Positions 1-64,000 of a DNA stretch of 64,000 bases are shown here, piece after piece. Source of the DNA: Thecamonas trahens ATCC 50062 (lineage: Eukaryota; Protista; Apusomonadida). Made by a program: the position numbers and the translations under genes. The notes beneath the pieces were generated by a model, which did no database searches, was not told the origin of the DNA, and was given only the letters and a program-made list of their open reading frames with translations. Position 1 is the stretch's first letter; the number at the start of each line of letters is the position of its first letter. Location: contig NW_013657640.1 in assembly GCF_000142905.1 (NCBI RefSeq), forward strand, positions 274,343-338,342, written 5' to 3'.

Positions 1-1003
1 GGAAGATGGACTCGTCGTCGTGGACGCCGACGACGATGCGCGCGGCGTGCTCGCGCATACGAGTGAGGAGGCGGATGTGGCCGTCGTGGAAGAGGTCGAA
101 GCAGCCGACAGTGTATGCGGTGGTGAACTCGGGGGTGGCAGCCGGGCCTGCGCCCGAGCCGAACAGCTCGGTCGCCTGATGGACCGGCGACTGGAGCTTG
201 AGGCGCTCAAGCTCGGCCAGCGCCGAGGCCTTGCCGACCGACGAGGTGCGGACCTGGAACTTGTGGGCGAGCGAGGTGTGGGCCCAGCGGACAGAGAGGG
301 CGAGGCCGGCGAGGGCAAAGTAGGCGAGGAGGGTGAAGAGGTCAGCGGCACAGGAGAGGAAGAGAAAGGCGAGGCCGATCGAGTCGAGCTTCTCCTTGAC
401 CTTTGCCTCGATGGAGAAGCCGATCATGCCGCCGGCACCGCCATAGCGGGCGTAGCCGACGTCATCCGAGGGGCGGCTGGGGAAAAAGTCGATGACGCGG
501 ACGGCCATATCGACGACTTCGTAGCCAGTGAGGACGGCGAGGACGAGAAAGGCAGCAGCGCGAAGCGGGAGCGGAAAGGGAAGCTCGTTGACGTTGAGGA
601 GCATGGCAACAAAGCCGACACAGTTGACCAACTTGCCGACAAAGATGGAGAGAAAGGTGACGAGCGGATCATCGTCCTGATGCTTCTTTGTCTTGCGATC
701 TTGAGAGACAAGACCAGAGAGATGAGCGAGAAAAACATCATGCACAATGAGAGACAATGCCGAGAGCCAAGGCAGACCAAGGGCCATGCCCAGAATGAGG
801 GGAATAACCATGGCGAGACGAACGGCTTGGACAGTGACAGGCGAGTTGGGAACGATGGCAAGACCAAAGAGCGAGATAGCATTGCTCGGCAGCGATGCCA
901 TGGCTGCCTTGCAAGCCAGCGTTGTCGGCACATACACAACCTTGTCATACACCTGTACAGCAAGCCATAGAAATGGCCCAGACATGTGGTTGCTACCGGA
1001 CAT
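1..1003 (-). CDS. Membrane CDP-alcohol phosphotransferase-like domain fused to an HxGH cytidylyltransferase domain (3' end runs off the window)
   Basis: Manual translation of a minus-strand frame absent from the ORF track, from ATG 1003: MSGSNHMSGPFLWLAVQVYDKVVYVPT..., several hydrophobic helices, IEAKVKEKLDSIGLAFL, then AYTVGCFDLFHDGHIRLLTRMREHAARIVVGVHDDESIF (the classic GxFDxxHxGH...VGVxxD nucleotidyltransferase signature). No stop codon before base 1. Confidence 0.85.
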   Translation of the reverse strand, partial: MSGSNHMSGPFLWLAVQVYDKVVYVPTTLACKAAMASLPSNAISLFGLAIVPNSPVTVQAVRLAMVIPLILGMALGLPWLSALSLIVHDVFLAHLSGLVSQDRKTKKHQDDDPLVTFLSIFVGKLVNCVGFVAMLLNVNELPFPLPLRAAAFLVLAVLTGYEVVDMAVRVIDFFPSRPSDDVGYARYGGAGGMIGFSIEAKVKEKLDSIGLAFLFLSCAADLFTLLAYFALAGLALSVRWAHTSLAHKFQVRTSSVGKASALAELERLKLQSPVHQATELFGSGAGPAATPEFTTAYTVGCFDLFHDGHIRLLTRMREHAARIVVGVHDDESIF

Positions 1004-1246
1004 GGACAACGGAGGCTGTTGAGTGCGGTGTGCGGGGCTGGTGGTGCGGGGGTGTACCTGCGCGTGACGTTCGGTGGACGTTTGCGTGAGCGCAATGATT
1101 TCGGGTGAAAGTTTTTTTGGTTCAATTTTTTTCTGTGATGCCGCGGTGGGAGGAGACAGGAGGGGGGGGGGGCATGGGCGCGTGGTATCGGGTGGCATGA
1201 AGACGTCCTAACAAACATGTGCGTCTTTGCGTGCTGTGCTTACAAG

Positions 1247-1286
1247 GTGTGTGTGTGTGCGTGTGTGTGTGTGTTTGTGTGTGTGT
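1247..1286. repeat. Imperfect (GT)n microsatellite
   Basis: gtgtgtgt... tract in the intergenic region. Confidence 0.8.
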
Positions 1287-1505
1287 CGAGTAGAGAGATC
1301 TTGCGCGAACGTGGACATGAGGGGTTAGTACGCGGGCTCGACAGGTATGACGGCATCTGTGAGCATGGAGAATGTTACATACAATGACAAGAGCATGAAT
1401 GGCGTGCTGCATCGCATGGCCGATCCGCACCCGATGGCCGCACCGCCAAACAGCGCTAAATGCCTTCCACAACGACGCTCGACTCCAGTGCATCGCAGGC
1501 CGGCG

Positions 1506-4500
1506 CTAGCGCAGCGTGGTGATGATCGGCCAGACGAGGGCCGCGATAAAGACAAAGCACATGCAGATGTTGCCGACAAGAAAGGCGGCGTTGAGAATGC
1601 GTGACGAAGTCGAGCCGTGGACGGTGTTGACGATGCCGACGACAAGCATGAGCGAAACGGCGCACATCGCCGTGGCGCACGCCTCGATCCACGACGCCAG
1701 CGCAGACTTGTACGGCCAGAGCGCAAAGTGGACAACAAGGGCCAGAAGAAGGATACCAAGCATGGCAATCGAGGCAAAGGTAAAGTGCGGATCGTTGTCA
1801 AAGATGGCAATGGTGGCTACAAGGGCAAAGGTTAGCCGCCGGACGAGGACCACCACCTCGTACCACCGACAGCTCGGCCGGTAGCTTGCGCGCAGAAAGT
1901 CGAGCGCAATGTAGATCGGCGAGTGCTGGGTCCGCTCCTGGCGCGCGACGTAGATGATAGTGACAGCACCCGCAATGATAATGATGATTGTGGCGATGGC
2001 GACCTTGGCCATGCCGCCGTACTCACTGCTACCCACCTCGCACCTGATCCACGGCGCGACAAAGAGGAACCGCCCGGCCGAGAGCTCGTGCTGTGGGATT
2101 TCAGGGACGCACGCAAAGATCGAGAACGCGCGCGAGGCGGTGGGAAAGATGAAAAAGTAGGTGACCACCAGAAGCATCCGTAGCGCCCGTGCCTGCAGTC
2201 CGCGCACGTCGCGCATCTTCTGAGCGTCGACCACTCGCCGCGACGTCGGCCCGTGCTCCGAGTAGTGGCTCTGGCTGACGCAGAGAATGAAGCGGTGGCA
2301 AGTAAAGGCGGCGGCGACCGCTGCCATGAGCATGATTGGCAGCGAGAGAGTGAGATAGAACTGGTGCTCAAAGTCAAGGCCTGCACACGCCAGGCCGGTC
2401 ATCTGGACGCTCGACGCCTCGACGACGCTCGCCAGCGACTGGGCCACCTCGGTTGGGTCGATGTCATAGACGGCCACAATCGCCGCAAGCGACTGCAGGT
2501 ACACGATAAACGACTTGGAGACAGCTTCGACGTGCCTGCGCACCTCAGTCCGCCCCTGGTGACCGACCGATGTGCTCGTCATCCGCAGCGACCGCGGGCC
2601 ATCAAAGAGAACCGAGCTCGACCGTGGGCTCATGCCCTTGATCGCGTGTGTCTCGGCTGGGTCAGAGAGCGACGACGAGTCGGACGAGGTCGACGACCGA
2701 GCAGCAAGAAACAGCTGGGCGGTGTCGGCATGCGCGACGCCGCTGCGTCTCACTGCGGCGCGATACTCACGGATCCGATCGACGACCACGTAGAGCAGGA
2801 TGGAGAGGAGGCCGAGGCTGATGACCGCGAGCTCATAGTTGCGGCGGAGACCCATGACCGCCATAAGGCCTACGACGATAGCCTCAAACACAAAAAGCGC
2901 AACCTCGCGCCAGAGCCATGCCATCCATCGCAAGCCCTGCCGGAGCGCGTGACACTGCTCGATGCCCGAGATGGCGGCAAAGTTGAGCTGTTGAAGCGAG
3001 ACTCGCCGATCGGCCATGAGAACAAAGACAATGACCATGACCATACTGAAGAGCAAGATGCCGGCGGTGGCAACCAGCGACACCGACTTTCCGCTTGCCA
3101 AGCACCGCCGGCACTCACCCGCAGTGTCGGTAAAATACCCGTCAGCGCACCGGGAGCAGAGCCGGCCAGCATAGCCATCGGCGCACTGCGTGCCGTTGTG
3201 CCCGGGACACACCCTCTGCGCACGGACAAGTGAGTCACGGCAGGGGATAAAGACGTAGTCAATCTCGCGGTCGCGGCTCGTGCGGCGACAGCCCGAGTTG
3301 ATCGACATCTGGTAGCCAGGCCGGGCGATTGGGTGCGCGTCACCTCCCGGGCACACTGCGCCCTCAATCGCCGCACACGAGACGCATCCAGTAGCGTTGG
3401 CCCAAGCCCCGCACCGGAACGAGCCCTGCTGGCAGTGGCAGTCGCTGACGGCACCAGAGCCGGGAAGCGAGGTGGTGAGCGGCGGACAAGCGTCGCACTT
3501 GGGAACGCACATCGATCCAAAGTCGCCGTACGTGTTGCCCGGGCACTCGGTACAGAACGCGCGCAGGCCGCAGCCTGTCCTTCGCTGACCGGCCGGGCAG
3601 GTGTGCGCCTGGGCCGATGAGATGCGGAATGGCGAGCCCGGAATGGAGCGGAAGCCTTGGTCCGAAACGGGCGCGGACGTAAGCAAACGAAAAGTCGCGG
3701 CCGTCGGCCGGCGGGCGAGCGGAAAGGTAACAACCTGCATGCCGTTGCACTCGGCCATGGTTAGAGGCGAGGTGACACCGTCGATGACCACCGACGCCGT
3801 AGCGCTGGGATCGCCATCGGCCGGCGCAAGCCAGTTGCCGAACTCGTCAAAGATCATGACGCCGGCGGTGGCTGGTGCCGCCAGCTCGATCAGGGCTGTC
3901 GGGCTAAAGGTCCTGGGCAGCAGCGTGTTGCATGCACCGCAGCACGCGGCGTACGACATCTGGTGATTGGCAGGGCCAGGAGTTACCTCGATGGTGCGAG
4001 AACCCATCGCAAGCCTGGTGCCGTCTTTGGCGAGGACAAGGGTGAGGTTGTAAGTACCAGCCCGCGTGGGCGCGATGAGCGGCACCTTGTACGTACCCGA
4101 TGCGTACGAACCCTTGCCGAGAGTAAAGTTCGATCCGGGCAACAGGACCGGCGTTTCGGCCTCGACAGGCCACGACAGGAAGATTATGGTGGTTGACGCA
4201 ACCATGACCGACGATGGCGGACCAGACAAGGCCGTGGCGTTGTACAGGCACGGCGGGAGAGCGGGCGTCCAGTCATCGTCCATATCGCAGGTGACAACTG
4301 GCGCGAATGGCGGGAGTACGTAGTTGTCATCGCATGTGATGGCAAGTGACCACACACTGGTGTGGATCATTTCGGTCTTGCCGTGTGGGACGACATCCAC
4401 CGAAACGGAATTGCAACTGCAAGGAGGCGGCGGTGGTGGTGGAGGCGATGGAGGTGGCGGTGAAGGAGGTGGCGGCGGCGGCGAAGGAGGAGGCGGCGGC

Positions 4501-5894
4501 GATGGTGGTGGAGGCGATGGAGGTGGCGGCGAAGGAGGAGGCGGCGGCGAAGGAGGCGGCGGCGAAGGAGGAGGCGGCGATGGAGGAGGCGGCGATGGAG
4601 GAGGCGGCGATGGAGGAGGCGGCGAAGGAGGAGGCGGCGGCGATGGAGGTGGCGGTGGAGGTGGCGGCGATGGTGGCGGCGGCGGCGAAAGAGGTGGCGG
4701 CGGCGACGGAGAACCGACCAAGGCCACTGACTTGCTTGCGCTTGTACGGGCGGTCAGAAAAGGCCCTGACCTGGGTCGCAGCACATTCGAGGGAAAGTAG
4801 CGCGCACTCGACTGCCTATCAGCCACACTCGTTGGACTCTCACAGCTTGATCCGACCAGATCGCAAGCTATTGTGTACGTATCCCGGCTAGTGGGATGCG
4901 GAACAGCGATGACCGCCACTCCGAGCCTTGTGTCGAGCGCAAGCATACATCCACCTTTCAAAGAAGACGTCGACCACGACGCAGCCACCACATGTGTGCA
5001 CGATGTGCCCGAGTACGAGCACTTTGTGAGGTACGTGCTGCCATCGGCAGTGGTAGAAGCGATCACAACCTGCGAGTTAGAAGTATCGACCTGGAGCGAG
5101 CTCGACATCGAAGAAGAGACTACAATGCCCCCAGACACGTCTCTCCCAGTGCAACCTGTTCCAGCCAACGAGCACGAGTGAAAGTACAGCCGGTTATCAT
5201 CCGTGTTTCGGGCGGCGAAGACGAGCTTGCTGCCGGCGATGCCTGCAGATGGGAACAATCGATCCGAGATCGCGCTCTGCAGCGAGCATGAGTCGAGAGA
5301 GAGCGTGCATCGGTATATATAGACACGGGTGTCACCATTGTCTCTGTTTGCCAAGACAAACACTGTCGAGGCTAGCGGATGAACAGCAACAGACGAGTGT
5401 GAGGGAGGGTGGGCCTTGTCGAGCACGGCGGTGGCCTCACTGCTTGCCGACGTCATCCCACTCCTCATGATGGCCGTTCCATAGTAGTGAATACCACCAG
5501 ATGATTCGTCATACACAGAGAGCGAGACGTAGGCTTGAGACATGTACATGGCGATGTCCTGCACACCAAGGATGGTGAGACCGCCGGAGCGAGTAAAGTC
5601 CGCACCGGGAATTGGGACACCATCCGGCAACAATGGAACAAAACGAACTTGTCGTTGCGCAGAGCCATGGACACCCATGACCGCCCCACTTGCATCGTCA
5701 CGCGCGACAAAATAGTCATTGAGTTCTGGTTGGTATGCCTCTAGAGCATTCCTTCCGCTCTCGTGCGGCGACATCGCAGACGGCGTTGCAGCGACATCGC
5801 CGCGTTCGCCGGTGAGCAAAGCAGCAACGACGACGACGACGACGACAAACAGCAGACGGCACCAGTTTGCGCGAATGACTCTAGACCCAGCCAT
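1506..5894 (-). CDS. Large surface receptor-like protein: signal peptide, CxxxGxxC repeats, (SPPPP)n stalk, Sushi/CCP-like domain, Ig-like region, GCC2/GCC3-type Cys-rich repeats, multi-pass TM C-terminus
   Basis: Within ORF 1506..6155. Likely start MAGSRVIRANWCRLLFVVVVVVVAALL at 5894. Motifs CPAGQ..CTECPGNTY and CADGYAGRLCSRCADGYF, followed by about 8-10 hydrophobic segments. Confidence 0.85.
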   Translation of the reverse strand: MAGSRVIRANWCRLLFVVVVVVVAALLTGERGDVAATPSAMSPHESGRNALEAYQPELNDYFVARDDASGAVMGVHGSAQRQVRFVPLLPDGVPIPGADFTRSGGLTILGVQDIAMYMSQAYVSLSVYDESSGGIHYYGTAIMRSGMTSASSEATAVLDKAHPPSHSSVAVHPLASTVFVLANRDNGDTRVYIYRCTLSLDSCSLQSAISDRLFPSAGIAGSKLVFAARNTDDNRLYFHSCSLAGTGCTGRDVSGGIVVSSSMSSSLQVDTSNSQVVIASTTADGSTYLTKCSYSGTSCTHVVAASWSTSSLKGGCMLALDTRLGVAVIAVPHPTSRDTYTIACDLVGSSCESPTSVADRQSSARYFPSNVLRPRSGPFLTARTSASKSVALVGSPSPPPPLSPPPPPSPPPPPPPPSPPPPPSPPPPSPPPPSPPPPSPPPPSPPPPSPPPPPSPPPPSPPPPSPPPPPSPPPPPPSPPPPSPPPPPPPPCSCNSVSVDVVPHGKTEMIHTSVWSLAITCDDNYVLPPFAPVVTCDMDDDWTPALPPCLYNATALSGPPSSVMVASTTIIFLSWPVEAETPVLLPGSNFTLGKGSYASGTYKVPLIAPTRAGTYNLTLVLAKDGTRLAMGSRTIEVTPGPANHQMSYAACCGACNTLLPRTFSPTALIELAAPATAGVMIFDEFGNWLAPADGDPSATASVVIDGVTSPLTMAECNGMQVVTFPLARRPTAATFRLLTSAPVSDQGFRSIPGSPFRISSAQAHTCPAGQRRTGCGLRAFCTECPGNTYGDFGSMCVPKCDACPPLTTSLPGSGAVSDCHCQQGSFRCGAWANATGCVSCAAIEGAVCPGGDAHPIARPGYQMSINSGCRRTSRDREIDYVFIPCRDSLVRAQRVCPGHNGTQCADGYAGRLCSRCADGYFTDTAGECRRCLASGKSVSLVATAGILLFSMVMVIVFVLMADRRVSLQQLNFAAISGIEQCHALRQGLRWMAWLWREVALFVFEAIVVGLMAVMGLRRNYELAVISLGLLSILLYVVVDRIREYRAAVRRSGVAHADTAQLFLAARSSTSSDSSSLSDPAETHAIKGMSPRSSSVLFDGPRSLRMTSTSVGHQGRTEVRRHVEAVSKSFIVYLQSLAAIVAVYDIDPTEVAQSLASVVEASSVQMTGLACAGLDFEHQFYLTLSLPIMLMAAVAAAFTCHRFILCVSQSHYSEHGPTSRRVVDAQKMRDVRGLQARALRMLLVVTYFFIFPTASRAFSIFACVPEIPQHELSAGRFLFVAPWIRCEVGSSEYGGMAKVAIATIIIIIAGAVTIIYVARQERTQHSPIYIALDFLRASYRPSCRWYEVVVLVRRLTFALVATIAIFDNDPHFTFASIAMLGILLLALVVHFALWPYKSALASWIEACATAMCAVSLMLVVGIVNTVHGSTSSRILNAAFLVGNICMCFVFIAALVWPIITTLR
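4423..4708 (-). repeat. Coding Ser-Pro4/5 (extensin-like) tandem repeat
   Basis: GGCGGC/GGAGGA repeats on the + strand encode SPPPP(P) units on the - strand. Confidence 0.9.
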
Positions 5895-6127
5895 ATACAC
5901 CGGCATACTACCTACACACCAGGCAGACACTGTGTACGCAGGTGGAAGAGAGCTGGCCCCAAACCACAGCTTGTTCGGCGAGCCCTCGCTGAGCGGCCAC
6001 GGTGCAAGTCTGACGGACATTTTTGTGGCCATCCAACCCGTTGCGAGCTCTTCCCCTTCCGACCACCTCACCGTCCCACGGCAACGACGGCAAGGATCGC
6101 ATTCCGCCCCCACGCAACCCACCAACA

Positions 6128-8764
6128 ATGCTGTTAACGAGGACACGTCGCACATGTGCTTGGTGGGGCGTGGCTCTTGTCGTGGCTGCTATGTGTTTGC
6201 TCTCGGTAGTGGTCTCGGCTAATGTCGACCTCTCCCGCACTACCTTGGCTTTTCCGGACCGATTGAGACGCGAGACCAACTTTACGTATGGCCTATGGAG
6301 CGGGTCGCGGACGGTAGCGGTAGGCGTCCAACTGCGAGACGGCGACGGTACGCGTGTTGACAATGAGTTTGGCTTGGAGCCAGCCGATGTCGTTGTGGTC
6401 TTTCTCGGCGGATCTCACAGACCGTCGGTCAGCGTCGTGGCTTTCGACAACGACCGTAATGTCACCGACTACACCAGCGGCGCAGCGTTTGGCTTCAATC
6501 TGACCTTTCCCACCAACGCGCACTACTTTCTGAACGTCCAAGTCGCCAATGTGTCGATTGAGCCGGGAGAGACGGTGGTCATCCAGGCCTTTCTGCCGTG
6601 CGCGGCCGGCATGCGCGCCATGCACCGCGACGATCGCGGCGTCAACTCGCACGAGTTCACCTGCGCGGCGTGTCCCAAAGGCGAGTGGGCGCGAGTTGAC
6701 GAGAGTGAGTGCACGCCATGCAGTGGAGCTCATACGACTACTTTCGTTCCGCTGCCTGTCTCACAGGACGACTGCGAGTGCGCGCCGGGGTACTATAGGC
6801 TAGGACCGGCTGTTCTGGATTGCGTTGCCTGCCCCTCCGGCGCGATATGCCCTGGCCGCCATTACCCGCCGCGCGCCGAGCCGGGCTACTACCCGGGAAC
6901 AAAACCTCACACGTTTGTACGGTGCCGCAACGAGGCGGTCTGCCCCAATAACGCAACGCAGGAAACCGGGGGCTTTGAGTGTGCCGATGGCTACCGCAGT
7001 CGGCTCTGCTCGCGGTGCGCGAGCAACTGGTTCGTCAACTCGCACGGCGACTGTGAATGCTGCTCCGCGTCGGGCCGCAACGACGCGGTAACAGTAGTGC
7101 TTTCATCAGGGGTCGTCGGCATCGGCATCTTTGTCTTTATTGTCTACGTCCTTGCCAACCAGTCGGTGCGGCCGCGATCGTCGCTCCCGCCGCAGCACTA
7201 CCGCGGCCGGCTTGTGCTCAAGTGGGCGCAGCGGCTGTGGCGCGAGTTTCTGACGGTGGCATCGCTCTGCGCAGCGTTGTACGCACTGGTGGTGATGCGA
7301 GTGCTCGAGGTAATGCAACTGGCAGTCATGATCTTGCTGCTCATCCTCATCTCGACCTACATGGTGTTCTCGCGCGTGCTCCTTTTCCGTCGCCGGCGCC
7401 AACAGTCACACACATACATGCCAGCGGCTGCCTTGCCCGACGAGGAGCAGGAGATGCTCAACATCGGGTACCAGGCGTGGGACTCGCGATCGGGCTCGGG
7501 CTTGGGCTCGAGCTCGGGCTCGGGCCTGGGCTCGGACGTGGAATGCAAGACTGATGGGTTCACGCCGCCAGAGATTGATGATGGCTCGAGCAGGGGCAGG
7601 CGTGGCGCCGGCGATGGCGACGGTGTCGGCGAGGAGCGGGCATTTGGCAAGCGCGAGCACGCGACGGCGGTGGCCAAGTCATTTGTAGTGTACCTGCAGA
7701 CTGTGTCGACGGTGGTGAGCGTGTACAATGTGGACATGGCTCTTGCGCTGCGGCAGATGGGCTCGGTCGTGGCGGCGGCCAACATGCGGATGAACGGGCT
7801 GGCGTGCGCATGGGACGAGTTTGACTTTGTCGGCCCATACCTAGCCACAGTTGTGGCATGTCCGGCACTAATGATAGCAGTGGTAGTGGCATACTGCTTC
7901 CATGGCTGGCTACTCCGGCTGAGGCTGCCGCCGTATCAAGTGCCAGAGGCGTACATCCAGGAGCTGCGGCTGCTGCGGATCCGCGCGCTGCGGCTTGTGC
8001 TGATCATTGCATACTTTTTCATCTTTCCTATCTCGTCGCTCTCGTTTGACATGTTTGCCTGCATCGACGAGGGCAACGGGTCGGGCGCAACGTTCCTGGC
8101 GCGAGCGCCGTGGATCCGCTGTGGGACGACGGAGCACCAGCAGCTGTTGGCGGTGGCGACCACGTCGCTGATTGTGGTGTTTGGCGGCTCTTCGCTCGTC
8201 ATCTGGCGAGTGTATGCGCTGCGAAACGACTCGGAGGCCATCACCATCCGCGCGCTCAGCTTTCTCACCAACGGATATCGCGCCGGCGCCGGCGGGTACG
8301 AGGTGCTTGTGCTTGTGCGGCGACTGGTCTTTGCGCTTTTCGTGGCGCTCCTCTCCTACTCGCCCGAACTGCTCGGCGGAGCGCTTATGACGACACTCAT
8401 GGGCGCGTTTCTGGCGCACTTTGTGTTTTGGCCACTCAAATCGTCGCTCGCGTCCTGGATGGAGGCGACCGGTCTGGTCATGGCCATGTTCTCGCTCATG
8501 GCCATCGTCTCGATGTACCACAATTCGAGCAGCGAGACAAGCGCGATCCGCGCTAGCTCGGTCTCCACGCCGTCGACGACGCTCAAGCTGCTCTCGCTCA
8601 TTCTCATTCTTGGCAATGTAGCCCTAAGCATTGCCTTTATCACCGTCATGGTCGGGCCTGTCTTCCGCGACATGGTCGTCACCCGCAGTGGGCGGGGCCG
8701 CCAGCCCACCCGAGCCACCATCGACCGCACGCCACTCGTTCCTGATCCCGACCACATCCAATGA
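6128..8764 (+). CDS. Cys-rich multi-pass TM receptor-like protein, paralog of the upstream divergent gene
   Basis: Within ORF 6023..8764. Signal peptide MLLTRTRRTCAWWGVALVVAAMCLLSVVVSA. Shares CADGYRSRLCSRC, AKSFVVYLQ, YFFIFP, APWIRC and WPLKSSLASWMEA with the neighbour. Confidence 0.85.
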   Translation: MLLTRTRRTCAWWGVALVVAAMCLLSVVVSANVDLSRTTLAFPDRLRRETNFTYGLWSGSRTVAVGVQLRDGDGTRVDNEFGLEPADVVVVFLGGSHRPSVSVVAFDNDRNVTDYTSGAAFGFNLTFPTNAHYFLNVQVANVSIEPGETVVIQAFLPCAAGMRAMHRDDRGVNSHEFTCAACPKGEWARVDESECTPCSGAHTTTFVPLPVSQDDCECAPGYYRLGPAVLDCVACPSGAICPGRHYPPRAEPGYYPGTKPHTFVRCRNEAVCPNNATQETGGFECADGYRSRLCSRCASNWFVNSHGDCECCSASGRNDAVTVVLSSGVVGIGIFVFIVYVLANQSVRPRSSLPPQHYRGRLVLKWAQRLWREFLTVASLCAALYALVVMRVLEVMQLAVMILLLILISTYMVFSRVLLFRRRRQQSHTYMPAAALPDEEQEMLNIGYQAWDSRSGSGLGSSSGSGLGSDVECKTDGFTPPEIDDGSSRGRRGAGDGDGVGEERAFGKREHATAVAKSFVVYLQTVSTVVSVYNVDMALALRQMGSVVAAANMRMNGLACAWDEFDFVGPYLATVVACPALMIAVVVAYCFHGWLLRLRLPPYQVPEAYIQELRLLRIRALRLVLIIAYFFIFPISSLSFDMFACIDEGNGSGATFLARAPWIRCGTTEHQQLLAVATTSLIVVFGGSSLVIWRVYALRNDSEAITIRALSFLTNGYRAGAGGYEVLVLVRRLVFALFVALLSYSPELLGGALMTTLMGAFLAHFVFWPLKSSLASWMEATGLVMAMFSLMAIVSMYHNSSSETSAIRASSVSTPSTTLKLLSLILILGNVALSIAFITVMVGPVFRDMVVTRSGRGRQPTRATIDRTPLVPDPDHIQ

Positions 8765-8948
8765 CATGTAGTATGTACATAGTGAATGGTTATATGTGTG
8801 TATATGTATATATGTGTTTGTGTGTGTGTGCGTGAGTGTGTTGTGTTAGATGCGCGCGCGTTTTCGTCGTATTTTGGCGCAATCAGTAGCAAGGCCAAGT
8901 GCAAGACGGATATACCCGAGTCGGCCACCACTCGTCGCCGGACTCACC

Positions 8949-10974
8949 ATGTCGTCCATTGTGCAGCGGACGGCCACGCTGTTCCCCGAGCAGGAGCCGC
9001 TTCTTTCCGAGATTGCATCCCTTCGCGAGGCACGGTACGACATGAACTTCTTCCTTGTTACCTTGAGGCTGTGTGTGTGTGTGTGGAGGGGGGTGGGGTG
9101 GGTAGGTATGGCTATAGTTATGGCTATGACTGTGGTTGTGGTGGGGCTGTGGCTGCGGAGCGGTGAGATCGGTGGCCGACCTTCCAACAGGTCGCCGTGG
9201 AGACGACCTCTGCTACCACCACCTCTACCACACGCATGCTATTTCTGCTCTTCTTCTTCTTTGCAGAGCATGTGTACACCTCCTCCCTCCCCCTCCTCCC
9301 TCTTTCCAAACTGTTTTACCTCTTTCCATACCCATGTTAGGCCCCGTGCGGTACGCGGTGTACCAAGTGCCGCCTGTGTGTTTTTTGGGTCGCCCAATGG
9401 GCGCGCCCTCGCCTACCACCAGCTACCCATACGCGGCTAGCCACCCACACCTCAGCCAGCCAGCCCCTTCCAGTGGTGGTGGTGGTGTATGTGTGTTGGT
9501 GGTGGTGGTGGTGGTGGTGGTGGTGGTGGTGGTGGTGGTGGTTGTGGTTGTGGTTGTGGTGGTGGTGGTGGCTGCGACTGACTGTGAGTTGCGGGTATGG
9601 GTATGGGTGTGGGTATGGGCATGGATATCGGTGCGGCTGTGGCTGGTGCGGGTACGGACATGGGTATGGTTTGTGGATGATGGGGTGTGCAGTCTCTATC
9701 ATCAGCTGACCGAGGCACTGGAGACGCTGCTGTCGACGACGGCTGTGGGCACCTCGTCGCATCTGGTGGCGTTCTTCGACGAGTTTATCGCGCCGCTGCT
9801 CAAGTACATCAACGCCAAGAGTTTTGTCAAGTTTGCGGTGCTGGCGTCGCGGCAGAAGGAGACGCCGGAAGAGTCGATGGCGTTCTTGCTGGAGATGTGC
9901 GAGAGCGTGCGCGAGGCGGTGCTGGCGGCCAAGGCTGCGACGTCGCGGAGCGGCGTGGCGGACATGGATGTGGAGGACAACGCTGCCGAGGCGAATGGGG
10001 CCAATAGCAAGGGCGGAATCGAGACTGTGGACATCGGGTCGGGTGCGGCCGGCGATGAGGCGATCTCAGCGGCAGACCTGCTGCCGTCGCCGGAGGACGA
10101 CGCCGAGCTGCTCAAGGCGAGCAAGAAGAAGACGCTGGTGGGTCCGGTGACCGACTACGTCCACGTCTACCTCCTCACCGAGCTGGCGCGGGTCAAGCTC
10201 AAGTCGTCAGTCTCAGAGGCCAAGGCGCTGCTGGAGGAGGTCGGCGAGGTGCTTGACGCCGTGGTCGAGATGGATCCGCTGCTCCATGGGTTCTACTACC
10301 ACATCAAGTCCGAGTACCACCGGATGATGGGCCCGGCAGACGTGTTTTTCCGCTACACCATGCTCTATCTCGCGGTCACGCCGCTCGACGACATCTCGCT
10401 CGACGTCCAGCGCGTGCTCGCCTTTGATCTCGGCCTCTCAGCGCTCATCTCCGAGAAGATCTACAACTTTGGCGAGCTGCTGCAGCACGAGATCCTCTCG
10501 TCGCTCGAGGGTACGCCGCACGCCTGGATGGCGGCCATGCTCGCAGCGTTCAACGCCGGCGACATTGCCGCTTACGAGACGCTCGCCGCCAAGCATGCCA
10601 TCCGCATGAACGCCCAGCCGGTTCTCGTCGTCAACAAGGCGCTACTCTCGGAGAAGCTCGCCATTTGCGCCCTCGTCCAGATCCTGTTCGAGACACCGTC
10701 GGACGCGCGCGTGCTCTCGTTTGACGAGATCGCCGCTGCCACCCGCCTCGACGAGGACCGCGTCGAGCGCGTCCTCATGAAGGCACTCTCCGTCGGCCTC
10801 ATCAAGGGCCGTATCGATGGTATCGACCGCACCGTCTCGGTCTCGTGGGTCGCACCACGCGTCCTCGACCGCGCCGCCCTCGGCACCATGGCCAACTCGC
10901 TCACCGCCTGGGCTGCAAAGGTTGACTCTGCTCTCGACCTCATCGAGCGCGATGCCGGCGAGCTGCTCCAATGA
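8949..10974 (+). CDS. PSMD13: 26S proteasome lid subunit RPN9/PSMD13; join(8949..9034,9693..10974)
   Basis: Exon 1 MSSIVQ...LREA spliced over a GT..AG intron (9035-9692) gives R-LYHQLT. Motifs IYNFGELLQH, KALSVGLIKGRID and WVAPRVL match the PCI-domain RPN9 family. Confidence 0.93.
9472..9572. repeat. (GGT)n / (GGTTGT)n microsatellite inside the RPN9 intron
   Basis: Visible tandem repeat. Confidence 0.85.
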
Positions 10975-11061
10975 AACACACATCTGTCCCCCCCCCCCGC
11001 ATGGACCGCTGCTCGTTGGCGCGCGGCCGCATGTCGTGTTTCACTGTGTTGGCATCGGCGG

Positions 11062-12219
11062 CTACAACACATGGTCGGCAAAGTCGGTATCGTACTCGTC
11101 GTAGTACTCGGGCAGTTCAGACGACTCGGAGTGGCCCTTGCGCTTGCTCTTCTTCTTCTTCTTCTTCTTCTTCTTCTTCTCTCCGTCGTCCGACGAGCTC
11201 GACTCGTCGAGCACCGACGAGTACCTGCCCGACTCGTCATCGTAGCCGTAGTCATCGTCGTAGCTCTCGTCGAGCTTGCAGCACGCGCACGGACACCAGG
11301 CGCACGACCAGAATGTGGCGCACGAGGCCTTGGTGCGATCAGAGCAGCACGCGGTGGTGCACGAGACAAACGAGCGGAAGGCCGAGCTCCAGAACCGCGA
11401 GCACGATGCACCAGTAGCGTAGCAGCCGTTGCGGATGGCGGCGGCGGCACGCTCACAGCATGGGCAGCACCCACACGAGCAGCCGGCAAACGGTGAGACG
11501 CAAAAGTACTCGTCGACATCGTCGTCGTAGCCGTAACAGCAGCACCAGGTGGCGTGCCAGCAGGCGGCGAGGCCGCGCCACGACGCGGTCCAGCACGATG
11601 CCACACCGTCCCACGCCTGCCCACAGCACGCCGATATCCGCTCACCACAGCGCCCGCATCGGCAGGCGCAGCACGCCGGGCACGAGTCGCATGCGCCCGG
11701 GCACGGATTCGTCGGCCGCGAGCACGCGCAGCCGGAGCACTCGGGCGTCCCGCACGAAGCCTCGCCCAGACACGGGCAGCACTCGACCTCTCCCAGATCG
11801 TCCTCGTCGCCGGGACGCACGCCGGCACCATCGACCCCGTAGGAGACCGGCCCAGCCGCCGTGCGCGTTCGCGACGACTTGCGCCGCCGGTGTTTGCGGT
11901 CGATCGGCCCGAACCGGGCCTCGTCGTCGGCGTCCCATTTGGCGGACGACCGGCACGCCAGAATGACGACGAGAGCAAAGAGCGCCACCACCATGGCAGC
12001 TGCCACAGAGATAATCATAATAATCACGTTGCGCTTGGTCTCATCCTCGCCATCGTCCTCGTCCGACATTCCGCCCATGACATCGCCGCCCGTCGTTGTG
12101 TTGAGTAGCGAGCGGGAGACACGGGAGACGGGCACAGCCATCACATTCGACGGCGCCGTTGCCAACAATTGCATTTTTCCACACCAGCCTGCCCAATACG
12201 ACCACTGTCAGACGCCGTT

Positions 12220-12261
<42 letters not shown>

Positions 12262-12398
12262 ACAGCAGCATCATCGTCATCAGCACGGCGGTGACCGTTG
12301 GCAGCAGAGCTGCCGTCAACGAGCAGGCAGAGAACGATAGCCACACTCAGAGCCAACATCAGAACCACTCCGGTCGGTGCCTTGCCTAGCACAGCCAT
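11062..12398 (-). CDS. Type I single-pass membrane protein with a Cys-rich cytoplasmic tail and poly-Lys; apparent frameshift near 12175
   Basis: Signal peptide MAVLGKAPTGVVLMLALSVAIVLCLLVDG (ORF 12141..12527 frame) joins ORF 11062..12174 if one A is added to the GAAAAATG run. TM segment VIIMIISVAAAMVVALFALVVILAC, then many CC/CxC motifs. Confidence 0.65.
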
Positions 12399-12710
12399 GT
12401 CTTGCCTGTCGGTGTGGGAGGGTGGGGTGGGTGAGGGTGAGGGTGGTGAGGGTGTGGGTGCGGTGGGTGGGCGGGAAGGGGGGGGGGGGTGAGGCAGGTG
12501 ACGGAGCGACGACGAGCGAGTGAACAAGCGGTGAATGATGTTTTTTAATGGGTGCGGGTGCGGGAGAGTGTGGGGGAGGGGGAGGGGGGGATTGTTATTG
12601 AAGTGTGGGATGGTGGGTGTGGGTGTGGGTGTGGGTGTGGGTGTGGGTGTGGGTGTGGGTGGGTGGTGCGATGGGGGGCGGGGCGGGCCAGCGGTGGTGT
12701 TGGGGACAAC

Positions 12711-14810
12711 TCACTGGATGACGTTTCCGCCCGAGGCGGTGGGGGCGTCAGAGAAGATGAGATCGTCGGCGTACTGGCGGTATTCTGCAGATGAGGTGGA
12801 GGTCGCGCCGGTCTTGGTGGGGGCGGCAATGACCGATCCGTAGAAAGAAAAGTTGTCAAAGAGGCCATCTGAGTCTTCGGAACGGACCGAGACGTTGGAC
12901 TCATGGATGGAGATGCGGAGAAAGTCGTCATCGATGTTGGAGAGGTCATTGGCGGCGCGGACCGAGGGAATGTAGACCGGCTCGGTCCGCTTGGCAAAGA
13001 CATCATCCCAGTTGAGCGAGGTGAAGAACGCGTGAGTCTTGAGCTCCTCGACGTCGGACGAGCCCGAGCCAAGGCGGGAGGTGGCGTTGCGGTCGAGGAG
13101 GCGAGAGATAAAGTCGCGGCCGGCCTGCGAGATGTCGTGCATGTCGTCAAAGATGAGCGGCTCATTGAGGATGGCGTCGTACACGTCCTGGCGCGACGCG
13201 TTGTCCTTGTTGCGCGGGAACGGCGAGTCGCCAGCCATCATTTCAAAGACCAGGATGCCGAGGGCCCACCAGTCAATCTGGCGGCCGTACGGCTTGCCCT
13301 CTATCATTTCGGGCGCAGTGTACTCGGCGGTTCCGCAGAACGTCGAGGTCTTGGCGTCCGGGTTCTCAAGCTTCTTGACGAGGCCAAAGTCGGTGAGCAC
13401 GATGTGGCCGCCCGAGTCGAGGAGGATGTTCTCGGGCTTGAGGTCGCGGAAGATGATCGATTGTGAGTGGAGGTAGCCGAGGGCGAGCGAGAGCTCGGCG
13501 GTGTACAGCCGGGTCTGCACCTCGGTGAATGGGCCGTACGTCTCGAGAGTGTAGAAGAGCTCGCCGCCATTGCAGTAGTCAAGGACGAGCATGAGCTTGT
13601 CTGCGGTGTGGAAGGCATAGTGGAGCTTGATGACAAACGGGTGGTCCATGATGACCAGGCTCTCCTTTTCGGCCTTGGTGTGCTCGATCTGGATCTTTTT
13701 GCGCAGCTTGCGCCGTGAAATGATCTTCATGGCGTAGTACTTGCTCGTCCCGCGCCGCTTGACGAGAAGGACCTTGGCAAACGCGCCCTGTCCAATGACA
13801 GAGACCTGCTTAAAGTCCTCGATCTTTGTCCGCTCCGACTTGTCGCGCACAACCTTTCCTGCCGACGTCGTCAACGTGATCTCGGAAATCTTCTCGGTCC
13901 GTGAAATGTGCATGAGGTCGTCCATGTCCGCCGGCACGGTGTCGGGTGACGATGGCTCGGCAACCTCGACCTGTGCCTCTGTGTTGTTCCGCGCCGCAAG
14001 GTTGCGGAGATTGGAGCCTGACTGGGCCGAGCCAGCCATGAGGTGGTTCGACCGGATCGACGGCGACGGTGCCGAGGAGCCTGAGCGGCGCCCGGCGGCA
14101 GCACTTCCGACTCGAGTGATCAGGTCCATCCACTTGGCACTCTCCTTCGAGTTGCGCGCCGCCAGCCAGAGGTCGCGCTTGGGCGTCCGCAGGATGAACG
14201 CCCACTTGCGTCCGCCCTCAGACTCGGCAAGCTCGTGGACCGACGCTGTCGCCAGGCGGATCTTATCCTGGGCCTCGTGGTAGTTGATGCCTGTCTCCTG
14301 CTCGGGCTGCCGCGACCGAAACGTGTACAGCGTGGCATTGGGCAGGCGGATGTGGACCCACTTGGACTTCCACACTCGGCGCTCGGCTCCGTACCGCGAG
14401 AGGAAGCCCGAGAGCTCCGACGCCGGCAGCTCCTCCACCGGCGTCGACACAAACTCCTTGATCAGCGCTGTGTCGTACAAGGTTGAAGCCGGCGGCAGCT
14501 CCTCGTCCTTTCGCCGCTTCTCCTTAGACTTGGACTTGTCCTTGGCCTTACCACGCTCGCGCTTGCTCGACGTCGCCTTATCCTTGGCCTTCTCCTTATC
14601 CTTGGCCTTGGACTTTTCCTTGTCCTTGGCCTTGGACTTTTCCTTGTCCTTGGCCTTGGACTTTTCCTTGTCCTTGTCCTTGGCCTTGGACCTGTCCTTG
14701 TCCTTGGCCTTGGACTTGGCCTTGTCCTTGTCCTTGGTCTTGGACTTGGACTTGTCCTTGTCTTTGTCCTTGGCCTTTGGCCGTCCTGCCATATCCGATG
14801 ACTTTGGCAT
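12711..14810 (-). CDS. PH-domain AGC Ser/Thr kinase (Akt/PKB-SGK-like) with Lys/Asp-rich N-terminal repeats
   Basis: PH domain (WKSKWVHI...KWAFILRTPKRDLWLAA...WMDLI). Kinase motifs GQGAFAKV, YAMK, FRDLKPEN, DFG, TFCGTAEYTAPE, and C-terminal hydrophobic motif FDNFSF. Confidence 0.92.
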   Translation of the reverse strand: MPKSSDMAGRPKAKDKDKDKSKSKTKDKDKAKSKAKDKDRSKAKDKDKEKSKAKDKEKSKAKDKEKSKAKDKEKAKDKATSSKRERGKAKDKSKSKEKRRKDEELPPASTLYDTALIKEFVSTPVEELPASELSGFLSRYGAERRVWKSKWVHIRLPNATLYTFRSRQPEQETGINYHEAQDKIRLATASVHELAESEGGRKWAFILRTPKRDLWLAARNSKESAKWMDLITRVGSAAAGRRSGSSAPSPSIRSNHLMAGSAQSGSNLRNLAARNNTEAQVEVAEPSSPDTVPADMDDLMHISRTEKISEITLTTSAGKVVRDKSERTKIEDFKQVSVIGQGAFAKVLLVKRRGTSKYYAMKIISRRKLRKKIQIEHTKAEKESLVIMDHPFVIKLHYAFHTADKLMLVLDYCNGGELFYTLETYGPFTEVQTRLYTAELSLALGYLHSQSIIFRDLKPENILLDSGGHIVLTDFGLVKKLENPDAKTSTFCGTAEYTAPEMIEGKPYGRQIDWWALGILVFEMMAGDSPFPRNKDNASRQDVYDAILNEPLIFDDMHDISQAGRDFISRLLDRNATSRLGSGSSDVEELKTHAFFTSLNWDDVFAKRTEPVYIPSVRAANDLSNIDDDFLRISIHESNVSVRSEDSDGLFDNFSFYGSVIAAPTKTGATSTSSAEYRQYADDLIFSDAPTASGGNVIQ

Positions 14811-14894
14811 GCCTCTCAGCCGTCCACTCTCGTCTCCTTCTCGCTGCCTGTTGGTATCCGTGCTGTGAGTCAACCAGCCATGTGTATGCATTGT

Positions 14895-15034
14895 TCGTGG
14901 TCGTGATCGTGGCCGTGATCGTGATCGTGGTCGTGGTCGTGATCGTGGCCGTGGCCGTGATCGTGATCGTGATCGTGATTGTGATCGTGATTGTGATTGT
15001 GATTGTGATCGTGATCGTGATCGTGATCGTGATC
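14895..15034. repeat. (GTGATC/GTGATT)n hexanucleotide repeat upstream of the kinase
   Basis: Visible tandem repeat. Confidence 0.85.
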
Positions 15035-15363
15035 ACCCACCCTTGCGACCACAGAGAAAGCCAGGGAGGACAAGGATAGGGCAAGGACAGAGGGAAGATA
15101 GAGACGGAGGGAGAGAGAAAGAAGGAGAGAGGGAGAGGGAGAGGGAGAGGGAGAGGGAGGGGGAGGGGGAGGGGGGAGGGGGAGGCGGCGGGGTGGCGGG
15201 GTGGCTATGGCACAGGCGGCGGTCTTGTTCGCTGCGGTTTTGACCTGGCAGGACACCGGGCTCGTGGTCGACGGCGACTTCCTTCGCTGTCTTTCCTCCC
15301 TCCCCCCCCCCCCAAAACGAGGGAAACACAACACCGTCGACGAGCCCTCTTGGGCCCCCGCAC

Positions 15364-15463
15364 NNNNNNNNNNNNNNNNNNNNNNNNNNNNNNNNNNNNN
15401 NNNNNNNNNNNNNNNNNNNNNNNNNNNNNNNNNNNNNNNNNNNNNNNNNNNNNNNNNNNNNNN
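15364..15463. other. Assembly gap (100 N)
   Basis: N run next to a poly-C tract. Confidence 1.
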
Positions 15464-16096
15464 CCCCCCCCCCCCCCCCCCCTCTACCACCACCCAAGCA
15501 GAGCCTCTTCTAAAACCACACCCACAGTATGCCACCGCATCACCCGTTCCTCACTGTGTTCTTCGCCATTTGCTGCAGTGACAGCCCCTTTTCCCCCTCC
15601 TCCTTCCCCCCCCCCCCCTCCCCTCCCCAGTAGCTGTTCCTTTATGCGGAACGACTAGCGGCTTGGCCAGGCTGCGGACGCCAATGGGTGGGAATGGGTC
15701 AGGGGCCAGGGGGGGGGGGGGGAAGGGGGAAGGGGAACGGAAGGGAGAGGGGGGGGGGGCGAAGGGAGTATGTAGCTATGGTAAACGTACAGATACTGGA
15801 AGAGAGAGAGGGGGATAGGTGGGTGTGGGTGTGAGTACGGGGGTGGGCTTGGAGGGGGAGGGCGTGAGAGTCAAGGCTGCGAATGACTGTAGTGGGTGGA
15901 AGAATGGGAGGAGGGGAGGGGACGGGAGGGGGGGTGGGGGGTGACAGAAGTTTTTTTTTGTTTTTTTTTTCTGATTAGTTGGCAGCTACGGGTGACTACG
16001 TTGCGCAACGATGAGGGGGAACCACCCAACGGCTCGAGAGCTGGTGAGGAAGCGTGTCGACGGTGGGTGGCCATACTCCACGCCAAAGACAACAGA

Positions 16097-17002
16097 ATGT
16101 CGAGTGGAAGCCTCAACGGAACGCTCGAGATTACGGTTCATGCGGGGCGAGGGCTGATTGTGGCGGACTCGAGCTCGAGCGATCCGTATGTGGTGGTTCG
16201 TGCCGGCGGGCACAAGTTCAAGACGCCGACGGTCAAAGCGAGCTTGGAGCCGGTGTGGGAAGACGCGCGGGCGACGATTGGTCCGTTTTCTGCAGTTGAT
16301 GAGGTGGAGATCCTGGTGTTTGACTGGGATCGGTTCGGGTCGAACGATGCGATGGGGTCGGCCAAGGTGAGCGGCGAGGAGCTCGTGTCCGAGGCCGAGT
16401 TCGACGCCTGGCTCGCGCTCGATCTTCCGGCCGACTACGACGGCGATGCCGACTCGGCGGGCGAGGTCCATGTCACGCTCAAGTTTACGGCGACGGTGGT
16501 GCCCGAGGACGAGATCCCGGTCGAGCTTCCGATCCTGGCCCAGGGCGAGAGTGCACCGCGGAGCCCCGATGAGGATGGCGAGCTCTTCCACGGGCCGCTC
16601 AAGCTCAAGATGATGCAGACGATGCTCAACGGCATCAATCTCCCGTTCCTCAACCATGAGCAGGAGAAGAAGCTCTACTACACGCTTATGTCTGCCGTCG
16701 GGCGCTTGATCCCCATGACAGCCCTCTCTTACGTCGTCCATCTCCCGTCTAAGATCGCCGACGACCTCGTGCCTAACATCTTTTCCGCCGAGCTCAAGAC
16801 CAGCGTCGTCTCCTCGTTCAACAAGATGTTTGACATCCCGTTTGTCGGCGAGGAGACCGAGCGCAAGATGTTTGCCAACGCGTACATCGCCGCAAAGGGC
16901 ATTGTCCGGACAGACCCGGCCATCTTCTCGTGGTTCGTCGACTCGGTCAAGCACGTCTACAACGTCCGCCTCGGACGCGGAGAGGTCGATCCCAACGCGT
17001 AG
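16097..17002 (+). CDS. C2-domain protein with an uncharacterised C-terminal duplicated motif
   Basis: LEITVHAGRGL...SSDPYVVV...KTPTVKASLEPVW...VFDWDRFGSNDAMG; the Ca-binding Asp residues are retained. Confidence 0.88.
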   Translation: MSSGSLNGTLEITVHAGRGLIVADSSSSDPYVVVRAGGHKFKTPTVKASLEPVWEDARATIGPFSAVDEVEILVFDWDRFGSNDAMGSAKVSGEELVSEAEFDAWLALDLPADYDGDADSAGEVHVTLKFTATVVPEDEIPVELPILAQGESAPRSPDEDGELFHGPLKLKMMQTMLNGINLPFLNHEQEKKLYYTLMSAVGRLIPMTALSYVVHLPSKIADDLVPNIFSAELKTSVVSSFNKMFDIPFVGEETERKMFANAYIAAKGIVRTDPAIFSWFVDSVKHVYNVRLGRGEVDPNA

Positions 17003-17050
17003 GCAGCAACCAGTCGAGTCAGCAAGAACCTAGTGCTTACGCATCACACA

Positions 17051-18031
17051 TCAAACATCAAACACCACAGCACGCCGCTCAAAGATAGGCGGCGCTGGAC
17101 GCCGCGGGACTGGACGGCTCCGCGACGACGGCGGGACAATGCGCGACCGCGCCGACGCGACGACAAACCGCTGGTATGGGCTCAGCGTGGCCTTACGGTG
17201 CATCGTGGCATGAACAAGATCGTGGCGGAGTCGCGCAGCCTGCCCGGCAGCAATGGCGGCAGACTGTGTCCGCGTCCGTCGTGCGGCGTGCAGCGAGGCC
17301 GCGGCTCCGGCGCTGTCAAAGATGGCAGCCGGCCGCGGCGTGTGCCGGAGCGCGGCGCGATCGCTTGCTGACAGCGCGCGATCGAGGACGAGATCGTGCC
17401 CGGCAGGCGCATAACCAAGTGGCGGCGGCGGGAGCGGCGCCGATGGCGGCGGACTGGCAATGACACGCGGCGGGCTGGCGGGCTGGCCATCCATCGGCGC
17501 AACCACCGCCGTCCGCCTCAGTGGCGGCACCTGGCGGCGAGATGTGTGCCGAGCGGATGAAGGACTGAGGTGGCGGGCGGAGCAGGTGCCATCAGCATTG
17601 GCCGCAGCAAAGAGCCCCACAGGACGAAGCGCCGGAGCAGGAGGCATGTGCTCAAGGCGAGTGTGCTCGACCGTCCCGGCCTCCAGATTGTCAAGCGCCA
17701 TCTCGAGCGACTCGGCCAGGGCAGCGTTCTCAGCCTCGAGGGCGGCAGCATCGATAGAAGTGGCTTGCGGCGAGGGGCGCCAAGGCAATGGCGGCGTGAG
17801 AAGCGATGAATGGACGAGTGAGAGCGGGATAAAGCCAAGCTCTGCAGCAGAGGCGAGGGCATGGAGCGCCGGAGCGGCAAGCGAGGCATTGAGCGACGAG
17901 TCGAGGGCGTCGAGCATGGGCGAGAGGAGCGACTCGAGGAGGACGAGGTCATCAGGCTCAAGACCAGGTGTCTGGGTTGCGGTCACAAGGTGGGCTGTGA
18001 GCGCGTCCACTGCCGCACGGAGCGCCTCCAT
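17051..18031 (-). CDS. Hypothetical protein (short coiled coil, basic C-terminus)
   Basis: Within ORF 17051..18349. Likely start MEALRAAVDAL after a C-rich leader. Codon usage resembles neighbouring genes. Confidence 0.55.
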   Translation of the reverse strand: MEALRAAVDALTAHLVTATQTPGLEPDDLVLLESLLSPMLDALDSSLNASLAAPALHALASAAELGFIPLSLVHSSLLTPPLPWRPSPQATSIDAAALEAENAALAESLEMALDNLEAGTVEHTRLEHMPPAPALRPVGLFAAANADGTCSARHLSPSSARHTSRRQVPPLRRTAVVAPMDGQPASPPRVIASPPPSAPLPPPPLGYAPAGHDLVLDRALSASDRAALRHTPRPAAIFDSAGAAASLHAARRTRTQSAAIAAGQAARLRHDLVHATMHRKATLSPYQRFVVASARSRIVPPSSRSRPVPRRPAPPIFERRAVVFDV

Positions 18032-18332
18032 GGAGAGGCGGGGGGGGGGGGGTGCGAGGAGTGTGAGCGAGTGAGGTGTGGCAGTTGGCGAGGTTTCTCT
18101 CGATTGTTCATTGCAGGCAGAGGGGGGGTTCTTGAGAAAGAACCATGGGTAAAGGGGGGTGGGTGCCTCCCTTGGAAGCCGGAAGCGCATGCGCACACGC
18201 ACAGCGCTTTTGGCCGGCTCCTGCACCCTCTCCTGGACTGGCTGACGAGGGAACAGAGTGCGGACGAACGAGAGTACAAGGAAGGGGGGGGGGGGGGGCG
18301 CCCGGCTCCCAAAGGGAAAGACAAAGAGGCGC

Positions 18333-19025
18333 TTACGCGCGCTCGCCACGAATGCGCCGGGCCAGGGAGAGGTCCTTGACCATGATGGTCACACGCTTGG
18401 CATGGATCTGTGGGTGCAGGCGGGTGAGTAGCGTGGTAGTGGCGTGGTAGGGCGGGTGGGGGGTGGGGGGTGATCAATAAAAATTGTATAGCCAATGGCA
18501 GAAAGTCCGCCACCTCTGGCTCGTTTTCGTCGGTGGCCGCAGACAAAGCGACCACTTTGGGCGGTGGCAAACGGCGGCGGGTTTGGCGAGCGGGAAAGAC
18601 GGGCGAAAAAAGGTTTGGAACACACGGGAGCGAAGCGGGGAGGGGGGGAACACAGGAGGGAGAGGGGACGGGTGGGGGCGACGTACGGCGCAGAGGTTGG
18701 TGTCCTCAAAGATGGAAACAAGGTAGGCCTCGGTAGCCTCCTGGAGGGCGGCAATGGCGGAGGACTGGAAGCGCAGATCGGCCTTGAACTCCTGGGCGAG
18801 CTCACGGACAAGGCGCTGGAAGGGCAGGCGCCGGATGAGGAGCTCGGTCGACTTCTGGTACTTCCGGATCTCACGGAGGGCGACGGTACCCGGGCGGTAG
18901 CGGTGGGCCTTCTTGACGCCGCCGGTGGCCGGCGCCGACTTGCGGGCGGCCTTGGTGGCGAGCGACTTGCGCGGTGCCTTGGCACCGGTGGCGGACTTGC
19001 GGGCGGTCTGCTTGGTACGAGCCAT
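18333..19025 (-). CDS. H3: Histone H3 variant, 137 aa; complement(join(18333..18407,18687..19025))
   Basis: [32 protein letters not shown]...EDTNLCA, GT-AG intron 18408-18686, then [24 protein letters not shown]. Confidence 0.96.
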
Positions 19026-19437
19026 GTTTCTCGAGAAAAGTGTGACGACTGTATTCTGCGACGTCGCTGGTCGCCACCAGCGCCAAGTCGCCAACCGCTT
19101 TGCGCAAATGTGCCAATTTTTGTCCACACGACCACGCCGACGCGGCCCACTCTTATCCGGCGCCTGGTTCGCGCCGTACGTGGTGTAGAGGCCCCCCTGA
19201 TGGTGGTAGGGGGCTGGAGAAGAGCGTCGATGAGGTTGTAGGCGTGGGGAATTGTTTGATGGTAGTGTAGATGGGGCAGACGGGCGTGCGTGATAGAGGT
19301 GCCGGGCAGACGCTCGACGTTCAACTGGCTTCCACCACTTTAGCTCGGATGGAAGGCCGGATGGATGACGGTGTTCGATCTGGTTCGACGGCTTCAATTG
19401 GCAGAACCAAGGGGGTGGGGAGTTGCTCGGGTGAACA

Positions 19438-20106
19438 TCACGAGTCGAGCCAGAGCGCATCGGCAGAAGCAGCCGCGCCTACAGCGTGGGCAACGGCAGC
19501 GGCAATGTCTGCGACGGGAGCCATGGCGCCGACGCCAGTGTCGCCGCAAGCGAGGAGCTTTGAGACGGGCGCGATGGTGAGGATGCCCCAAGACTCGATG
19601 GTGGCCATGTGTGTGGCGGTGACTGGGTGCTTCCACATGGCGGTGTTCATGGCCGGAGCCACAACCATGAGCTTCTCCGACTGAGCCATGTCCCATGCCC
19701 GTGCCACGCAGGTGAGCAAGTTGTCGGCGAGGCCGAGGGCGAGCTTGGCGAGCGAGTTGGCCGAGAGCGGCGCAATGACAAAGATATCGGCCCACTTGCG
19801 GAGCTCGATGTGGACGACCGGGTCGCCCTTGCCTCGCCACGCCGACCACTCGAGCTCGTCCGGCACAAAGACGACGCCCTCGGGAAGTTGGTCAACGTCG
19901 ACAAAGTGTTGCGCGGCTGCGGTTGCCACCACGGCAATGACCGCATCCTCGCCTACAGCCCCGCGCGTCGCCCTCATCAGCTCGTAGGCTTTGATCGTCG
20001 CCACAGAGCCGGTGAGCCCAATGAGGACGTGGTACTTGCCATCGTTTGCATCCAGTCTACTCAGCGGATCCATGTACTCGCTCGGGCTTTCATCGGCAAG
20101 CGCCAT
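19438..20106 (-). CDS. PPCDC: Phosphopantothenoylcysteine decarboxylase (HFCD flavoprotein)
   Basis: Motifs [37 protein letters not shown] and [11 protein letters not shown]; catalytic His and Cys are present. Confidence 0.93.
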
Positions 20107-20201
20107 CGTACTCGTACGCGCTATGGCTGTGGAGGGCCGAGACGAGTGTGGCAAGGCTGCTCTGCCTGCTTTACGCCATCCGATCAGGCGAGTGGAGCCC
20201 A

Positions 20202-22127
20202 TCACGCTGCAGGTGCGATGACGGCGGCGGCGACGGCGTTGGCGGCAGCGGCGGCAACCCAGCATGATGGCGTGTACACCGAGTGGGCGGCACGGAGCGC
20301 GATGAGATCGGTCGGACAGTACCAGGTCCCGTTGTAGGTCGCCGACGACGGCGCGGCGTCGGTCATGGCAAAGTAGTCGACAAGCGTGCTGGCGGCACGC
20401 TTTGCCTGGATCAGCTCGACAACGGCGGCGTTGGCACGGGCGACGGCTGCCGGCGACCGCCACGCCGCCCAGTTGGCGGCCGATGGCGAGACCGGCGCCG
20501 CCTCTGGGTTATCCCACACCCATCGCCCGGCACGGCGGCCATGCGGATCGGAAATGCGGTGGAGGACACCCGAGCTGTCGGCCTCGGCGAGGCCAATAAA
20601 GCGGCGGACCACGCCTTGCGCTGGGGTGCACGCGCACGAGCTTGGCTCTCTTCCGCGACACACGCATTCGTCCGGGAACGGCGTCTCGGCCGCAGCCTTG
20701 AGTCGGATCCGCGGCGCGAGGACGACAACAAGCTTGCCGCGCCACTCGGAGATGGCGTCGAGGAACGTCGCCAGCTTGTCGACGTCCTGCCCGACATCGA
20801 CGCACACGACAGCAGCGCGGGTCTCGGGCTCCGCAGCCAGCGCGGCGGCCAGTTCGGAAAGCGAGGCCAGCGGGCGAGTGGCCTGCTCGGCAAGCTCGTT
20901 GTAGCCATAGTCGACGAGCTCCGCCGTCGGCAGCACATGTCGCCAGTGGTAGAGGCCCGGGGCGGCCTTGAGCCGCCCGTAGACCTCATCGATCTCACGG
21001 CCGTCGGGCGGAACCAGCCGCGGGGCGTGGAGATCCAATAGGGCACAGACGCCGGCGCCGTCGCCGACCATCGGCACCAGGCGGCCGTCGAGGACAGCCG
21101 AAAGCTCGGCGCTAGACACGTGCTTCCGGCGCGAGCACGCCGGCGAGAACCACGCCATCGTTGCCTCGCCAACCACCTCGTCGTGGCCGAGCATCCGCGG
21201 CGGGAGCCACCATCCCGCGCGCTCGGCCTCGTCACTGCTTCCGGTGCAGTCCGGGAGCGCAGTGAGACTGGTGTACGCGGGCGCCGCCACATGAAGGGCG
21301 CCGAGGATAAAGCCGAACGGCGTATTGAGCGGTGTTGCTCCGTTGGCGCTTACCAGCGTCGCCTCGAGCGCGAACACGCCGCGGACCGGCGGGAGGTAGA
21401 GCACAGCGTCAAAGACTCCGCATTGAGCGGTGCGCTCCTCGATGGAGATCGGCGCAAACCGTGCCGGATACGTAGCCGAGAAGACCATGCCGACCTCAGC
21501 GCCACACGCCGCCGGCTCTCCCTCGCGCGCCTCTAACCGAACCACAAGCGAGATCCGGCCGTGCGGATCAGCCTCCAGCACCTCCCGAGCCCCGTCCACG
21601 CACAGCCTGTACCGCGTCCTGCTGCCATGCTCGCCCGTCGCTTCCGAGCACCCGAGTGTGTGCCAGTTGGCGCCGGGATAGCTCCACGGCCCGCCTCCCG
21701 CATCGTCCGCCAACTTGCCATCTTCCTCGCCAGCTGCCCTCGTGTTTGCCACAAACGCACGCACATCAGCCGCAAAGGACGCCATGCCATCAGTCAGCTC
21801 GGCGTCGGCGACAGGCTCTGCATAAGGCGAAGAGTCCGACAGGACGTTGGCCGCTGCATGGGGCGGCGAACTGTGCGGAGGCGAATTGTGCGATGTTGGC
21901 GTGGGTGTGGGCGTGGGCGTGGGCGTGGGCGTGGGCGCATGACCAGCTCCTGCTCCAGATCCTGTTGTCATGGCGGCCTTTCCGCCAGAGTGTGGCAGCT
22001 CGGACAAGTCGATCTCCCTCTCGCCCAGCATGATTGAGTAGCCAAAGATGAGGACGACCATGGCACCTGCCGCAGCCACCACCCTCCGGTACATGACCTT
22101 CCGATACACCACTCCGTCCTGCCGCAT
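20202..22127 (-). CDS. Type II membrane protein resembling a degenerate PC-esterase/NXPE (SGNH-like) family member
   Basis: N-terminal signal anchor, PT-rich stem, W-F-S-P-A-C, MVGDG at the expected GDS position, NGTWYC at the expected DxxH position. Confidence 0.6.
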   Translation of the reverse strand: MRQDGVVYRKVMYRRVVAAAGAMVVLIFGYSIMLGEREIDLSELPHSGGKAAMTTGSGAGAGHAPTPTPTPTPTPTPTSHNSPPHSSPPHAAANVLSDSSPYAEPVADAELTDGMASFAADVRAFVANTRAAGEEDGKLADDAGGGPWSYPGANWHTLGCSEATGEHGSRTRYRLCVDGAREVLEADPHGRISLVVRLEAREGEPAACGAEVGMVFSATYPARFAPISIEERTAQCGVFDAVLYLPPVRGVFALEATLVSANGATPLNTPFGFILGALHVAAPAYTSLTALPDCTGSSDEAERAGWWLPPRMLGHDEVVGEATMAWFSPACSRRKHVSSAELSAVLDGRLVPMVGDGAGVCALLDLHAPRLVPPDGREIDEVYGRLKAAPGLYHWRHVLPTAELVDYGYNELAEQATRPLASLSELAAALAAEPETRAAVVCVDVGQDVDKLATFLDAISEWRGKLVVVLAPRIRLKAAAETPFPDECVCRGREPSSCACTPAQGVVRRFIGLAEADSSGVLHRISDPHGRRAGRWVWDNPEAAPVSPSAANWAAWRSPAAVARANAAVVELIQAKRAASTLVDYFAMTDAAPSSATYNGTWYCPTDLIALRAAHSVYTPSCWVAAAAANAVAAAVIAPAA

Positions 22128-22721
22128 GCTCGCCCTCCTCGCACCGCGCCTCGACGTAACCCGCAGAGTCGAGTCTGTTCCGCAGGCAAGTCCGTGAGCA
22201 ACCGTGAGCAGCAGCCTGCCGAGGTGATGACAGCCGAGACGTCACCCGTGGCGAATTTCTCGGCAGATGCCACGGCAGACTCTGTCCTCTCCATGCCGCC
22301 TTGCCATCACCACCAAGCCACCCAACCACCCAACCACCCACCCAACCACCCACCCATCCACCTGCCAGCTAACACCACCACCCATCCACATCCTCATACT
22401 GCACTACCGCGCTGCGTCGTTTGTCTCGGCGCGCTCTCCTCCCACCTTTCATTCCTCCACTCCACCCCGGCAAAGACAAAAATATAATAAAAAAGTTACA
22501 CCCCACCTCACCCCCCCCCCCCCCCCCCCCCCCCCCCACTTTACCTAACTGCCCCCCCCCCCCCTTGCCAATCCCGGCTGACAAGCTACGGGCCTCGGCC
22601 AGCCGCGGGCAGATGGCAAGGAGCAAGAGCGGGAGCGGCTGCCCACCCACCCGACCCCAGCCGAGCCCAAGGCCTCCCAGGTGGGCGCGAGGCAAAGCAG
22701 TTGCCAACGGGAGTGGGTGGC

Positions 22722-22824
22722 ATGGGACGGGGGAAGCGCAAGGGCGGTAGGGAGACGTCATCGTCGTCGTCGTCGTCGTCGGCAAGCAGCAGCAGCAACA
22801 GCAGCAGTAGCAGCAGCAGCAGTA

Positions 22825-22855
<31 letters not shown>

Positions 22856-25747
22856 TGTCACAAGGTTGAAGAGGAGGCACAGCAGCAGGAAGGAGAAGAA
22901 AGGCAGGAGGAGGAAGGCAAGGTCAAAGACAAGGTCACAGACACAGTCACGGTCAAGGTCGAGTTCAAGGTCGACGGCCAGAGCTCATGCGAGTGGCGCA
23001 AACAACTTGGACAGTCTTGCGAGCACTCGGTCTTTTTCTGTTGCTTCGTCAAGAGCCTCTGCCGCCAAAAGCAGCCGAAAGGCAGCAAAGGGCGCCAAGG
23101 AGGGCAAGGGTGGGAAGAAGGACAAGAAGAAGTCAAAGGCTTCGGCTGCTGCTGCGCCAACGGCGGCAAACACGACGATGACCACGGCGAGTGAGAGATC
23201 AAGATCTCGTTCGAGGTCAAGGTCGACAAGGCCGTCGGGACGGAGGTCGAGAGCCACACGATCCGGCAAGTCAGGCAAGTCGGGCAAGTCGGGCAAGTCG
23301 GGCAAGTCGCGCACGTCGGGCAAGTCGCGCAAGCCGCATAGGTCGGGACGGCGACGGAGGCGGTCGAGGACTGCGTTCACTGGCTCGGCGTCGGTAGCAC
23401 AGTCACCACCGCCGCGACTCGCGCCGGCTCCGCTGCCGGCTCCGCTGCCGTCAGTGTCATCGTCATCGTCTTCATCGCAGTCGCAGTCGCGGCCGCGGTC
23501 GCAGTCGCGGTCGCGGTCGCGGTCGCAGTCGCGGTCGCAGTCGAGCGGGAGCAGCTCTCACTCGGGGTCGGAAGACAGAGCAACGGCGCCAGTCCTCGAG
23601 TCGTTCTCGGATCTCCCGGAGGAGCTCATTGTCTCGCGGAAGGAGCTCAAGGGCAAAAAGGTGGTCGGCTCAGGCTCGTTCGGCAAGGTATACAAGGCGA
23701 CGTTCCGCGGCAAGCCGGTGGCGTACAAGGTGCCCAAGGGGACCAAGGAGGACCTGGCCGACCTCAAGAAGAGGTCATGCTGGTCACCTTCCTCAACCAC
23801 CGCAACATCATCTCGATCTACGGGGTGGTGCAGGACAAGTCGTCGGTCGGGGTGATCATGGAGTACTGCCCGACCGATCTCGAGGCAGCACAGGCCTCGC
23901 TTGCTCCGCTCGCCATCCTCAAGGTTGCACACGGCATCTGCTCCGGCATGGCCTACCTTCACTCGCTCAGGATCATCCACCGTGATCTCAAGTCGGCCAA
24001 CATCCTGCTCGACGTCGACGGTGACGTCCGCATCATCGATTTTGGCCTCTCGCGCCTCCTTCCCTCGCAGCCCGAGGAGATGACGCTCGGCACCGGCTCG
24101 CCGGACTTTATGGCGCCCGAGATGAAGACTGTCTCGCAGCGGATGCGCGACGCCGAGGCTGTCGAGGCCGCGGCCTCGACAGCCTCGGCCGACGAGACCG
24201 GCGAGACCCGTGGCGCGTCGGCGTCGTCGTCGTACTCACCACCGCCGCCGTCGCCGTCGCCCGACGCGCCGCCGTCGCCGCTCCCGGCATCGGCCTCGCA
24301 CTCCTCCGACGCGCACCCGTCGGAGACCGAGCTCACCCCCGTGCCCGACGAGGCGTCCTCGGGCAAAAAGTCGTGGTTCCGCCGCTGGCGCTCGAACAAG
24401 AGCGCGTCGCCAGAGTCGTCAGCGGCGTCGCCCTCGTTTGCCGCCGCCGATCTCCCGCCCAAGGCCGCCACGCCCGATGCGGTCCGGTCAACCACGTCTT
24501 TTCCTGCGCCGCGCATTGTCCGCTCGGCCACAAACTCGTCGTCGTCGCGCGGCAGCGAGTCAGACGCCGGCGGCGGCGGCACCGCCCGCCGTCGTACCCG
24601 CTCGCGCGCTCGCTCGCTGTCAAAGTCCGGTCGGCCCGGCCGTACCCGCTCGAGGTCGCGGACCTCCAAGGGCAACAGGCTCGCACCGCTGGCGGCGGCG
24701 GCGTCAGGCTCGTCGTCGTCGTCGTCACATGCTGGCAAGGCCAACCATGCGTCGCGATCCCGGAGCCGAAAGGCCAAGCAGCGGCGCCCAAGCCGGACCC
24801 ACAAAGGCAAGCGGGCACGCCGCGGCGTCGGCGGCACCGCCTCGGCTTTGTACCCGGGGCACATGCCGGCGGCGCGCCGTGGACACGGCTCGGTCTCATA
24901 CTCGCGTCCGCGGGCCTCGGTCCGCGACCTCCTCAAGCCATCGACAGGCTACGGCCTTGCGGTCGACGTCTACGCCTTTGGCAAAGTGCTGGAGGAGATG
25001 GCCGCGGCAAACCGGTCGGCGCCGCGGGCGCTGCTCAAGATTGCCGAGCGGTGCCTCAACCCCAAGCCCGAGGCACGCCCCTCGTTTGACCGTCTCGAGC
25101 CCATGCTCCTCGCCCTCATCCACAAGATCTCGCCGGCCAACTCACACCCGTCGTTAGCGTCGGCAGACTCGGGCTCGGGCTCGGGCGACGGTCCGCCGTC
25201 GCTCCGCCTTCGCCCCTCGCGCCTCCAGCCAGGCTCCCGCCGCCGCTCCATGTCGCCCTCGGCCGCCAGACGCCACGTCTCGGCCGCCCGCCGTACCCGG
25301 CAGCTCACCGCCATCTCATCGGCGTCGGAGGAGTCGACCTCGTCGCACGCTGCGGCATCGGGCACAAACTCGGGCGCAAACTCGGGCTCGGACTCAGGCT
25401 CGTCGTCGTCGACCGCCATCTCGCCGCCGCGCCCTCTCCACACCATCCGCAAGAAGCGCGCCGCGACCGCGTCGGCCACCACGCTGGCCTCGGTCTCGCG
25501 ATCAGTCTCATCGCGCCGGCCGGTCCCTTCTCGCCGCCGCTCGCGCTCACGATCCAAAGAAGCGACTCCTCCGCCAGACCACGTAGCGACGCGCACGACC
25601 CGGTCACGCTCGACCGCCCGCCGCCGCTCGCAAATCCGCAAGCGCTCGCGCTCAAAGTCCAAGAACTCGCGCTCGCCCGCCCGCTCGCTCGCCGATCTCG
25701 GCTCCGGCTCGATCACGTCCGACTCGTTTGGTTCGGCCACAGGATAA
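22722..25747 (+). CDS. Tyrosine-kinase-like (TKL) protein kinase with long Ser/Arg-rich regions; apparent frameshift near 23772
   Basis: VGSGSFGKVY...VAYK in ORF 22701..23855. HRDLKSAN, DFG, APE, DVYAFG and RPSF in ORF 23777..25747. Adding one G gives LKK-EVMLV and restores the alphaC Glu. Confidence 0.85.
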
Positions 25748-25766
25748 AGACCATCCACCCACGCCG

Positions 25767-26636
25767 CTATGCTTTTACCTTGGGCAGGATCCGCCTCCGG
25801 GCGTTGATGAAGAAGTTGTCGAGCTGCGTCCGGCTCATTCCGGTCGCTGCGCAGAGTTCGGTCTTCTCGTCCTTGGTCGGGTACGGGTGATGAGCGTGCT
25901 CAAAGAGCCACGCCTTGAGCACAGCCTGCGCCGCCGCATACGCATCGCGATCGTCTTTGTCTCCCCGTGCCCGCTCGCCGCGCCCCAACAGCCGCTGCCG
26001 CTTGGATCGGCACTGCCCGAGCTGATCCAACTCAGCTTTGAGCGCCGCGTCGGCCGCCGAGTGCTTCCGCTTGAGCGCCTTTTGCACCGCCTGCATCCGT
26101 GCCGCCATCGACAGCAGGCCCGGGCTCGACTCACCAGTAGCCGCCATCGCCTCGGCCTCAAAGGTGCTAGTGACAGACATTACTATCCGATGCAGCTTCT
26201 CCAGTTCGGCCGCCTGCACCCGCCGCATGGCCACCAGCCGCCACATCATGTCGTCGCCAAAGGTTCCCGGGAGCAGCTCGTCGAGCTGGCGGACGCCCCG
26301 TCGGGCCAGAAAGGCCGCCACCGCTACTCCTGCCGCCAGCGGGCCCTCGCTCGGCGACTCTGTCCATGGCGCGGTCTGGATGAGCTCCATCAGCTCCACC
26401 AGCAGCTCCATCAACGGGTGACCCGCCAGCTCGCTCGCCCGTCCCGCCTCGTCGCCCAGCGCATCCGCCACCTCGGCGAGCGCTTGATCGGCCACGGGCC
26501 TGGCAGCGGCCGAGCTCGTGTCTCGTCCGGCCCTATCTCTGCTCCCACTCGACATAACCGAGGCATGGAAGCAGTGGCGGCTGTCTGTGGCAAGCTCTGG
26601 TGCGACATGGCGCGCGTGTCGCAGCGATCGCGGCAT
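25767..26636 (-). CDS. TALE homeodomain transcription factor, MEIS/PREP/KNOX (MEINOX)-like
   Basis: Homeodomain VLKAWLFEHAHHPYPTKDEKTELCAATGMSRTQLDNFFINARRRIL (PYP loop, I50). LAGHPLMELLVELME resembles MEIS-A and DDMMWRLVAMRRVQAAELEKLH resembles MEIS-B. Confidence 0.9.
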   Translation of the reverse strand: MPRSLRHARHVAPELATDSRHCFHASVMSSGSRDRAGRDTSSAAARPVADQALAEVADALGDEAGRASELAGHPLMELLVELMELIQTAPWTESPSEGPLAAGVAVAAFLARRGVRQLDELLPGTFGDDMMWRLVAMRRVQAAELEKLHRIVMSVTSTFEAEAMAATGESSPGLLSMAARMQAVQKALKRKHSAADAALKAELDQLGQCRSKRQRLLGRGERARGDKDDRDAYAAAQAVLKAWLFEHAHHPYPTKDEKTELCAATGMSRTQLDNFFINARRRILPKVKA

Positions 26637-26775
26637 GGTCGGTCTGGGCAGAGCCGAGTGGCTGCCCCCCCCCCCCCCCCTCCCCCTCCCCCGGCACCGG
26701 GCTAGGATCAATGGCTGACGGGGAGCCCAGACTCGTCTCCAACGTGTGACGCCCGCCTTCTATGCCGCGATCGCT
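26623..26775. promoter_or_regulatory. Putative bidirectional promoter (26637-26761) bounded by a 14-bp inverted repeat ATGCCGCGATCGCT that forms both start codons
   Basis: The reverse complement of 26623..26636 is identical to 26762..26775; a poly-C tract lies in the spacer. Confidence 0.6.
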
Positions 26776-27490
26776 CCGTCCAACACTTGGGTATCTGCCG
26801 CCGTCACTCGGAAGCGAGGTGTACGCCTGTGCCGGGAACGGGCCGTTTGTGGCGACGCAGACGACGCGCGCGTTCCACGCGCCGTCGACAAGCGAGGTCG
26901 AGTCCGAGCCAGAGGCACCGAGTCCAGCTAGCGGTAGCGAGTCGTCCACTGCCGAGCTGGCCTCGTTCGAGGCTGCGATGGGAAGCATGGTGTTTGCAGC
27001 CGGCAGCTTTGCGGCGCTGAGCGCGGCGGCGGAGGAGAACCACGTGGCGGGCATGATGCTGTACTCGACCCGCGGCGCGTACACCCGCGGCATCGAGGTC
27101 ATCCGCCGGCAGTGCGCCGCGGCTGGGGAAGCGCTTGTGGCGATGGAGTCGACCGCGAATGGCCCGCTTCCTGATGCCCTTGTTTCTGGGTGGCACGACA
27201 GGGTGGCTGGCATCCGGCGCGCAGCGGTGGCGCGGCTGGCGTCCGAGAGCCACGCCGCGCTGGCGCGGCTGGACGTCATGGTCGCAAACGGCACGCTCCC
27301 GCCAAACAAGAAGAAACGAACCAACTTTGACGCGCAAGCCCGCAAAGTACTTCGCGAGTGGCGAGCAGCCCACGGCGATCGGCCTGACGAGTCAGCGCGA
27401 AACGAGCTGGCGCGCGCCTCGGGCCTCAGTGCCAAGCAAGTGGCGACGTGGTTCGCCAACGCGCGGTACCGGGCGAGCGGGCATGGATAG
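26762..27490 (+). CDS. PBX/PBC-like homeodomain transcription factor with a shortened TALE loop
   Basis: Homeodomain KKKRTNFDAQARKVLREW...ESARNELARASGLSAKQVATWFANARYR. Upstream LYSTRGAYTRGIEVIRRQC...GPLP...RLASESHAALARL aligns by eye to the PBC-B domain. Confidence 0.85.
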   Translation: MPRSLRPTLGYLPPSLGSEVYACAGNGPFVATQTTRAFHAPSTSEVESEPEAPSPASGSESSTAELASFEAAMGSMVFAAGSFAALSAAAEENHVAGMMLYSTRGAYTRGIEVIRRQCAAAGEALVAMESTANGPLPDALVSGWHDRVAGIRRAAVARLASESHAALARLDVMVANGTLPPNKKKRTNFDAQARKVLREWRAAHGDRPDESARNELARASGLSAKQVATWFANARYRASGHG

Positions 27491-27499
27491 TAGAGTCGT

Positions 27500-30400
27500 T
27501 TACGGCGCAAGGACGGCGCCCGATGGCAGATCTCTGCGGACCTCGCCGGTAGCGGCGTTCTTATAGTACACAACAGCGCCGGCGCCCTTCTTGATCCATA
27601 CGTTGTCGCTGGGCACTGCCGGAGGTTGCGGGTGGTGGGAAGAGGGCGAGGGTGGGCCGTCCGACGCGGGCGGCCCGGCAAGGGCCTCACGCTTGAGCGG
27701 CGACGCCTCGCGGTCGCCCTCGAGGCGGCCGAGCTCGGCCTGCATGTCCCGGTTCGAGGACTCGAGGTGTGCGACCGAGGCGGCGACGCCGCCGTCACGG
27801 ACGGCCTTGATGGAGGCGTCGAGCCGGTCGCCGACGACCTTGAGCTGCGATTCGCCGTGGAGTGCGAGGGCCTCGGCACGCACGACCGACTGCTCGACGC
27901 CGTCGAGCTCAAGCTCGAGCGAGCGAGCGAGGACCGAGCCCTCGTTAGCCTCTTCGCGCGCGAGCCGGAGCTCGTGCTGCAGGAGCGAGATCTCGCCGAC
28001 GAGCTCGACTCGGTCGGCCTGGAGGGCGGCGACCTGGAGCTCGAGCTGAACAACTTCTTGCGAGCGGCGGTCGAGCTTGTTGTGCAAGTCCGAGACGGTC
28101 TGCGCGTGCTCGCGGAGGGTGGCCGACATGGCAGAGGTCGAGTTGCGGTCGGCATCGGCGACGGCGGCTTCAAGCTTGCGCATGGCGTCGGCAGCGGTGG
28201 CGGCCGCACCCTGAGCAGTCTCCTTGGCGGACAGGGCCTCGGCGAGAGCAGAGCGGAGACGAACAGCATCGTCATCGGCGGCGGCGGCGCGCTTGGCGGC
28301 GGCGGCAGCCGAGGCTTCGGCAGCGTCGGCGCGGGCGGTGGCGGCGGCGGCGGTCCGCTTGGCAGCCTCGAGCTGGACCACCAGCTGCATCTTGTCCTTG
28401 CCCGCGGCGAGGGCGGATGCCTGGGCGGCACGGAACTCGTCGTACGACTCCTGCAGCTTTGTGCGGAGCTCCTTGATTTGCTCGTACTGGTTGTTGATCG
28501 CGTCGGCGCCGGCGCCGGCGCGGCCGGAGCTGGCACCCGGCTGGGTGGCTAGGCCGGCCTTGGCCCGCTTGAGCTGCGAAGTTGCCTCGCGGAGGTTACG
28601 CTCAAGGGCCAGCTTCTCACGGTTGAGGCTCTCGACCGAGGCGCGAAGGGTGGCGGCCTCGTTGCGGGCCTTGTTGAGCATGCCTTCGAGCTCAAAGCGA
28701 TCGTCAGCGACGCGGGCAAGGTCGTCGCGGAGGCGGCCCATGTCGGCGGCCATGAGTTCGCGCTCGTACGAGCCGTGCGAGGTGGTCGAGGCCGAGGCCA
28801 GCGACATGCCGTTGAGCTGCGACCGGAGCGAGGAGGCGACAGACTCCAGCTCGACAATCCGGGCCTTGAGCGCGGAGACCGCCTTGCCGTGCTCTTCCTT
28901 GAGAGCGGCGGCTTCGGCGGGCGAGAGTGAGCCGGGCGGGGCCGAATCACCACGGAAGGTGCCGTCGTCGGCACCTCCGCTCGCCATCCGCCACTCGCGG
29001 AGCGACGCCGGCGGGCCGTCAAGACCGCCGGCGCCGGCCTTGCGGGCGACGGTGGCGTACTTTTGCAGCTGACGGACCTCGTCCTGCAGCGCCTCAACCT
29101 CAATCGACTTGGAGCGGATCTGGGCCCGGAGGGTGTGGACAAGGTTGACGAGGCGTGCGCGAGCGGCGTCCGACTCGTTGCCGGCCGGTTCAGACTCGCC
29201 CACCAGGACGTCGGCGAGCGCATCGGTGGCCTCTGTCACCTCGTTACGGGTGAGTGTCAGGTCCTTAGCGAGTTGGCGGATGCGGAGGCGGAGGGCCGCG
29301 TTCTCGGAGCGCAGCGCCTGGAGCGAGGCGACCGAGTCGCCGCCGACCGGCGCCTCGTCGGCAAGCTCCTCCGGGTTTTCGATGCCAGTGGCAGCCTCGA
29401 GGACACGGAGCTTGGCGGAGAGCTCGTCGACGGCGTCGTAGAGTCGGCGATTCTCCTCGCGGAGCGCGACGTTGACGACCTGGAGCTCGCCGTGGAGCGA
29501 GGCCTGCGAGATGACGCGGGCGGTCTGTGAGTCGAGGTTGGCCTGCAACTCGTCGCGCTCGGCGCGCTGGCGAGTCACATCCTTGGACAGCTCGTGGCGG
29601 AGGTAGTCGTTTTGGGTGACGAGGTTGTCGACGCGCGCAGCAAGAGCCTCGTTGGCGAGCGCGGCACGCTGCAGCTCGTCAGACGCGTCCTCGGCGGCCG
29701 AGACAGCGGCAAAGAGCCTGCCGTTCTCCTCGACCAGCCGCTCCAACTGCGGCTCGATCGATTTGGCGTGGGCAACCAAGGCGGCATTGGTCTCGGCCGC
29801 AGCACGGAGCTTGGCCTCGGACGCGGCGGTCTCCTCGAGCGAGGCCGAGAGCTCGGCAACCAGCGCCTTGGCCGACTCGAGTTCGGCTGCTGACTTGGTC
29901 GCGGCGTCCTTGAACGGTGCGAGCTCATCGAGCTGCTCGCGGAGCGAGGATGCGGCGGCTTCGGCGGTATCGGCCCGCCCGTCGGCCTTGGCCACCCGCC
30001 GCTCGAGCGCGGCGACTCGCGCCGAGAGCTCGGCATTGTCGTCGAGGGCGGCGCGGAGCGAGGCGTTGGCCGAGTCGACGGTCGACTTGGCGGCGTCGAG
30101 CGCAGCCTCGAGTGACTCGACCTTGCCGGTGAGCGCCTGCCGCTGCATCTCGGCTTGGGCCGCCGCCGACTGGGCCGCAAGCTGGGCCTCCTGGACTTGG
30201 GCCATGGCATCGAGCTTGGCCTGTTGGGCGGTGGCAGAGAGGTCAGCAATGCGTGCGCGGGCGGCGTCGGCGTCAGCGACGGCGCGGTCGGCAGACTCGC
30301 GGGCGTCGGCCAGCTGGCGCTCGAGCCGGTCGGCCCGTGCAGCGGTGACCGACGCAGCGTCGGCGGCCTCGCGGCACGACGCAAGCTGGTCGAGGACCTC

Positions 30401-31642
30401 GGCCTGCAGCTCGTCCATGGCGGCCGCCTGCTGGCGGGCACTCTCGGCCTCGGCCTCAAGAACCTCAATCCGCTGGGTGGCGGCGCTCGCCTCATTCCGG
30501 GCGGCGTCACTCTGGCCCTCGGCATCACGGAGGAGAGTCTCAAGCTCGGCGACCTGTGCGCGGAGCGCGGCGTTGGCGTCGCGCACGACGTCTACAGAGC
30601 CCGGGGTGTTGGAGGTGCTCGACCCGGACTTGGCCGCGTCCAGTTCGGTCCGCAGCTCTTCCACCTGGCTCAGCAGCTCCTCGGTAAATTCGATGAGCGC
30701 CTCACGCTCCTCGTCGGCCGACGCCGGCGCAGCACCGTCCGGGAGCGAGCTCGGTGCCAGCCGGGCCGTCGACTCGACGTCCAGCACTCTTGCCTTGAGC
30801 GCCTCGTTCTCGGCCGCGAGTTCGGCGGCCTGGACCGCGTGCAGCCCCTTTTGCTCGAGCATCGACTTGAGAACCTTAATGTACGCACGCTGCTCCTCAG
30901 CGACCTGTGCTTCACCGCGGAGATTCTCCAGCAACTCATCACGCTCGGCCTTGAGGCTGCGGATCGCGGCCGAGTCGGCGCGGGTCGCCACTGCAGTACC
31001 TGGGCGAGTCATCTTGTTCGGCTCAGCGTTCTCCGCCCCAGCCGCGAGCTTGGCCTTGAGTGTGTCGCGCTGGACAAAGAGCTTGCGAATGCGAGCGTTG
31101 GCTGCTTTGAGCTCCTTCTCTAGCCGAGCGATGCGGGCATTCGCAGCGCGATTCGACTTTGCACTCGCAGCTGCGCTCGACGCCGGCGTCCGGGCTGTTC
31201 GGGCCGACTTTCCGCCATCGGCATCATCGCCTTCTGCAAGGACCGCAACTGCAAGCGGCATCTGCTTCACATGGGCCTTTTCCACCGGAAGCGGATGGGC
31301 CGGAGCGAGCTGAGCCACTCGCTCCTCAGTCAAAGCCAGCTGGCCACGCAAGGCCGCCACGGTCTTTGTCAGCGAGAGCAAGTCACGCGCCTGTGCTTGA
31401 ACCTTTGCCGCCAGTCGGGCATCCAGGCGCCCGCCTCCAGCACCCGCACCCGCACCAGCACCCGCACCAGCACCAGCACCAGCACCAGCACCCGAGCCAG
31501 TAGCTCCCGTCGGCCCTTGCCGTGTCGTCCATGACCGGCTATGGGAGGTGGCCGACTTGACGGGAGTGGGTGCTCCTGCAGACTGCACAGGGGAAGTAGG
31601 CGCAGTTGGCTCCACAGGCACCCGTGCTCGTGGCACCTCCAT
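27500..31642 (-). CDS. Long coiled-coil protein with a C-terminal WW-like motif
   Basis: 1380-aa Ala/Glu/Leu heptad-rich ORF ending VWIKKGAGAVVYYKNAATGEVRRDLP. Confidence 0.85.
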   Translation of the reverse strand: MEVPRARVPVEPTAPTSPVQSAGAPTPVKSATSHSRSWTTRQGPTGATGSGAGAGAGAGAGAGAGAGAGGGRLDARLAAKVQAQARDLLSLTKTVAALRGQLALTEERVAQLAPAHPLPVEKAHVKQMPLAVAVLAEGDDADGGKSARTARTPASSAAASAKSNRAANARIARLEKELKAANARIRKLFVQRDTLKAKLAAGAENAEPNKMTRPGTAVATRADSAAIRSLKAERDELLENLRGEAQVAEEQRAYIKVLKSMLEQKGLHAVQAAELAAENEALKARVLDVESTARLAPSSLPDGAAPASADEEREALIEFTEELLSQVEELRTELDAAKSGSSTSNTPGSVDVVRDANAALRAQVAELETLLRDAEGQSDAARNEASAATQRIEVLEAEAESARQQAAAMDELQAEVLDQLASCREAADAASVTAARADRLERQLADARESADRAVADADAARARIADLSATAQQAKLDAMAQVQEAQLAAQSAAAQAEMQRQALTGKVESLEAALDAAKSTVDSANASLRAALDDNAELSARVAALERRVAKADGRADTAEAAASSLREQLDELAPFKDAATKSAAELESAKALVAELSASLEETAASEAKLRAAAETNAALVAHAKSIEPQLERLVEENGRLFAAVSAAEDASDELQRAALANEALAARVDNLVTQNDYLRHELSKDVTRQRAERDELQANLDSQTARVISQASLHGELQVVNVALREENRRLYDAVDELSAKLRVLEAATGIENPEELADEAPVGGDSVASLQALRSENAALRLRIRQLAKDLTLTRNEVTEATDALADVLVGESEPAGNESDAARARLVNLVHTLRAQIRSKSIEVEALQDEVRQLQKYATVARKAGAGGLDGPPASLREWRMASGGADDGTFRGDSAPPGSLSPAEAAALKEEHGKAVSALKARIVELESVASSLRSQLNGMSLASASTTSHGSYERELMAADMGRLRDDLARVADDRFELEGMLNKARNEAATLRASVESLNREKLALERNLREATSQLKRAKAGLATQPGASSGRAGAGADAINNQYEQIKELRTKLQESYDEFRAAQASALAAGKDKMQLVVQLEAAKRTAAAATARADAAEASAAAAAKRAAAADDDAVRLRSALAEALSAKETAQGAAATAADAMRKLEAAVADADRNSTSAMSATLREHAQTVSDLHNKLDRRSQEVVQLELQVAALQADRVELVGEISLLQHELRLAREEANEGSVLARSLELELDGVEQSVVRAEALALHGESQLKVVGDRLDASIKAVRDGGVAASVAHLESSNRDMQAELGRLEGDREASPLKREALAGPPASDGPPSPSSHHPQPPAVPSDNVWIKKGAGAVVYYKNAATGEVRRDLPSGAVLAP

Positions 31643-33260
31643 GCCTGCTACGTAGTGTCGAGTCGAGTGGTCTGGTCCTGGGTCGTCCCCAAGGGTGGTA
31701 GTGGCTGGCTGGCTGCCGGTTGGCTGCTTGCCGTTTTTGGCGCCAAAGAGGCGAAATGGCGCCGAGCTGTTGGGCTAACCGGTCGACGGTGACAACAAGC
31801 CAGTTTGACGGTGCCGAACCAGCTGACGCTCCCGAGTCAGTCGACGGTACCGAACCATCCGAGCTATGGTTGTATAAAGCTAGATCGCTGTCATACGGCA
31901 CCCTGGACCTCATGTATCTTGCTCTTGATGGGGGCAAGATGGCAGATGGGCAAGATCTGCGCGCCGTCACACAGGCCATGGCACAAGATCGCATCGCTAC
32001 GATGTGACGGATGGATTGCTGCCTCGGAGCAGCATGGTGTTCTGTGGTTGCGCTGCTGGTTTTGTCGTGTTAGTAGTGCTCTTCGTAACCTCCGTTTGGT
32101 TTTGCCTTGGATGTCCGAGGTGTGTCGGTCGTAGGCGCCTGCGACGCGCGTGGGGAGAAAGAACATCAGGCTATTGGATGCACATGACCTAGAACGATTG
32201 GCACACTTATCCGCTTTACTCCTTTACCGCTCTTTGGGTTGCAGCAGCTCTATTGTACGAGTCCACGTGCCAATCGGCGCAGGTTTGATGCCGGAGACAC
32301 TGAGCGTGTTGGTTGGTTGCTCATGTGCCAAGTGAGTGATCTCAATGATCTTTTGTCGCCTTGTGCCAGGATGCCCGCCTCCCCCACACATTGCCACACA
32401 TGGACACATCCCATGATCCCACCCCTCTCCCACCCATACGACAACCACTACCCATACTTCAGTCCATACGCTGACCCCCCCCCTCCAGCTCCGTCACCCA
32501 ATCTCCCATCGCCCAGCCCATCACCCTCTACCGCTCATGCTCGTTCTCCGGCCGAAACACTCTCTCGGTGGCCGGGCGAGCGGTCGCTCCGCTGGGTTCG
32601 ACGGCTTGATTTCCTCGCATTTACTGTGGTGACCATCTTTGCCAGCACATCGTCCCAATTGGCACGGTCAGCCGCGTGTACGCGAACGCCGTTCGATGGC
32701 CCACGTACACACGAGAATTGGGCGCCCAGAGGGCGCGCGTGGTCATCATCGTCGCGCATCGTCATCAGAAAGGGTGAGTGGGTGGGATCCCGCTCCGTCG
32801 TAGCCGACTCTGTCGACGCCATCGGAGCTCTATGCAAAGTATGGTGTCAGCCGCTTCGCTTCGCTCAGCCGGCCGCGAGTGTTGGCGACTCGCAGCAGTC
32901 GCTGACCAACCAACCGCCGACTCGGTCGACCAGCCGAGCCCCACGCTGTTCCCCCGCCGCTGCCCCGCCGCACTACCCCCCCCTTTCAGCGAACACGTTA
33001 CCATTCAACTTGAGTTTGTCAAGCCATACCAATCACACGTACGCGAGGCGAAGCACGTCCTCACACCCACCACTTGCGCATTCGCTGAGCAGAGCTCGCT
33101 GTGGTGGCTGCTGGAAGGTGTTGCGGCGGACGGAAGAACCTTTTTTTGACGGCTTTTTCGTTGTCTGTCCTTTGGCCAAAAAGGCCGACAAAGAGCACAT
33201 TGACGACGGAGCTGTGCGATCGGGGACATGCTTTATAGGTTAGAGTTGGCATGGGGATCC

Positions 33261-36200
33261 ATGGCTGGCCGCAAGAGTCGAGGACATGTTGGGAGGGCTG
33301 AGCGGAGGGTGCGTAGTGGTGGTGGCAATGTTGCGCTGCTCCCTGTCCTGGTGCTCTTGCTCGTCGGGCTTGGATACGTCGCGAGCGGCGACTGCGTCAT
33401 TGAGTACGTCGAGCCGAGCAGCAATCTGATGAGTGGCGCCATCTCGAACCCAACGGGAATGGTGGCAAGCATGCTCGACGCCGGAACGGCTTATCTGGAC
33501 GTGGCTGTCATCGACTTTACCAACAATGGGGTGTATGTCATCACCAGGACCGGTGGCGGTGGATGGAATGCCCCTAGTCTCGTCGATAACACTAAGGAGG
33601 AGCCGTTCCTCCTTGTGGCCGAGGACGCAGATGGAGACGGGAGCCCGGACGTGATTGTGCCATACTCGGGCGACACCGACAGTGTAGTGATCTATTGGAA
33701 CGTCGGGCACGACGCCACCTTTCCCAACGTGCCGACAGTTCTCGACACCATGGCGGACACCGACCCGTACTCTGCAGCGATTGGCGACATCAACGCTGAC
33801 GGCATGATCGACGTTGTCTACACAGCGTTCTGGGGAGACTTTGTGGGCGTTTTTCTCGGCACAGGCACCGGAACGTTTGCAGCGTCGAGCGATGATCTGA
33901 CCTCCAGCCTAGGCGGCATCTACAGCATTGTGTCGCCGAGGCAAGTTGCGGTCCATGACATGGACGCTGATGGCTTTGACGACATCATCTACGTTTGTTC
34001 AGACACCCACATGGTGGTTATTCTTCCCGGGCGGTCTGACATCGACTCGGTGCTGGCGACGTCGGCCGCTGTCGTCGACTACCTCGCCGACGGCGTGTTC
34101 AACTTTGCCGTCGGCGACCTTGACCAGGACGGTGACCTGGACATTGTGGCATCCATCACGGAGGACAGTGTCATTCGGGTGTACTACAATTTGGGAAGCA
34201 TGTTGTTTACCCAGCCGGCGACCATCGGCGCCGCCCATATGCTTCCGTACACCATTGCGCTCGGCGACGTCTCTGGCGACGGTTGGCTCGACATTGTGTA
34301 CGTGGCGTCAGGCTCGGATCTCGTCGGCTGGATTCCGGCCGAGGTCGGCGGCACGTTTGTGCTGCCGCCGCAAAAGATGTCTGCGCTCACGGCGCCGCAT
34401 GGCGCTGTTGTCGGGGACTTTGACGGCGACGGGCAGGTTGATGCCGGGGCGGTGAGTGAGTCGACCGGCGAGGTGGTGTACTACACCTTTTCGGCGAGCG
34501 CCTCGCCGCTGACTGCGACGCCGCGGATTGTGACAGCCACCACCGAGGGGGCACAGGCCGTCGACGTGGTCGACTTTAACAACGACGGCTTTGTCGACAC
34601 GCTCGTCGCGTCATGGCTCGATCGGTCGGTGACAGTTTGGTTCAATGACGGGCGCGGCTCGTTCCAGGGCTCCAACGGCGCCGAAGGACGGGTCTCGCAG
34701 GCCATTCACAAGGACATCACCCTCACCCCCGGCGCAGTGGTTGCGGTCGATGTCGACGGCGATGGCCTGTTTGACGCTCTCGCCGGCTACGAGGATGTCT
34801 CGCACCCGGTCACTTGGTGGCGCAACACCGGTGACGGGGTGTTTGAAACAACGCCGCGGACGGTCGGGACGTGCGGGCTTGAGGCGCGCCGGGTCCGCAA
34901 GGCAGACTTTAACGGCGACGGACTACCGGACGTGGTGATGGTGTGCATGGACCCTGAGGCCGACGTCAAGGCGTTTATCAACATCGACGGTGGCGCAAGC
35001 TGGACTGAGCTGTTGCTCTACCGTTACACGCCAGCAGTGTGGGACGAATATCTGTATGTCGACGTTGCGGTGGCCGACTTGGACAATGACAACCGACCGG
35101 ATGTGGTGGTTGTCGAGGGCTTTTCCGGCAAGGTGGCGTACATACGCAACCTGAACGGGACAACCTTTGCTCCCGCCACCATCATTGATAACGCACCCAG
35201 CAGCGATCCGATCTCTGTCGCGCTCTGCGATGTCGACGCCAACGGCGGCATCGACGTGGTGGTAGGCCTCCTGGACCCGGTGCCCAAAGTGGTGCTCTAC
35301 CAGCAGACGGGGGCGGGTACACTCAGCTTTGCGCCTCCGATTACGCTCGGCGGAACTTACACTGAGCCGTGGGCTGTGGCGTGCGGCGATGTAACCGGCG
35401 ACGGCGCAGTTGACATTGTTGTTGGCGACTACGCTGAGCCGGGGCCGCTGGTGTGGTACCGCAACGACGGGAGTGGCAGCTTTTCTCCGCAGACCGTCCT
35501 TGGCACGTACGACAATATCTTTGAGATTTCCATCGCCGACGTCAACTCGGATGGACTCAATGACGTTCTGGTAGCGGCGTCCGGCGAGAACATGGTGTTT
35601 GCAGTGTATCAGCAGCGGCTGCTGTCGGCTGCTGTGGAGCGTGCAAAGTTGCCGGAGCTCGCACCCGGACTATCACCGACGGTTCCGCAGCTGCACTACG
35701 AACTCAACACAGCCTCGCGGTGCTCGGCGCAGCGGCTGGATCTGCCAGCCGGGATGGTGGCGCGCGGTTGCGCGGCATCGGGCTATCTGGTGGTGCCGAG
35801 CGGGGTCGACTGGACCATTGCTGGGCCACCTGGGGTTTTGCGAGCGACCGGCCGGTGCTCTCGTGCGGTGGCGATGGCGGCGTCATGTTCAAGGTCGAGG
35901 CTGGAGCAAAGCTGGTCATCTCGGACGTGGACCTCGAGGGCGCCACGATTGCGGCCAGCTTTGATGCATCGACCGGCCTGCGGGTCTCGGGAGCGGGCGC
36001 AATTCTGCGGCTGATCAACGTGACCGTCTCCGGCTTTTCGTCGGTGAGTGCGTCGCCGTTCCAGTACCTCGGCGGGCACGGCGGAGCGGTGGCGGTGACC
36101 GATGGCGGGCGGCTGGAGGTGATTGGCTCGACCTTTGCCGGTAACTCGGCCAAGACGACTGGCGGCGCGGTGGCGCTGCTTGGCGACGAGCCGACTGCGT

Positions 36201-39200
36201 CGTTTGTGGCGACAACGTTTGTCAACAACGAGGCGCTTGGCGATGGCGGTGGCGCGGTGGCAGTCCTCTCGCGCGGCGGTAGTGTGAGCTTCACGGAAGG
36301 AAGCAAGGTGGTCGACAACCACGCGCCAAGTGGATGTGGCGGCGGGATGCTCATCGAGTCTGCGGCTGAGGACGTTCGGCTGACGCTGAGCGATACCTTG
36401 GTGTGCTCGAACACGGCCGGAAAGCTCGGCGGCGGCCTGGCCGCCTTTGCCGGCTCGGGCGTCGAGGTGGTGAGCTCCAGTGGCTCGGTGTTTGCCGACA
36501 ACAGTGCGCGCGCCGGCGGCGGCATCGCCGCCATGGCCGCAAGCTACACTGTGCCGGCGTTCAGCACGTTTTCGTCTGCGGCGCTCGCGCGTGCGCCAGC
36601 CGGAAGCGGCACCGGCAATGCTACGATTGCGTTTGAGGCTGGCGCGGTGCTCGGTCACAACAAGGCGGTGTACGGCGGTGGACTGTTTGGCTGCGGCGCG
36701 GTCGTTGATGCGCGGGCATTGAGCATGAGCGGCGTGCCGCAGGCGAGCACTGGTGGCGGGTTTGGCTTCTACTGTCTCCTTAGCGACGGTAGCGCGCCTC
36801 AAGGCGAGTCGTGGCTGCTGGCGCCTGTGGTGGGGGGAGTGAGCGGCACGAGCGGCGGGTACGGACAACTGTTTGCTACACCTCCGGTTGCACTCACCTC
36901 TATGCAGATGCCGATGGGCGTGTCGTCGGGCGTGGCGCTCGGTGCCGGCTACGCAGTTGCTTATGACGGATACGGGCAGCTTGTTGTTGACGACGGCCTC
37001 GTGCTCGATGTGACCGAGTCAAGCGGAGCCGGCATTGTTGTGACCGGCGCCGAGGTCGGGATCGGGTTCTCGGGGGTGACCGGGCAGGCGCCGCTGCAGG
37101 GCGTGGCGCTTGCTGTGCCTGTGGCGGTTCTCCCGCACACGGGCACGCTTCGGCTGCGGATCAGGACCGAGGTGGCGAGCGGGGTGGTGGTGATTGAGAT
37201 GAACGTGGGCGTGAACATTGGACTCTGCTCGCGTGGGCTTGGAGCGGATAGCTCGAGCGGGCTCGGCGGCGGCGTGCTTGTGTGCTCGGCGTGCGATGAG
37301 GGCTCTTACTCGGACGAAGAGACTGCGGGTGCTTGCCGCGCGATTCCGCCTTGTCCAGCGCTCTCGCAGCGACCGAGCCAGAACAACGCTACGCATCTTG
37401 TGCCGTGCGAGTGTGAGGCCGGGACGTGGACTCCAGAGGCTGTGGTGACGGAGCCGTGCCGAGCGTGTCCGAAGGGGCCGAGTGCGACGGCGGGTACGCG
37501 GCACCTGTAGCACAGCCAGGATGGAAGCAGATCGATGACGTGCCGACGTTTGCGGCGTGTCCGATCGGCTCTGCCTGCCTCGGCGGGCGTGCGACGATCG
37601 AATGCGGGCCGGGCTACGAGCCAGACGGGTACCTGTGCCGGCTGTGTGCGCCGAGTGCGTACCGATTCTCGGACGGGACATGCAAGCCTTGCCCAACGGG
37701 CTCGCTCTCTCGGTTCTGGGCGTTTGTATTTGGCATTGCGATTGTGGCGATGGCGGCAGTGTGCGTGGTGGTCTTCACCACCCGCGTGGTGGAGCAGGGC
37801 GGCGAGGCGCGGCCGGCGCCGCCGCAGTCTGAGCGGACCAAGCTCATTCCGCATGCGCTCTCAGTGGCGCTGGTGTACATCCAGATCTTGGGTCTCCTTG
37901 CTGACGCGCCGTTCAACTGGCCGGAGACGCCTGTGCGCAAGGCGCTGCGCGCGGCCAACGTGGCCAACGTGGACCTCGCGATTTTCTCGACCGATTGTAC
38001 CATCAAGGACTTTGCGACGCGGTATTTGGTGTCTGTGGCGGTCCCGCTGGTGTTTGCTGGGTGGATGGTTGCCATTGTGGCCGGAGTCAAGGCGCTCGGA
38101 CGATGCATGGCGTGTGCGGCGCGGACGCGGATGGCGACGATTTCGGGGTGGACGCTGGCCGGACGGGTGCTGTTCTCGTTTGGCCCGCTCCTCTACATCC
38201 CGGTCTGCAAGTCTGCGCTTGTGTTTTTCGACTGCACGCGGCTGCCTGACGGCAACTATTACCTCGATGCCAACCTTGACGAGCAGTGCTTTGTGGGGAC
38301 GTGGATGCGACTGTTCCCGATTGCGCTCGTGGCGCTTGTGCTGTATGTGGCAGCGCTGCCGCTGTTCTTTGCTACGGTGCTGTGGCGAAACCGAGGCCGG
38401 CTCGGCGAGCCGCAGGTCCAGCTCCGGTACGGGCCGATCTACCTGCAGTATCGCAGTGCGTACTTTTGGTTCGAAGTTGCGCAGCTGGTCAAGCGGCTGA
38501 TGATTGTGTGCGTGGCGCTGTTTTTCTCGCGGATCGAGGTGTGGCTCTTTGGCGGTCTGTTTGTCATCTTCCTCTCGTACCGCACGTTCCAGCTCAAGCA
38601 CGCGCCGTTCTTTTTCCCAGTCCACAACACGCTCGAGGCGCGACTGAGCGCGGCGATTGTGGTCTTACTCACCTGCGGCGTCCTGTTCTGGGCCAACAAG
38701 TTCCCGAACCAGACGACGTACGTGGTGGTCGCGGTTGTGGCGATGGCAGCAATCTCGATTTCGATCCTAGTCCTCCTCGCAGCAGCGGCCGAGGAGATCG
38801 GGACGACGGTGAAGCACAAGCGGGAGCAGCGGCGGGTTGGCAGCGGGCGAAGTAGCGGCGGCAGCTCGCTCACTCTCCGCGATACGGAGTTTCTTACCCT
38901 CCTCTCGCGGCATGTCCCGGATCTGGAGCACCCGGAGCTTGCGGTGCCGATGTACCACGTTCACTCGAGGTTCCGCGATGATGCCGGTGGCGACGAAGGG
39001 AGCATGACCAACAGCGAGACGAGCGACGGCATGGATGCCGGGTTTCCATCGAACAAGGAGGTCATGCCGCGGTGGGCGACCGTAAGCGGCGGCTCGGGCT
39101 TGGGACGCGAGCGCAGCCAGATCGATTCGCCCAGCGGCATCGGCCGCTCATCTAGGCGCATCTCATCGTCAGTCGACTTGTTTGTCGAATCGGACGAGGA

Positions 39201-39258
39201 CGTCCCGCTCGATGTAATGAGCACGCCAGCGTTGGACAGTAGTCAGGGCCGCGGATGA
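33261..39258 (+). CDS. About 2000-aa surface receptor: signal peptide, FG-GAP/VCBS repeats, GGA(I/V)/FxxN beta-helix repeats, GCC2/GCC3 Cys-rich region, multi-pass TM; two apparent frameshifts (near 35833 and 37475)
   Basis: Three overlapping ORFs (33228..36014, 35720..37510, 37426..39258) join at G runs. Many DxDGDGxxD motifs, FAGNSAKTTGGAVAL-type repeats, and a TM module with YGPIYLQYRSAYFWFE. Confidence 0.82.
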
Positions 39259-40976
39259 GGAGCCGGACGAGCCGGACGCGACTGGCGACGAGGGGCAGCG
39301 GACGCGGCTGGAGGCAGCGGGCGGCCAGGAGTAAAGTGCGAGCGGTCGCGGAGGGTGCGCGAGGCCGGGCGCGGGCGGGCGCGGTGTTGCACGGTGACCG
39401 GGCGGATGGTGAGGGCAGGACCGAGCGACGAGGGGGTAGGTGGGCGCGAGGCGCGGGCCGACGGCGGAAGTACGGCCGACGGTGGGCGGCTCGACGGCGG
39501 CGGGAGCGGCGAGAGGCGGCGGACGGAGCGGCCGTGGACGCCCATGTCTGCACGGTCACGACCGAGCGGCGGGAGGCGCTGGGCGTGCGAGGCCGAGGCG
39601 ACCGACCGAGCGCGGTGGGGCGGGCCAGCCGGCTGCGGCGGGAGGCGGGCCGGCAGCGCGGTCGGCCGCGAGCCGAGGACCGAGAGCGGCGGTGGGACAC
39701 GAGCGACGGTGCGACGCGGCGGTGCGGCGCGCGATGGGCGCGGTGGACGCAGCGGCGAGCGGCGGGGCAGCGACCGGGCGTCGAGCCGGACCACGCCCGG
39801 CGGCGTCGCCGGCTGGCTGGCAACGAGCTCTGGTGGGGCGGCCCGCGGCTGCGGGGCCAGATCAAGCGGCGGGAGTGGCGATGAGGAGACCGGCGGCGGC
39901 GGGCGTGGCGGCGATGGGAGCGATGGCGAGTGCGGGGTGAGCATGTCACGAGCGAGTGGGGCGAGAACGGGCGCGACAGCACGCCAGATAACATCAAAGA
40001 CGCTGTCGAGAATCTGGCCGCGGAGCGACGGTGCCGGATCCAGCGGTGGAAAGCCGGCGCGCTCGCGGCGCTTGGCTATGTAGGAAAAATAGGAGAGGCG
40101 GCGCGAGGAGCCGACGCCGCCGCAGTGGCGACGCGAGGCAAATGCCGATGGCGGCTGAGCAAGGTCAAGCGGCGGCGGGCCAAGCGCGAGCATCTCCTCG
40201 ACGACGCCGTCGGCGGCAAAGAGCTCTTCATCCGCCAAGCCGTAGTCTTCAGCAGTCGCGCGTGGCGGCGGAGATCCGGCGACGAGCAGCCCGGCCATGG
40301 AGGTTGGCGAGGGAACGGCGGCGAGCGGATGCGACGGCGGCGGCGAGACGATGGTGGCAGCAGGCGGAGCGTCGTCACCATCCGCGGAGAGTGTCGGCAG
40401 CAGCGAGGTACCCTCTGTGCGGAGCATGGGGCGTGTGGCACGCCAGACATCAATCTCGTCGGCGATGGCACGCGGAGCGGCAACGAGGCGCGACGGAGCT
40501 CGGCGGGAGCGAGGCGCAGCGGCCGATGCAGGAGGCGGGTGGAGTGCGGGAGCGATGTTCTGAAGTGGCGCATAGAGACGGGTGATGGCTGCGTCCCAAG
40601 CACGGGCAAGCGCGCGAGAGTCATCGGGATGTGTATGCGAGAGATGGACAGCAATGGTGTCGTGGTGATTGTCGATGTCGTCGACAGAGGACTCATACTC
40701 GACGACCAGGACTCTGTCGTCATCGATGGCGATCTCGTCCGAGTAGCCCTCTGTCCACTCTGTGCCATCACGTGACCAATCGGTATCGGTCTCATCTCCG
40801 GACCCTCTGCGAGTCGAGAGCGATAATTTGGAGTAGGCCTCCAGCTCGTTCATCGATGTCTTCAAGCGCCCGGTGCCCGTCTCACTCTCACTCTCCCCAG
40901 AGCCAGACGACAGGGAGAGCGAGCCTGCCTCGTCTCCCCCCTCTCTGCCCCCTCTCGCCCTCCCTGCCCGTGTCAT
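39243..40976 (-). CDS. FAM149 (DUF3719)-like ciliary protein
   Basis: EIDVWRATRPMLRTEG, EELFAADGVVEEMLA and ILDSVFDVIW resemble conserved FAM149 blocks. Start MTRAGR follows a C-rich leader. Confidence 0.65.
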   Translation of the reverse strand: MTRAGRARGGREGGDEAGSLSLSSGSGESESETGTGRLKTSMNELEAYSKLSLSTRRGSGDETDTDWSRDGTEWTEGYSDEIAIDDDRVLVVEYESSVDDIDNHHDTIAVHLSHTHPDDSRALARAWDAAITRLYAPLQNIAPALHPPPASAAAPRSRRAPSRLVAAPRAIADEIDVWRATRPMLRTEGTSLLPTLSADGDDAPPAATIVSPPPSHPLAAVPSPTSMAGLLVAGSPPPRATAEDYGLADEELFAADGVVEEMLALGPPPLDLAQPPSAFASRRHCGGVGSSRRLSYFSYIAKRRERAGFPPLDPAPSLRGQILDSVFDVIWRAVAPVLAPLARDMLTPHSPSLPSPPRPPPPVSSSPLPPLDLAPQPRAAPPELVASQPATPPGVVRLDARSLPRRSPLRPPRPSRAAPPRRTVARVPPPLSVLGSRPTALPARLPPQPAGPPHRARSVASASHAQRLPPLGRDRADMGVHGRSVRRLSPLPPPSSRPPSAVLPPSARASRPPTPSSLGPALTIRPVTVQHRARPRPASRTLRDRSHFTPGRPLPPAASAAPRRQSRPARPAPHPRP

Positions 40977-41144
40977 GTCTGCGGTTGGAGTGGGGCGTGG
41001 GGTGTGGGGTGAGTTGGGAGTGGGGTGACGGAGGGCGGAGGGCGGAGGGGCGGTGGAGTGGTGGGGAGGGGGTGTGGGGTGGGGATTGGGGATGGGGATG
41101 GGGATGATGGTGGTGTGTGTGTGTGTTTGTGTGTGGGTGTGTGG

Positions 41145-41250
41145 GTGTGTAGGGTGGATGGGGATGGTGATGGTGGTGGTGGTGATGGTGATGGTGGTGG
41201 TGGTGATGGTGATGGTGGTGGTGGTGGTGGTGGTGGTGGTGGTGGTGGTG
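41145..41250. repeat. (GGT/GAT)n microsatellite
   Basis: Visible tandem repeat between divergent genes. Confidence 0.8.
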
Positions 41251-41390
41251 AAGGCGATGACCATGCTGATGGCGATACGAGTGGCGACATAGGCGGCACT
41301 GCCAGTGATACTGGTGGCCGTACTGATGGCGATGGCGATGCTGATGGCCTCGGCGTGTGTCCTGGCAGTGACTGCGACTCGGCGCAGGCC

Positions 41391-42173
41391 ATGATGGGCG
41401 ACCGCGGTCCGGCTATGACTGGCCACTACCTCTCTACCAGCTGGAGCTGGAGCTGGAGGCGAGGTTCGACGTGTGCGGTGGTCATGGGGCGGGTCTCGTT
41501 CTCGGTCTCTGGCGTGTCTGTTCCGGGCTCACTGTGCGGCCTTGTCATGGCGGCGGCGTTTGCGGTGAGCGAGTCGACGGTGGTGAGGGTGGTGCTGGGC
41601 TTGGTGGCGGCGGGCATGACGGCGATGGCCATGGTGGCGAGCCGAGAGTACACGCTCTTCCACTGGAGGGCATCGCTGGTGGCAAAGGACGGCCTTCCGG
41701 CACACGGTGCACTGTCGGTGGTCGACTACACACCGCCGATGGCCATGGTGCCGGCGAAGGAGAGCTCGGCCGCGGGCGCGCGGTGGATGAAGGCTGTCGT
41801 CGGCGCGCTTGGTCTTGACTCGGGCCCTCGGTTTGAGCGATCGGACGAGGGATCAAGCGTGGCGCCCAAGCAGGCGCTGGTGCTGCGGGTGTGGTGGCCG
41901 GCTGAGGCGCTGCTGTCGGCGGTGAGGCTGTTCTCGCCGCTGCATGTGCTCGTGCTCTCGCTGGCCCGCGAGCCTGACGGCAGGTGGAGCGAGGCCGGCG
42001 CCTTTGGCTACTTGTTGGTGTGCGGCATGGTTTGGGCTGTGGCGGCCAAGATTGACGCGCACGTCGAGAGTGTTGAGTTGCTGCTGGAGCAGGTCATCCG
42101 CGAGGAGCAGGTGTTTGCCGACAAGCTCGCGCCGACGCTGTGGCGCGAGGCGGCGACGCAGACGTCGCGGTGA
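41391..42173 (+). CDS. Nur1/Mug154 (DUF2418)-like nuclear-rim membrane protein; start uncertain
   Basis: TM pair followed by REYTLF, then LRVWWP...LFSPLHVL and LLEQVIREE. Confidence 0.55.
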   Translation: MMGDRGPAMTGHYLSTSWSWSWRRGSTCAVVMGRVSFSVSGVSVPGSLCGLVMAAAFAVSESTVVRVVLGLVAAGMTAMAMVASREYTLFHWRASLVAKDGLPAHGALSVVDYTPPMAMVPAKESSAAGARWMKAVVGALGLDSGPRFERSDEGSSVAPKQALVLRVWWPAEALLSAVRLFSPLHVLVLSLAREPDGRWSEAGAFGYLLVCGMVWAVAAKIDAHVESVELLLEQVIREEQVFADKLAPTLWREAATQTSR

Positions 42174-42272
42174 GCGTAGGGGAGGGGAGGGGGGGGGGGG
42201 GCGAGGGCGGGCAGCGGGACAGCGGTTTACTACACGGTAAGCCAGAGCCGAATGGCAGCGTGGCAAGGCTAG

Positions 42273-43971
42273 TTACTTCTTCTGCTTCTTGTTCTTCTTG
42301 GCCTTGGGGCGCTTGGGCATGGGCATGATGAAGGGGATAAAGTCCATGCCACCGAGGAACGGCTGCAGGACCTCGGGGACGCGAACACCGTCGTTGGTCT
42401 GGTAGTTCTCGAGGATGCAGCAGAGGGTGCGCGACGTGGCGGTGAGGGTCGAGTTGAGCATGTGGACGTACTTCTTGTTGCGAGCGCCCTGCTTCTTGAC
42501 GCCGCAGCGGACCTCGAGGTCGCGCGACTGGTAGTCGGTGCAGTTGGAGCACGAGACGAGCTCGCGGAAGGTTCCGAGGGTGGGGAACCAGGCCTCGAGG
42601 TCGTACTTCTTGGCGGCGGCGTTGTTGAGCTCACCCGAGACGATGGTGACGACCTGGTACGGGAGGCCGAGCGACTGGTAAAAGTCCTCCGAGGTGGCGA
42701 GCATCTCCTCGAGCATCTCCCACGACTCGTCGGGGGTGGTGAGGACAAACTGCTCGACCTTCTCGAACTGGTGGACGCGGAAGACACCCCAGGCGTCCTT
42801 GCCATGGGCGCCGGCCTCCTTGCGGAAGCACGTCGAGTAGCCGGCGTACTTGATGGGAAGGTCGGCCTCCTTGATCCACTCGTCCGAGTGGTAGGCGGAG
42901 ATGGGCTGCTCCGAAGTGGCGATGAGGTACTTCTCGTTGGCAGAGCCCTCATCAGCGTCGCCGACAACCTTGTACAGCGCCTCGTCAAAGTCCTCGAGCT
43001 GGGCAGTCTTGGACATCTGCGACTTGAGCATCATGAACGGGGTCTGCAGCGGCATGTACCCGCGGGCGCCGGCAAAGGCGATACCGTAGTTGATGATGGC
43101 CTGGTTAAGGAGGACCGCGGGGCCGGTGTAAAAGTACCCGCGGTGGCCCACAACCTTGGCGCCGCGCTCCGGGTCGTACCCGCCGATCATGCGGAGCAGC
43201 TCGTGGTGGTGCTTGAGGAGGGTCACGCCCTCGGGCGCCTCAAACTTGCCCCACGTCTTGACAACCTCGTTGTGGACCTCATCGGAGGCCACAGGCACGG
43301 AATCGTGCACAATGTTACCGATGGTCTTGAGGACAGAGTCACGCGCGAGGGCAAGCTCGGCCAGCTCGGCCTCCTTCTTGCCCACCTCGATCATCAGCGC
43401 CTTGCGCTGTGCGATCTCCTCATCCGCAGACTCCTTAGCCTTGCGCTTGGTGGTGATCGCACCCTGGATGACACCAGCCTCGCGGCGCATGTCGTCGATC
43501 TTCCCGCGGACTGTCATCCTCCACGACAAACACTCGTGAGTCTCCCGTCCACTCTGTCTACCTCGGCACCACCCGGCCATTGCCACGACCAGCACCATGA
43601 CTGGCCTCTATCATATCACGTCACATCACATCACACCACATCACGTACGGGCGCGCCACTCGGTATCACGAGCGATGACCTCATCAACAATCTCAACCGA
43701 CTTGTTACGGCGACGCTGCGACTCACGGATCTGTTCGTAGGCAGCGGTGTGTGTGAGTATGTGGGGAGGGGTAGGGGGGGGAGGAGGAGGAGGAGGGACA
43801 GTGTGCGGAATTTTCATCCCACGTCATGGAGGGCAGGGGCAGGGTAGGGAGGGGAATGAGGGGGGACGGGGGGGGGGAGGGGATAGGGGAAGGGAGGGAG
43901 AGAGGGAGCAAGGGGCATACCTTCTCGGGCTCACCGCCCTGGTCCTCGCGGAACATGACAATGTCGAGCAT
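42273..43971 (-). CDS. SARS1: Cytosolic seryl-tRNA synthetase; complement(join(42273..43510,43649..43730,43921..43971))
   Basis: MLDIVMFREDQGGEPEK|IRESQRRR...EWRA-L|RGKID with GT-AG introns in frame. Motifs YLIATSEQP, FRKEAG, FRVHQFEKVEQF and ELVSCSNCTDYQSR. Confidence 0.96.
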
Positions 43972-44320
43972 GGTGGGTGGTGCGACAAATGGTGGCGGGG
44001 ACGGCGCGAGGGGGATCCGTGGCGGTTTGGGTGGAGGGCGGGCGAGGAAGCCTTGGAGAAGGGTGGCGCTTCGATGGATGATGAGGGTATGGTTAAAGGG
44101 TGCCGAGTGCAGAGGGGGAAGGGGAGGGAGGGAGAGCAACGTGATGAGCAGGTGATGGGGTGGGGGTTGGCGATGGAGGGGGTGTGGGTGGAGCATCGCT
44201 GTCGTCGCGGCTGTCGTCGCGGCTGTCGCGGATGGCGATGATGGCGGGTGATGATGGCGGGTGCACTGCGATCTCATGTGTGCTCGACGTGGAATGGAGG
44301 TTGCGGGTTGCAAGTCGTGG

Positions 44321-45475
44321 TTACTGGCTACTGGCGGGGGCAGTGTTGCCGACAGTGCGGAGCTCGTCGCGCGTGTGGGCAAAGTTGCAGGACGACGGGT
44401 TGGAGCATGCGCCGCCGTTGAGGACAGCCTTGCACATCCGAGTCTTATACGAGGGGTGCTGGCGGATTTCGGATGGATGGTGGGCAAAGGGACAGTCGTT
44501 GCTGCGCGGGCACGGCTCGCCGCGCTCGACCATCTTGCACATCCGGGTCTTGAACGCCTTGGCCTCGCGCCGCTGCTTGTAGCCATCATCGTCGTGCGGC
44601 GTGGCGCGCTGGCTCCGTCCTCGGTCGCGATCACCACGGTCGCGGTCGTAGCCACGGCTGCGGTCGTAACCGCGGTCGCGGCCATGGCCCCGGTCGCGGT
44701 TGTGGCCGCGGTCGTAGCCACGGTCGGCCGGTGGATATGCCGGGCGGCGGAGGTCACGGTCGCGCGAGCGCGATCTCGCGCGTGGCGGTGGCAGCGGTGG
44801 CGCAGGCGAGCGGCCGCGGTCGCCAAGCCGATCGAGGACCGACGGGCGGGTGGGTGGCGGGAGTGGGTCGTCGCGGGGTGCAGGCGGCGGATATGCGTCA
44901 CGGTTCCGGTTCCGGTCGCCGCGCGGCTCTTCATCATGCGAGTACTGCGGGCGGGCGTAGCTCTCGCGACCGCGATCACGGGCACGATCGTCGTCGTAGC
45001 CGCGAGGGCGGTCGTAGTCGCGAGGGCGGTCGTAGTCGCGAGGGCGGTCGTAGTCACGGTGGCGGTCGTAGTCGCGAGGGCGGTCGTAGTCGCGGGGGCG
45101 GTCGTAGTCGCGGGGGCGGTCGTAGTCGCGGGGGCGGTCGTAGTGGCGAGGGCGGGCGTAGTCACGGCGGTCGTCGTGGCGCGGGCCGCGATGGCGATCA
45201 TCGGCTCGAGGAGGATACTCACGAGGACGAGGATTAGGATCACGAGGACGAGGATTAGGATCACGAGGCCGAGGGTGGTCACGGCGACCAGAATAGTCAG
45301 CAGGATGGCCAGCATGGTCTCTGGCTTCTTGGTCATGAGCATGGGGAGCAGGCGGGAGTGTGCTGAGGTAGGCCTCGCCGTCGGCAGAGGCGCCCGTCTG
45401 AGAAAGAGCCTGGCCCGAGGGAGAGGCATGAGGAGTGTCATCATGGGCATGCGGAGGTGGCTCTGGAGTGGACAT
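44321..45475 (-). CDS. Tandem CCCH zinc-finger RNA-binding protein with an RDYDRP repeat region
   Basis: FKTRMC-x8-C-x5-C-x3-H and YKTRMC-x8-C-x5-C-x3-H with ZFP36/TIS11-type lead-ins; 18-bp coding repeat at about 44990-45165. Confidence 0.88.
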   Translation of the reverse strand: MSTPEPPPHAHDDTPHASPSGQALSQTGASADGEAYLSTLPPAPHAHDQEARDHAGHPADYSGRRDHPRPRDPNPRPRDPNPRPREYPPRADDRHRGPRHDDRRDYARPRHYDRPRDYDRPRDYDRPRDYDRPRDYDRHRDYDRPRDYDRPRDYDRPRGYDDDRARDRGRESYARPQYSHDEEPRGDRNRNRDAYPPPAPRDDPLPPPTRPSVLDRLGDRGRSPAPPLPPPRARSRSRDRDLRRPAYPPADRGYDRGHNRDRGHGRDRGYDRSRGYDRDRGDRDRGRSQRATPHDDDGYKQRREAKAFKTRMCKMVERGEPCPRSNDCPFAHHPSEIRQHPSYKTRMCKAVLNGGACSNPSSCNFAHTRDELRTVGNTAPASSQ

Positions 45476-45712
45476 GGAGGTAGTGGTGGTAGTGGTGGTG
45501 GAGTGGTTGGCTCCTCCGGGCGTCAGGAGGGGTGGTGGCGAGGGAAGGGCACGACGACGACGACGACGACGATGACAACGACGACGACGACGACGACGAC
45601 GACGACAACGACACACCATACCCATACCACCCACCACGCCACTCCCCCCCTCCCCCCCCCTCCCACCCCACCCCCTTCACCCCACCCCCTTCACCCCCTA
45701 CCACACCACACC

Positions 45713-46087
45713 ATGCCTCTCACAGTCATCCTGGCTACCGCTGGCTACGACCATACCATTCGCTTTTGGGAGCCGTCGGGCACCTGCCACCGGACGCTGC
45801 AGCACCCGGACTCGGTACGGACCAGGAAGGGAGGGGGAGGGGAGGGGGAGGGGGAGGGGGAGGGATGGGGAGGGGACTTACATGGTGTGTGTGTGTGTAT
45901 CTGTATATGTGTGTGTGTGTGTGGGTACGGGGATGTGTTTATGGTGTGCGTGTGTGCCTCGCTCTCTCTGCGTATTGGTCTGTGTTCGCCTGTGTCTCTG
46001 GTATGTGTACGCATCCGTATGCAACGGCTGGGAATTGGGAATATTGGGTGGACTTGTAATGGTTGGTACTGCTGCTGCTGCTGCTGC

Positions 46088-46130
<43 letters not shown>

Positions 46131-47039
46131 GATGATGATGCACTTGCTGATGGGGATGTGATGGCTGTGTTTGACGCACAGCAAGTCAATGCGCTGTCGA
46201 TCACGCCGGACCGGGAGCATATTGCGGCGGCGGGCAACCCGTCGATCCGCATGTACGAGGTCCACACACAGCATCCGAACCCAGTGACATCGTACGATGG
46301 CCACACTGGGAACGTGACGGCTGTCGGCTTTCATTCTGAGTGCAACTGGATGTACACGGCGTCAGAGGATGGGTCGCTCAAGATCTGGGACCTCCGCGCC
46401 TCGGGCTGCCAGCGTAACTACGACGTTGGCGCCGCGGTCAACCACGCCATCCTCCACCCGAACCAGGGCGAGCTGCTCACCGCCGACCAGGACGGGAACC
46501 TCTCGGTCTTTGACCTCGTCGCCGACAAGTGCGTCTTCTCTGACACGAGCTCGGCCGGAACCGCTCTGCGTTCCGTTGCCGTCGACCCCGACGGCGTCTC
46601 GGTTGTCACTGCCAACAACTCGGGCGATGTGCACGTGTACTCTGCGTCGCCGACAGAGTCCGGCTTCTACGGCCTCGCCTCCAAGTTCTCTGCACACGAC
46701 ACTTACGTTCTCAAGGTCCTTTTCTCGCCGCACGGCTCCACCCTCGCCACCGCCTCGGCCGACAAGACCATCAAGCTCTGGTCCGTCGCCTACGACGCCG
46801 ACGACGTCGCGTCCTTTGAGCTGTCGCAGACCCTCGTCGGCCACAAGCGCTGGGTCTGGGACTGCGTCTTCTCGGCAGACTCGGCTTACATCGCCTCGGC
46901 CTCATCTGACCAGGTCGCCCGCCTCTGGAACGTCGCCCAGGGCGAGACCATCCGCCAGTACGCCAAGCATCACAAGGCCGTCTGCGCCATTGCGCTCAAC
47001 GACGCCGCCGCTGAGGATGTGCCCTCTCCAAGCTCGTAA
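45713..47039 (+). CDS. LST8: TOR complex subunit LST8 (WD40); join(45713..45814,46182..47039)
   Basis: VILATAGYDHTIRFWE...QHPDS|QVNALSITPD; GHKRWVWDCVFSADSAY. Confidence 0.96.
46068..46140. repeat. (CTG)n(TTG)n(GAT)n compound microsatellite in the LST8 intron
   Basis: Visible tandem repeat. Confidence 0.85.
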
Positions 47040-47050
47040 ACTACCTTTAC

Positions 47051-49812
47051 TCACCGCACGCCAAACTTGGCGCGCTGCCGCTCGCGGATGCCCACAAACC
47101 GCCGCGCACACTCGTCCCGCGCCTCTCCCACGCCCGCAGCACGGCCCTTAAGCACAGCATATAGGTGCGCCCGCTCAACACGATCGCGCCCAGTTCCACT
47201 TCCCGCCGCAGCCGCCAGCGCCTCGGTCTCTGCCAGCGAGTGGTAAGACGCCACGAGCGTATCAGAGTCAAGCTGGTGAAGCTCAACGAGTGAGCCCACA
47301 AGCGCGGATGCCCGCCGCAGTCGGCCCACCCCGAGCCCCTCGCCAGAGGCGTGAAACAGGTCTTCGGCAGCATCGCGGAGCGCACACACCGCGCCCAGAA
47401 CCTCGGCATCAACAGCAATGCCACGCCCAGCGCGTCCGTCGCGGCCGCCAGGCACCAAAACCGCATACAGCACCGCATTCACACTGACCCACGTCGCCGC
47501 AAGGAGGCCGTCAAACACCCGCGCCCGTGCTGCGTCTACCCAGGCCTCGAGATGCGCGTCCAAGATGGAACATCCAGCTCGAGCCAGCGTTGCTGGTGCG
47601 ACGCGCTCGTCGCCTAGCCCCACACCAACCAGCGCGCACAGTGCCTGTGCACATGGCCAAGCTGCCACCCGCATCGCCCGCCGCCGCAACGGTGCAAGCT
47701 CGCCGAGCGTCGCCTCGAGCGCCATGGCCGCCTCGGGCAGCGCAGCTTTGTCGTCCAACTCGCCCCAAGCGCGTTCACAAGCTCGTTGAGCTTGCTCCGA
47801 CTCCCATCAATGTTGTTGAGCGCCACAATGGCCGGCAGCGACTCGTCAAGCAGAGCCACCATTCCTGGCAGTAGAGCAATGGCGTCGTCTCCGCCAGCTG
47901 CATGCGCCAGCGCCGCCGGACCTGTAGCGAGTGCGACGGCATCAGCACCGATGTTAGAAGCAGCGGCAGCGGCTGCAGCAGCAGCCTTCTTGGCTTTGCG
48001 GCCAGAGGCCTTTGCATGTCTCGCGCGTGCAACAGCCACGTCCAGGCACCCGACCATCCACTCGCGTGGCGCGTCAGCATACGCATGCGCAGCATCGTGA
48101 GGCGCAGCCGCAGGCACCACTGCCCGCGCCATCGCGTTGACATACCCAACAAGCGCATCGTGGATGAGCGCTGCCAGATCGCGCTGGACTGAGCTTGTCA
48201 CCAGGCGCGCGTGCTTGCGGAGCGGCGCGAGTGCCTGGTCGACAAGACACCACAGGTCAATGAACGACGACGAGGTCGTGACCTGTCCGCCCGGATCGAC
48301 CGGCGTCAGCGTGTCGGCCAGCAGTGCAGACGTTGTCCACTCGGCGATTTGTGCGCGTGTGGCCTCGATCCACACGTGGAGCAGCGGCGCAAGGAGATGT
48401 GGGAGTGTCTCGCGCCAGGTGCTCGCTCGCTGCTCCTCGACCGCCGCCAGTGCCGCCCACTCTGCCGAGGCCCGAGCGTCGTGCGCCAGCGCCGACTCAG
48501 CGTCGGCCTTTGCGTTCGCCATGGCGCTCTCAAGCGCTGCTGCTGCGAGCAGGACGTCGCAGCCGTCGTGGGCTGCAGCCGCCGGATGACTCGGGTCCAG
48601 CGCAAGGAGGCCGTCCGCCAGCGCAGCGTCGAGCGCAGCGTCGAGCGCCGCCACTACCACGCGAATCTCCAGCGGCTGAAGATTCGCACCTGCAGCAGCG
48701 GCAAGAGATCGGACCAGCACGCTGACGTGTACCAGCGCAGCGGCAGCCGAGCCGAGCGGCGAGATGCGGCCGGCCGGTGGCGCGAGCTGCAGCGCGAGGT
48801 ACTCGGTGAGCGGCGCGGCGAGGGCGGCGACAAGATCGAGCCATGCCCGCACAAGAGCAGACGCTGGATCACGCTTGCTCCCCGCTCCATCCGCGTCGGC
48901 AAGCCGGACTGCTGCCGCGGTTGTGACAACGAGCGTCGTGAGCGAGGGCAGAGCAGTGAGCGGGAGGGCGGCGGCGGCGGCACGGACAGCGTCGCCGAGC
49001 ACAAGCCGCGCCCGGGCATGGGCAGCGTGAAGGAGCTTGAGGGCATGTGGCAGCAGGCTTTCCTGACTGCGAAGCAAGCCAGAAACCAGCGAGGTGACGG
49101 CGTCGAGGACCGCAAACGGCGCGTCCCACGCTACCGCCGGGAGCAGCGACGGCGCGGCGGCGGCAAAGGCGGCGGCGGCAGGCACCGCCAGCGCCACCAC
49201 CAGCTCGTCGACCAGCCATGAAAGCGCCGGTATTTCCGCTCCAAGGTCACACACGAGGGAAGCGAGAAAGCGGACTACCGCCACCGGCTCGTGCGCTTGC
49301 GCAGGCGGCTCCTCGTCGCCGCCGACGTCCTCGTCGTTGTCGTCGGCCTCACCGCGCTCCGGATCGTAGCGCCGGAGCAGCGCACGGGCGAGCTTGCGGG
49401 CGCCCGGTGCTGCCGGGCTGGAGTCTGTGCCGAGGATAGAATTGCCAGCGAGACATCTGCGAGCGGCAGCGACGATGGCATCGGTGAAGGCCTCCGCGCC
49501 GAGTGCGGCGATGGCGGCGGTTGGTGCGCTGGCGTCTTCGGCGATGACGTTGCCGGCAGCTGCAGCCAGCATCGGCACGATGACACCCTTGTGCGCCGCC
49601 GAAAACGAGTACTCGCCCGACGTGGAGGAGTTCGGCGCGTGACGATGCCCTGCGGCTGCTCTCGGCCACAGCACGGCATCGAGGATGAGATTGAGCGCAA
49701 GCGGCGCCACATCGATCAGTGCCGACTCCTCCACGGCGCCTGGCTCACTTGCTGCAACCGTGTGAGACGACGGCAGCGGTGGGAGTCTTCGACTCTTTCT
49801 CTTGGCGGACAT
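47051..49812 (-). CDS. MUN-domain (Munc13 homology/CATCHR) protein; apparent frameshift near 47765
   Basis: WIEATRAQIAEWTTSALLADTLTP...TSSSFIDLW and VALNNID match MHD1. The frame continues in ORF 47051..47758 if one G is added. Confidence 0.7.
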
Positions 49813-50047
49813 GCCAGCAGTGCCGCGATAAGAATGTGTCTCTGTGAGAGCACCAGATCGCAATCTGGCGCGAGAGAGATGAGCCCCGTTCGACCCCAAA
49901 AGCTCACACACAGTGCGACTCGGGTCAGCCACCGGCAGCCGTAGTTGCCAGCGGCCACAAGCGCCACCCGCTGCACATACCCCTCTCTGCCGCTCACACC
50001 CACTCACCCCCCACCCCACCACTCACCTCCCCACCCCCTCCACCAAC

Positions 50048-51918
50048 ATGACCACACCAGGGACGAGTTCATCATCTCCCGCATCACACTGCTGGCCAAG
50101 GGTCCTGCGGTAGGTACCCCCCCCCCCCCCCCCCCTGGACTTTAGCAATATGGCGACCTCAAGCTCCACCCGGCTGGGGTGGCTTGGCGGTCGGCGTCGA
50201 CGGAGCGTGTGGTGACAGTCAAGGTCGCCTCCATCCAGCGGTTGGAGTGGCTCCGGGCAGGCAGGGAGTTTACCCTCTGCATTAGCGTCCGTGGCGGGTC
50301 TGTTGTCCGGCTGGGCGGGTTCAAGGAGGCGGACGTGGGCGTTCTCCGTGCCCATGTGGAAAAGCACTTTGGTGTCGAGCTCGAGGAGGACACGGTCTCG
50401 GCTCGAGGCATCAACTGGGGCGAGCTCGGTGTGGCGTCCAAGATGGTCAACCTGCGTGCGCCGGACGGGAGCCTCATTCTCTCGCTCCCGCTGGGAGACG
50501 TGGCACAGGCTGTGGTTCAGGGCCGCAAGTCGGACGAGCTTGTCTTTGACTTTCACCAGGACGACTCGGAGATGCCGATCGAGGTCATGCAGCGGATCGC
50601 GTTCACCATTCCGGCGTCTGTCGACGAGAACGGCGAGGAGGTTGCGAGCGGGGCCGAGCGGGCGGCCGCACTGCGGAAACAGGTTGTGGAGGAAGGCGAT
50701 CTGGAGCTGGCGTCTGGCGCCGCGCTCTGCACGCTCGAGCAGATGCAGCTCAAGACGCCGCGCGGCCGGTTCACCTTTGAGATGTACAGCAAGTTCATGA
50801 TTCTTCGTGGCCGGGCGCAGGACCACAAGATCATGTACTCGACGGTGACTCGGCTGTACCTTCTCCCGCCGCCCGACGAGAAGTCTGTTGTGCTTGTCAT
50901 CTCGCTCGACCCGCCGATCCGCCAGGGCCAGACCCGGTACCCGCACTTGCTGGTCTCGTTCAAGACCTCGGACTCGATCTCGGTCTCGCTCAACATGACG
51001 CAGGACGAAATCAACGAGCGGTTTACCAAGTTCACGACCGAGCCGCTCGAGCCCGAGATGAGTGGCGCCATTTTCGAGGTTGTCCCACTCATCATCAAGC
51101 ACTTTGTCGGCCGGACCATTGCTGCGCCAAGCTCGCAGGACGGGTTCTTTGCCAGCGACGGCTCCAAGGCGGTCCGCTGCTCCGTCGGCGCCTCGGATGG
51201 GCTCCTCTTCCCGCTCGCCCGCTCCATGTTCTTCATCCACAAGCCCGCGCTCTACATCCGCTTCTCCGAGATCACCTCGGTCGAGTTTGCCCGTGTCGAC
51301 GACGCATCGTCCAAGAAGGTCTCTAAGACCTGCGACCTCGTGGTCCACACCAAGAGCGGCACCTCGCACTCGTTCATCAACATTCCTCGCGCCGACTACC
51401 AGAACCTTTACAACTATCTCAACACGGCAGGCGTCAAGGTCAGCTCGGTCTCGATCGCTCCGCAGGCCTCCAACTCGTTTGTGCCCATGGACGAAATCGA
51501 CCTCGGCGTCGACGACGGCGTCCCTGGCGGCCTCGACTCGGAGGACGAGGACGAGGACTTCCAGGCCTCCGAGTCAGGCACCGACTCGTTCGAGTTTGCC
51601 TCGGACGACCTCTCCGAGCCCGAGTCGGATGACGATGACGATGCCAAGGCAAAGTCCAAGTCCAAGTCCAAGAAGAAGAAGAAGAAGAAGAAGAAGAAGG
51701 CCAAGCGGTCTCGCTCAGACTCGGATGACGACGATTTGGCTGCCGCCGGCAACAGCGGCGACGCCAACGACGACGACGATGCTGCTGTCAACAACGACGA
51801 TGCCGCTGCCTCGTCGCTGCAGCCACCTGCCAAGAAGGCCAAGACGACTACGGCTGCTGCTGCTGCTGGCTCGGACGAAGACGATCTCTTTGGCTCGGTC
51901 TCCGAGTCGGCCGAGTAA
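50048..51918 (+). CDS. SSRP1: FACT complex subunit SSRP1/Pob3 without an HMG box; intron 50110..50145, probable indel near 50062
   Basis: Motifs RGINWG, TPRGRF, SLDPPIRQGQTRYPHL and GLLFPL...FIHKP, then an acidic/basic tail. Exon 1 DEFIISRITLLAKGPA splices to QYGDLKL. Confidence 0.93.
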
Positions 51919-52694
51919 ACCCAACCCATGTGGCTCCCTTCTTCTTCCCCTTCCATGTGCTGGCTCCTGTTCTCTGCGCCTCTACGTCGACTCGGGTTTA
52001 TTTTCCGCACCTCCTTCCCTCGTGCTGGCCAGTCCACTTTGGCATCCAAAACCAAAGGGGCAACTCCCGGTCAGATCGGCACCCCTCTCTTTCTTTCTTC
52101 GGAAAGGTAGGTATCATTCGTTGGCTGCTACACGCAGCCACGCCGCCATGTCTCTCCCCCCCCCCCCCCCCTCCCCAGCGCGTTCCCACCGGCGATACTC
52201 GCGACCGCTTTACACCGCAGACTATCGATAGCAAGCGCCACGCCGTGCCTCTGCCCCCCCTGCTTGCCGCCTAGCTCGGCTTTTCGCCTTGGCTACCCCC
52301 CAGCAGGTCGCACAGGAGGGATGCCTGAATTTGTTGTTTTTCGAGCGAGAGCGTGACGCTCAGGCGACGCCTCGCGGCGCAGGTGTGGCGGCCCAGACGA
52401 GAGCTTCTTGAGCGCTCCGCGCAAGTATTTTGTAGTCTTAGGTCAAGCAAAGCCCTACGCCATGCTTTGCCGCCACACCTAACCACTTGCTGCGTCTGTA
52501 GCTTGCAGGTGGCATGGGCTGGAGCGTGCACGGGCGGCGACAGGCGCGTGAGGCTCGTTTTTCGGCCGTTGTGACCGGTTCGCCAGAAACTGAGCGTTTC
52601 GGGCGAATTTTGCGAGGACGGACGGGGCAAGCAGGCACTCACCTTTGCCAGCCACCGACACAGTGTTCTGAGAAGAAGTAGTTTACAAGTCAAC

Positions 52695-55600
52695 ATGTCG
52701 TCGACCAACCAGTTCTGGGTGGCCGACGAGACGGACGGGTACGTCCTTGGTGATGTGGTGTCTGAGGGTTCGGGCGAGGTGACCATTTCGGTCCTCGGCC
52801 ACCAGCGGACGGTGCCGCGCGACGAGGTGTTCGAGGTCAACCCAGGCAAGTACTCCAAGGTGCCGGACATGTCGCAGCTCGGGCACCTGTCGGACGCGAC
52901 GGTGCTGCATAACCTCAAGGAGCGATACTTTGCCAACAAGATCTACACGTACTCTGGCCTTTTCTGCGTTGCGGTTAACCCGTACAAGATGCTCCCGATC
53001 TACACGCCGCAGGTTGTCGAGTCGTACAAGGGCAAGCGGCGCGAGGAGATGGAGCCACACGTGTACGCGGTGGCCGACGAGGCGTACCGGGCGATGATGG
53101 ACGGGCGGCAGAACCAGTCGATGCTCATCACCGGTGAGTCTGGTGCCGGTAAGACGGTCAACACCAAGAAGGTGATCCAGTACCTGGCGGCCATTGCCGG
53201 GCGAATTTCCGAGGCCGGCGGGCGCGGTGAGCTCGAGGAGCAGATTGTGCAGGCGAACCCGATTCTGGAGGCGTTTGGTAACGCCAAGACGATCCGGAAC
53301 AACAACTCGTCGCGGTTCGGCAAGTTCATCGAGATCCAGTTTAACGGCTCGGGCGTGATTGCCGGTGGCGTGATCGATGTGTACCTCCTCGAGAAGTCGC
53401 GTGTGGTGTTCCAGTCCGGCGAGGAGCGGAACTACCACATTTTCTACCAGCTCCTTGTGGGTGCGCCGCAGAGCATCCGCGACGAGCTCCACCTGACCAA
53501 GCTCGAGGACTACAAGTGGCTCAACCCGGCGTCGTACGTTGCCGACGGCATCGACGACACTGAGTGGTGGGCGGAGACTCAGGAGGCGTGGGAGACCATG
53601 GGCGTTCCGCAGGAGGAGTGGATGAACGTGTACAAGATCATGGCGGCCGTCCTTCACATGGGTAACGTCGAGTTTACCCAGTCGCGGCGGTCCGAGGACG
53701 CCCAGGCCGATGACAATGCGCTCGCCTCGCTCGCCGAGATCGAGTACCTCCTCGATCTCGAGGCCGGCTCGCTGGCCAAGGCTGTTCTCCGGCCGCGGCT
53801 CAAGGCTGGCCTCGAGTGGGTCAACAAGTCGCGGAACAAGGCGCAGGCACAGAACGTGATGGAGGCCATGGCCAAGTCGATCTACGAGCGGACTTTCCGC
53901 TGGATTGTGGAGCGGATCAACCAGACGCTGCACAACAAGAACCGCCGCGAGCTTTTCATCGGCGTCCTCGACATTTCCGGTTTTGAGATCTTTGAGGTTA
54001 ACTCGTTTGAGCAGCTCTGCATCAACTACACCAACGAGAAGCTCCAGCAGTTCTTCAACCACCACATGTTCAACCTCGAGCAGGAGGAGTACAAGCGCGA
54101 GCAGATCGAGTGGGACATGATCGACTTTGGCATGGACCTGCAGGACACTATCGATCTCATCGAGCAGACCAAGATGCCGTTTGGTATTCTCTCCATCCTC
54201 GACGAGCAGTGTGCGTTCCCCAAGGCGACCGACGAGACGTTTGTGGACAAGCTCGGCGAGCTGCACAAAGACAAGCACCCCAAGTTTTCGCTGCCCAAGT
54301 TCTCCAAGAACACCTTTAACGTCCACCACTACGCCGGCAAGGTCATCTACACCTCGGATGACTGGCTCGAGAAGAACCGCGACAAGCTCGATGATCCGCT
54401 CACCGTTGTCCTTCAAGACTCGACCAACGAGTACGTGGGCGCGCTCTTCGACGACCTCTACCCCGACCGCGAGGGCTCGGCCTCTGTCGCCCGCTCCAAG
54501 AAGCAAAAGACCCGCCCGTATGTCTCTGTGGCGCACAAGACCCAGCTTGAGAGCCTGATGGCTACGCTCAACTCGACGACGCCGCACTTTATTCGCTGCA
54601 TCAAGCCGAACGAGCAGAAGCGGCCGGCGCTTATCGACGCCCACATGGTGCTCGACCAGCTGCGGTGCAACGGTGTGCTCGAGGGCATCCGCATTTGCCG
54701 CAAGGGCTTCCCCAACCGGCTCCTCTTCCAGGACTTTAAGGACCGCTACCGGTGCCTCGCCGGCAACCGGGTCCCGGACTCGCTCCTTGACCTCAAGGAG
54801 GCCTGCCGCATCATCATCGAGACGGTCGGCGTCGATCCGGCCATGTACCGGATCGGTGTCTCCAAGGTCTTTTTCAAGGCCGGCGAGCTCCCCAAGCTCG
54901 AAGAGATGCGCGACGAGATCCTCGGTAAGCTCCTCATCAAGTTCCAGGCTGTTGTGCGCGGCCACTTTGGCCGCTCCGAGTTCACCACGATGCTCGAGAA
55001 CTCGAACGCGATTGCTATCCTGCAAAAGTCGGTGCGGACGTACCTCAAGCTCCGCCAGTGGGGCTGGTGGCAGCTCTTTGCCAAAATCCGTCCGCTCATT
55101 GTGCATCGCGACCGCGAGGCCGAGGAGCGCGCCCGCCAGGAGGAGGTCGAGCGGCTTAAGGCTGAGAAGGAGGCTGCCGCCAAGAAGGAGGCCCAGATGC
55201 AGGCTGAAATGGCGCGCATTGCCGCCGAAAAGGAGACCGCGGCCCGCGAGGCTGCCGAGCGCGCCGCCGCAGCTGAGGCTGCCGCTGCCGCCGAGGCGGA
55301 GCGGCTCCGCAACCAGCTTGCCGCGGACAAGGCCCGCATGGAGGAGGAGGCCGACGCTGCCCGTGCCGCGGCCCGCGAGGAGGCCCGCCGCCTCCGCGAC
55401 AAGCTTGAGGCCGAGAAGGTGGCAGCCGAGACGGCGTCTGCCGACGAGCGCGCCCGTCTCATGGCCAAGATGGAGCAGACGAAGCGTGAGCTGCAGGAGG
55501 CCGCCGATGCTGAGAAGGCGCGCCTCCAGCGCGAGGCTGACGCCCAGGCTGCCGAGCTCGAGCGCAAGCGCCAAGAGTACGAGGCGCAGCTGCGGAAGCG

Positions 55601-58600
55601 CGAGCAGCAGCTCGCGTCGTCGCGCTCTGAGGCCCAGGAGCAGGAGGAGGCCAAGCGGCGGCTGATGTCGGAGAAGTCGCTGCTCCTCACCCGGATCGAC
55701 GGCCTCGAGCAGGATCTCGAGGAGGAGCGGACAGCTAAGGCTCGCTCCGACTCGACCATCCGCGAGCTTCAGGCCCAGATTGCCGAGCTGAAGTCGAAGG
55801 TTGCTGACCTAGAGGCCCAGGTCTCGGCGCTCGAGGCTGCCAAGCGCGACCTCGAGGCCAAGCTCTCGGTGGCGACGCTCGAGGCGCAGGAGGCACAGGA
55901 TACCATTGCCCGGCTGGAGAAATCGAAGCGGTCGGCGTCGCTCGACAACGACGCGCTGCAAGACGAGCTCGAGGACGCCGAGAAGGCGCGCGCCTCGCTC
56001 GACCGTGCTAAGCGGTCGCTCGAGAAGCAGCTTGCCGAGGCCGAGAACGACGCCGCGATGGCGACGGCGGCCAAGGACGCGGCCGAGAAGAAAGCTCGCA
56101 AGCTCGGCTCGGAGCTCAAGGCGGCCAAGGCCGCGGCGAGCAGTGCGTCCGGCATTGGCTCGACGTCGGACGTCGAGGTTAAGCGGATGGAGAACGAGCT
56201 CCGCTCGCTCCGCGAGCAGCTCGTTACAGCCGAGTCCAAGATTGCGTCGATCGAGCGCCAGAAGCGCTCGCTGCAGACCGCTAACGAGGATCTGACCGAG
56301 AGCCTCGACGACACGTCGCGGGCACTCTCAGACGCCAAGCGCAAGGCGGCGGCAGCAGCTGAGGCCGCAGCGCGCGCTACCGACGAGCTCGAGGATGAGG
56401 TCCAGGAGCGCGAGGCTGCCGAGCTCATGCTCCACCAGCGCGAGCTTGAGCTTGATGACACGCGGCGGCAGCTTACGCAAGCTCTCGACGAGAAGGAGAG
56501 CTCGCTCTCGAGCTCGCGGGCCAAGTGGGAGCAGGCCATTGCCGAGCTCCGCGAGGAGCTTGCCGGCGAGGTCAAGGCCAAGGGCGCGATGGAGAAGGCG
56601 CTGCGGCGGGCCAAGACGGACCTGGAGGATGAGCGGGCGGCAGCGGCACTCCGCGCCTCGGCCTCGTCCGAGTCATCGACCAAGGAGCGGCGGCTGGCCG
56701 CAGAGCTCGCGCGTGCACAGGAAGCACTTGCCGAGGCTCAGCGCGGTCTGGCGGTGGCAGAGGCGTCGGCAGCCAAGCTCTCGACGCAGGTCACTGGCTT
56801 CCGCGACGAAGCTGACGAGGCGCTGCGGCAGCGTTCGATTGCGCAGAAGAAGGCCAAGTCGCTCGAGATGGAGGTTGAGGACCTTCGCGAGCAGGTCGAG
56901 GAGGAGGCCATCCTCCACAAGAACGCGGCTGCTCACGTCAAGGAGCTTGAGGCTGAGCTCTCTGAGGCTGTGGCCAAGGCCGAGGACGAGGAGGCAGCGG
57001 CTGAGATGCTCCGCGACGAGCAGGCGCGTCTGCTCGAGGAAATGGAAATGCTCAAGGGCTCGGCCGACGTCGAGCTGGTGGCCAAGCTCGAGGAGCTCGA
57101 GAAGACCATCCGCGACCTCCGCAACGAGCTGCTCGAGGCACGCGAGGAGCTCGACGAGGAGCGGCGGAAGACGAGCTCGGCCGAGCGTGCCAAGCGCGCG
57201 CTTGCGTCGGAACTCGACCAGGCGCAGGACGCGCTCGAGTCGGAGAAGCTGGCGGCGACGCTTCTCAAGGAGGCGAAGGCGCATCTCGACTCGGAGCTCA
57301 AGTCTCTCCGCGCACAGCTCTCTGCCGAGCAGGAGTCAGCGCTCCAGGCCGAGCTGCGGTGCAAGAAGATGGATGCGGCACAGGCGGAGGTTGCGGCACA
57401 GATGGCGGAGCTGCAGTCGCGGCGTGACGCCGATGTCCGGGCACGCAAGGAGCTCAAGGTCACCATCCGCGAGCTGCAGGAGGACGTGTCGGAGCAGCAG
57501 CTGCTCACCCAGCATGTGGAGCGGTCGAAGAAGCTTCTCGCTGAGGAGGTGCAGCAGCTCAAGGAGGAGCTCGAGGACGCTATCGAGGAGCGGCAGAAGG
57601 TCGAGGACCTCCGTCGTGAGCAGTACGCGCAGCTCCAGGAGTACCGCAACTCGCTCGAGAACGCCGACAACACCCGGGTGACCAAGCTCGAGGAGGAGAA
57701 GCGTTCGCTTCAGGCGCGTATCGCGGAGCTTGATCTCAAGGTCATCGAGCTCGAGCGCAAGGCCGGCCGCGGTGGCGCGTCCGGCGTCGCCGGCTCGGGC
57801 ACCCGCGCCAAGATGGAGGTCAAGGCTGCGGTGGCCGAGGAGCAGACCAAGGCACGGCAGGCGAGCAAGCTTGCCAAGAAGCACAAGGCTGAGGCTTCCA
57901 AGGTCAACGCCAAGCTCCTCAAGTCGAAGAAGGAGACCGAGGCGTCGAAGCGTGAGCTCCAGGTTGCGCGGACGCAGCTCGCCGATACCAAGGCGCGTCT
58001 CGAAGTCCTGCAGCGGAACATGAGCGCGCTGACGGCGTCGAACAACGAGCTCACGGCGCAGGTTGAGGACCTGCGCGACGCGCACGAGGTTGCGGTCCGG
58101 GCCAAGACGGCTCAGGCGAACAAGCGGCGCGAGCTCGAGCTCAAGGTCCAGCAGCTTGAGTCGCAGCTCGAGTCCGCGTCTTCGGGCGTGAGCTCGGAGG
58201 CAACCGATGAGCTCAAGCGACAGCACATTCTGGAGATTGCCGAGGTCAAGAAGCAGGCTGCGGCAGATGCGGCTGTGGAAATCGAGGCACTCGAGAACGC
58301 CAAGCGCGAGAGCCGTGCCAAGCGCGAGGCTCTCAAGGAGCTGCTTGACGACGCCGAGCGCGAGAACGCGTCGATGGAGAAGCAGCTGCAGCGGGCTCAG
58401 CGTGAGGCTGCTGCCGCCGTCGCCCGCCTCGACGACGAAGTTAAGAGCCGGACCGAGTTTGAAAAGTCCAACCGCGGGCTCATGTCGGAGAACAAGGACC
58501 TGGCGCACCGGCTGGCGACGGCCGAGAGCTTCGTGGAGAGCTCCAAGGATGAGATTGCGGCTCTGCGCGCGGCGCAGGCCGAGGCGCTCGCCAAGCACGA

Positions 58601-59972
58601 GGAGCTCCTTTCGCAGGTCTCGTCGCTCGACGCGGCCGCCAAGTCTGCCGAGGCCGAGATCGAGGCGATGAAGGACGACTACGACGACGCGATTGCGGCG
58701 GCCGAGGAGGCTGCCGAGCAGCTCAACTTTGTCAACACCGAGCTCGAGGAGGTCCGCGACCGCCTTGCACAGGAGGAGGCGCTCCGCGAGGAGTGGGAGC
58801 ACGAGAAGATCGAGACACTCGACCAGCTCGCCAACCTCAAGGAGCGTTACGAGACGCAGATTGAGGAGCAGGCCGAGGCGCTCGAGGAGTCGCGCCGGCA
58901 GCTGCTCAAGGACGTCAAGGTGCTGTCGGAGAAGGCGGCGACGGAGGAGCGGCAGAAGTTCGAGCTCGAGAAGACGAGCCGGCGGCTGGCGAACGAGAAG
59001 GAGGACATGGCCGACGAGCTCGCGGCGCTGCAGCGGAAGCAAGCCGAGCACGACAAGGTCGTCAACAAGCTCTCGACGGAGCTCACGGTGGCGTCGACCA
59101 AGCTCGAGCAGGAGACCCGTCTCCGCGCCGAGAGCGACATTGCCGGCAAGCGGGCCGAGATGGCGGCGCGCGAGGCGCAGGAGGACCTTGCCGACGCGGT
59201 CAAGCAGCTCGAGTCGGTCCGGTCGAAGCGCAAGGCCGTGGAGGACCGGCTGCAGTCTGTTGTTCTCGAGCTCGAGGAGGAGCGGGCCGCATTCGCGGCG
59301 CTCAACGCCACCTGCCGTGACCTCGAGACTGAGGTTGAGGATCTTCGCGAGAAGCTCGACGACTCCGAGTCACACAACCGGTCGATCGACGAGGTCCAGA
59401 TGTCGCTCAACAAGCAGATCGACGAGCTCGAGGCCGAACTCATCCGGACCGACGACACCAACATGCGGCTGGAGAAGGACAACATCGCCAAGGAGCGCGA
59501 GCTTAAGGACCTCCAGGCGCGGCTCGCCCGCTCCGACGGGCGTGGCGCGTCGTCCATCGAGCGCGTCCGCAAGCGGCTCGAGTCCAAGATCGCCGAGATC
59601 CAGGCCCGGCTCTCCAAGGAGACCGCGTCCAAGGTCGACCTGCAGAAGCAGCTCCGTTCGGCCACCAAGGAGCTGCGCAAGGCCAAGGCCGATGCGGCCG
59701 AGGCTGGCAAGGCCGTCACCCGTGCCGAGTCGCGGGCGTCCAAGGCGCTCGCCCGCGTTGCCATGCTCCGTGACGAGCTCGACGTTCAGGCGTCCGAGGT
59801 TGCCCAGGCCGAGTCGGAGCGCCGCAAGCTTCGCCGCGTCAACGAGGAGCTCCGCACCTCGAACACGGCCGCCAAGGAGGAGGTCATCGTGCTCAAGGAC
59901 AAGCTCGAGGAGAGCAAGGCCGCCAACGAGGCCATCAACGCCAAGATCGCTGTCCTTCTCGGCCAGGCGTAA
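52695..59972 (+). CDS. Myosin II heavy chain (2425 aa, intronless)
   Basis: SH3-like N-terminus, GESGAGKT, NNNSSRFGKF, DISGFE, QLRCNGVLEGIRICRKGFPNR, two IQ motifs, WGWWQLFAKIRP head-tail junction, long coiled coil. Confidence 0.97.
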   Translation: MSSTNQFWVADETDGYVLGDVVSEGSGEVTISVLGHQRTVPRDEVFEVNPGKYSKVPDMSQLGHLSDATVLHNLKERYFANKIYTYSGLFCVAVNPYKMLPIYTPQVVESYKGKRREEMEPHVYAVADEAYRAMMDGRQNQSMLITGESGAGKTVNTKKVIQYLAAIAGRISEAGGRGELEEQIVQANPILEAFGNAKTIRNNNSSRFGKFIEIQFNGSGVIAGGVIDVYLLEKSRVVFQSGEERNYHIFYQLLVGAPQSIRDELHLTKLEDYKWLNPASYVADGIDDTEWWAETQEAWETMGVPQEEWMNVYKIMAAVLHMGNVEFTQSRRSEDAQADDNALASLAEIEYLLDLEAGSLAKAVLRPRLKAGLEWVNKSRNKAQAQNVMEAMAKSIYERTFRWIVERINQTLHNKNRRELFIGVLDISGFEIFEVNSFEQLCINYTNEKLQQFFNHHMFNLEQEEYKREQIEWDMIDFGMDLQDTIDLIEQTKMPFGILSILDEQCAFPKATDETFVDKLGELHKDKHPKFSLPKFSKNTFNVHHYAGKVIYTSDDWLEKNRDKLDDPLTVVLQDSTNEYVGALFDDLYPDREGSASVARSKKQKTRPYVSVAHKTQLESLMATLNSTTPHFIRCIKPNEQKRPALIDAHMVLDQLRCNGVLEGIRICRKGFPNRLLFQDFKDRYRCLAGNRVPDSLLDLKEACRIIIETVGVDPAMYRIGVSKVFFKAGELPKLEEMRDEILGKLLIKFQAVVRGHFGRSEFTTMLENSNAIAILQKSVRTYLKLRQWGWWQLFAKIRPLIVHRDREAEERARQEEVERLKAEKEAAAKKEAQMQAEMARIAAEKETAAREAAERAAAAEAAAAAEAERLRNQLAADKARMEEEADAARAAAREEARRLRDKLEAEKVAAETASADERARLMAKMEQTKRELQEAADAEKARLQREADAQAAELERKRQEYEAQLRKREQQLASSRSEAQEQEEAKRRLMSEKSLLLTRIDGLEQDLEEERTAKARSDSTIRELQAQIAELKSKVADLEAQVSALEAAKRDLEAKLSVATLEAQEAQDTIARLEKSKRSASLDNDALQDELEDAEKARASLDRAKRSLEKQLAEAENDAAMATAAKDAAEKKARKLGSELKAAKAAASSASGIGSTSDVEVKRMENELRSLREQLVTAESKIASIERQKRSLQTANEDLTESLDDTSRALSDAKRKAAAAAEAAARATDELEDEVQEREAAELMLHQRELELDDTRRQLTQALDEKESSLSSSRAKWEQAIAELREELAGEVKAKGAMEKALRRAKTDLEDERAAAALRASASSESSTKERRLAAELARAQEALAEAQRGLAVAEASAAKLSTQVTGFRDEADEALRQRSIAQKKAKSLEMEVEDLREQVEEEAILHKNAAAHVKELEAELSEAVAKAEDEEAAAEMLRDEQARLLEEMEMLKGSADVELVAKLEELEKTIRDLRNELLEAREELDEERRKTSSAERAKRALASELDQAQDALESEKLAATLLKEAKAHLDSELKSLRAQLSAEQESALQAELRCKKMDAAQAEVAAQMAELQSRRDADVRARKELKVTIRELQEDVSEQQLLTQHVERSKKLLAEEVQQLKEELEDAIEERQKVEDLRREQYAQLQEYRNSLENADNTRVTKLEEEKRSLQARIAELDLKVIELERKAGRGGASGVAGSGTRAKMEVKAAVAEEQTKARQASKLAKKHKAEASKVNAKLLKSKKETEASKRELQVARTQLADTKARLEVLQRNMSALTASNNELTAQVEDLRDAHEVAVRAKTAQANKRRELELKVQQLESQLESASSGVSSEATDELKRQHILEIAEVKKQAAADAAVEIEALENAKRESRAKREALKELLDDAERENASMEKQLQRAQREAAAAVARLDDEVKSRTEFEKSNRGLMSENKDLAHRLATAESFVESSKDEIAALRAAQAEALAKHEELLSQVSSLDAAAKSAEAEIEAMKDDYDDAIAAAEEAAEQLNFVNTELEEVRDRLAQEEALREEWEHEKIETLDQLANLKERYETQIEEQAEALEESRRQLLKDVKVLSEKAATEERQKFELEKTSRRLANEKEDMADELAALQRKQAEHDKVVNKLSTELTVASTKLEQETRLRAESDIAGKRAEMAAREAQEDLADAVKQLESVRSKRKAVEDRLQSVVLELEEERAAFAALNATCRDLETEVEDLREKLDDSESHNRSIDEVQMSLNKQIDELEAELIRTDDTNMRLEKDNIAKERELKDLQARLARSDGRGASSIERVRKRLESKIAEIQARLSKETASKVDLQKQLRSATKELRKAKADAAEAGKAVTRAESRASKALARVAMLRDELDVQASEVAQAESERRKLRRVNEELRTSNTAAKEEVIVLKDKLEESKAANEAINAKIAVLLGQA

Positions 59973-60192
59973 GCCGTGCTGAGGAAGCATCGATTCGAGC
60001 TCTGTCCTGAGCTCTATCCTGAGCTCTATCCCAGGGAATGAACTCGAAGTTTTTGAGCATGGTGGTGGGGTGTTGGGCTTGAGTGAGGTGGGCGAGGTGG
60101 GCGACGAGGGTGAGGTGGCGGGAGCGGTGGTGGTGGCGTGGTTAGGACAGGGAACACCTCTCTTTGCAGCAACTAGTGAAGCTGGTGTAAGC

Positions 60193-61197
60193 ATGGCGTC
60201 TGGACCGGGCAAGGCTGTGACGTATGGGCTGTTTGGAGCGCTAGCGGGTGTGCTGGCTGGGTGGGGAGCGGCTCGGGTGGGGTCGTCAAATGGCGCGGGA
60301 GGAGGCAAGGCGACCGGCAAGGCTCCACCGGCAGCGACACGGAGAGCGGGCGCAGGGCCGACTGGCGGGAAGAAGACGGCGGCGGCAATCAAGTACGGGC
60401 CGCCGTCGAACGACTACGTCAAAGTCCGCGACGGGTATGTGGTGGCGTACGACCGGCGGATGCGGACGGCACGGTGGGTGGCCGAGCATCTGACGCGCGA
60501 CTCGCTGTATCCCAAGTATGGGCCCGGCGAGAAGAAGCCGCACCGGCGCGAGTGCATGTTTGCGGAGGACAAGAGCGTGCCGAGCAAGTTCCGGTCCAAG
60601 CTCGAGGACTACCGCGGGTCGGGCTACGATCGCGGGCACCTCTCGCCGGCGGCGGACCACAAGACATCGCAGCTCGGGATGTGCGAGTCGTTCCTGCTCT
60701 CGAACATCTCGCCGCAAGTCGGCAAGGGCTTTAACCGTGACTACTGGGCACGACTGGAAGGCTTTATGCGGCATTTGACCAAGGAGTACGACGACGTGTA
60801 TGTGTTGACTGGCCCCGCGTGGGTGCCGGAGATCGACGCTGTCACTGGCAAGGCTTTTGTCCGCTACGAGGTCATTGGCTCGCCGCCCAACGTCGCGGTT
60901 CCAACCCACTTTTTCAAGGCAGTCCTCGCCGAGACCAAGGACGGCCGCAAGCGCGCGGTTGGAGCATTCCTGACGCCGAACGCGCCCATTGCCGAGAACG
61001 AGCCGCTCATCAAGTACTCGGTCTCGCTCGACGAGCTCGAGCGGCTGATTGGTCTCGAGCTCTTTCCCCGGGCCGCGCTTGCATCCGGAGTCCGCTCTGG
61101 TGGGCGTGGCGTAGTTCCGCTTTGTGACGACACAAAGTGTGAGTTGCCGCCGCCGTGGTCGCCGCCTCCCAAGAAGAACAAGTCATCATCGGCTTAG
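60193..61197 (+). CDS. ENDOG: Mitochondrial endonuclease G / Nuc1
   Basis: WVAEHL, DYRGSGYDRGHLSPAADH, FLLSNISPQ...FNRDYWARLE and VAVPTHFFK. Confidence 0.95.
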   Translation: MASGPGKAVTYGLFGALAGVLAGWGAARVGSSNGAGGGKATGKAPPAATRRAGAGPTGGKKTAAAIKYGPPSNDYVKVRDGYVVAYDRRMRTARWVAEHLTRDSLYPKYGPGEKKPHRRECMFAEDKSVPSKFRSKLEDYRGSGYDRGHLSPAADHKTSQLGMCESFLLSNISPQVGKGFNRDYWARLEGFMRHLTKEYDDVYVLTGPAWVPEIDAVTGKAFVRYEVIGSPPNVAVPTHFFKAVLAETKDGRKRAVGAFLTPNAPIAENEPLIKYSVSLDELERLIGLELFPRAALASGVRSGGRGVVPLCDDTKCELPPPWSPPPKKNKSSSA

Positions 61198-63843
61198 TTG
61201 AAGTCGCACTGGCTGAGATGCACTAAACATGATGTGGCGCAGCCAGCAGGAATAGTAGTTGAAGTCCTACAAGTTGATCGGCGAGATGATCGGGGCACTT
61301 GTAGCGGGAAGAGAGATGCAAAGTATGGTATGTGGGCTTGAGAATTGATGTTGTTGGGTATGAGGATGCTGAGTGTGTGTGGGGTGTGAGAGATAAGGGT
61401 GGACGGGCTTGGGTGGCGAGGGAGAGAAGGGCGGGATGTATTGGATTGAGATGGACGTCGATGGGGACGAGGGCTTGGGATTGGACGAGGTGGCAGCTCA
61501 CTGCAATCGAGCCAAACACTGCATTTCCTATCACGTGCACATGCCCTCTCTTATTATTCGTTGCCATGGCCAGGCAACTGGCCTCGTCGTCTGGCTCGGC
61601 AGCATGGGCGGCTGGCAATGAGCAGGCCGGCGGGAGCTGTGATGGGCAAGGCCGGAGAAGGGAGGGGAGGATTGGGTTGAAGGGCAAAATGGAAGCCATT
61701 GCCAATGATGTGGCTATCTCTATGCATTGTTTTCAATGCCCTGTCGATGGCTTGCTTGCTCTCGGTGGTGCCGGCGGTGGTCGGTCGGCGGCGGGCGGCG
61801 GTCGGCGGTGGCAGCTGACGCGGCGGTGTTTGACGTTGACGGGTTGGCGTCGGCTGATGTGCGTATCGGCGGGCAGGGAGTGGGTGGCTATGTTTCCAGG
61901 GGAGGTGAGTACGTGTGGCGTGGGTGTGGTGGTTGTGGGTGGACAGGTTGGGGAGTGGGGGTCGGATATGGGCCCGGGGAGGGGGGTCAGCAGCATCGAA
62001 GGGACACAGGGTCAACAACTTGGGCCTCAGGTGACAGAACTCGGATTCCGGAATACTGCAGCTATGGATTGGAGACTGCGCAAGGGGGTAGTGTGGGCGT
62101 GTAGTAGAGTAGTGGTAAAATCCGATTGGGCATATCTTGCAAAGAGGTTGGTGGGGGGCGTGTGCGGGGTCGGGCGGTCGAGGGCGTGCTCAACCACCTA
62201 GGCAGAACCAGTCGACGCAGAAATGAGCCGAGGTCGATGGGTGTCGATGACGACGGTATTGATACTGGTGATAGTGTGAGGTGAGTGATGACCTTGGGTG
62301 TGGTCGTGGGTTGTGTAGCTGGTGGTGGGAAGGAGCTAGGTGGTGGTGAAGGTGGGCTGAACGGGCGAGCGGGCGACGGCTGGCGGCTGGTGGTCGGCGA
62401 GGCAGGGGCAGCTGAGGGGGCTCAGTCGGAGCGGGGTGGCTTGAGATTGCTGTTGGTTGGTGGATGGGCAGTATGACTTGTGATGGTTGAGGGTATGGGT
62501 GTCGAGGTCGGGAATGAGGATGCGGGTGAGCTGGAGTGAGGAGAGGAGGAGGAGGAGGAGGAGGAGGAAGCGGGGTGCGCGATAGGGTGGTGATGGGTAT
62601 GGCCATAGCATGGGGGTGGGAGTTGCAGCTGGAATGGGAGTGGTGGTGGTGGAGTAGAGGGTGAGGGTGGTCGTTTGTGGTGACGGGTGGTAATGAGTAT
62701 GGTAGGGGGGATGAGGGGGGTCGTGACGTGGGTGACGGGACGGGCGAAGGGGTGGTGGGTATGGCGATTGGGCTTGAGCATTAATGAAGGTGATTATGAT
62801 ACGGCTGATGGGTGTGTGTGGGGTGTGGGCGATAGGGGCGGCGGGTACTTCGCCGGCAGAGGGAAGGCGGCGGACGTTAATTGAGTTGAACGTTGAAATA
62901 ATTGAAGAAAGGCCGGAACCAGCATCAAACAAAGCAATGACGTCCACAACAACAACCAAAGATCATACATGGCTTGCACAGCACACGTATGAGTAAGCCA
63001 ACAGGAACTGGGTAAGACTGGCTGGCAATGGGATGGACTCGGGTGACGTTGAGGTCGATGAGGCAGGGCGCGGTTGATCGATCAGATCTGCAGATCAACC
63101 ATGACCACAACACAACAGGGTCAACACAAAATACATTGCATGCACAACTATTGACCATAGCCAACGACAACAAAGTTGAGAATCGATGGTGTAGTGAGCA
63201 ACGGTCGATCATGGATGTGAGAGTCAAGGTCAATAAAACAGGACAGTCAAGAACAAATGAAGCATGACGAATAATGATAAAAGCAACAACAAGAGCGAAA
63301 GGAATGATGAATGGGAATGCATGTCGATTGTAGTCAACCATCAAAGGCAATAGCAACCACAGCAGAACATGAAGGCAGACAATAGCAACAACAAAGCATG
63401 TGGAAACATAAACGGCAAAGAACAAGGAACATGGATAGCCAACAAGAAAAGAAACAGAAAAATCGAATGATCAATTAACAATGATCAATGACAATCAATT
63501 GAATGTCAAACAATCAAACGAGTGACGAGTGGCGAATCATAAAAATGTTGAATGACATTCATGTCACCCAACAACCCGCACATGCGACTCGGCCGAACGA
63601 GTGACACAGGCAAGTGTCAATGAGGGGACGGGGATTGTGAATCAGCATCAAAGACTCAATCCAGGCCCATGCCCAGCCATGCGCATGGTGCGGTGGAGAA
63701 TGAGTATGGTGGCGTGGATGGGAATGTGGATGTGGGTCATGCATGGGATGGGTAGGGGTGGCAAGGGGGCAGTGAGTGGCAAGTGGAGTGGGTGGTGGTG
63801 GGTGGGGCGGAATGGAGTGCGGCTAGGGTTGACGAGGCATCAG

Positions 63844-63939
63844 CTAGGGTTAGGGTTAGGGTTAGGGTTAGGGTTAGGGTTAGGGTTAGGGTTAGGGTTA
63901 GGGTTAGGGTTAGGGTTAGGGTTAGGGTTAGGGTTAGGG
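63844..63939 (+). repeat. Telomeric repeat: CTAGGG followed by (TTAGGG)15
   Basis: Perfect TTAGGG array with the G-rich strand running toward the window end. Confidence 0.95.
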
Positions 63940-63940
63940 G

Positions 63941-64000
63941 TAGGTAGGTAGGTAGGTAGGTAGGTAGGTAGGTAGGTAGGTAGGTAGGTAGGTAGGTAGG
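63941..64000 (+). repeat. (TAGG)15 terminal repeat
   Basis: Directly follows the TTAGGG array. Confidence 0.85.

What the first reader, a model, noticed from the sequence alone, without database searches (positions are those of the whole stretch)
25767..27490. Head-to-head MEIS-like and PBX-like homeobox pair: candidate mating-type or zygote-programme locus
Seen: two homeodomain genes are transcribed divergently across a 125-bp spacer. The left has a TALE PYP loop plus MEIS-A/B-like blocks (GHPLMELL; DDMM...ELEKLH). The right has a PBX-like homeodomain N-arm (KRTNFDAQA vs PBX RRNFSKQA) and a PBC-B-like helix region (RGAYTRGIEVIRRQC). Known: MEIS/PREP and PBX heterodimerise through these N-terminal domains in animals; Chlamydomonas GSM1/GSP1 TALE heterodimers trigger the zygote programme; basidiomycete HD1/HD2 mating-type genes are arranged as divergent pairs. 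Inference: this is a co-regulated heterodimer cassette in a unicellular protist, possibly a sex or ploidy-transition locus, and possibly a relic of the ancestral linkage of the two TALE partner classes.
Basis: partly seen in the sequence, partly recalled or inferred. Interest (0 to 1): 0.92.

Follow-up and report, generated by a model that had tools for sequence, protein, structure and literature searches.

The report
Conserved head-to-head homeobox gene pair
Two homeobox transcription-factor genes of the protist Thecamonas trahens sit head to head, 125 bases apart; the same arrangement occurs in a second, distant marine relative, and both genes are missing from published catalogues because the reference annotation cuts out their homeodomains, but a role in mating or as MEIS/PBX partners is not shown.

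Summary
Window 25767-26636(-) and 26762-27490(+) are two intact homeobox ORFs of Thecamonas trahens (AMSG_08426 and AMSG_08427) with start codons 125 bp apart.

- **Left gene.** It is a true TALE homeodomain. Its N-terminal region matches the MEIS/KNOX (MEINOX) domain weakly but collinearly.
- **Right gene.** It is not a PBX. Its loop has one extra residue, not three. It has A50 and Y54. No PBC domain is found by Pfam or by profile comparison. It does not group with PBC homeodomains. It defines a small new subfamily with its own conserved helical N-terminal domain.
- **New: conserved linkage.** An uncultured marine relative (35-39% protein identity) has the same two genes head to head, 111-112 bp apart. 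There the pair is flipped relative to a shared neighbouring gene.
- **New: shared start.** All four proteins begin M-P-x-S-L. In T. trahens the shared 14-mer at both start codons occurs nowhere else in the 28.7-Mb genome.
- **New: misannotation.** Both NCBI gene models splice out the homeodomain, so published homeobox inventories lack the pair.
- **Mating-type reading.** Environmental haplotypes are at least 99% identical and carry both genes, so a hypervariable mating-type locus is not supported.
- **Untested.** Heterodimerisation and expression remain untested. The complex prediction gave no verdict.

The parts
25767..26636 (-). Left gene: TALE homeobox protein, 289 aa from the first ATG (MPRSLRHARH...). 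This is NCBI AMSG_08426, whose 239-aa model starts at Met28 and splices out helices 2-3 of the homeodomain.
   Evidence: ORF; Pfam; NCBI model P0001. The orthologue in species 2 is 35% identical over its full length. Met28 is Val in an environmental haplotype, which argues against the NCBI start.
25776..25964 (-). Left homeodomain (residues 225-287). It has the three-residue PYP loop and helix 3 reads FFINARRR (F48, I50, N51, R53-55).
   Evidence: Homeobox_KN 2.8e-19 over profile positions 1-40 of 40. Best PDB hits are PKNOX1 at 7.3e-14 and MEIS1/2 at about 1e-12.
26175..26438 (-). Left MEINOX-like region (residues 67-154): GHPLMELLVEL (MEIS-A-like) through DDMMWRLVAMRRVQAAELEKLHRIV (MEIS-B-like).
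   Evidence: BLASTP to the N-terminus of MEIS protein P0002, E=1e-4. hhalign on the N-terminus only, P=7.9e-4 over 87 columns. Pfam Meis_PKNOX_N E=0.17, below its cut-off. The blocks are conserved in the species-2 orthologue. The protein-atlas feature search of residues 44-216 gave PBC and MEIS N-terminal clusters as its nearest named sets (0.76-0.84), which is a lead only.
26637..26761 (.). 125-bp spacer between the two start codons, a presumed bidirectional promoter. It includes a 28-nt C-rich tract at 26665-26692.
   Evidence: The species-2 spacer is 111-112 bp and is also pyrimidine-rich just upstream of the right gene. All assemblies of environmental strains break at the C tract.
26620..26636 (-). 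Left arm of the 17-nt inverted repeat (16 of 17 bases complementary). It covers the left start codon and codons 2-6 (MPRSLR).
   Evidence: the repeat finder pair I1. The 14-mer ATGCCGCGATCGCT occurs only twice in the window and only twice in the whole genome.
26762..26778 (+). Right arm of the inverted repeat. It covers the right start codon and codons 2-6 (MPRSLR).
   Evidence: The first ATG of both species-2 orthologues gives MPLSLY and MPWSLH. Only these 2 of 287 ORFs of 100 aa or more in about 125 kb of T. trahens DNA start with MP.SL.
26762..27490 (+). Right gene: atypical homeobox protein of 242 aa. This is NCBI AMSG_08427, whose 172-aa model splices out the homeodomain.
   Evidence: ORF; Pfam; NCBI model P0154. 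Orthologues P0011 and P0156 are 39% identical. dN/dS is 0.09 between the two species-2 lineages.
26948..27301 (+). Conserved helical N-terminal domain of the right family (residues 63-180). No family could be assigned.
   Evidence: Conserved with P0011. AlphaFold2 predicts helices 60-74, 83-92, 94-131 and 138-176 at pLDDT about 80. There is no Pfam hit, no PBC or MEIS profile similarity and no atlas hit.
27305..27487 (+). Right homeodomain (residues 182-242). The loop between helices 1 and 2 is one residue longer than typical (HGDRP in place of the PYP loop). Helix 3 reads WFANARYR (A50, N51, R53, Y54).
   Evidence: Sequence; HMM-guided alignment. The orthologues keep HGNRP and YFANARYR. Foldseek matches only homeodomains, with Exd/PBX on top.
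27500..31642 (-). Neighbouring coiled-coil gene. It serves as a marker for the flip of the pair.
   Evidence: Its orthologue (49% identity over 598 aa) abuts the 3' end of the LEFT orthologue on L023. In the window it abuts the 3' end of the RIGHT gene.

Best explanation
This is a conserved two-gene cassette in apusomonads. A MEINOX-type TALE homeobox gene and a TALE-derived atypical homeobox gene (a new subfamily with a one-residue loop, A50/Y54 and its own helical N-terminal domain) are transcribed outward from one 111-125-bp bidirectional control region.

Shown:
- Both are real genes under purifying selection.
- The head-to-head arrangement survives in a distant relative despite rearranged flanks.
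- Both proteins in both species begin M-P-x-S-L.

Inferred:
- The shared promoter co-expresses the two proteins.
- They pair through their helical N-terminal domains into a heterodimeric transcription factor with two DNA-reading heads of different specificity (I50 and A50), as MEIS-PBX, KNOX-BELL and fungal HD1-HD2 pairs do.
- The shared N-terminal peptide puts both partners under a common post-translational control.
- The likely biological role is a switch of cell state or life-cycle stage. The data do not say which.
For: - Pair and domains.
- These are the only adjacent two of the 9 homeobox loci in the genome.
- Orthologous pair on metagenome contigs L023 and L024: a 299-300-aa TALE on the minus strand next to a 189/260-aa atypical homeobox gene on the plus strand.
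- The pair is flipped relative to the coiled-coil neighbour. Rpn13, the other neighbour in species 2, lies on another contig in T. trahens.
- dN/dS of the right gene is 0.09.
- MP.SL starts in all four genes, against 2 of 287 background ORFs.
- The start-codon 14-mer is unique in the genome.
- MEINOX-like N-terminus of the left gene.
- Confident helical N-terminal domain of the right gene.
- From established knowledge: TALE proteins commonly act as heterodimers through domains N-terminal to the homeodomain (Joo et al. 2018, PMC6219170).
Against: - There is no evidence of interaction. Complex prediction scored 0.00, which counts as no verdict.
- There is no expression data.
- The right N-terminal domain matches neither PBC, nor MEINOX, nor the left N-terminus (P=0.12-0.72). 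A partner-type domain is therefore assumed, not shown.
- Some local gene order is conserved between the two species anyway, since the coiled-coil gene is still a neighbour. A 111-125-bp spacer is also a small target for breakpoints. Retained adjacency alone is therefore weak evidence of coupling.
- The linkage is documented in only two species.
Confidence: 0.5

Rival explanations
1. The two are independent transcription factors that merely share a bidirectional promoter. They are co-regulated neighbours, possibly old inverted duplicates, that bind DNA separately or with other partners and do not heterodimerise.
For: - No similarity was detected between the right N-terminus and any known TALE dimerisation domain.
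- The complex prediction gave no support.
- Microsynteny with the coiled-coil gene shows that adjacency can persist without functional coupling.
- T. trahens has five other TALE genes that could serve as partners.
Against: - Two of only 9 homeobox genes being immediate neighbours is unlikely by chance, at about 0.006.
- The pair stayed intact through an inversion.
- Both proteins share the conserved MP.SL start in both species.
- Known TALE biology favours dimers (PMC6219170).
Confidence: 0.3
2. This is a mating-type or self-incompatibility locus of the basidiomycete HD1/HD2 kind. Many alleles exist, and proteins from one haplotype cannot pair with each other but pair with those of another haplotype after cell fusion.
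For: - The gene order matches: a TALE gene and a non-TALE-length homeobox gene, divergently transcribed across a short spacer.
- Polymorphism is modestly enriched in the pair relative to its flanks. In run X6 the counts are 8 SNPs in about 1232 bp against 3 in about 2334 bp (Fisher P=0.011). In run X7 they are 6 in 1248 bp against 1 in 1756 bp (P=0.023). The two runs largely share one haplotype.
Against: - All sampled haplotypes are at least 99% identical in both genes: the reference, three metagenome runs and three ENA contigs.
- The right gene carries only 3 amino-acid changes, and these lie in the second half of its N-terminal domain (codons 137, 139 and 152), not in a hypervariable N-terminus.
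- No divergent allele was found at 80% likeness.
- dN/dS is 0.09 between species-2 lineages.
- An apparent pair-less joint (25186 to 27901) is another locus on contig C3.
- To my knowledge no sexual cycle has been described for apusomonads.
Confidence: 0.07
3. These are direct orthologues of animal MEIS and PBX that keep an ancestral chromosomal linkage of the two TALE partner classes.
For: - The left gene is MEINOX-like.
- PBX/Exd are the best PDB matches of the right homeodomain.
- Nine of the 133 nearest homeodomain relatives carry a PBC domain, and no other TALE class domain appears among the 25 families listed for them.
- The two long helices before the homeodomain recall the layout of PBC-B. 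That comparison rests plus my own reading of the PBX sequence.
Against: - The PBC domain was not detected by Pfam or by profile comparison.
- The loop has one extra residue, not three. Position 50 is A, not G.
- The homeodomain tree puts the right family outside the well-supported PBC clade (SH-aLRT 99).
- The closest homeodomain is the in-genome TALE on C52.
Confidence: 0.1

Closest known systems
Basidiomycete HD1/HD2 mating-type gene pairs (for example Ustilago bE/bW and the Coprinopsis A locus)
   Same: Two homeobox genes of different classes are divergently transcribed from a short shared spacer. One has the TALE loop and the other does not. The products of such pairs form heterodimers. 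This comparison rests on established knowledge, not on a test here.
   Different: Multiallelic hypervariability, the defining feature of those loci, is not seen here: haplotypes are at least 99% identical. No sexual cycle is known for the organism. The non-TALE member is TALE-derived with a one-residue loop rather than a canonical 60-residue homeodomain. No sequence relationship to fungal HD1/HD2 was tested.
Animal MEIS/PREP-PBX and plant or algal KNOX-BELL (GSM1-GSP1) TALE heterodimers
   Same: The left gene has a TALE homeodomain of the MEIS/KNOX type (I50, RRR) and a weak but collinear MEINOX-like N-terminal domain. The right gene has a helical domain directly upstream of its homeodomain.
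   Different: In those systems both partners are true TALEs and the genes are unlinked. Here the partner candidate lacks PBC, BELL or PBL similarity and the three-residue loop, and the two genes are adjacent.
Thecamonas trahens TALE genes catalogued by Joo et al. 2018 (KNC56447 'MEIS', KNC53968, KNC47849, KNC48124)
   Same: They come from the same genome and the same superclass. KNC53968 (contig C52) has the homeodomain most like that of the right gene (45% identity).
   Different: Neither gene of this pair is among the six homeobox proteins in that paper's table, because the NCBI models lack the homeodomains. None of the other TALE genes gives a Pfam MEINOX or PBC match either.

Membership tests
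TALE homeobox superclass (left gene) | Three extra residues between helices 1 and 2 (P-Y-P at positions 24-26) | tested here: met
   HHPYP loop. Homeobox_KN 69.1 bits against a cut-off of 24, matching profile positions 1-40 of 40. Alignment.
MEINOX class (MEIS/PREP/KNOX) (left gene) | N-terminal MEIS-A/B (KNOX1/2) bipartite domain recognised by the family profile | tested here: inconclusive
   Pfam Meis_PKNOX_N gives 12.8 bits against a cut-off of 27 (E=0.17) and no hit for the species-2 orthologue. BLASTP of the N-terminus to a MEIS protein gives 1e-4. A two-species N-terminal profile against the MEIS N-terminus gives P=7.9e-4, collinear over 87 columns.
MEINOX class (left gene) | Homeodomain of the MEIS/KNOX type (I50, WFINARRR) | tested here: met
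   FFINARRR in T. trahens and WFINARRR in species 2. Best PDB hits are PKNOX1 and MEIS.
TALE homeobox superclass (right gene) | Three-residue loop extension | tested here: not met
   The loop is two residues shorter than in TALE proteins and one longer than typical (HGDRP). The orthologues show the same. The Homeobox_KN profile still scores above its cut-off (34.3 bits, and 44 bits for the orthologue), so the gene is TALE-derived.
PBC class (PBX/Exd) (right gene) | PBC-A/PBC-B domain N-terminal to the homeodomain | tested here: not met
   No PF03792 hit at E<=1 and none in a six-frame search of the genome. hhalign against a six-sequence PBC N-terminal profile gives P=0.12-0.15. phmmer gains at most about 7 bits upstream of the homeodomain, and with only one PBX protein.
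PBC class (right gene) | PBC-type homeodomain (G50, LNEYFYSHLSNPYP) that groups with the PBC clade | tested here: not met
   Position 50 is A and position 54 is Y. In the tree PBC is one clade (SH-aLRT 99), the right family is a separate clade (86), and its nearest rows are not PBC proteins.
Basidiomycete-type HD1/HD2 mating-type locus | Divergent pair of a TALE-type and a non-TALE homeobox gene | tested here: met
   The arrangement is conserved in species 2.
Basidiomycete-type HD1/HD2 mating-type locus | Many highly divergent alleles, especially in the N-terminal specificity domains | tested here: not met
   The reference, three ENA contigs and three metagenome runs are at least 99% identical. 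There are 3 amino-acid changes in the right gene and 2 well-supported ones in the left, plus one doubtful low-depth change. No divergent allele was found at 80% likeness. The sample is small.
Basidiomycete-type HD1/HD2 mating-type locus | Heterodimer forms only between products of different alleles and triggers post-fusion development | not testable with these tools
   This needs isolates, crosses and binding assays.
Heterodimeric homeodomain partners in general | Physical interaction of the two proteins | tested here: inconclusive
   Complex prediction on left residues 44-216 and right residues 60-182 returned 'no answer', score 0.00, with an uncertain fold for the partner.

The most novel reading that the evidence does not exclude
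The cassette is the apusomonad zygote or ploidy-switch heterodimer. Its divergent 'TALE plus short-loop homeobox' layout would then share an origin with the fungal HD1/HD2 mating-type arrangement. That would date the linked homeodomain-pair design to before the split of Apusomonadida and Opisthokonta, and it would imply a cryptic sexual cycle in apusomonads. The shared MP-x-S-L N-terminus would be a common stability switch, for example an N-terminal proline degron exposed after methionine removal.
Probability: 0.1. Interest if true: 0.9.

Novelty: new variant of a known kind. Interest (0 to 1): 0.6.

Why it matters
Apusomonads are the closest living relatives of animals plus fungi. How paired homeodomain proteins came to control the haploid-to-diploid switch is an open question across eukaryotes.

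This locus offers a concrete, previously hidden candidate. Both reference gene models lack their homeodomains, so the pair is absent from published inventories. It is a conserved, physically linked pair of a MEINOX-type TALE gene and a new short-loop homeobox subfamily.

It can be tested directly for binding, co-expression and life-stage specificity in a culturable protist. It also corrects the homeobox count for T. trahens: I find 9 loci, against 6 listed by Joo et al. 2018. If the two proteins do not interact, it remains a clean example of a conserved bidirectional transcription-factor gene pair with an unexplained shared N-terminal peptide.

Tried and rejected
- **Complex prediction** on the two N-terminal domains: 'no answer' (0.00). 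This counts neither for nor against binding.
- **Protein atlas** on the right N-terminus: no usable hit.
- **Foldseek against the PDB** with the right model: only homeodomain matches. No PBC or MEINOX N-terminal domain is solved, so folds could not be compared.
- **Word-indexed protein searches**: the profile search with the right-family alignment found no further right-family members, and the left-gene search found only homeodomain-level relatives and missed its 35%-identical species-2 orthologue. The exhaustive representative search, run with the right gene only, found just two clusters of the right family among 1.84 billion representatives.
- **JGI metagenome scans.** The scan with the right-family profile found nothing. 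The scan with the left-family profile returned 80 generic TALE loci; none has a divergent second homeobox gene or an N-terminal match.
- **Contigs of P0003 and P0063**, which are TALE proteins with similar homeodomains: no partner gene nearby.
- **hhalign of the left N-terminus against the right N-terminus**: P=0.72, so no sign that the two N-terminal domains are paralogous.
- **A read 'joint' from 25186 to 27901** that would delete the pair: its 40 inserted letters map to contig C3, so it is another locus with 20-nt chance matches.
- **GID4 (PF09783) in the genome**, to back the proline-degron idea: no match, and the control search rang nowhere, so this is uninformative.
- **RNA evidence**: no run on record as RNA holds the locus. 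Only Logan contigs were available, so expression, transcript ends and the reality of the NCBI introns could not be read.

Full report
**Where the window comes from.** The left ORF matches 'uncharacterized protein AMSG_08426 [Thecamonas trahens ATCC 50062]' at 99% identity. The window is contig C40:274343-338342 of a 28.7-Mb, 131-contig assembly. T. trahens is an apusomonad. From general knowledge, apusomonads are the sister group of Opisthokonta.

**The observation.**
- ORF listing and sequence show two uninterrupted ORFs on opposite strands.
- The left ORF runs from 26636 down to 25767 and gives 289 aa from its first ATG.
- The right ORF runs from 26762 to 27490 and gives 242 aa.
- The start codons are 125 bp apart.

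**Left gene: homeodomain.**
- Pfam gives Homeobox_KN at 2.8e-19.
- It has the P-Y-P three-residue loop.
- Its best solved relatives are the PKNOX1 and MEIS homeodomains (7e-14 to 1e-12).

**Right gene: homeodomain.**
- Pfam gives Homeodomain at 4.9e-9 and Homeobox_KN at 2.1e-8.
- Its best solved relatives are PBX1 and Exd (1.9e-8).

**Genome context.** A six-frame scan of the whole genome finds nine homeobox loci. These two are the only ones on the same contig. By chance that is expected about 0.6% of the time.

**Left gene: N-terminus.**
BLASTP gives 1e-4 for residues 47-152.
- A two-species profile of the N-terminus alone, without the homeodomain, matches the MEIS N-terminus at P=7.9e-4 over 87 columns.
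- The Pfam family model stays below its threshold (12.8 bits against 27) and misses the orthologue.
- A language-model feature search of residues 44-216 returned PBC and MEIS N-terminal clusters as its nearest named sets, at scores that count as a lead only.
- I read the left gene as a probable, divergent MEINOX-type TALE.

**Right gene: not a PBX.**
- Its loop between helices 1 and 2 (HGDRP) is one residue longer than in a typical homeodomain and two shorter than in TALE proteins.
- Helix 3 reads WFANARYR, with A50 and Y54.
- All 133 scanned nearest relatives are TALE proteins. Nine of them carry a PBC domain.
- In a homeodomain tree the PBC proteins form one clade (SH-aLRT 99). The right family forms its own clade (86), and its nearest rows are not PBC proteins.
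- The most similar homeodomain is the T. trahens TALE on contig C52 (45% identity, 2e-10).
- Upstream of the homeodomain, Pfam finds no PBC match (genome-wide).
- Profile comparison with a PBC N-terminal alignment gives P=0.12-0.15.
- The long phmmer alignment to one PBX protein adds only about 7 bits over the homeodomain alone.
- AlphaFold2 with a three-sequence alignment predicts a confident helical domain at residues 60-176, with two helices of about 38 residues leading into the homeodomain. That layout recalls PBC-B but is generic.
- No PBC or MEINOX N-terminal structure exists in the PDB for a fold comparison.

**New finding 1: both reference gene models are broken.**
- NCBI's AMSG_08426 (239 aa) starts at Met28 and ends '...HHPSTTSSSTPGGGSCPR'. 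A predicted intron removes helices 2-3 of the homeodomain.
- AMSG_08427 (172 aa) ends '...ARLATSRVASSPRRSA'. Its predicted intron removes the homeodomain.
- The uninterrupted ORFs encode complete homeodomains that are conserved in another species.
- Met28 is Val in an environmental haplotype.
- This explains why the table of Joo et al. 2018 (PMC6219170) lists six T. trahens homeobox proteins and neither of these two.

**New finding 2: the pair is conserved.**
- The exhaustive representative search with the right protein found one true relative, P0011 (189 aa, 4e-27). It is aligned from residue 66 to the end and has the same HG-x-RP loop and FANARYR helix.
- Its near-identical cluster mate P0156 lies on two marine-metagenome contigs, L023 (4019 bp) and L024 (3331 bp).
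- On both contigs a 299-300-aa TALE gene sits directly upstream on the opposite strand.
- That TALE protein is 35% identical to the left protein over its whole length. The conserved blocks are HPL-E--VEL, PW, MM---V----Q--ELE-L-RIV and LKR--S----AL, plus the homeodomain.
- The neighbouring coiled-coil gene is also orthologous (49% identity over 598 aa). On L023 it abuts the 3' end of the left orthologue. In the window it abuts the 3' end of the right gene.
- Rpn13, the other neighbour in species 2, lies on contig C71 in T. trahens.
- The cassette has therefore been flipped and has changed one flank while staying intact.
- A third lineage (L017, 88% nucleotide identity to L024) carries the right gene on a contig too short to show its neighbour.
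- Between these two lineages the right gene has dN/dS=0.09. It is a constrained coding gene.

**New finding 3: a shared start.**
- In T. trahens both genes begin with the same 14 bases, ATGCCGCGATCGCT (MPRSLR). These form a 17-nt inverted repeat.
- The 14-mer occurs nowhere else in the window or in the 28.7-Mb genome.
- In species 2 the first in-frame ATG of the left ORF gives MPLSLY and that of the right ORF gives MPWSLH. The spacer between those ATGs is 111-112 bp.
- Among 287 first-ATG ORFs of at least 100 aa in about 125 kb of T. trahens DNA, only these two start with MP.SL.
- The Ser and Leu codons differ at synonymous positions among the four genes (TCG or TCC; CTG or CTC). This points to selection on the peptide.
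- What the peptide does is unknown. One idea is that an N-terminal proline, exposed after methionine removal, serves as a common stability signal. That rests on my own knowledge of Pro/N-degrons. A search for GID4 in the genome was uninformative.

**The mating-type reading.**
- Three ENA contigs and three metagenome runs (estuary and marine) carry this locus.
- The reference and these haplotypes differ at 5-6 sites in the right gene: P137S, A139G, R152Q and three synonymous changes.
- They differ at two well-supported sites in the left gene: M28V and T259A.
- SNP density is modestly higher in the pair than in its flanks (Fisher P=0.011 for X6 and 0.023 for X7; the two runs largely share one haplotype). 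Even so, the alleles are at least 99% identical.
- Both genes are present wherever coverage allows, and no divergent allele was laid at 80% likeness.
- An apparent joint that would skip the pair belongs to a locus on contig C3.
- This does not fit a multiallelic HD1/HD2-type locus, although the sample is small.

**Interaction and expression.**
- The single complex prediction returned 'no answer' and is not used as evidence.
- No RNA run was found.
- The laid runs were contigs only.

**Verdict.**
- The locus is a real, conserved, previously mis-annotated head-to-head pair of a MEINOX-like TALE gene and a new TALE-derived short-loop homeobox subfamily. Both proteins carry a shared N-terminal peptide.
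- The most likely mechanism is co-expression from the shared spacer followed by heterodimerisation through the N-terminal helical domains. This is inferred by analogy, and I put it at about 0.5.
- The PBX identity of the right gene and the mating-type reading are not supported.
- The resemblance to the fungal HD1/HD2 layout in the sister lineage of Opisthokonta is the most interesting open reading, and it is untested.

Noticed in passing
L029:6001-6477 (also L030, L031); protein P0024: A 158-aa protein with two tandem Homeobox_KN/Homeodomain matches lies on a clearly bacterial 90-kb metagenome scaffold, between flagellar export genes (FliO, FliP, Bac_export_1-3), response regulators and an OEP gene. 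Several other hits of the right-gene search also carry bacterial HTH Pfam matches (YdaS_toxin in 13, HTH_26 in 7, HTH_3 in 6). TALE-like homeodomains therefore appear to be encoded in some bacteria.
   Followed up: no
L022:3118-3732 (G000:C19, about 338.1-338.7 kb): A small (205 aa) TALE homeobox ORF is not in the six-gene T. trahens list of Joo et al. 2018. Helices 1-2 resemble the left gene (45% identity) and helix 3 reads YLANRRYR, which recalls the right gene's FANARYR. Its N-terminus has no detectable similarity to either gene.
   Followed up: partly
L020:3085-4938 (G000:C52): The open frame around the TALE gene KNC53968 is 618 aa with the homeodomain at residues 251-290. The published 412-aa protein starts just before the homeodomain. 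The annotated start may be too far downstream.
   Followed up: no
proteins P0012, P0015, P0014, P0025: The strongest non-orthologous hits of the right homeodomain are proteins with 6-10 tandem homeodomains, from Logan or ENA assemblies of unknown organisms.
   Followed up: no
window 26665-26692: A 28-nt C-rich tract (C16 T C5 T C5) lies in the spacer. Every independent assembly of environmental strains breaks at it, so the spacer has not been resequenced in any of them.
   Followed up: partly
L014:about 1590-1766: ENA contig ERZ505273 NODE_15354 matches the window exactly for about 1590 bp and then continues in unrelated sequence. It is probably a chimeric assembly end at a GC-rich repeat in the coiled-coil gene.
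   Followed up: no
window 23777-25747: The gene to the left of the pair is a protein kinase interrupted by a long Ser/Arg/Pro-rich insert. It is not a neighbour of the pair in species 2.
   Followed up: no

Follow-up and report, generated by a model that had tools for sequence, protein, structure and literature searches.

A Short Inverted Repeat at the Predicted Starts of a Head-to-Head Homeobox Gene Pair in Thecamonas trahens

The Homeobox Gene Pair

Two homeobox genes, one MEIS-like and one PBX-like, are placed head to head and 125 bp apart in the 64-kb stretch of Thecamonas trahens ATCC 50062 DNA that was analysed in this work (the window, contig C40:274343-338342; features are collected in Table 1). 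About nine homeobox loci are present in the genome, and this is the only adjacent homeobox–homeobox pair among them; the TALE relatives P0003 and P0004 have no neighbouring partner homeobox gene. Searches of the literature gave no report of a homeobox pair in Thecamonas.

Table 1. Features of the divergent homeobox locus, in window coordinates.
Feature	Position	Strand	Remarks
MEIS-like TALE homeobox gene	25767..26636	-	289 aa if the start is 26636; PF05920 2.5e-19
Alternative in-frame ATG (Met28)	26553..26555	-	start in NCBI model AMSG_08426
Whole inverted repeat	26620..26778		17-nt arms, 16/17 complementary, 125-bp spacer
Left arm	26623..26636	-	first 14 nt of the MEIS-like longest ORF; ATG 26636-26634
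Spacer (divergent promoter region, intergenic)	26637..26761		125 bp
C16-T-C5-T-C5 tract	26665..26692	+	~27 nt; G-rich opposite strand
In-frame TGA	26747..26749	+	15 nt upstream of the plus ATG; earliest possible start 26762
PBX-like homeobox gene	26762..27490	+	242 aa; PF00046 4.9e-9
Right arm	26762..26775	+	first 14 nt of the PBX-like gene; ATG 26762-26764

The protein of the minus-strand gene carries its TALE homeodomain at the C-terminal end and HPLxELL...ELEK motifs in its N-terminal region. The Pfam model Meis_PKNOX_N reaches 13 bits on this protein, which is under threshold, and P0141, a genuine MEIS protein (Meis_PKNOX_N 2e-40), aligns with residues 46–285. A full HMMER search returned P0023 and P0027 as full-length relatives. 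The protein is 99% identical to NCBI AMSG_08426 (P0001). That model is open to doubt, since it cuts a 61-nt GT–AG segment out of the homeodomain, and the frameshift that follows causes the loss of helix 3. ATG 26636 is the first in-frame ATG of the minus ORF. With translation from this codon, 72 residues would stand ahead of the HPL motif, equal to the number in the ortholog P0023; the equal length of the two N-terminal regions mildly favours 26636. It is treated here as a putative start, less secure than that of the plus gene.

The protein of the plus-strand gene also has its homeodomain at the C-terminal end. Among solved structures, this homeodomain is nearest to those of PBX1 and Extradenticle (~2e-8), in its loop it has two residues fewer than TALE homeodomains, and no PBC domain was detected in the protein. 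No NCBI protein was found for this gene. In the protein atlas, its N-terminal region falls nearest to a basidiomycete HD1 cluster (Mating_N) with a value of 0.78, which is below significance. ATG 26762 is the first in-frame ATG of the ORF. The predicted start at this codon is well supported, because a stop codon lies in frame just upstream and because the block conserved with the ortholog, which begins near residue 65, precedes the next methionine at residue 73. Coding-potential and GC3 tests favoured neither ATG 26636 nor ATG 26555 as the minus start; in both genes the GC3 of the first ~40 codons is below that of the gene bodies, not significantly.

The spacer between the two genes is dominated by a C tract. 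As the opposite strand is G-rich, the tract is prone to G-quadruplex or i-motif formation. There are 22 tracts of this kind in the window, and they are common in the non-coding DNA of this genome. Two metagenome contigs, L003 and L004, both end at the right edge of the tract. A second inverted repeat of 8 nt, GTCTGGGC at 26642–26649 and GCCCAGAC at 26725–26732, has another symmetry centre and is probably due to chance.

The Inverted Repeat

Direct reading of the window revealed the same 14 nt, ATGCCGCGATCGCT, as the opening of both ORFs, on the minus strand at the left arm and on the plus strand at the right arm. The forward strand at 26618–26636 reads GTCGCAGCGATCGCGGCAT, the reverse complement of which is ATGCCGCGATCGCTGCGAC, while the plus gene reads ATGCCGCGATCGCTCCGTC from 26762. 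The inner boundary of the repeat is the A of the ATG, exactly, at both genes, and no DNA similarity between the two 5′ ends was found by local alignment past 17 nt. The initial annotation had described the two homeobox genes as beginning with the same 14 nt in the form of an inverted repeat, and this proved an exact match in both position and sequence.

At the level of protein, the translations open with MPRSLRH in the minus gene and MPRSLRP in the plus gene. Codons 2–4 (CCG CGA TCG) match between the genes at all synonymous positions, the Arg codon CGA included, and the next two differences after the 14-nt identity are synonymous (CTG/CTC and CGA/CGT). The two proteins had been noted as otherwise very different, and this is borne out, since beyond the hexapeptide MPRSLR the homeodomain is their sole common part. 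Each arm also holds a perfect 8-bp palindrome, GCGATCGC, at +6 to +13 of the gene; two of the three copies of this palindrome in the window are those in the arms.

The 14-mer is rare. The window contains two copies even when up to one mismatch is permitted, with an expectation of 0.08, and none of 100 shuffles gave two copies. The genome-wide count that had been called for gave the same number, that is, two matches in the 28.7-Mb T. trahens genome, both at this locus. A motif common enough to pair by chance, which would have told against the annotation, is thus not what this genome holds.

Background estimates for such a match rest on 264 kb, comprising the 64-kb window and a 200-kb control stretch of contig C1. 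Divergent ATG pairs not more than 300 nt apart number 3,698 in the window and 11,723 in the control, and the pairs sharing n further bases drop ~0.27–0.29-fold per base; none of the other divergent ATG pairs in the 264 kb shares more than seven. Extrapolation of this decay yields a probability of ~0.6–1.2e-6 per divergent ATG pair for a match over 11 further nt. If any ATG trinucleotide is counted, ~1–2 pairs per genome with at least 11 shared nt would be expected by the same extrapolation. For genuine head-to-head start pairs, the expectation is estimated at ~0.002–0.01 per genome, with the number of real pairs assumed. Because the 14-mer is limited to two sites and the expectation for real start pairs is so low, a match by luck within this genome is unlikely. 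Inverted repeats as such are not rare. Those of at least 14 nt within 500 nt are expected at 0.35 per 64 kb, and the 200-kb control gave 12 inverted repeats with arms of at least 12 nt against 12.4 predicted from a Markov-2 model, and 2 with arms of at least 14 nt against 1.6 predicted.

Comparison with Relatives

An orthologous head-to-head pair was found on the marine metagenome contigs L007–L010, which are ~98% identical among themselves, with 38–39% protein identity to the T. trahens pair. The order on these contigs is Rpn13 (+), PBX-like (−), a 367-nt G/C-rich spacer, MEIS-like (+) and a coiled-coil gene (−). P0023 is their MEIS-like protein, the ortholog of the plus gene lies at L008:245-814 (39% identical), and the T. 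trahens gene at 27500–31642 has its ortholog (51% identity) in the coiled-coil gene. The head-to-head homeobox pair is thus conserved in a second, environmental lineage, since these contigs carry both orthologs in this arrangement beside the ortholog of the flanking coiled-coil gene. It was also observed that the orientation of the homeobox cassette relative to this conserved flanking gene is inverted between the two lineages.

The genes on L007–L010 begin with ATGGATGCCCTCAAC (MDALN) and ATGAAGGGAACGATG (MKGTM), and no inverted repeat joins their 5′ ends at this, the only orthologous locus found. P0027, a transcriptome-derived relative of the minus protein, opens with MSGTF. The N-terminal tails cannot be aligned between species. 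With ortholog starts that are unrelated, no repeat at the orthologous locus and tails that do not align, the common start is best regarded as a recent feature confined to the T. trahens lineage, and not as ancestral to the gene pair. Conservation in orthologs, another point raised by the initial annotation, does not hold for the MPRSLR start, which is found neither in the orthologous pair nor in P0027.

Loci were found only at 99.7% or at 38–39% identity by word search, full HMMER search and two metagenome scans. The word search yielded near-identical sequences alone, and the metagenome scans, one for the minus protein and the other for a DNA pattern of both arms, gave no matches. At the near end of this range, L003 and L004 are 99.7% identical to T. 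trahens and carry the same right arm together with 66 nt of the spacer. These T. trahens-like contigs show five differences, all five in the plus coding sequence, and the four variants of the related species (~98% identical) differ mostly in intergenic DNA; both are very small samples. At the far end, the orthologous locus on L007–L010 is, with its 38–39% protein identity, too distant for a nucleotide alignment that would reveal the ancestral state.

Origin of the Repeat

The reading that we prefer, tentatively and with a little less than even confidence, is that the repeat is a recent inverted micro-duplication of 14–17 nt across the 125-bp promoter, probably made by a replication template switch. 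The start codon and first five or six codons of one gene would have been copied in reverse-complement orientation to the 5′ end of its divergent neighbour, by a template switch of the quasi-palindrome type or by a similar micro-conversion. The C/G tract in the spacer, being prone to G-quadruplex formation, may favour such a switch by stalling the fork. The donor would somewhat more probably be the PBX-like plus gene and the recipient the MEIS-like minus gene, because the plus gene has no alternative start while the minus gene keeps an ATG 27 codons downstream. As a result, both proteins would open with MPRSLR, if translated from these ATGs. Positions +1 to +14 would also offer initiation an identical context in both genes, and the two proteins would undergo the same N-terminal processing, with removal of Met exposing Pro; exposure of Pro in this way follows from the general specificity of Met-aminopeptidase.

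Copying is favoured over convergence of the peptides because codons 2–4 are identical at synonymous sites and because the tract ends sharply. The hexapeptide itself adds little in favour of selection, since Leu5 is set by the 14-nt identity and Arg6 needs only a matching CG. Local gene conversion was among the explanations put forward in the initial annotation, and of these it is the one favoured here, by the identity at synonymous sites and by the absence of the repeat in the ortholog. It counts against this reading that the searches gave no close outgroup in which the multi-nucleotide change itself could be traced and polarised.

In yeast genes and promoters, template switches from one inverted sequence to another close by are documented, and they make or lengthen perfect arms of 7–16 bp (PMC8604942). 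Template-switch inverted repeats in yeast coding and promoter cases are treated also in a further report (PMC13100816), and short-range template switches of great apes in another (PMC7954356). The T. trahens arms resemble such repeats, whose perfect arms measure ~10–16 nt, in that they are perfect, apparently limited to one lineage, sharp-edged, the reverse complement of a nearby sequence and located in coding sequence. They differ in their spacer, which has 125 nt and is long by the yeast standard, as the documented events prefer short spacers, mostly of a few nt (PMC8604942). They differ also in that the arms lie exactly on two start codons, a position that was not encountered in PMC8604942, PMC13100816 and PMC7954356. 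Two further points count against the preferred reading. The control region has no excess of short-range inverted repeats, so that there is no sign of such events being frequent. Moreover, selection on the start codon and the peptide could likewise leave an identity that ends at the A of both ATGs and is followed by synonymous differences. The repeat is best filed as another short inverted repeat of the template-switch type, whose one unusual trait is its position on two start codons. If it is only a copied tract, it would represent a natural micro-duplication that gives a divergent neighbour a start codon and first residues, and a small route for the renewal of N-termini and start sites.

Pure coincidence is possible, if rather unlikely. 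According to this explanation, the 11 nt that follow the ATG agree by accident between 5′ coding ends of separate origin, and the case was picked up in a large survey. A couple of hundred inverted repeats of at least 14 nt within 500 nt are expected per genome, the count over all ATG trinucleotides already allows for a pair or two of this quality, and at ~1e-6 per real pair a survey of ~250,000 windows should yield one or a few; the lack of conservation in the ortholog and of a supporting functional signal is in keeping with this as well. Nevertheless, the estimate for real head-to-head start pairs in this genome is far below one, the match falls in the sole homeobox–homeobox pair among the homeobox loci, and it keeps the reading frame, involves the first ATG of each gene and has sharp edges at both ATGs.

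Functional Readings

It is unlikely, though less so than the structural readings taken up below, that the copied +1 to +14 segment has been kept by selection as a start element that couples two presumed heterodimer partners. The routes considered jointly under this heading are an equal initiation context, MPRSLR as a degron or processing signal, and GCGATCGC as an operator or as a site of RNA–RNA pairing. The locus is suggestive in this respect, as it is a conserved head-to-head unit of a MEIS-like and a PBX-like gene, families that heterodimerise (PMC6219170). The identity starts exactly at both ATGs, the synonymous differences keep the hexapeptide, and two of the three window copies of the perfect palindrome are found here, one per arm. 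The element is, however, missing from the orthologous pair and from the transcript-derived P0027, and the evidence at the peptide level is weak for the reason given above for Leu5 and Arg6. It also counts against a start element that ATG 26636 is a putative start, with the NCBI model beginning at 26555.

A stronger form of the same idea is somewhat more doubtful still. It holds that the identical start is a coupling device of a TALE-type heterodimer, in which the start codon itself would govern the stoichiometry or co-repression of a life-cycle switch. If this were true, the two mRNAs would initiate alike because of their identical +1 to +14 sequence, pairing between them or the binding of one dimeric factor could be mediated by the palindrome GCGAUCGC, and the two proteins would meet a common N-terminal fate through their MPRSLR tip. 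Selection for the identity would amount to an unusual coupling of partner transcription factors via the translation start or N-terminal processing.

The initial annotation had also offered a symmetric cis element at both start sites. The genome has 72 copies of the 11-nt core and 25 of a reversed control, and the pattern ATGN{0,6}GCGATCGC gives 235 matches, many of them reading ATGGTAAGCGATCGC, against 36 for the control. About half of the copies of the 11-nt core lie within a dispersed repeat of ~700 bp that contains ATGGTAAGCGATCGCGGCCGCGG. At least 34 copies of this repeat are present at 80–92% identity, none of them in the window, and no Pfam domain was found in the ORFs of the representative copy L048. 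The core was rejected as a start-proximal motif, its apparent excess being traced to this dispersed repeat. Positional enrichment of CGATCG, GCGATCGC, CGATT/AATCG and ATCGAT was not found at 106 ORF starts in the 264 kb. A general cis element of this kind is therefore not upheld in the 264-kb sample, and both the lack of enrichment at other ORF starts and the dispersed-repeat copies weigh against the start element.

With regard to a common N-terminal signal, Pro at position 2 in both ORFs (M-P-R-S-L-R) is what a Pro/N-degron of the GID4 type requires. No match to GID4 (Vid24, PF09783) was found in the genome by a six-frame search, which is weak evidence against a degron as the genome bears introns and no control genome was matched either. 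As a conserved feature, such a signal is not supported, since the orthologs open with MDALN and MKGTM and P0027 with MSGTF, and the GID4 family was undetected; a T. trahens-specific function of this N-terminus is conceivable.

Hairpin, Inversion and Transposition

In a very unlikely reading, transcription of either gene from a start site within the other would yield one RNA spanning both arms, which would form a hairpin that sequesters the start codon, with a stem of 14–16 bp round the 125-nt spacer and the AUG masked. Folding of 26600–26800 on either strand does pair the arms in a continuous stem, in the minimum-energy as well as in the centroid structure. The fold is, however, no better than that of shuffled sequence (z = −1.8 and −1.4), no evidence of overlapping 5′ ends was found, and the ortholog is without the repeat.

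In bacterial invertible promoters, such as fimS and hin, short inverted repeats flank the promoter segment. The T. trahens arms share this geometry, being short inverted repeats around a promoter, and the initial annotation had considered them as recombination sites that could flip the 125-bp spacer and leave the first residues of both proteins unchanged. The spacer is asymmetric, with its C tract off-centre, so that a flip would alter the layout of the promoter, and spacers can be inverted by template switching as well (PMC8604942). Even so, this explanation is highly improbable. Searches of the 28.7-Mb genome gave no match to PF00589 (Phage_integrase) or to PF00239 (Resolvase), which did match in 14 and 12 control genomes, respectively, so that neither the tyrosine nor the serine recombinase family was detected. 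Over the 66 nt upstream of the plus ATG that could be compared (the contigs stop at the C tract), the reference and the two independent contigs L003 and L004 have the spacer in one and the same orientation (n = 3), with no inverted form among them. Furthermore, 14 bp is far under the homology needed for general recombination, the repeat is missing in the ortholog, and the arms, in a further departure from fimS and hin, are coding.

An insertion between the genes of a 153-bp MITE bounded by 14-nt terminal inverted repeats would fit in size and terminal geometry; its chances are negligible and it was ruled out by the effectively single-copy sequence, as the 14-mer is restricted to these two sites and forms no family, a target-site duplication is absent at the flanks and the arms are coding. 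Judged by the tests that define each of these classes, the repeat does not qualify as an invertible promoter, a general promoter motif, a conserved N-degron or a MITE.

Relation to Known Homeobox Pairs

MEIS–PBX in animals and KNOX–BELL in plants and algae are TALE heterodimers (PMC6219170). The T. trahens pair is similar in that the minus protein joins HPLxELL...ELEK motifs to a TALE homeodomain and the homeodomain of the plus protein is closest to PBX1 and Extradenticle. It differs in the sub-threshold Meis_PKNOX_N match, in the absence of a detected PBC domain and in the shorter loop of the plus homeodomain.

The mating-type HD1/HD2 loci (bE/bW-type) of basidiomycetes consist of divergent homeodomain genes of different classes with a short shared promoter, in a conserved arrangement. 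The T. trahens genes likewise belong to two classes, diverge from a short promoter and keep their order between species. To our knowledge, no common start sequence has been described for the basidiomycete loci. T. trahens differs in being an apusomonad and not a fungus, and the allelic hypervariability of the fungal loci is not seen in the T. trahens-type pair among the few environmental variants. On the basis of the predicted proteins and their layout, the gene pair appears to resemble MEIS–PBX and KNOX–BELL by protein family and basidiomycete HD1/HD2 by arrangement.

Apusomonads are the sister group of animals plus fungi. An apusomonad with a head-to-head MEIS-like and PBX-like pair bears on the origin of life-cycle and mating switches that are built on pairs of homeodomain proteins, and the conserved, evolutionarily inverted homeobox cassette is more noteworthy than the repeat itself.

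Conservation of the Homeobox Pair

The head-to-head pair of MEIS-like and PBX-like genes has also been kept in marine metagenome contigs of a relative, in which the pair shows 38-39% protein identity to that of T. trahens. The orientation of the two-gene cassette with respect to a conserved coiled-coil neighbour is inverted between the two organisms: the coiled-coil gene adjoins the MEIS-like gene in the relative and the PBX-like gene in T. trahens. The opposite flank of the pair is occupied by Rpn13 in the relative, whereas a kinase is found there in T. trahens, the Rpn13 ortholog of which lies on contig C71.

Coordinates of the features described
Feature	Position	Location or remark
Homeobox pair	window 25767-27490	T. 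trahens
Loci with orthologous pair	L007:1-5400; L008:245-2081; L009:385-3305; L010	marine metagenome contigs
Start of AMSG_08426	window 26553-26555 (-)	Met28
GT-AG segment	window 25824-25884 (-)	homeodomain
Differences, reference versus L003/L004	window 27170, 27177, 27216, 27349, 27430	PBX-like CDS
Unmatched end of L003	L003:1593-1766	final 174 nt
Dispersed repeat copies	L031-L060 (e.g. L048:1005-1700)	G000 contigs C3, C6, C7, C8, C10 and others
Homopolymer tract	window 26665-26692	homeobox promoter; 1 of 22, 21 other sites
Assembly gap	window, near 15364-15463	100 N
Perfect palindrome	window 24152-24189	kinase ORF

Comparison of the reference with two metagenome contigs, L003 and L004 (99.7% identical), revealed five differences, all of them in the coding part of the PBX-like gene: two are synonymous and three alter the protein (P137S, A139G and R152Q). 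None was found in ~860 nt of flanking sequence. This comparison hints that the PBX-like gene may be evolving faster, the numbers being tiny (five differences, two contigs). The end of L003 has no match to the window past 28287, within the coiled-coil gene, which may reflect structural variation or a chimeric assembly.

Gene Models and Relatives of the Homeodomain

The NCBI model of the MEIS-like gene, AMSG_08426, starts at Met28 and splices out a 61-nt GT-AG segment in the homeodomain, which leads to a frameshift and loss of the recognition helix. The full TALE homeodomain is retained in the unspliced ORF, and the spliced version reflects either an annotation error or an isoform that is unproductive. 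No NCBI protein was found for the plus-strand PBX-like gene. Apart from AMSG_08426 itself, the top database matches to the TALE homeodomain were unnamed proteins (P0011-P0022) with 3-10 matched stretches each; the two sequences read, P0011 and P0019, carry tandem TALE-type homeodomains on a single chain.

Repeats and Homopolymer Tracts

A dispersed repeat of ~700 bp, in which ATGGTAAGCGATCGCGGCCGCGG is present, occurs in at least 34 copies (80-92% identity) in the T. trahens genome, none of them within the window. Of the genomic occurrences of the 11-mer that forms the core of the inverted repeat at the two homeobox start sites, about half belong to this element. A single copy, L048, was scanned, and its ORFs contain no Pfam domain.

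Homopolymer tracts of C or G, 8-27 nt long, are frequent in the window (22 per 64 kb). The tract in the homeobox promoter is the break point of independent metagenome assemblies, and such tracts also flank the assembly gap. A perfect palindrome of 38 nt (19 + 19 nt, spacer 0) was observed in the kinase ORF, within its Ser/Arg-rich insert.
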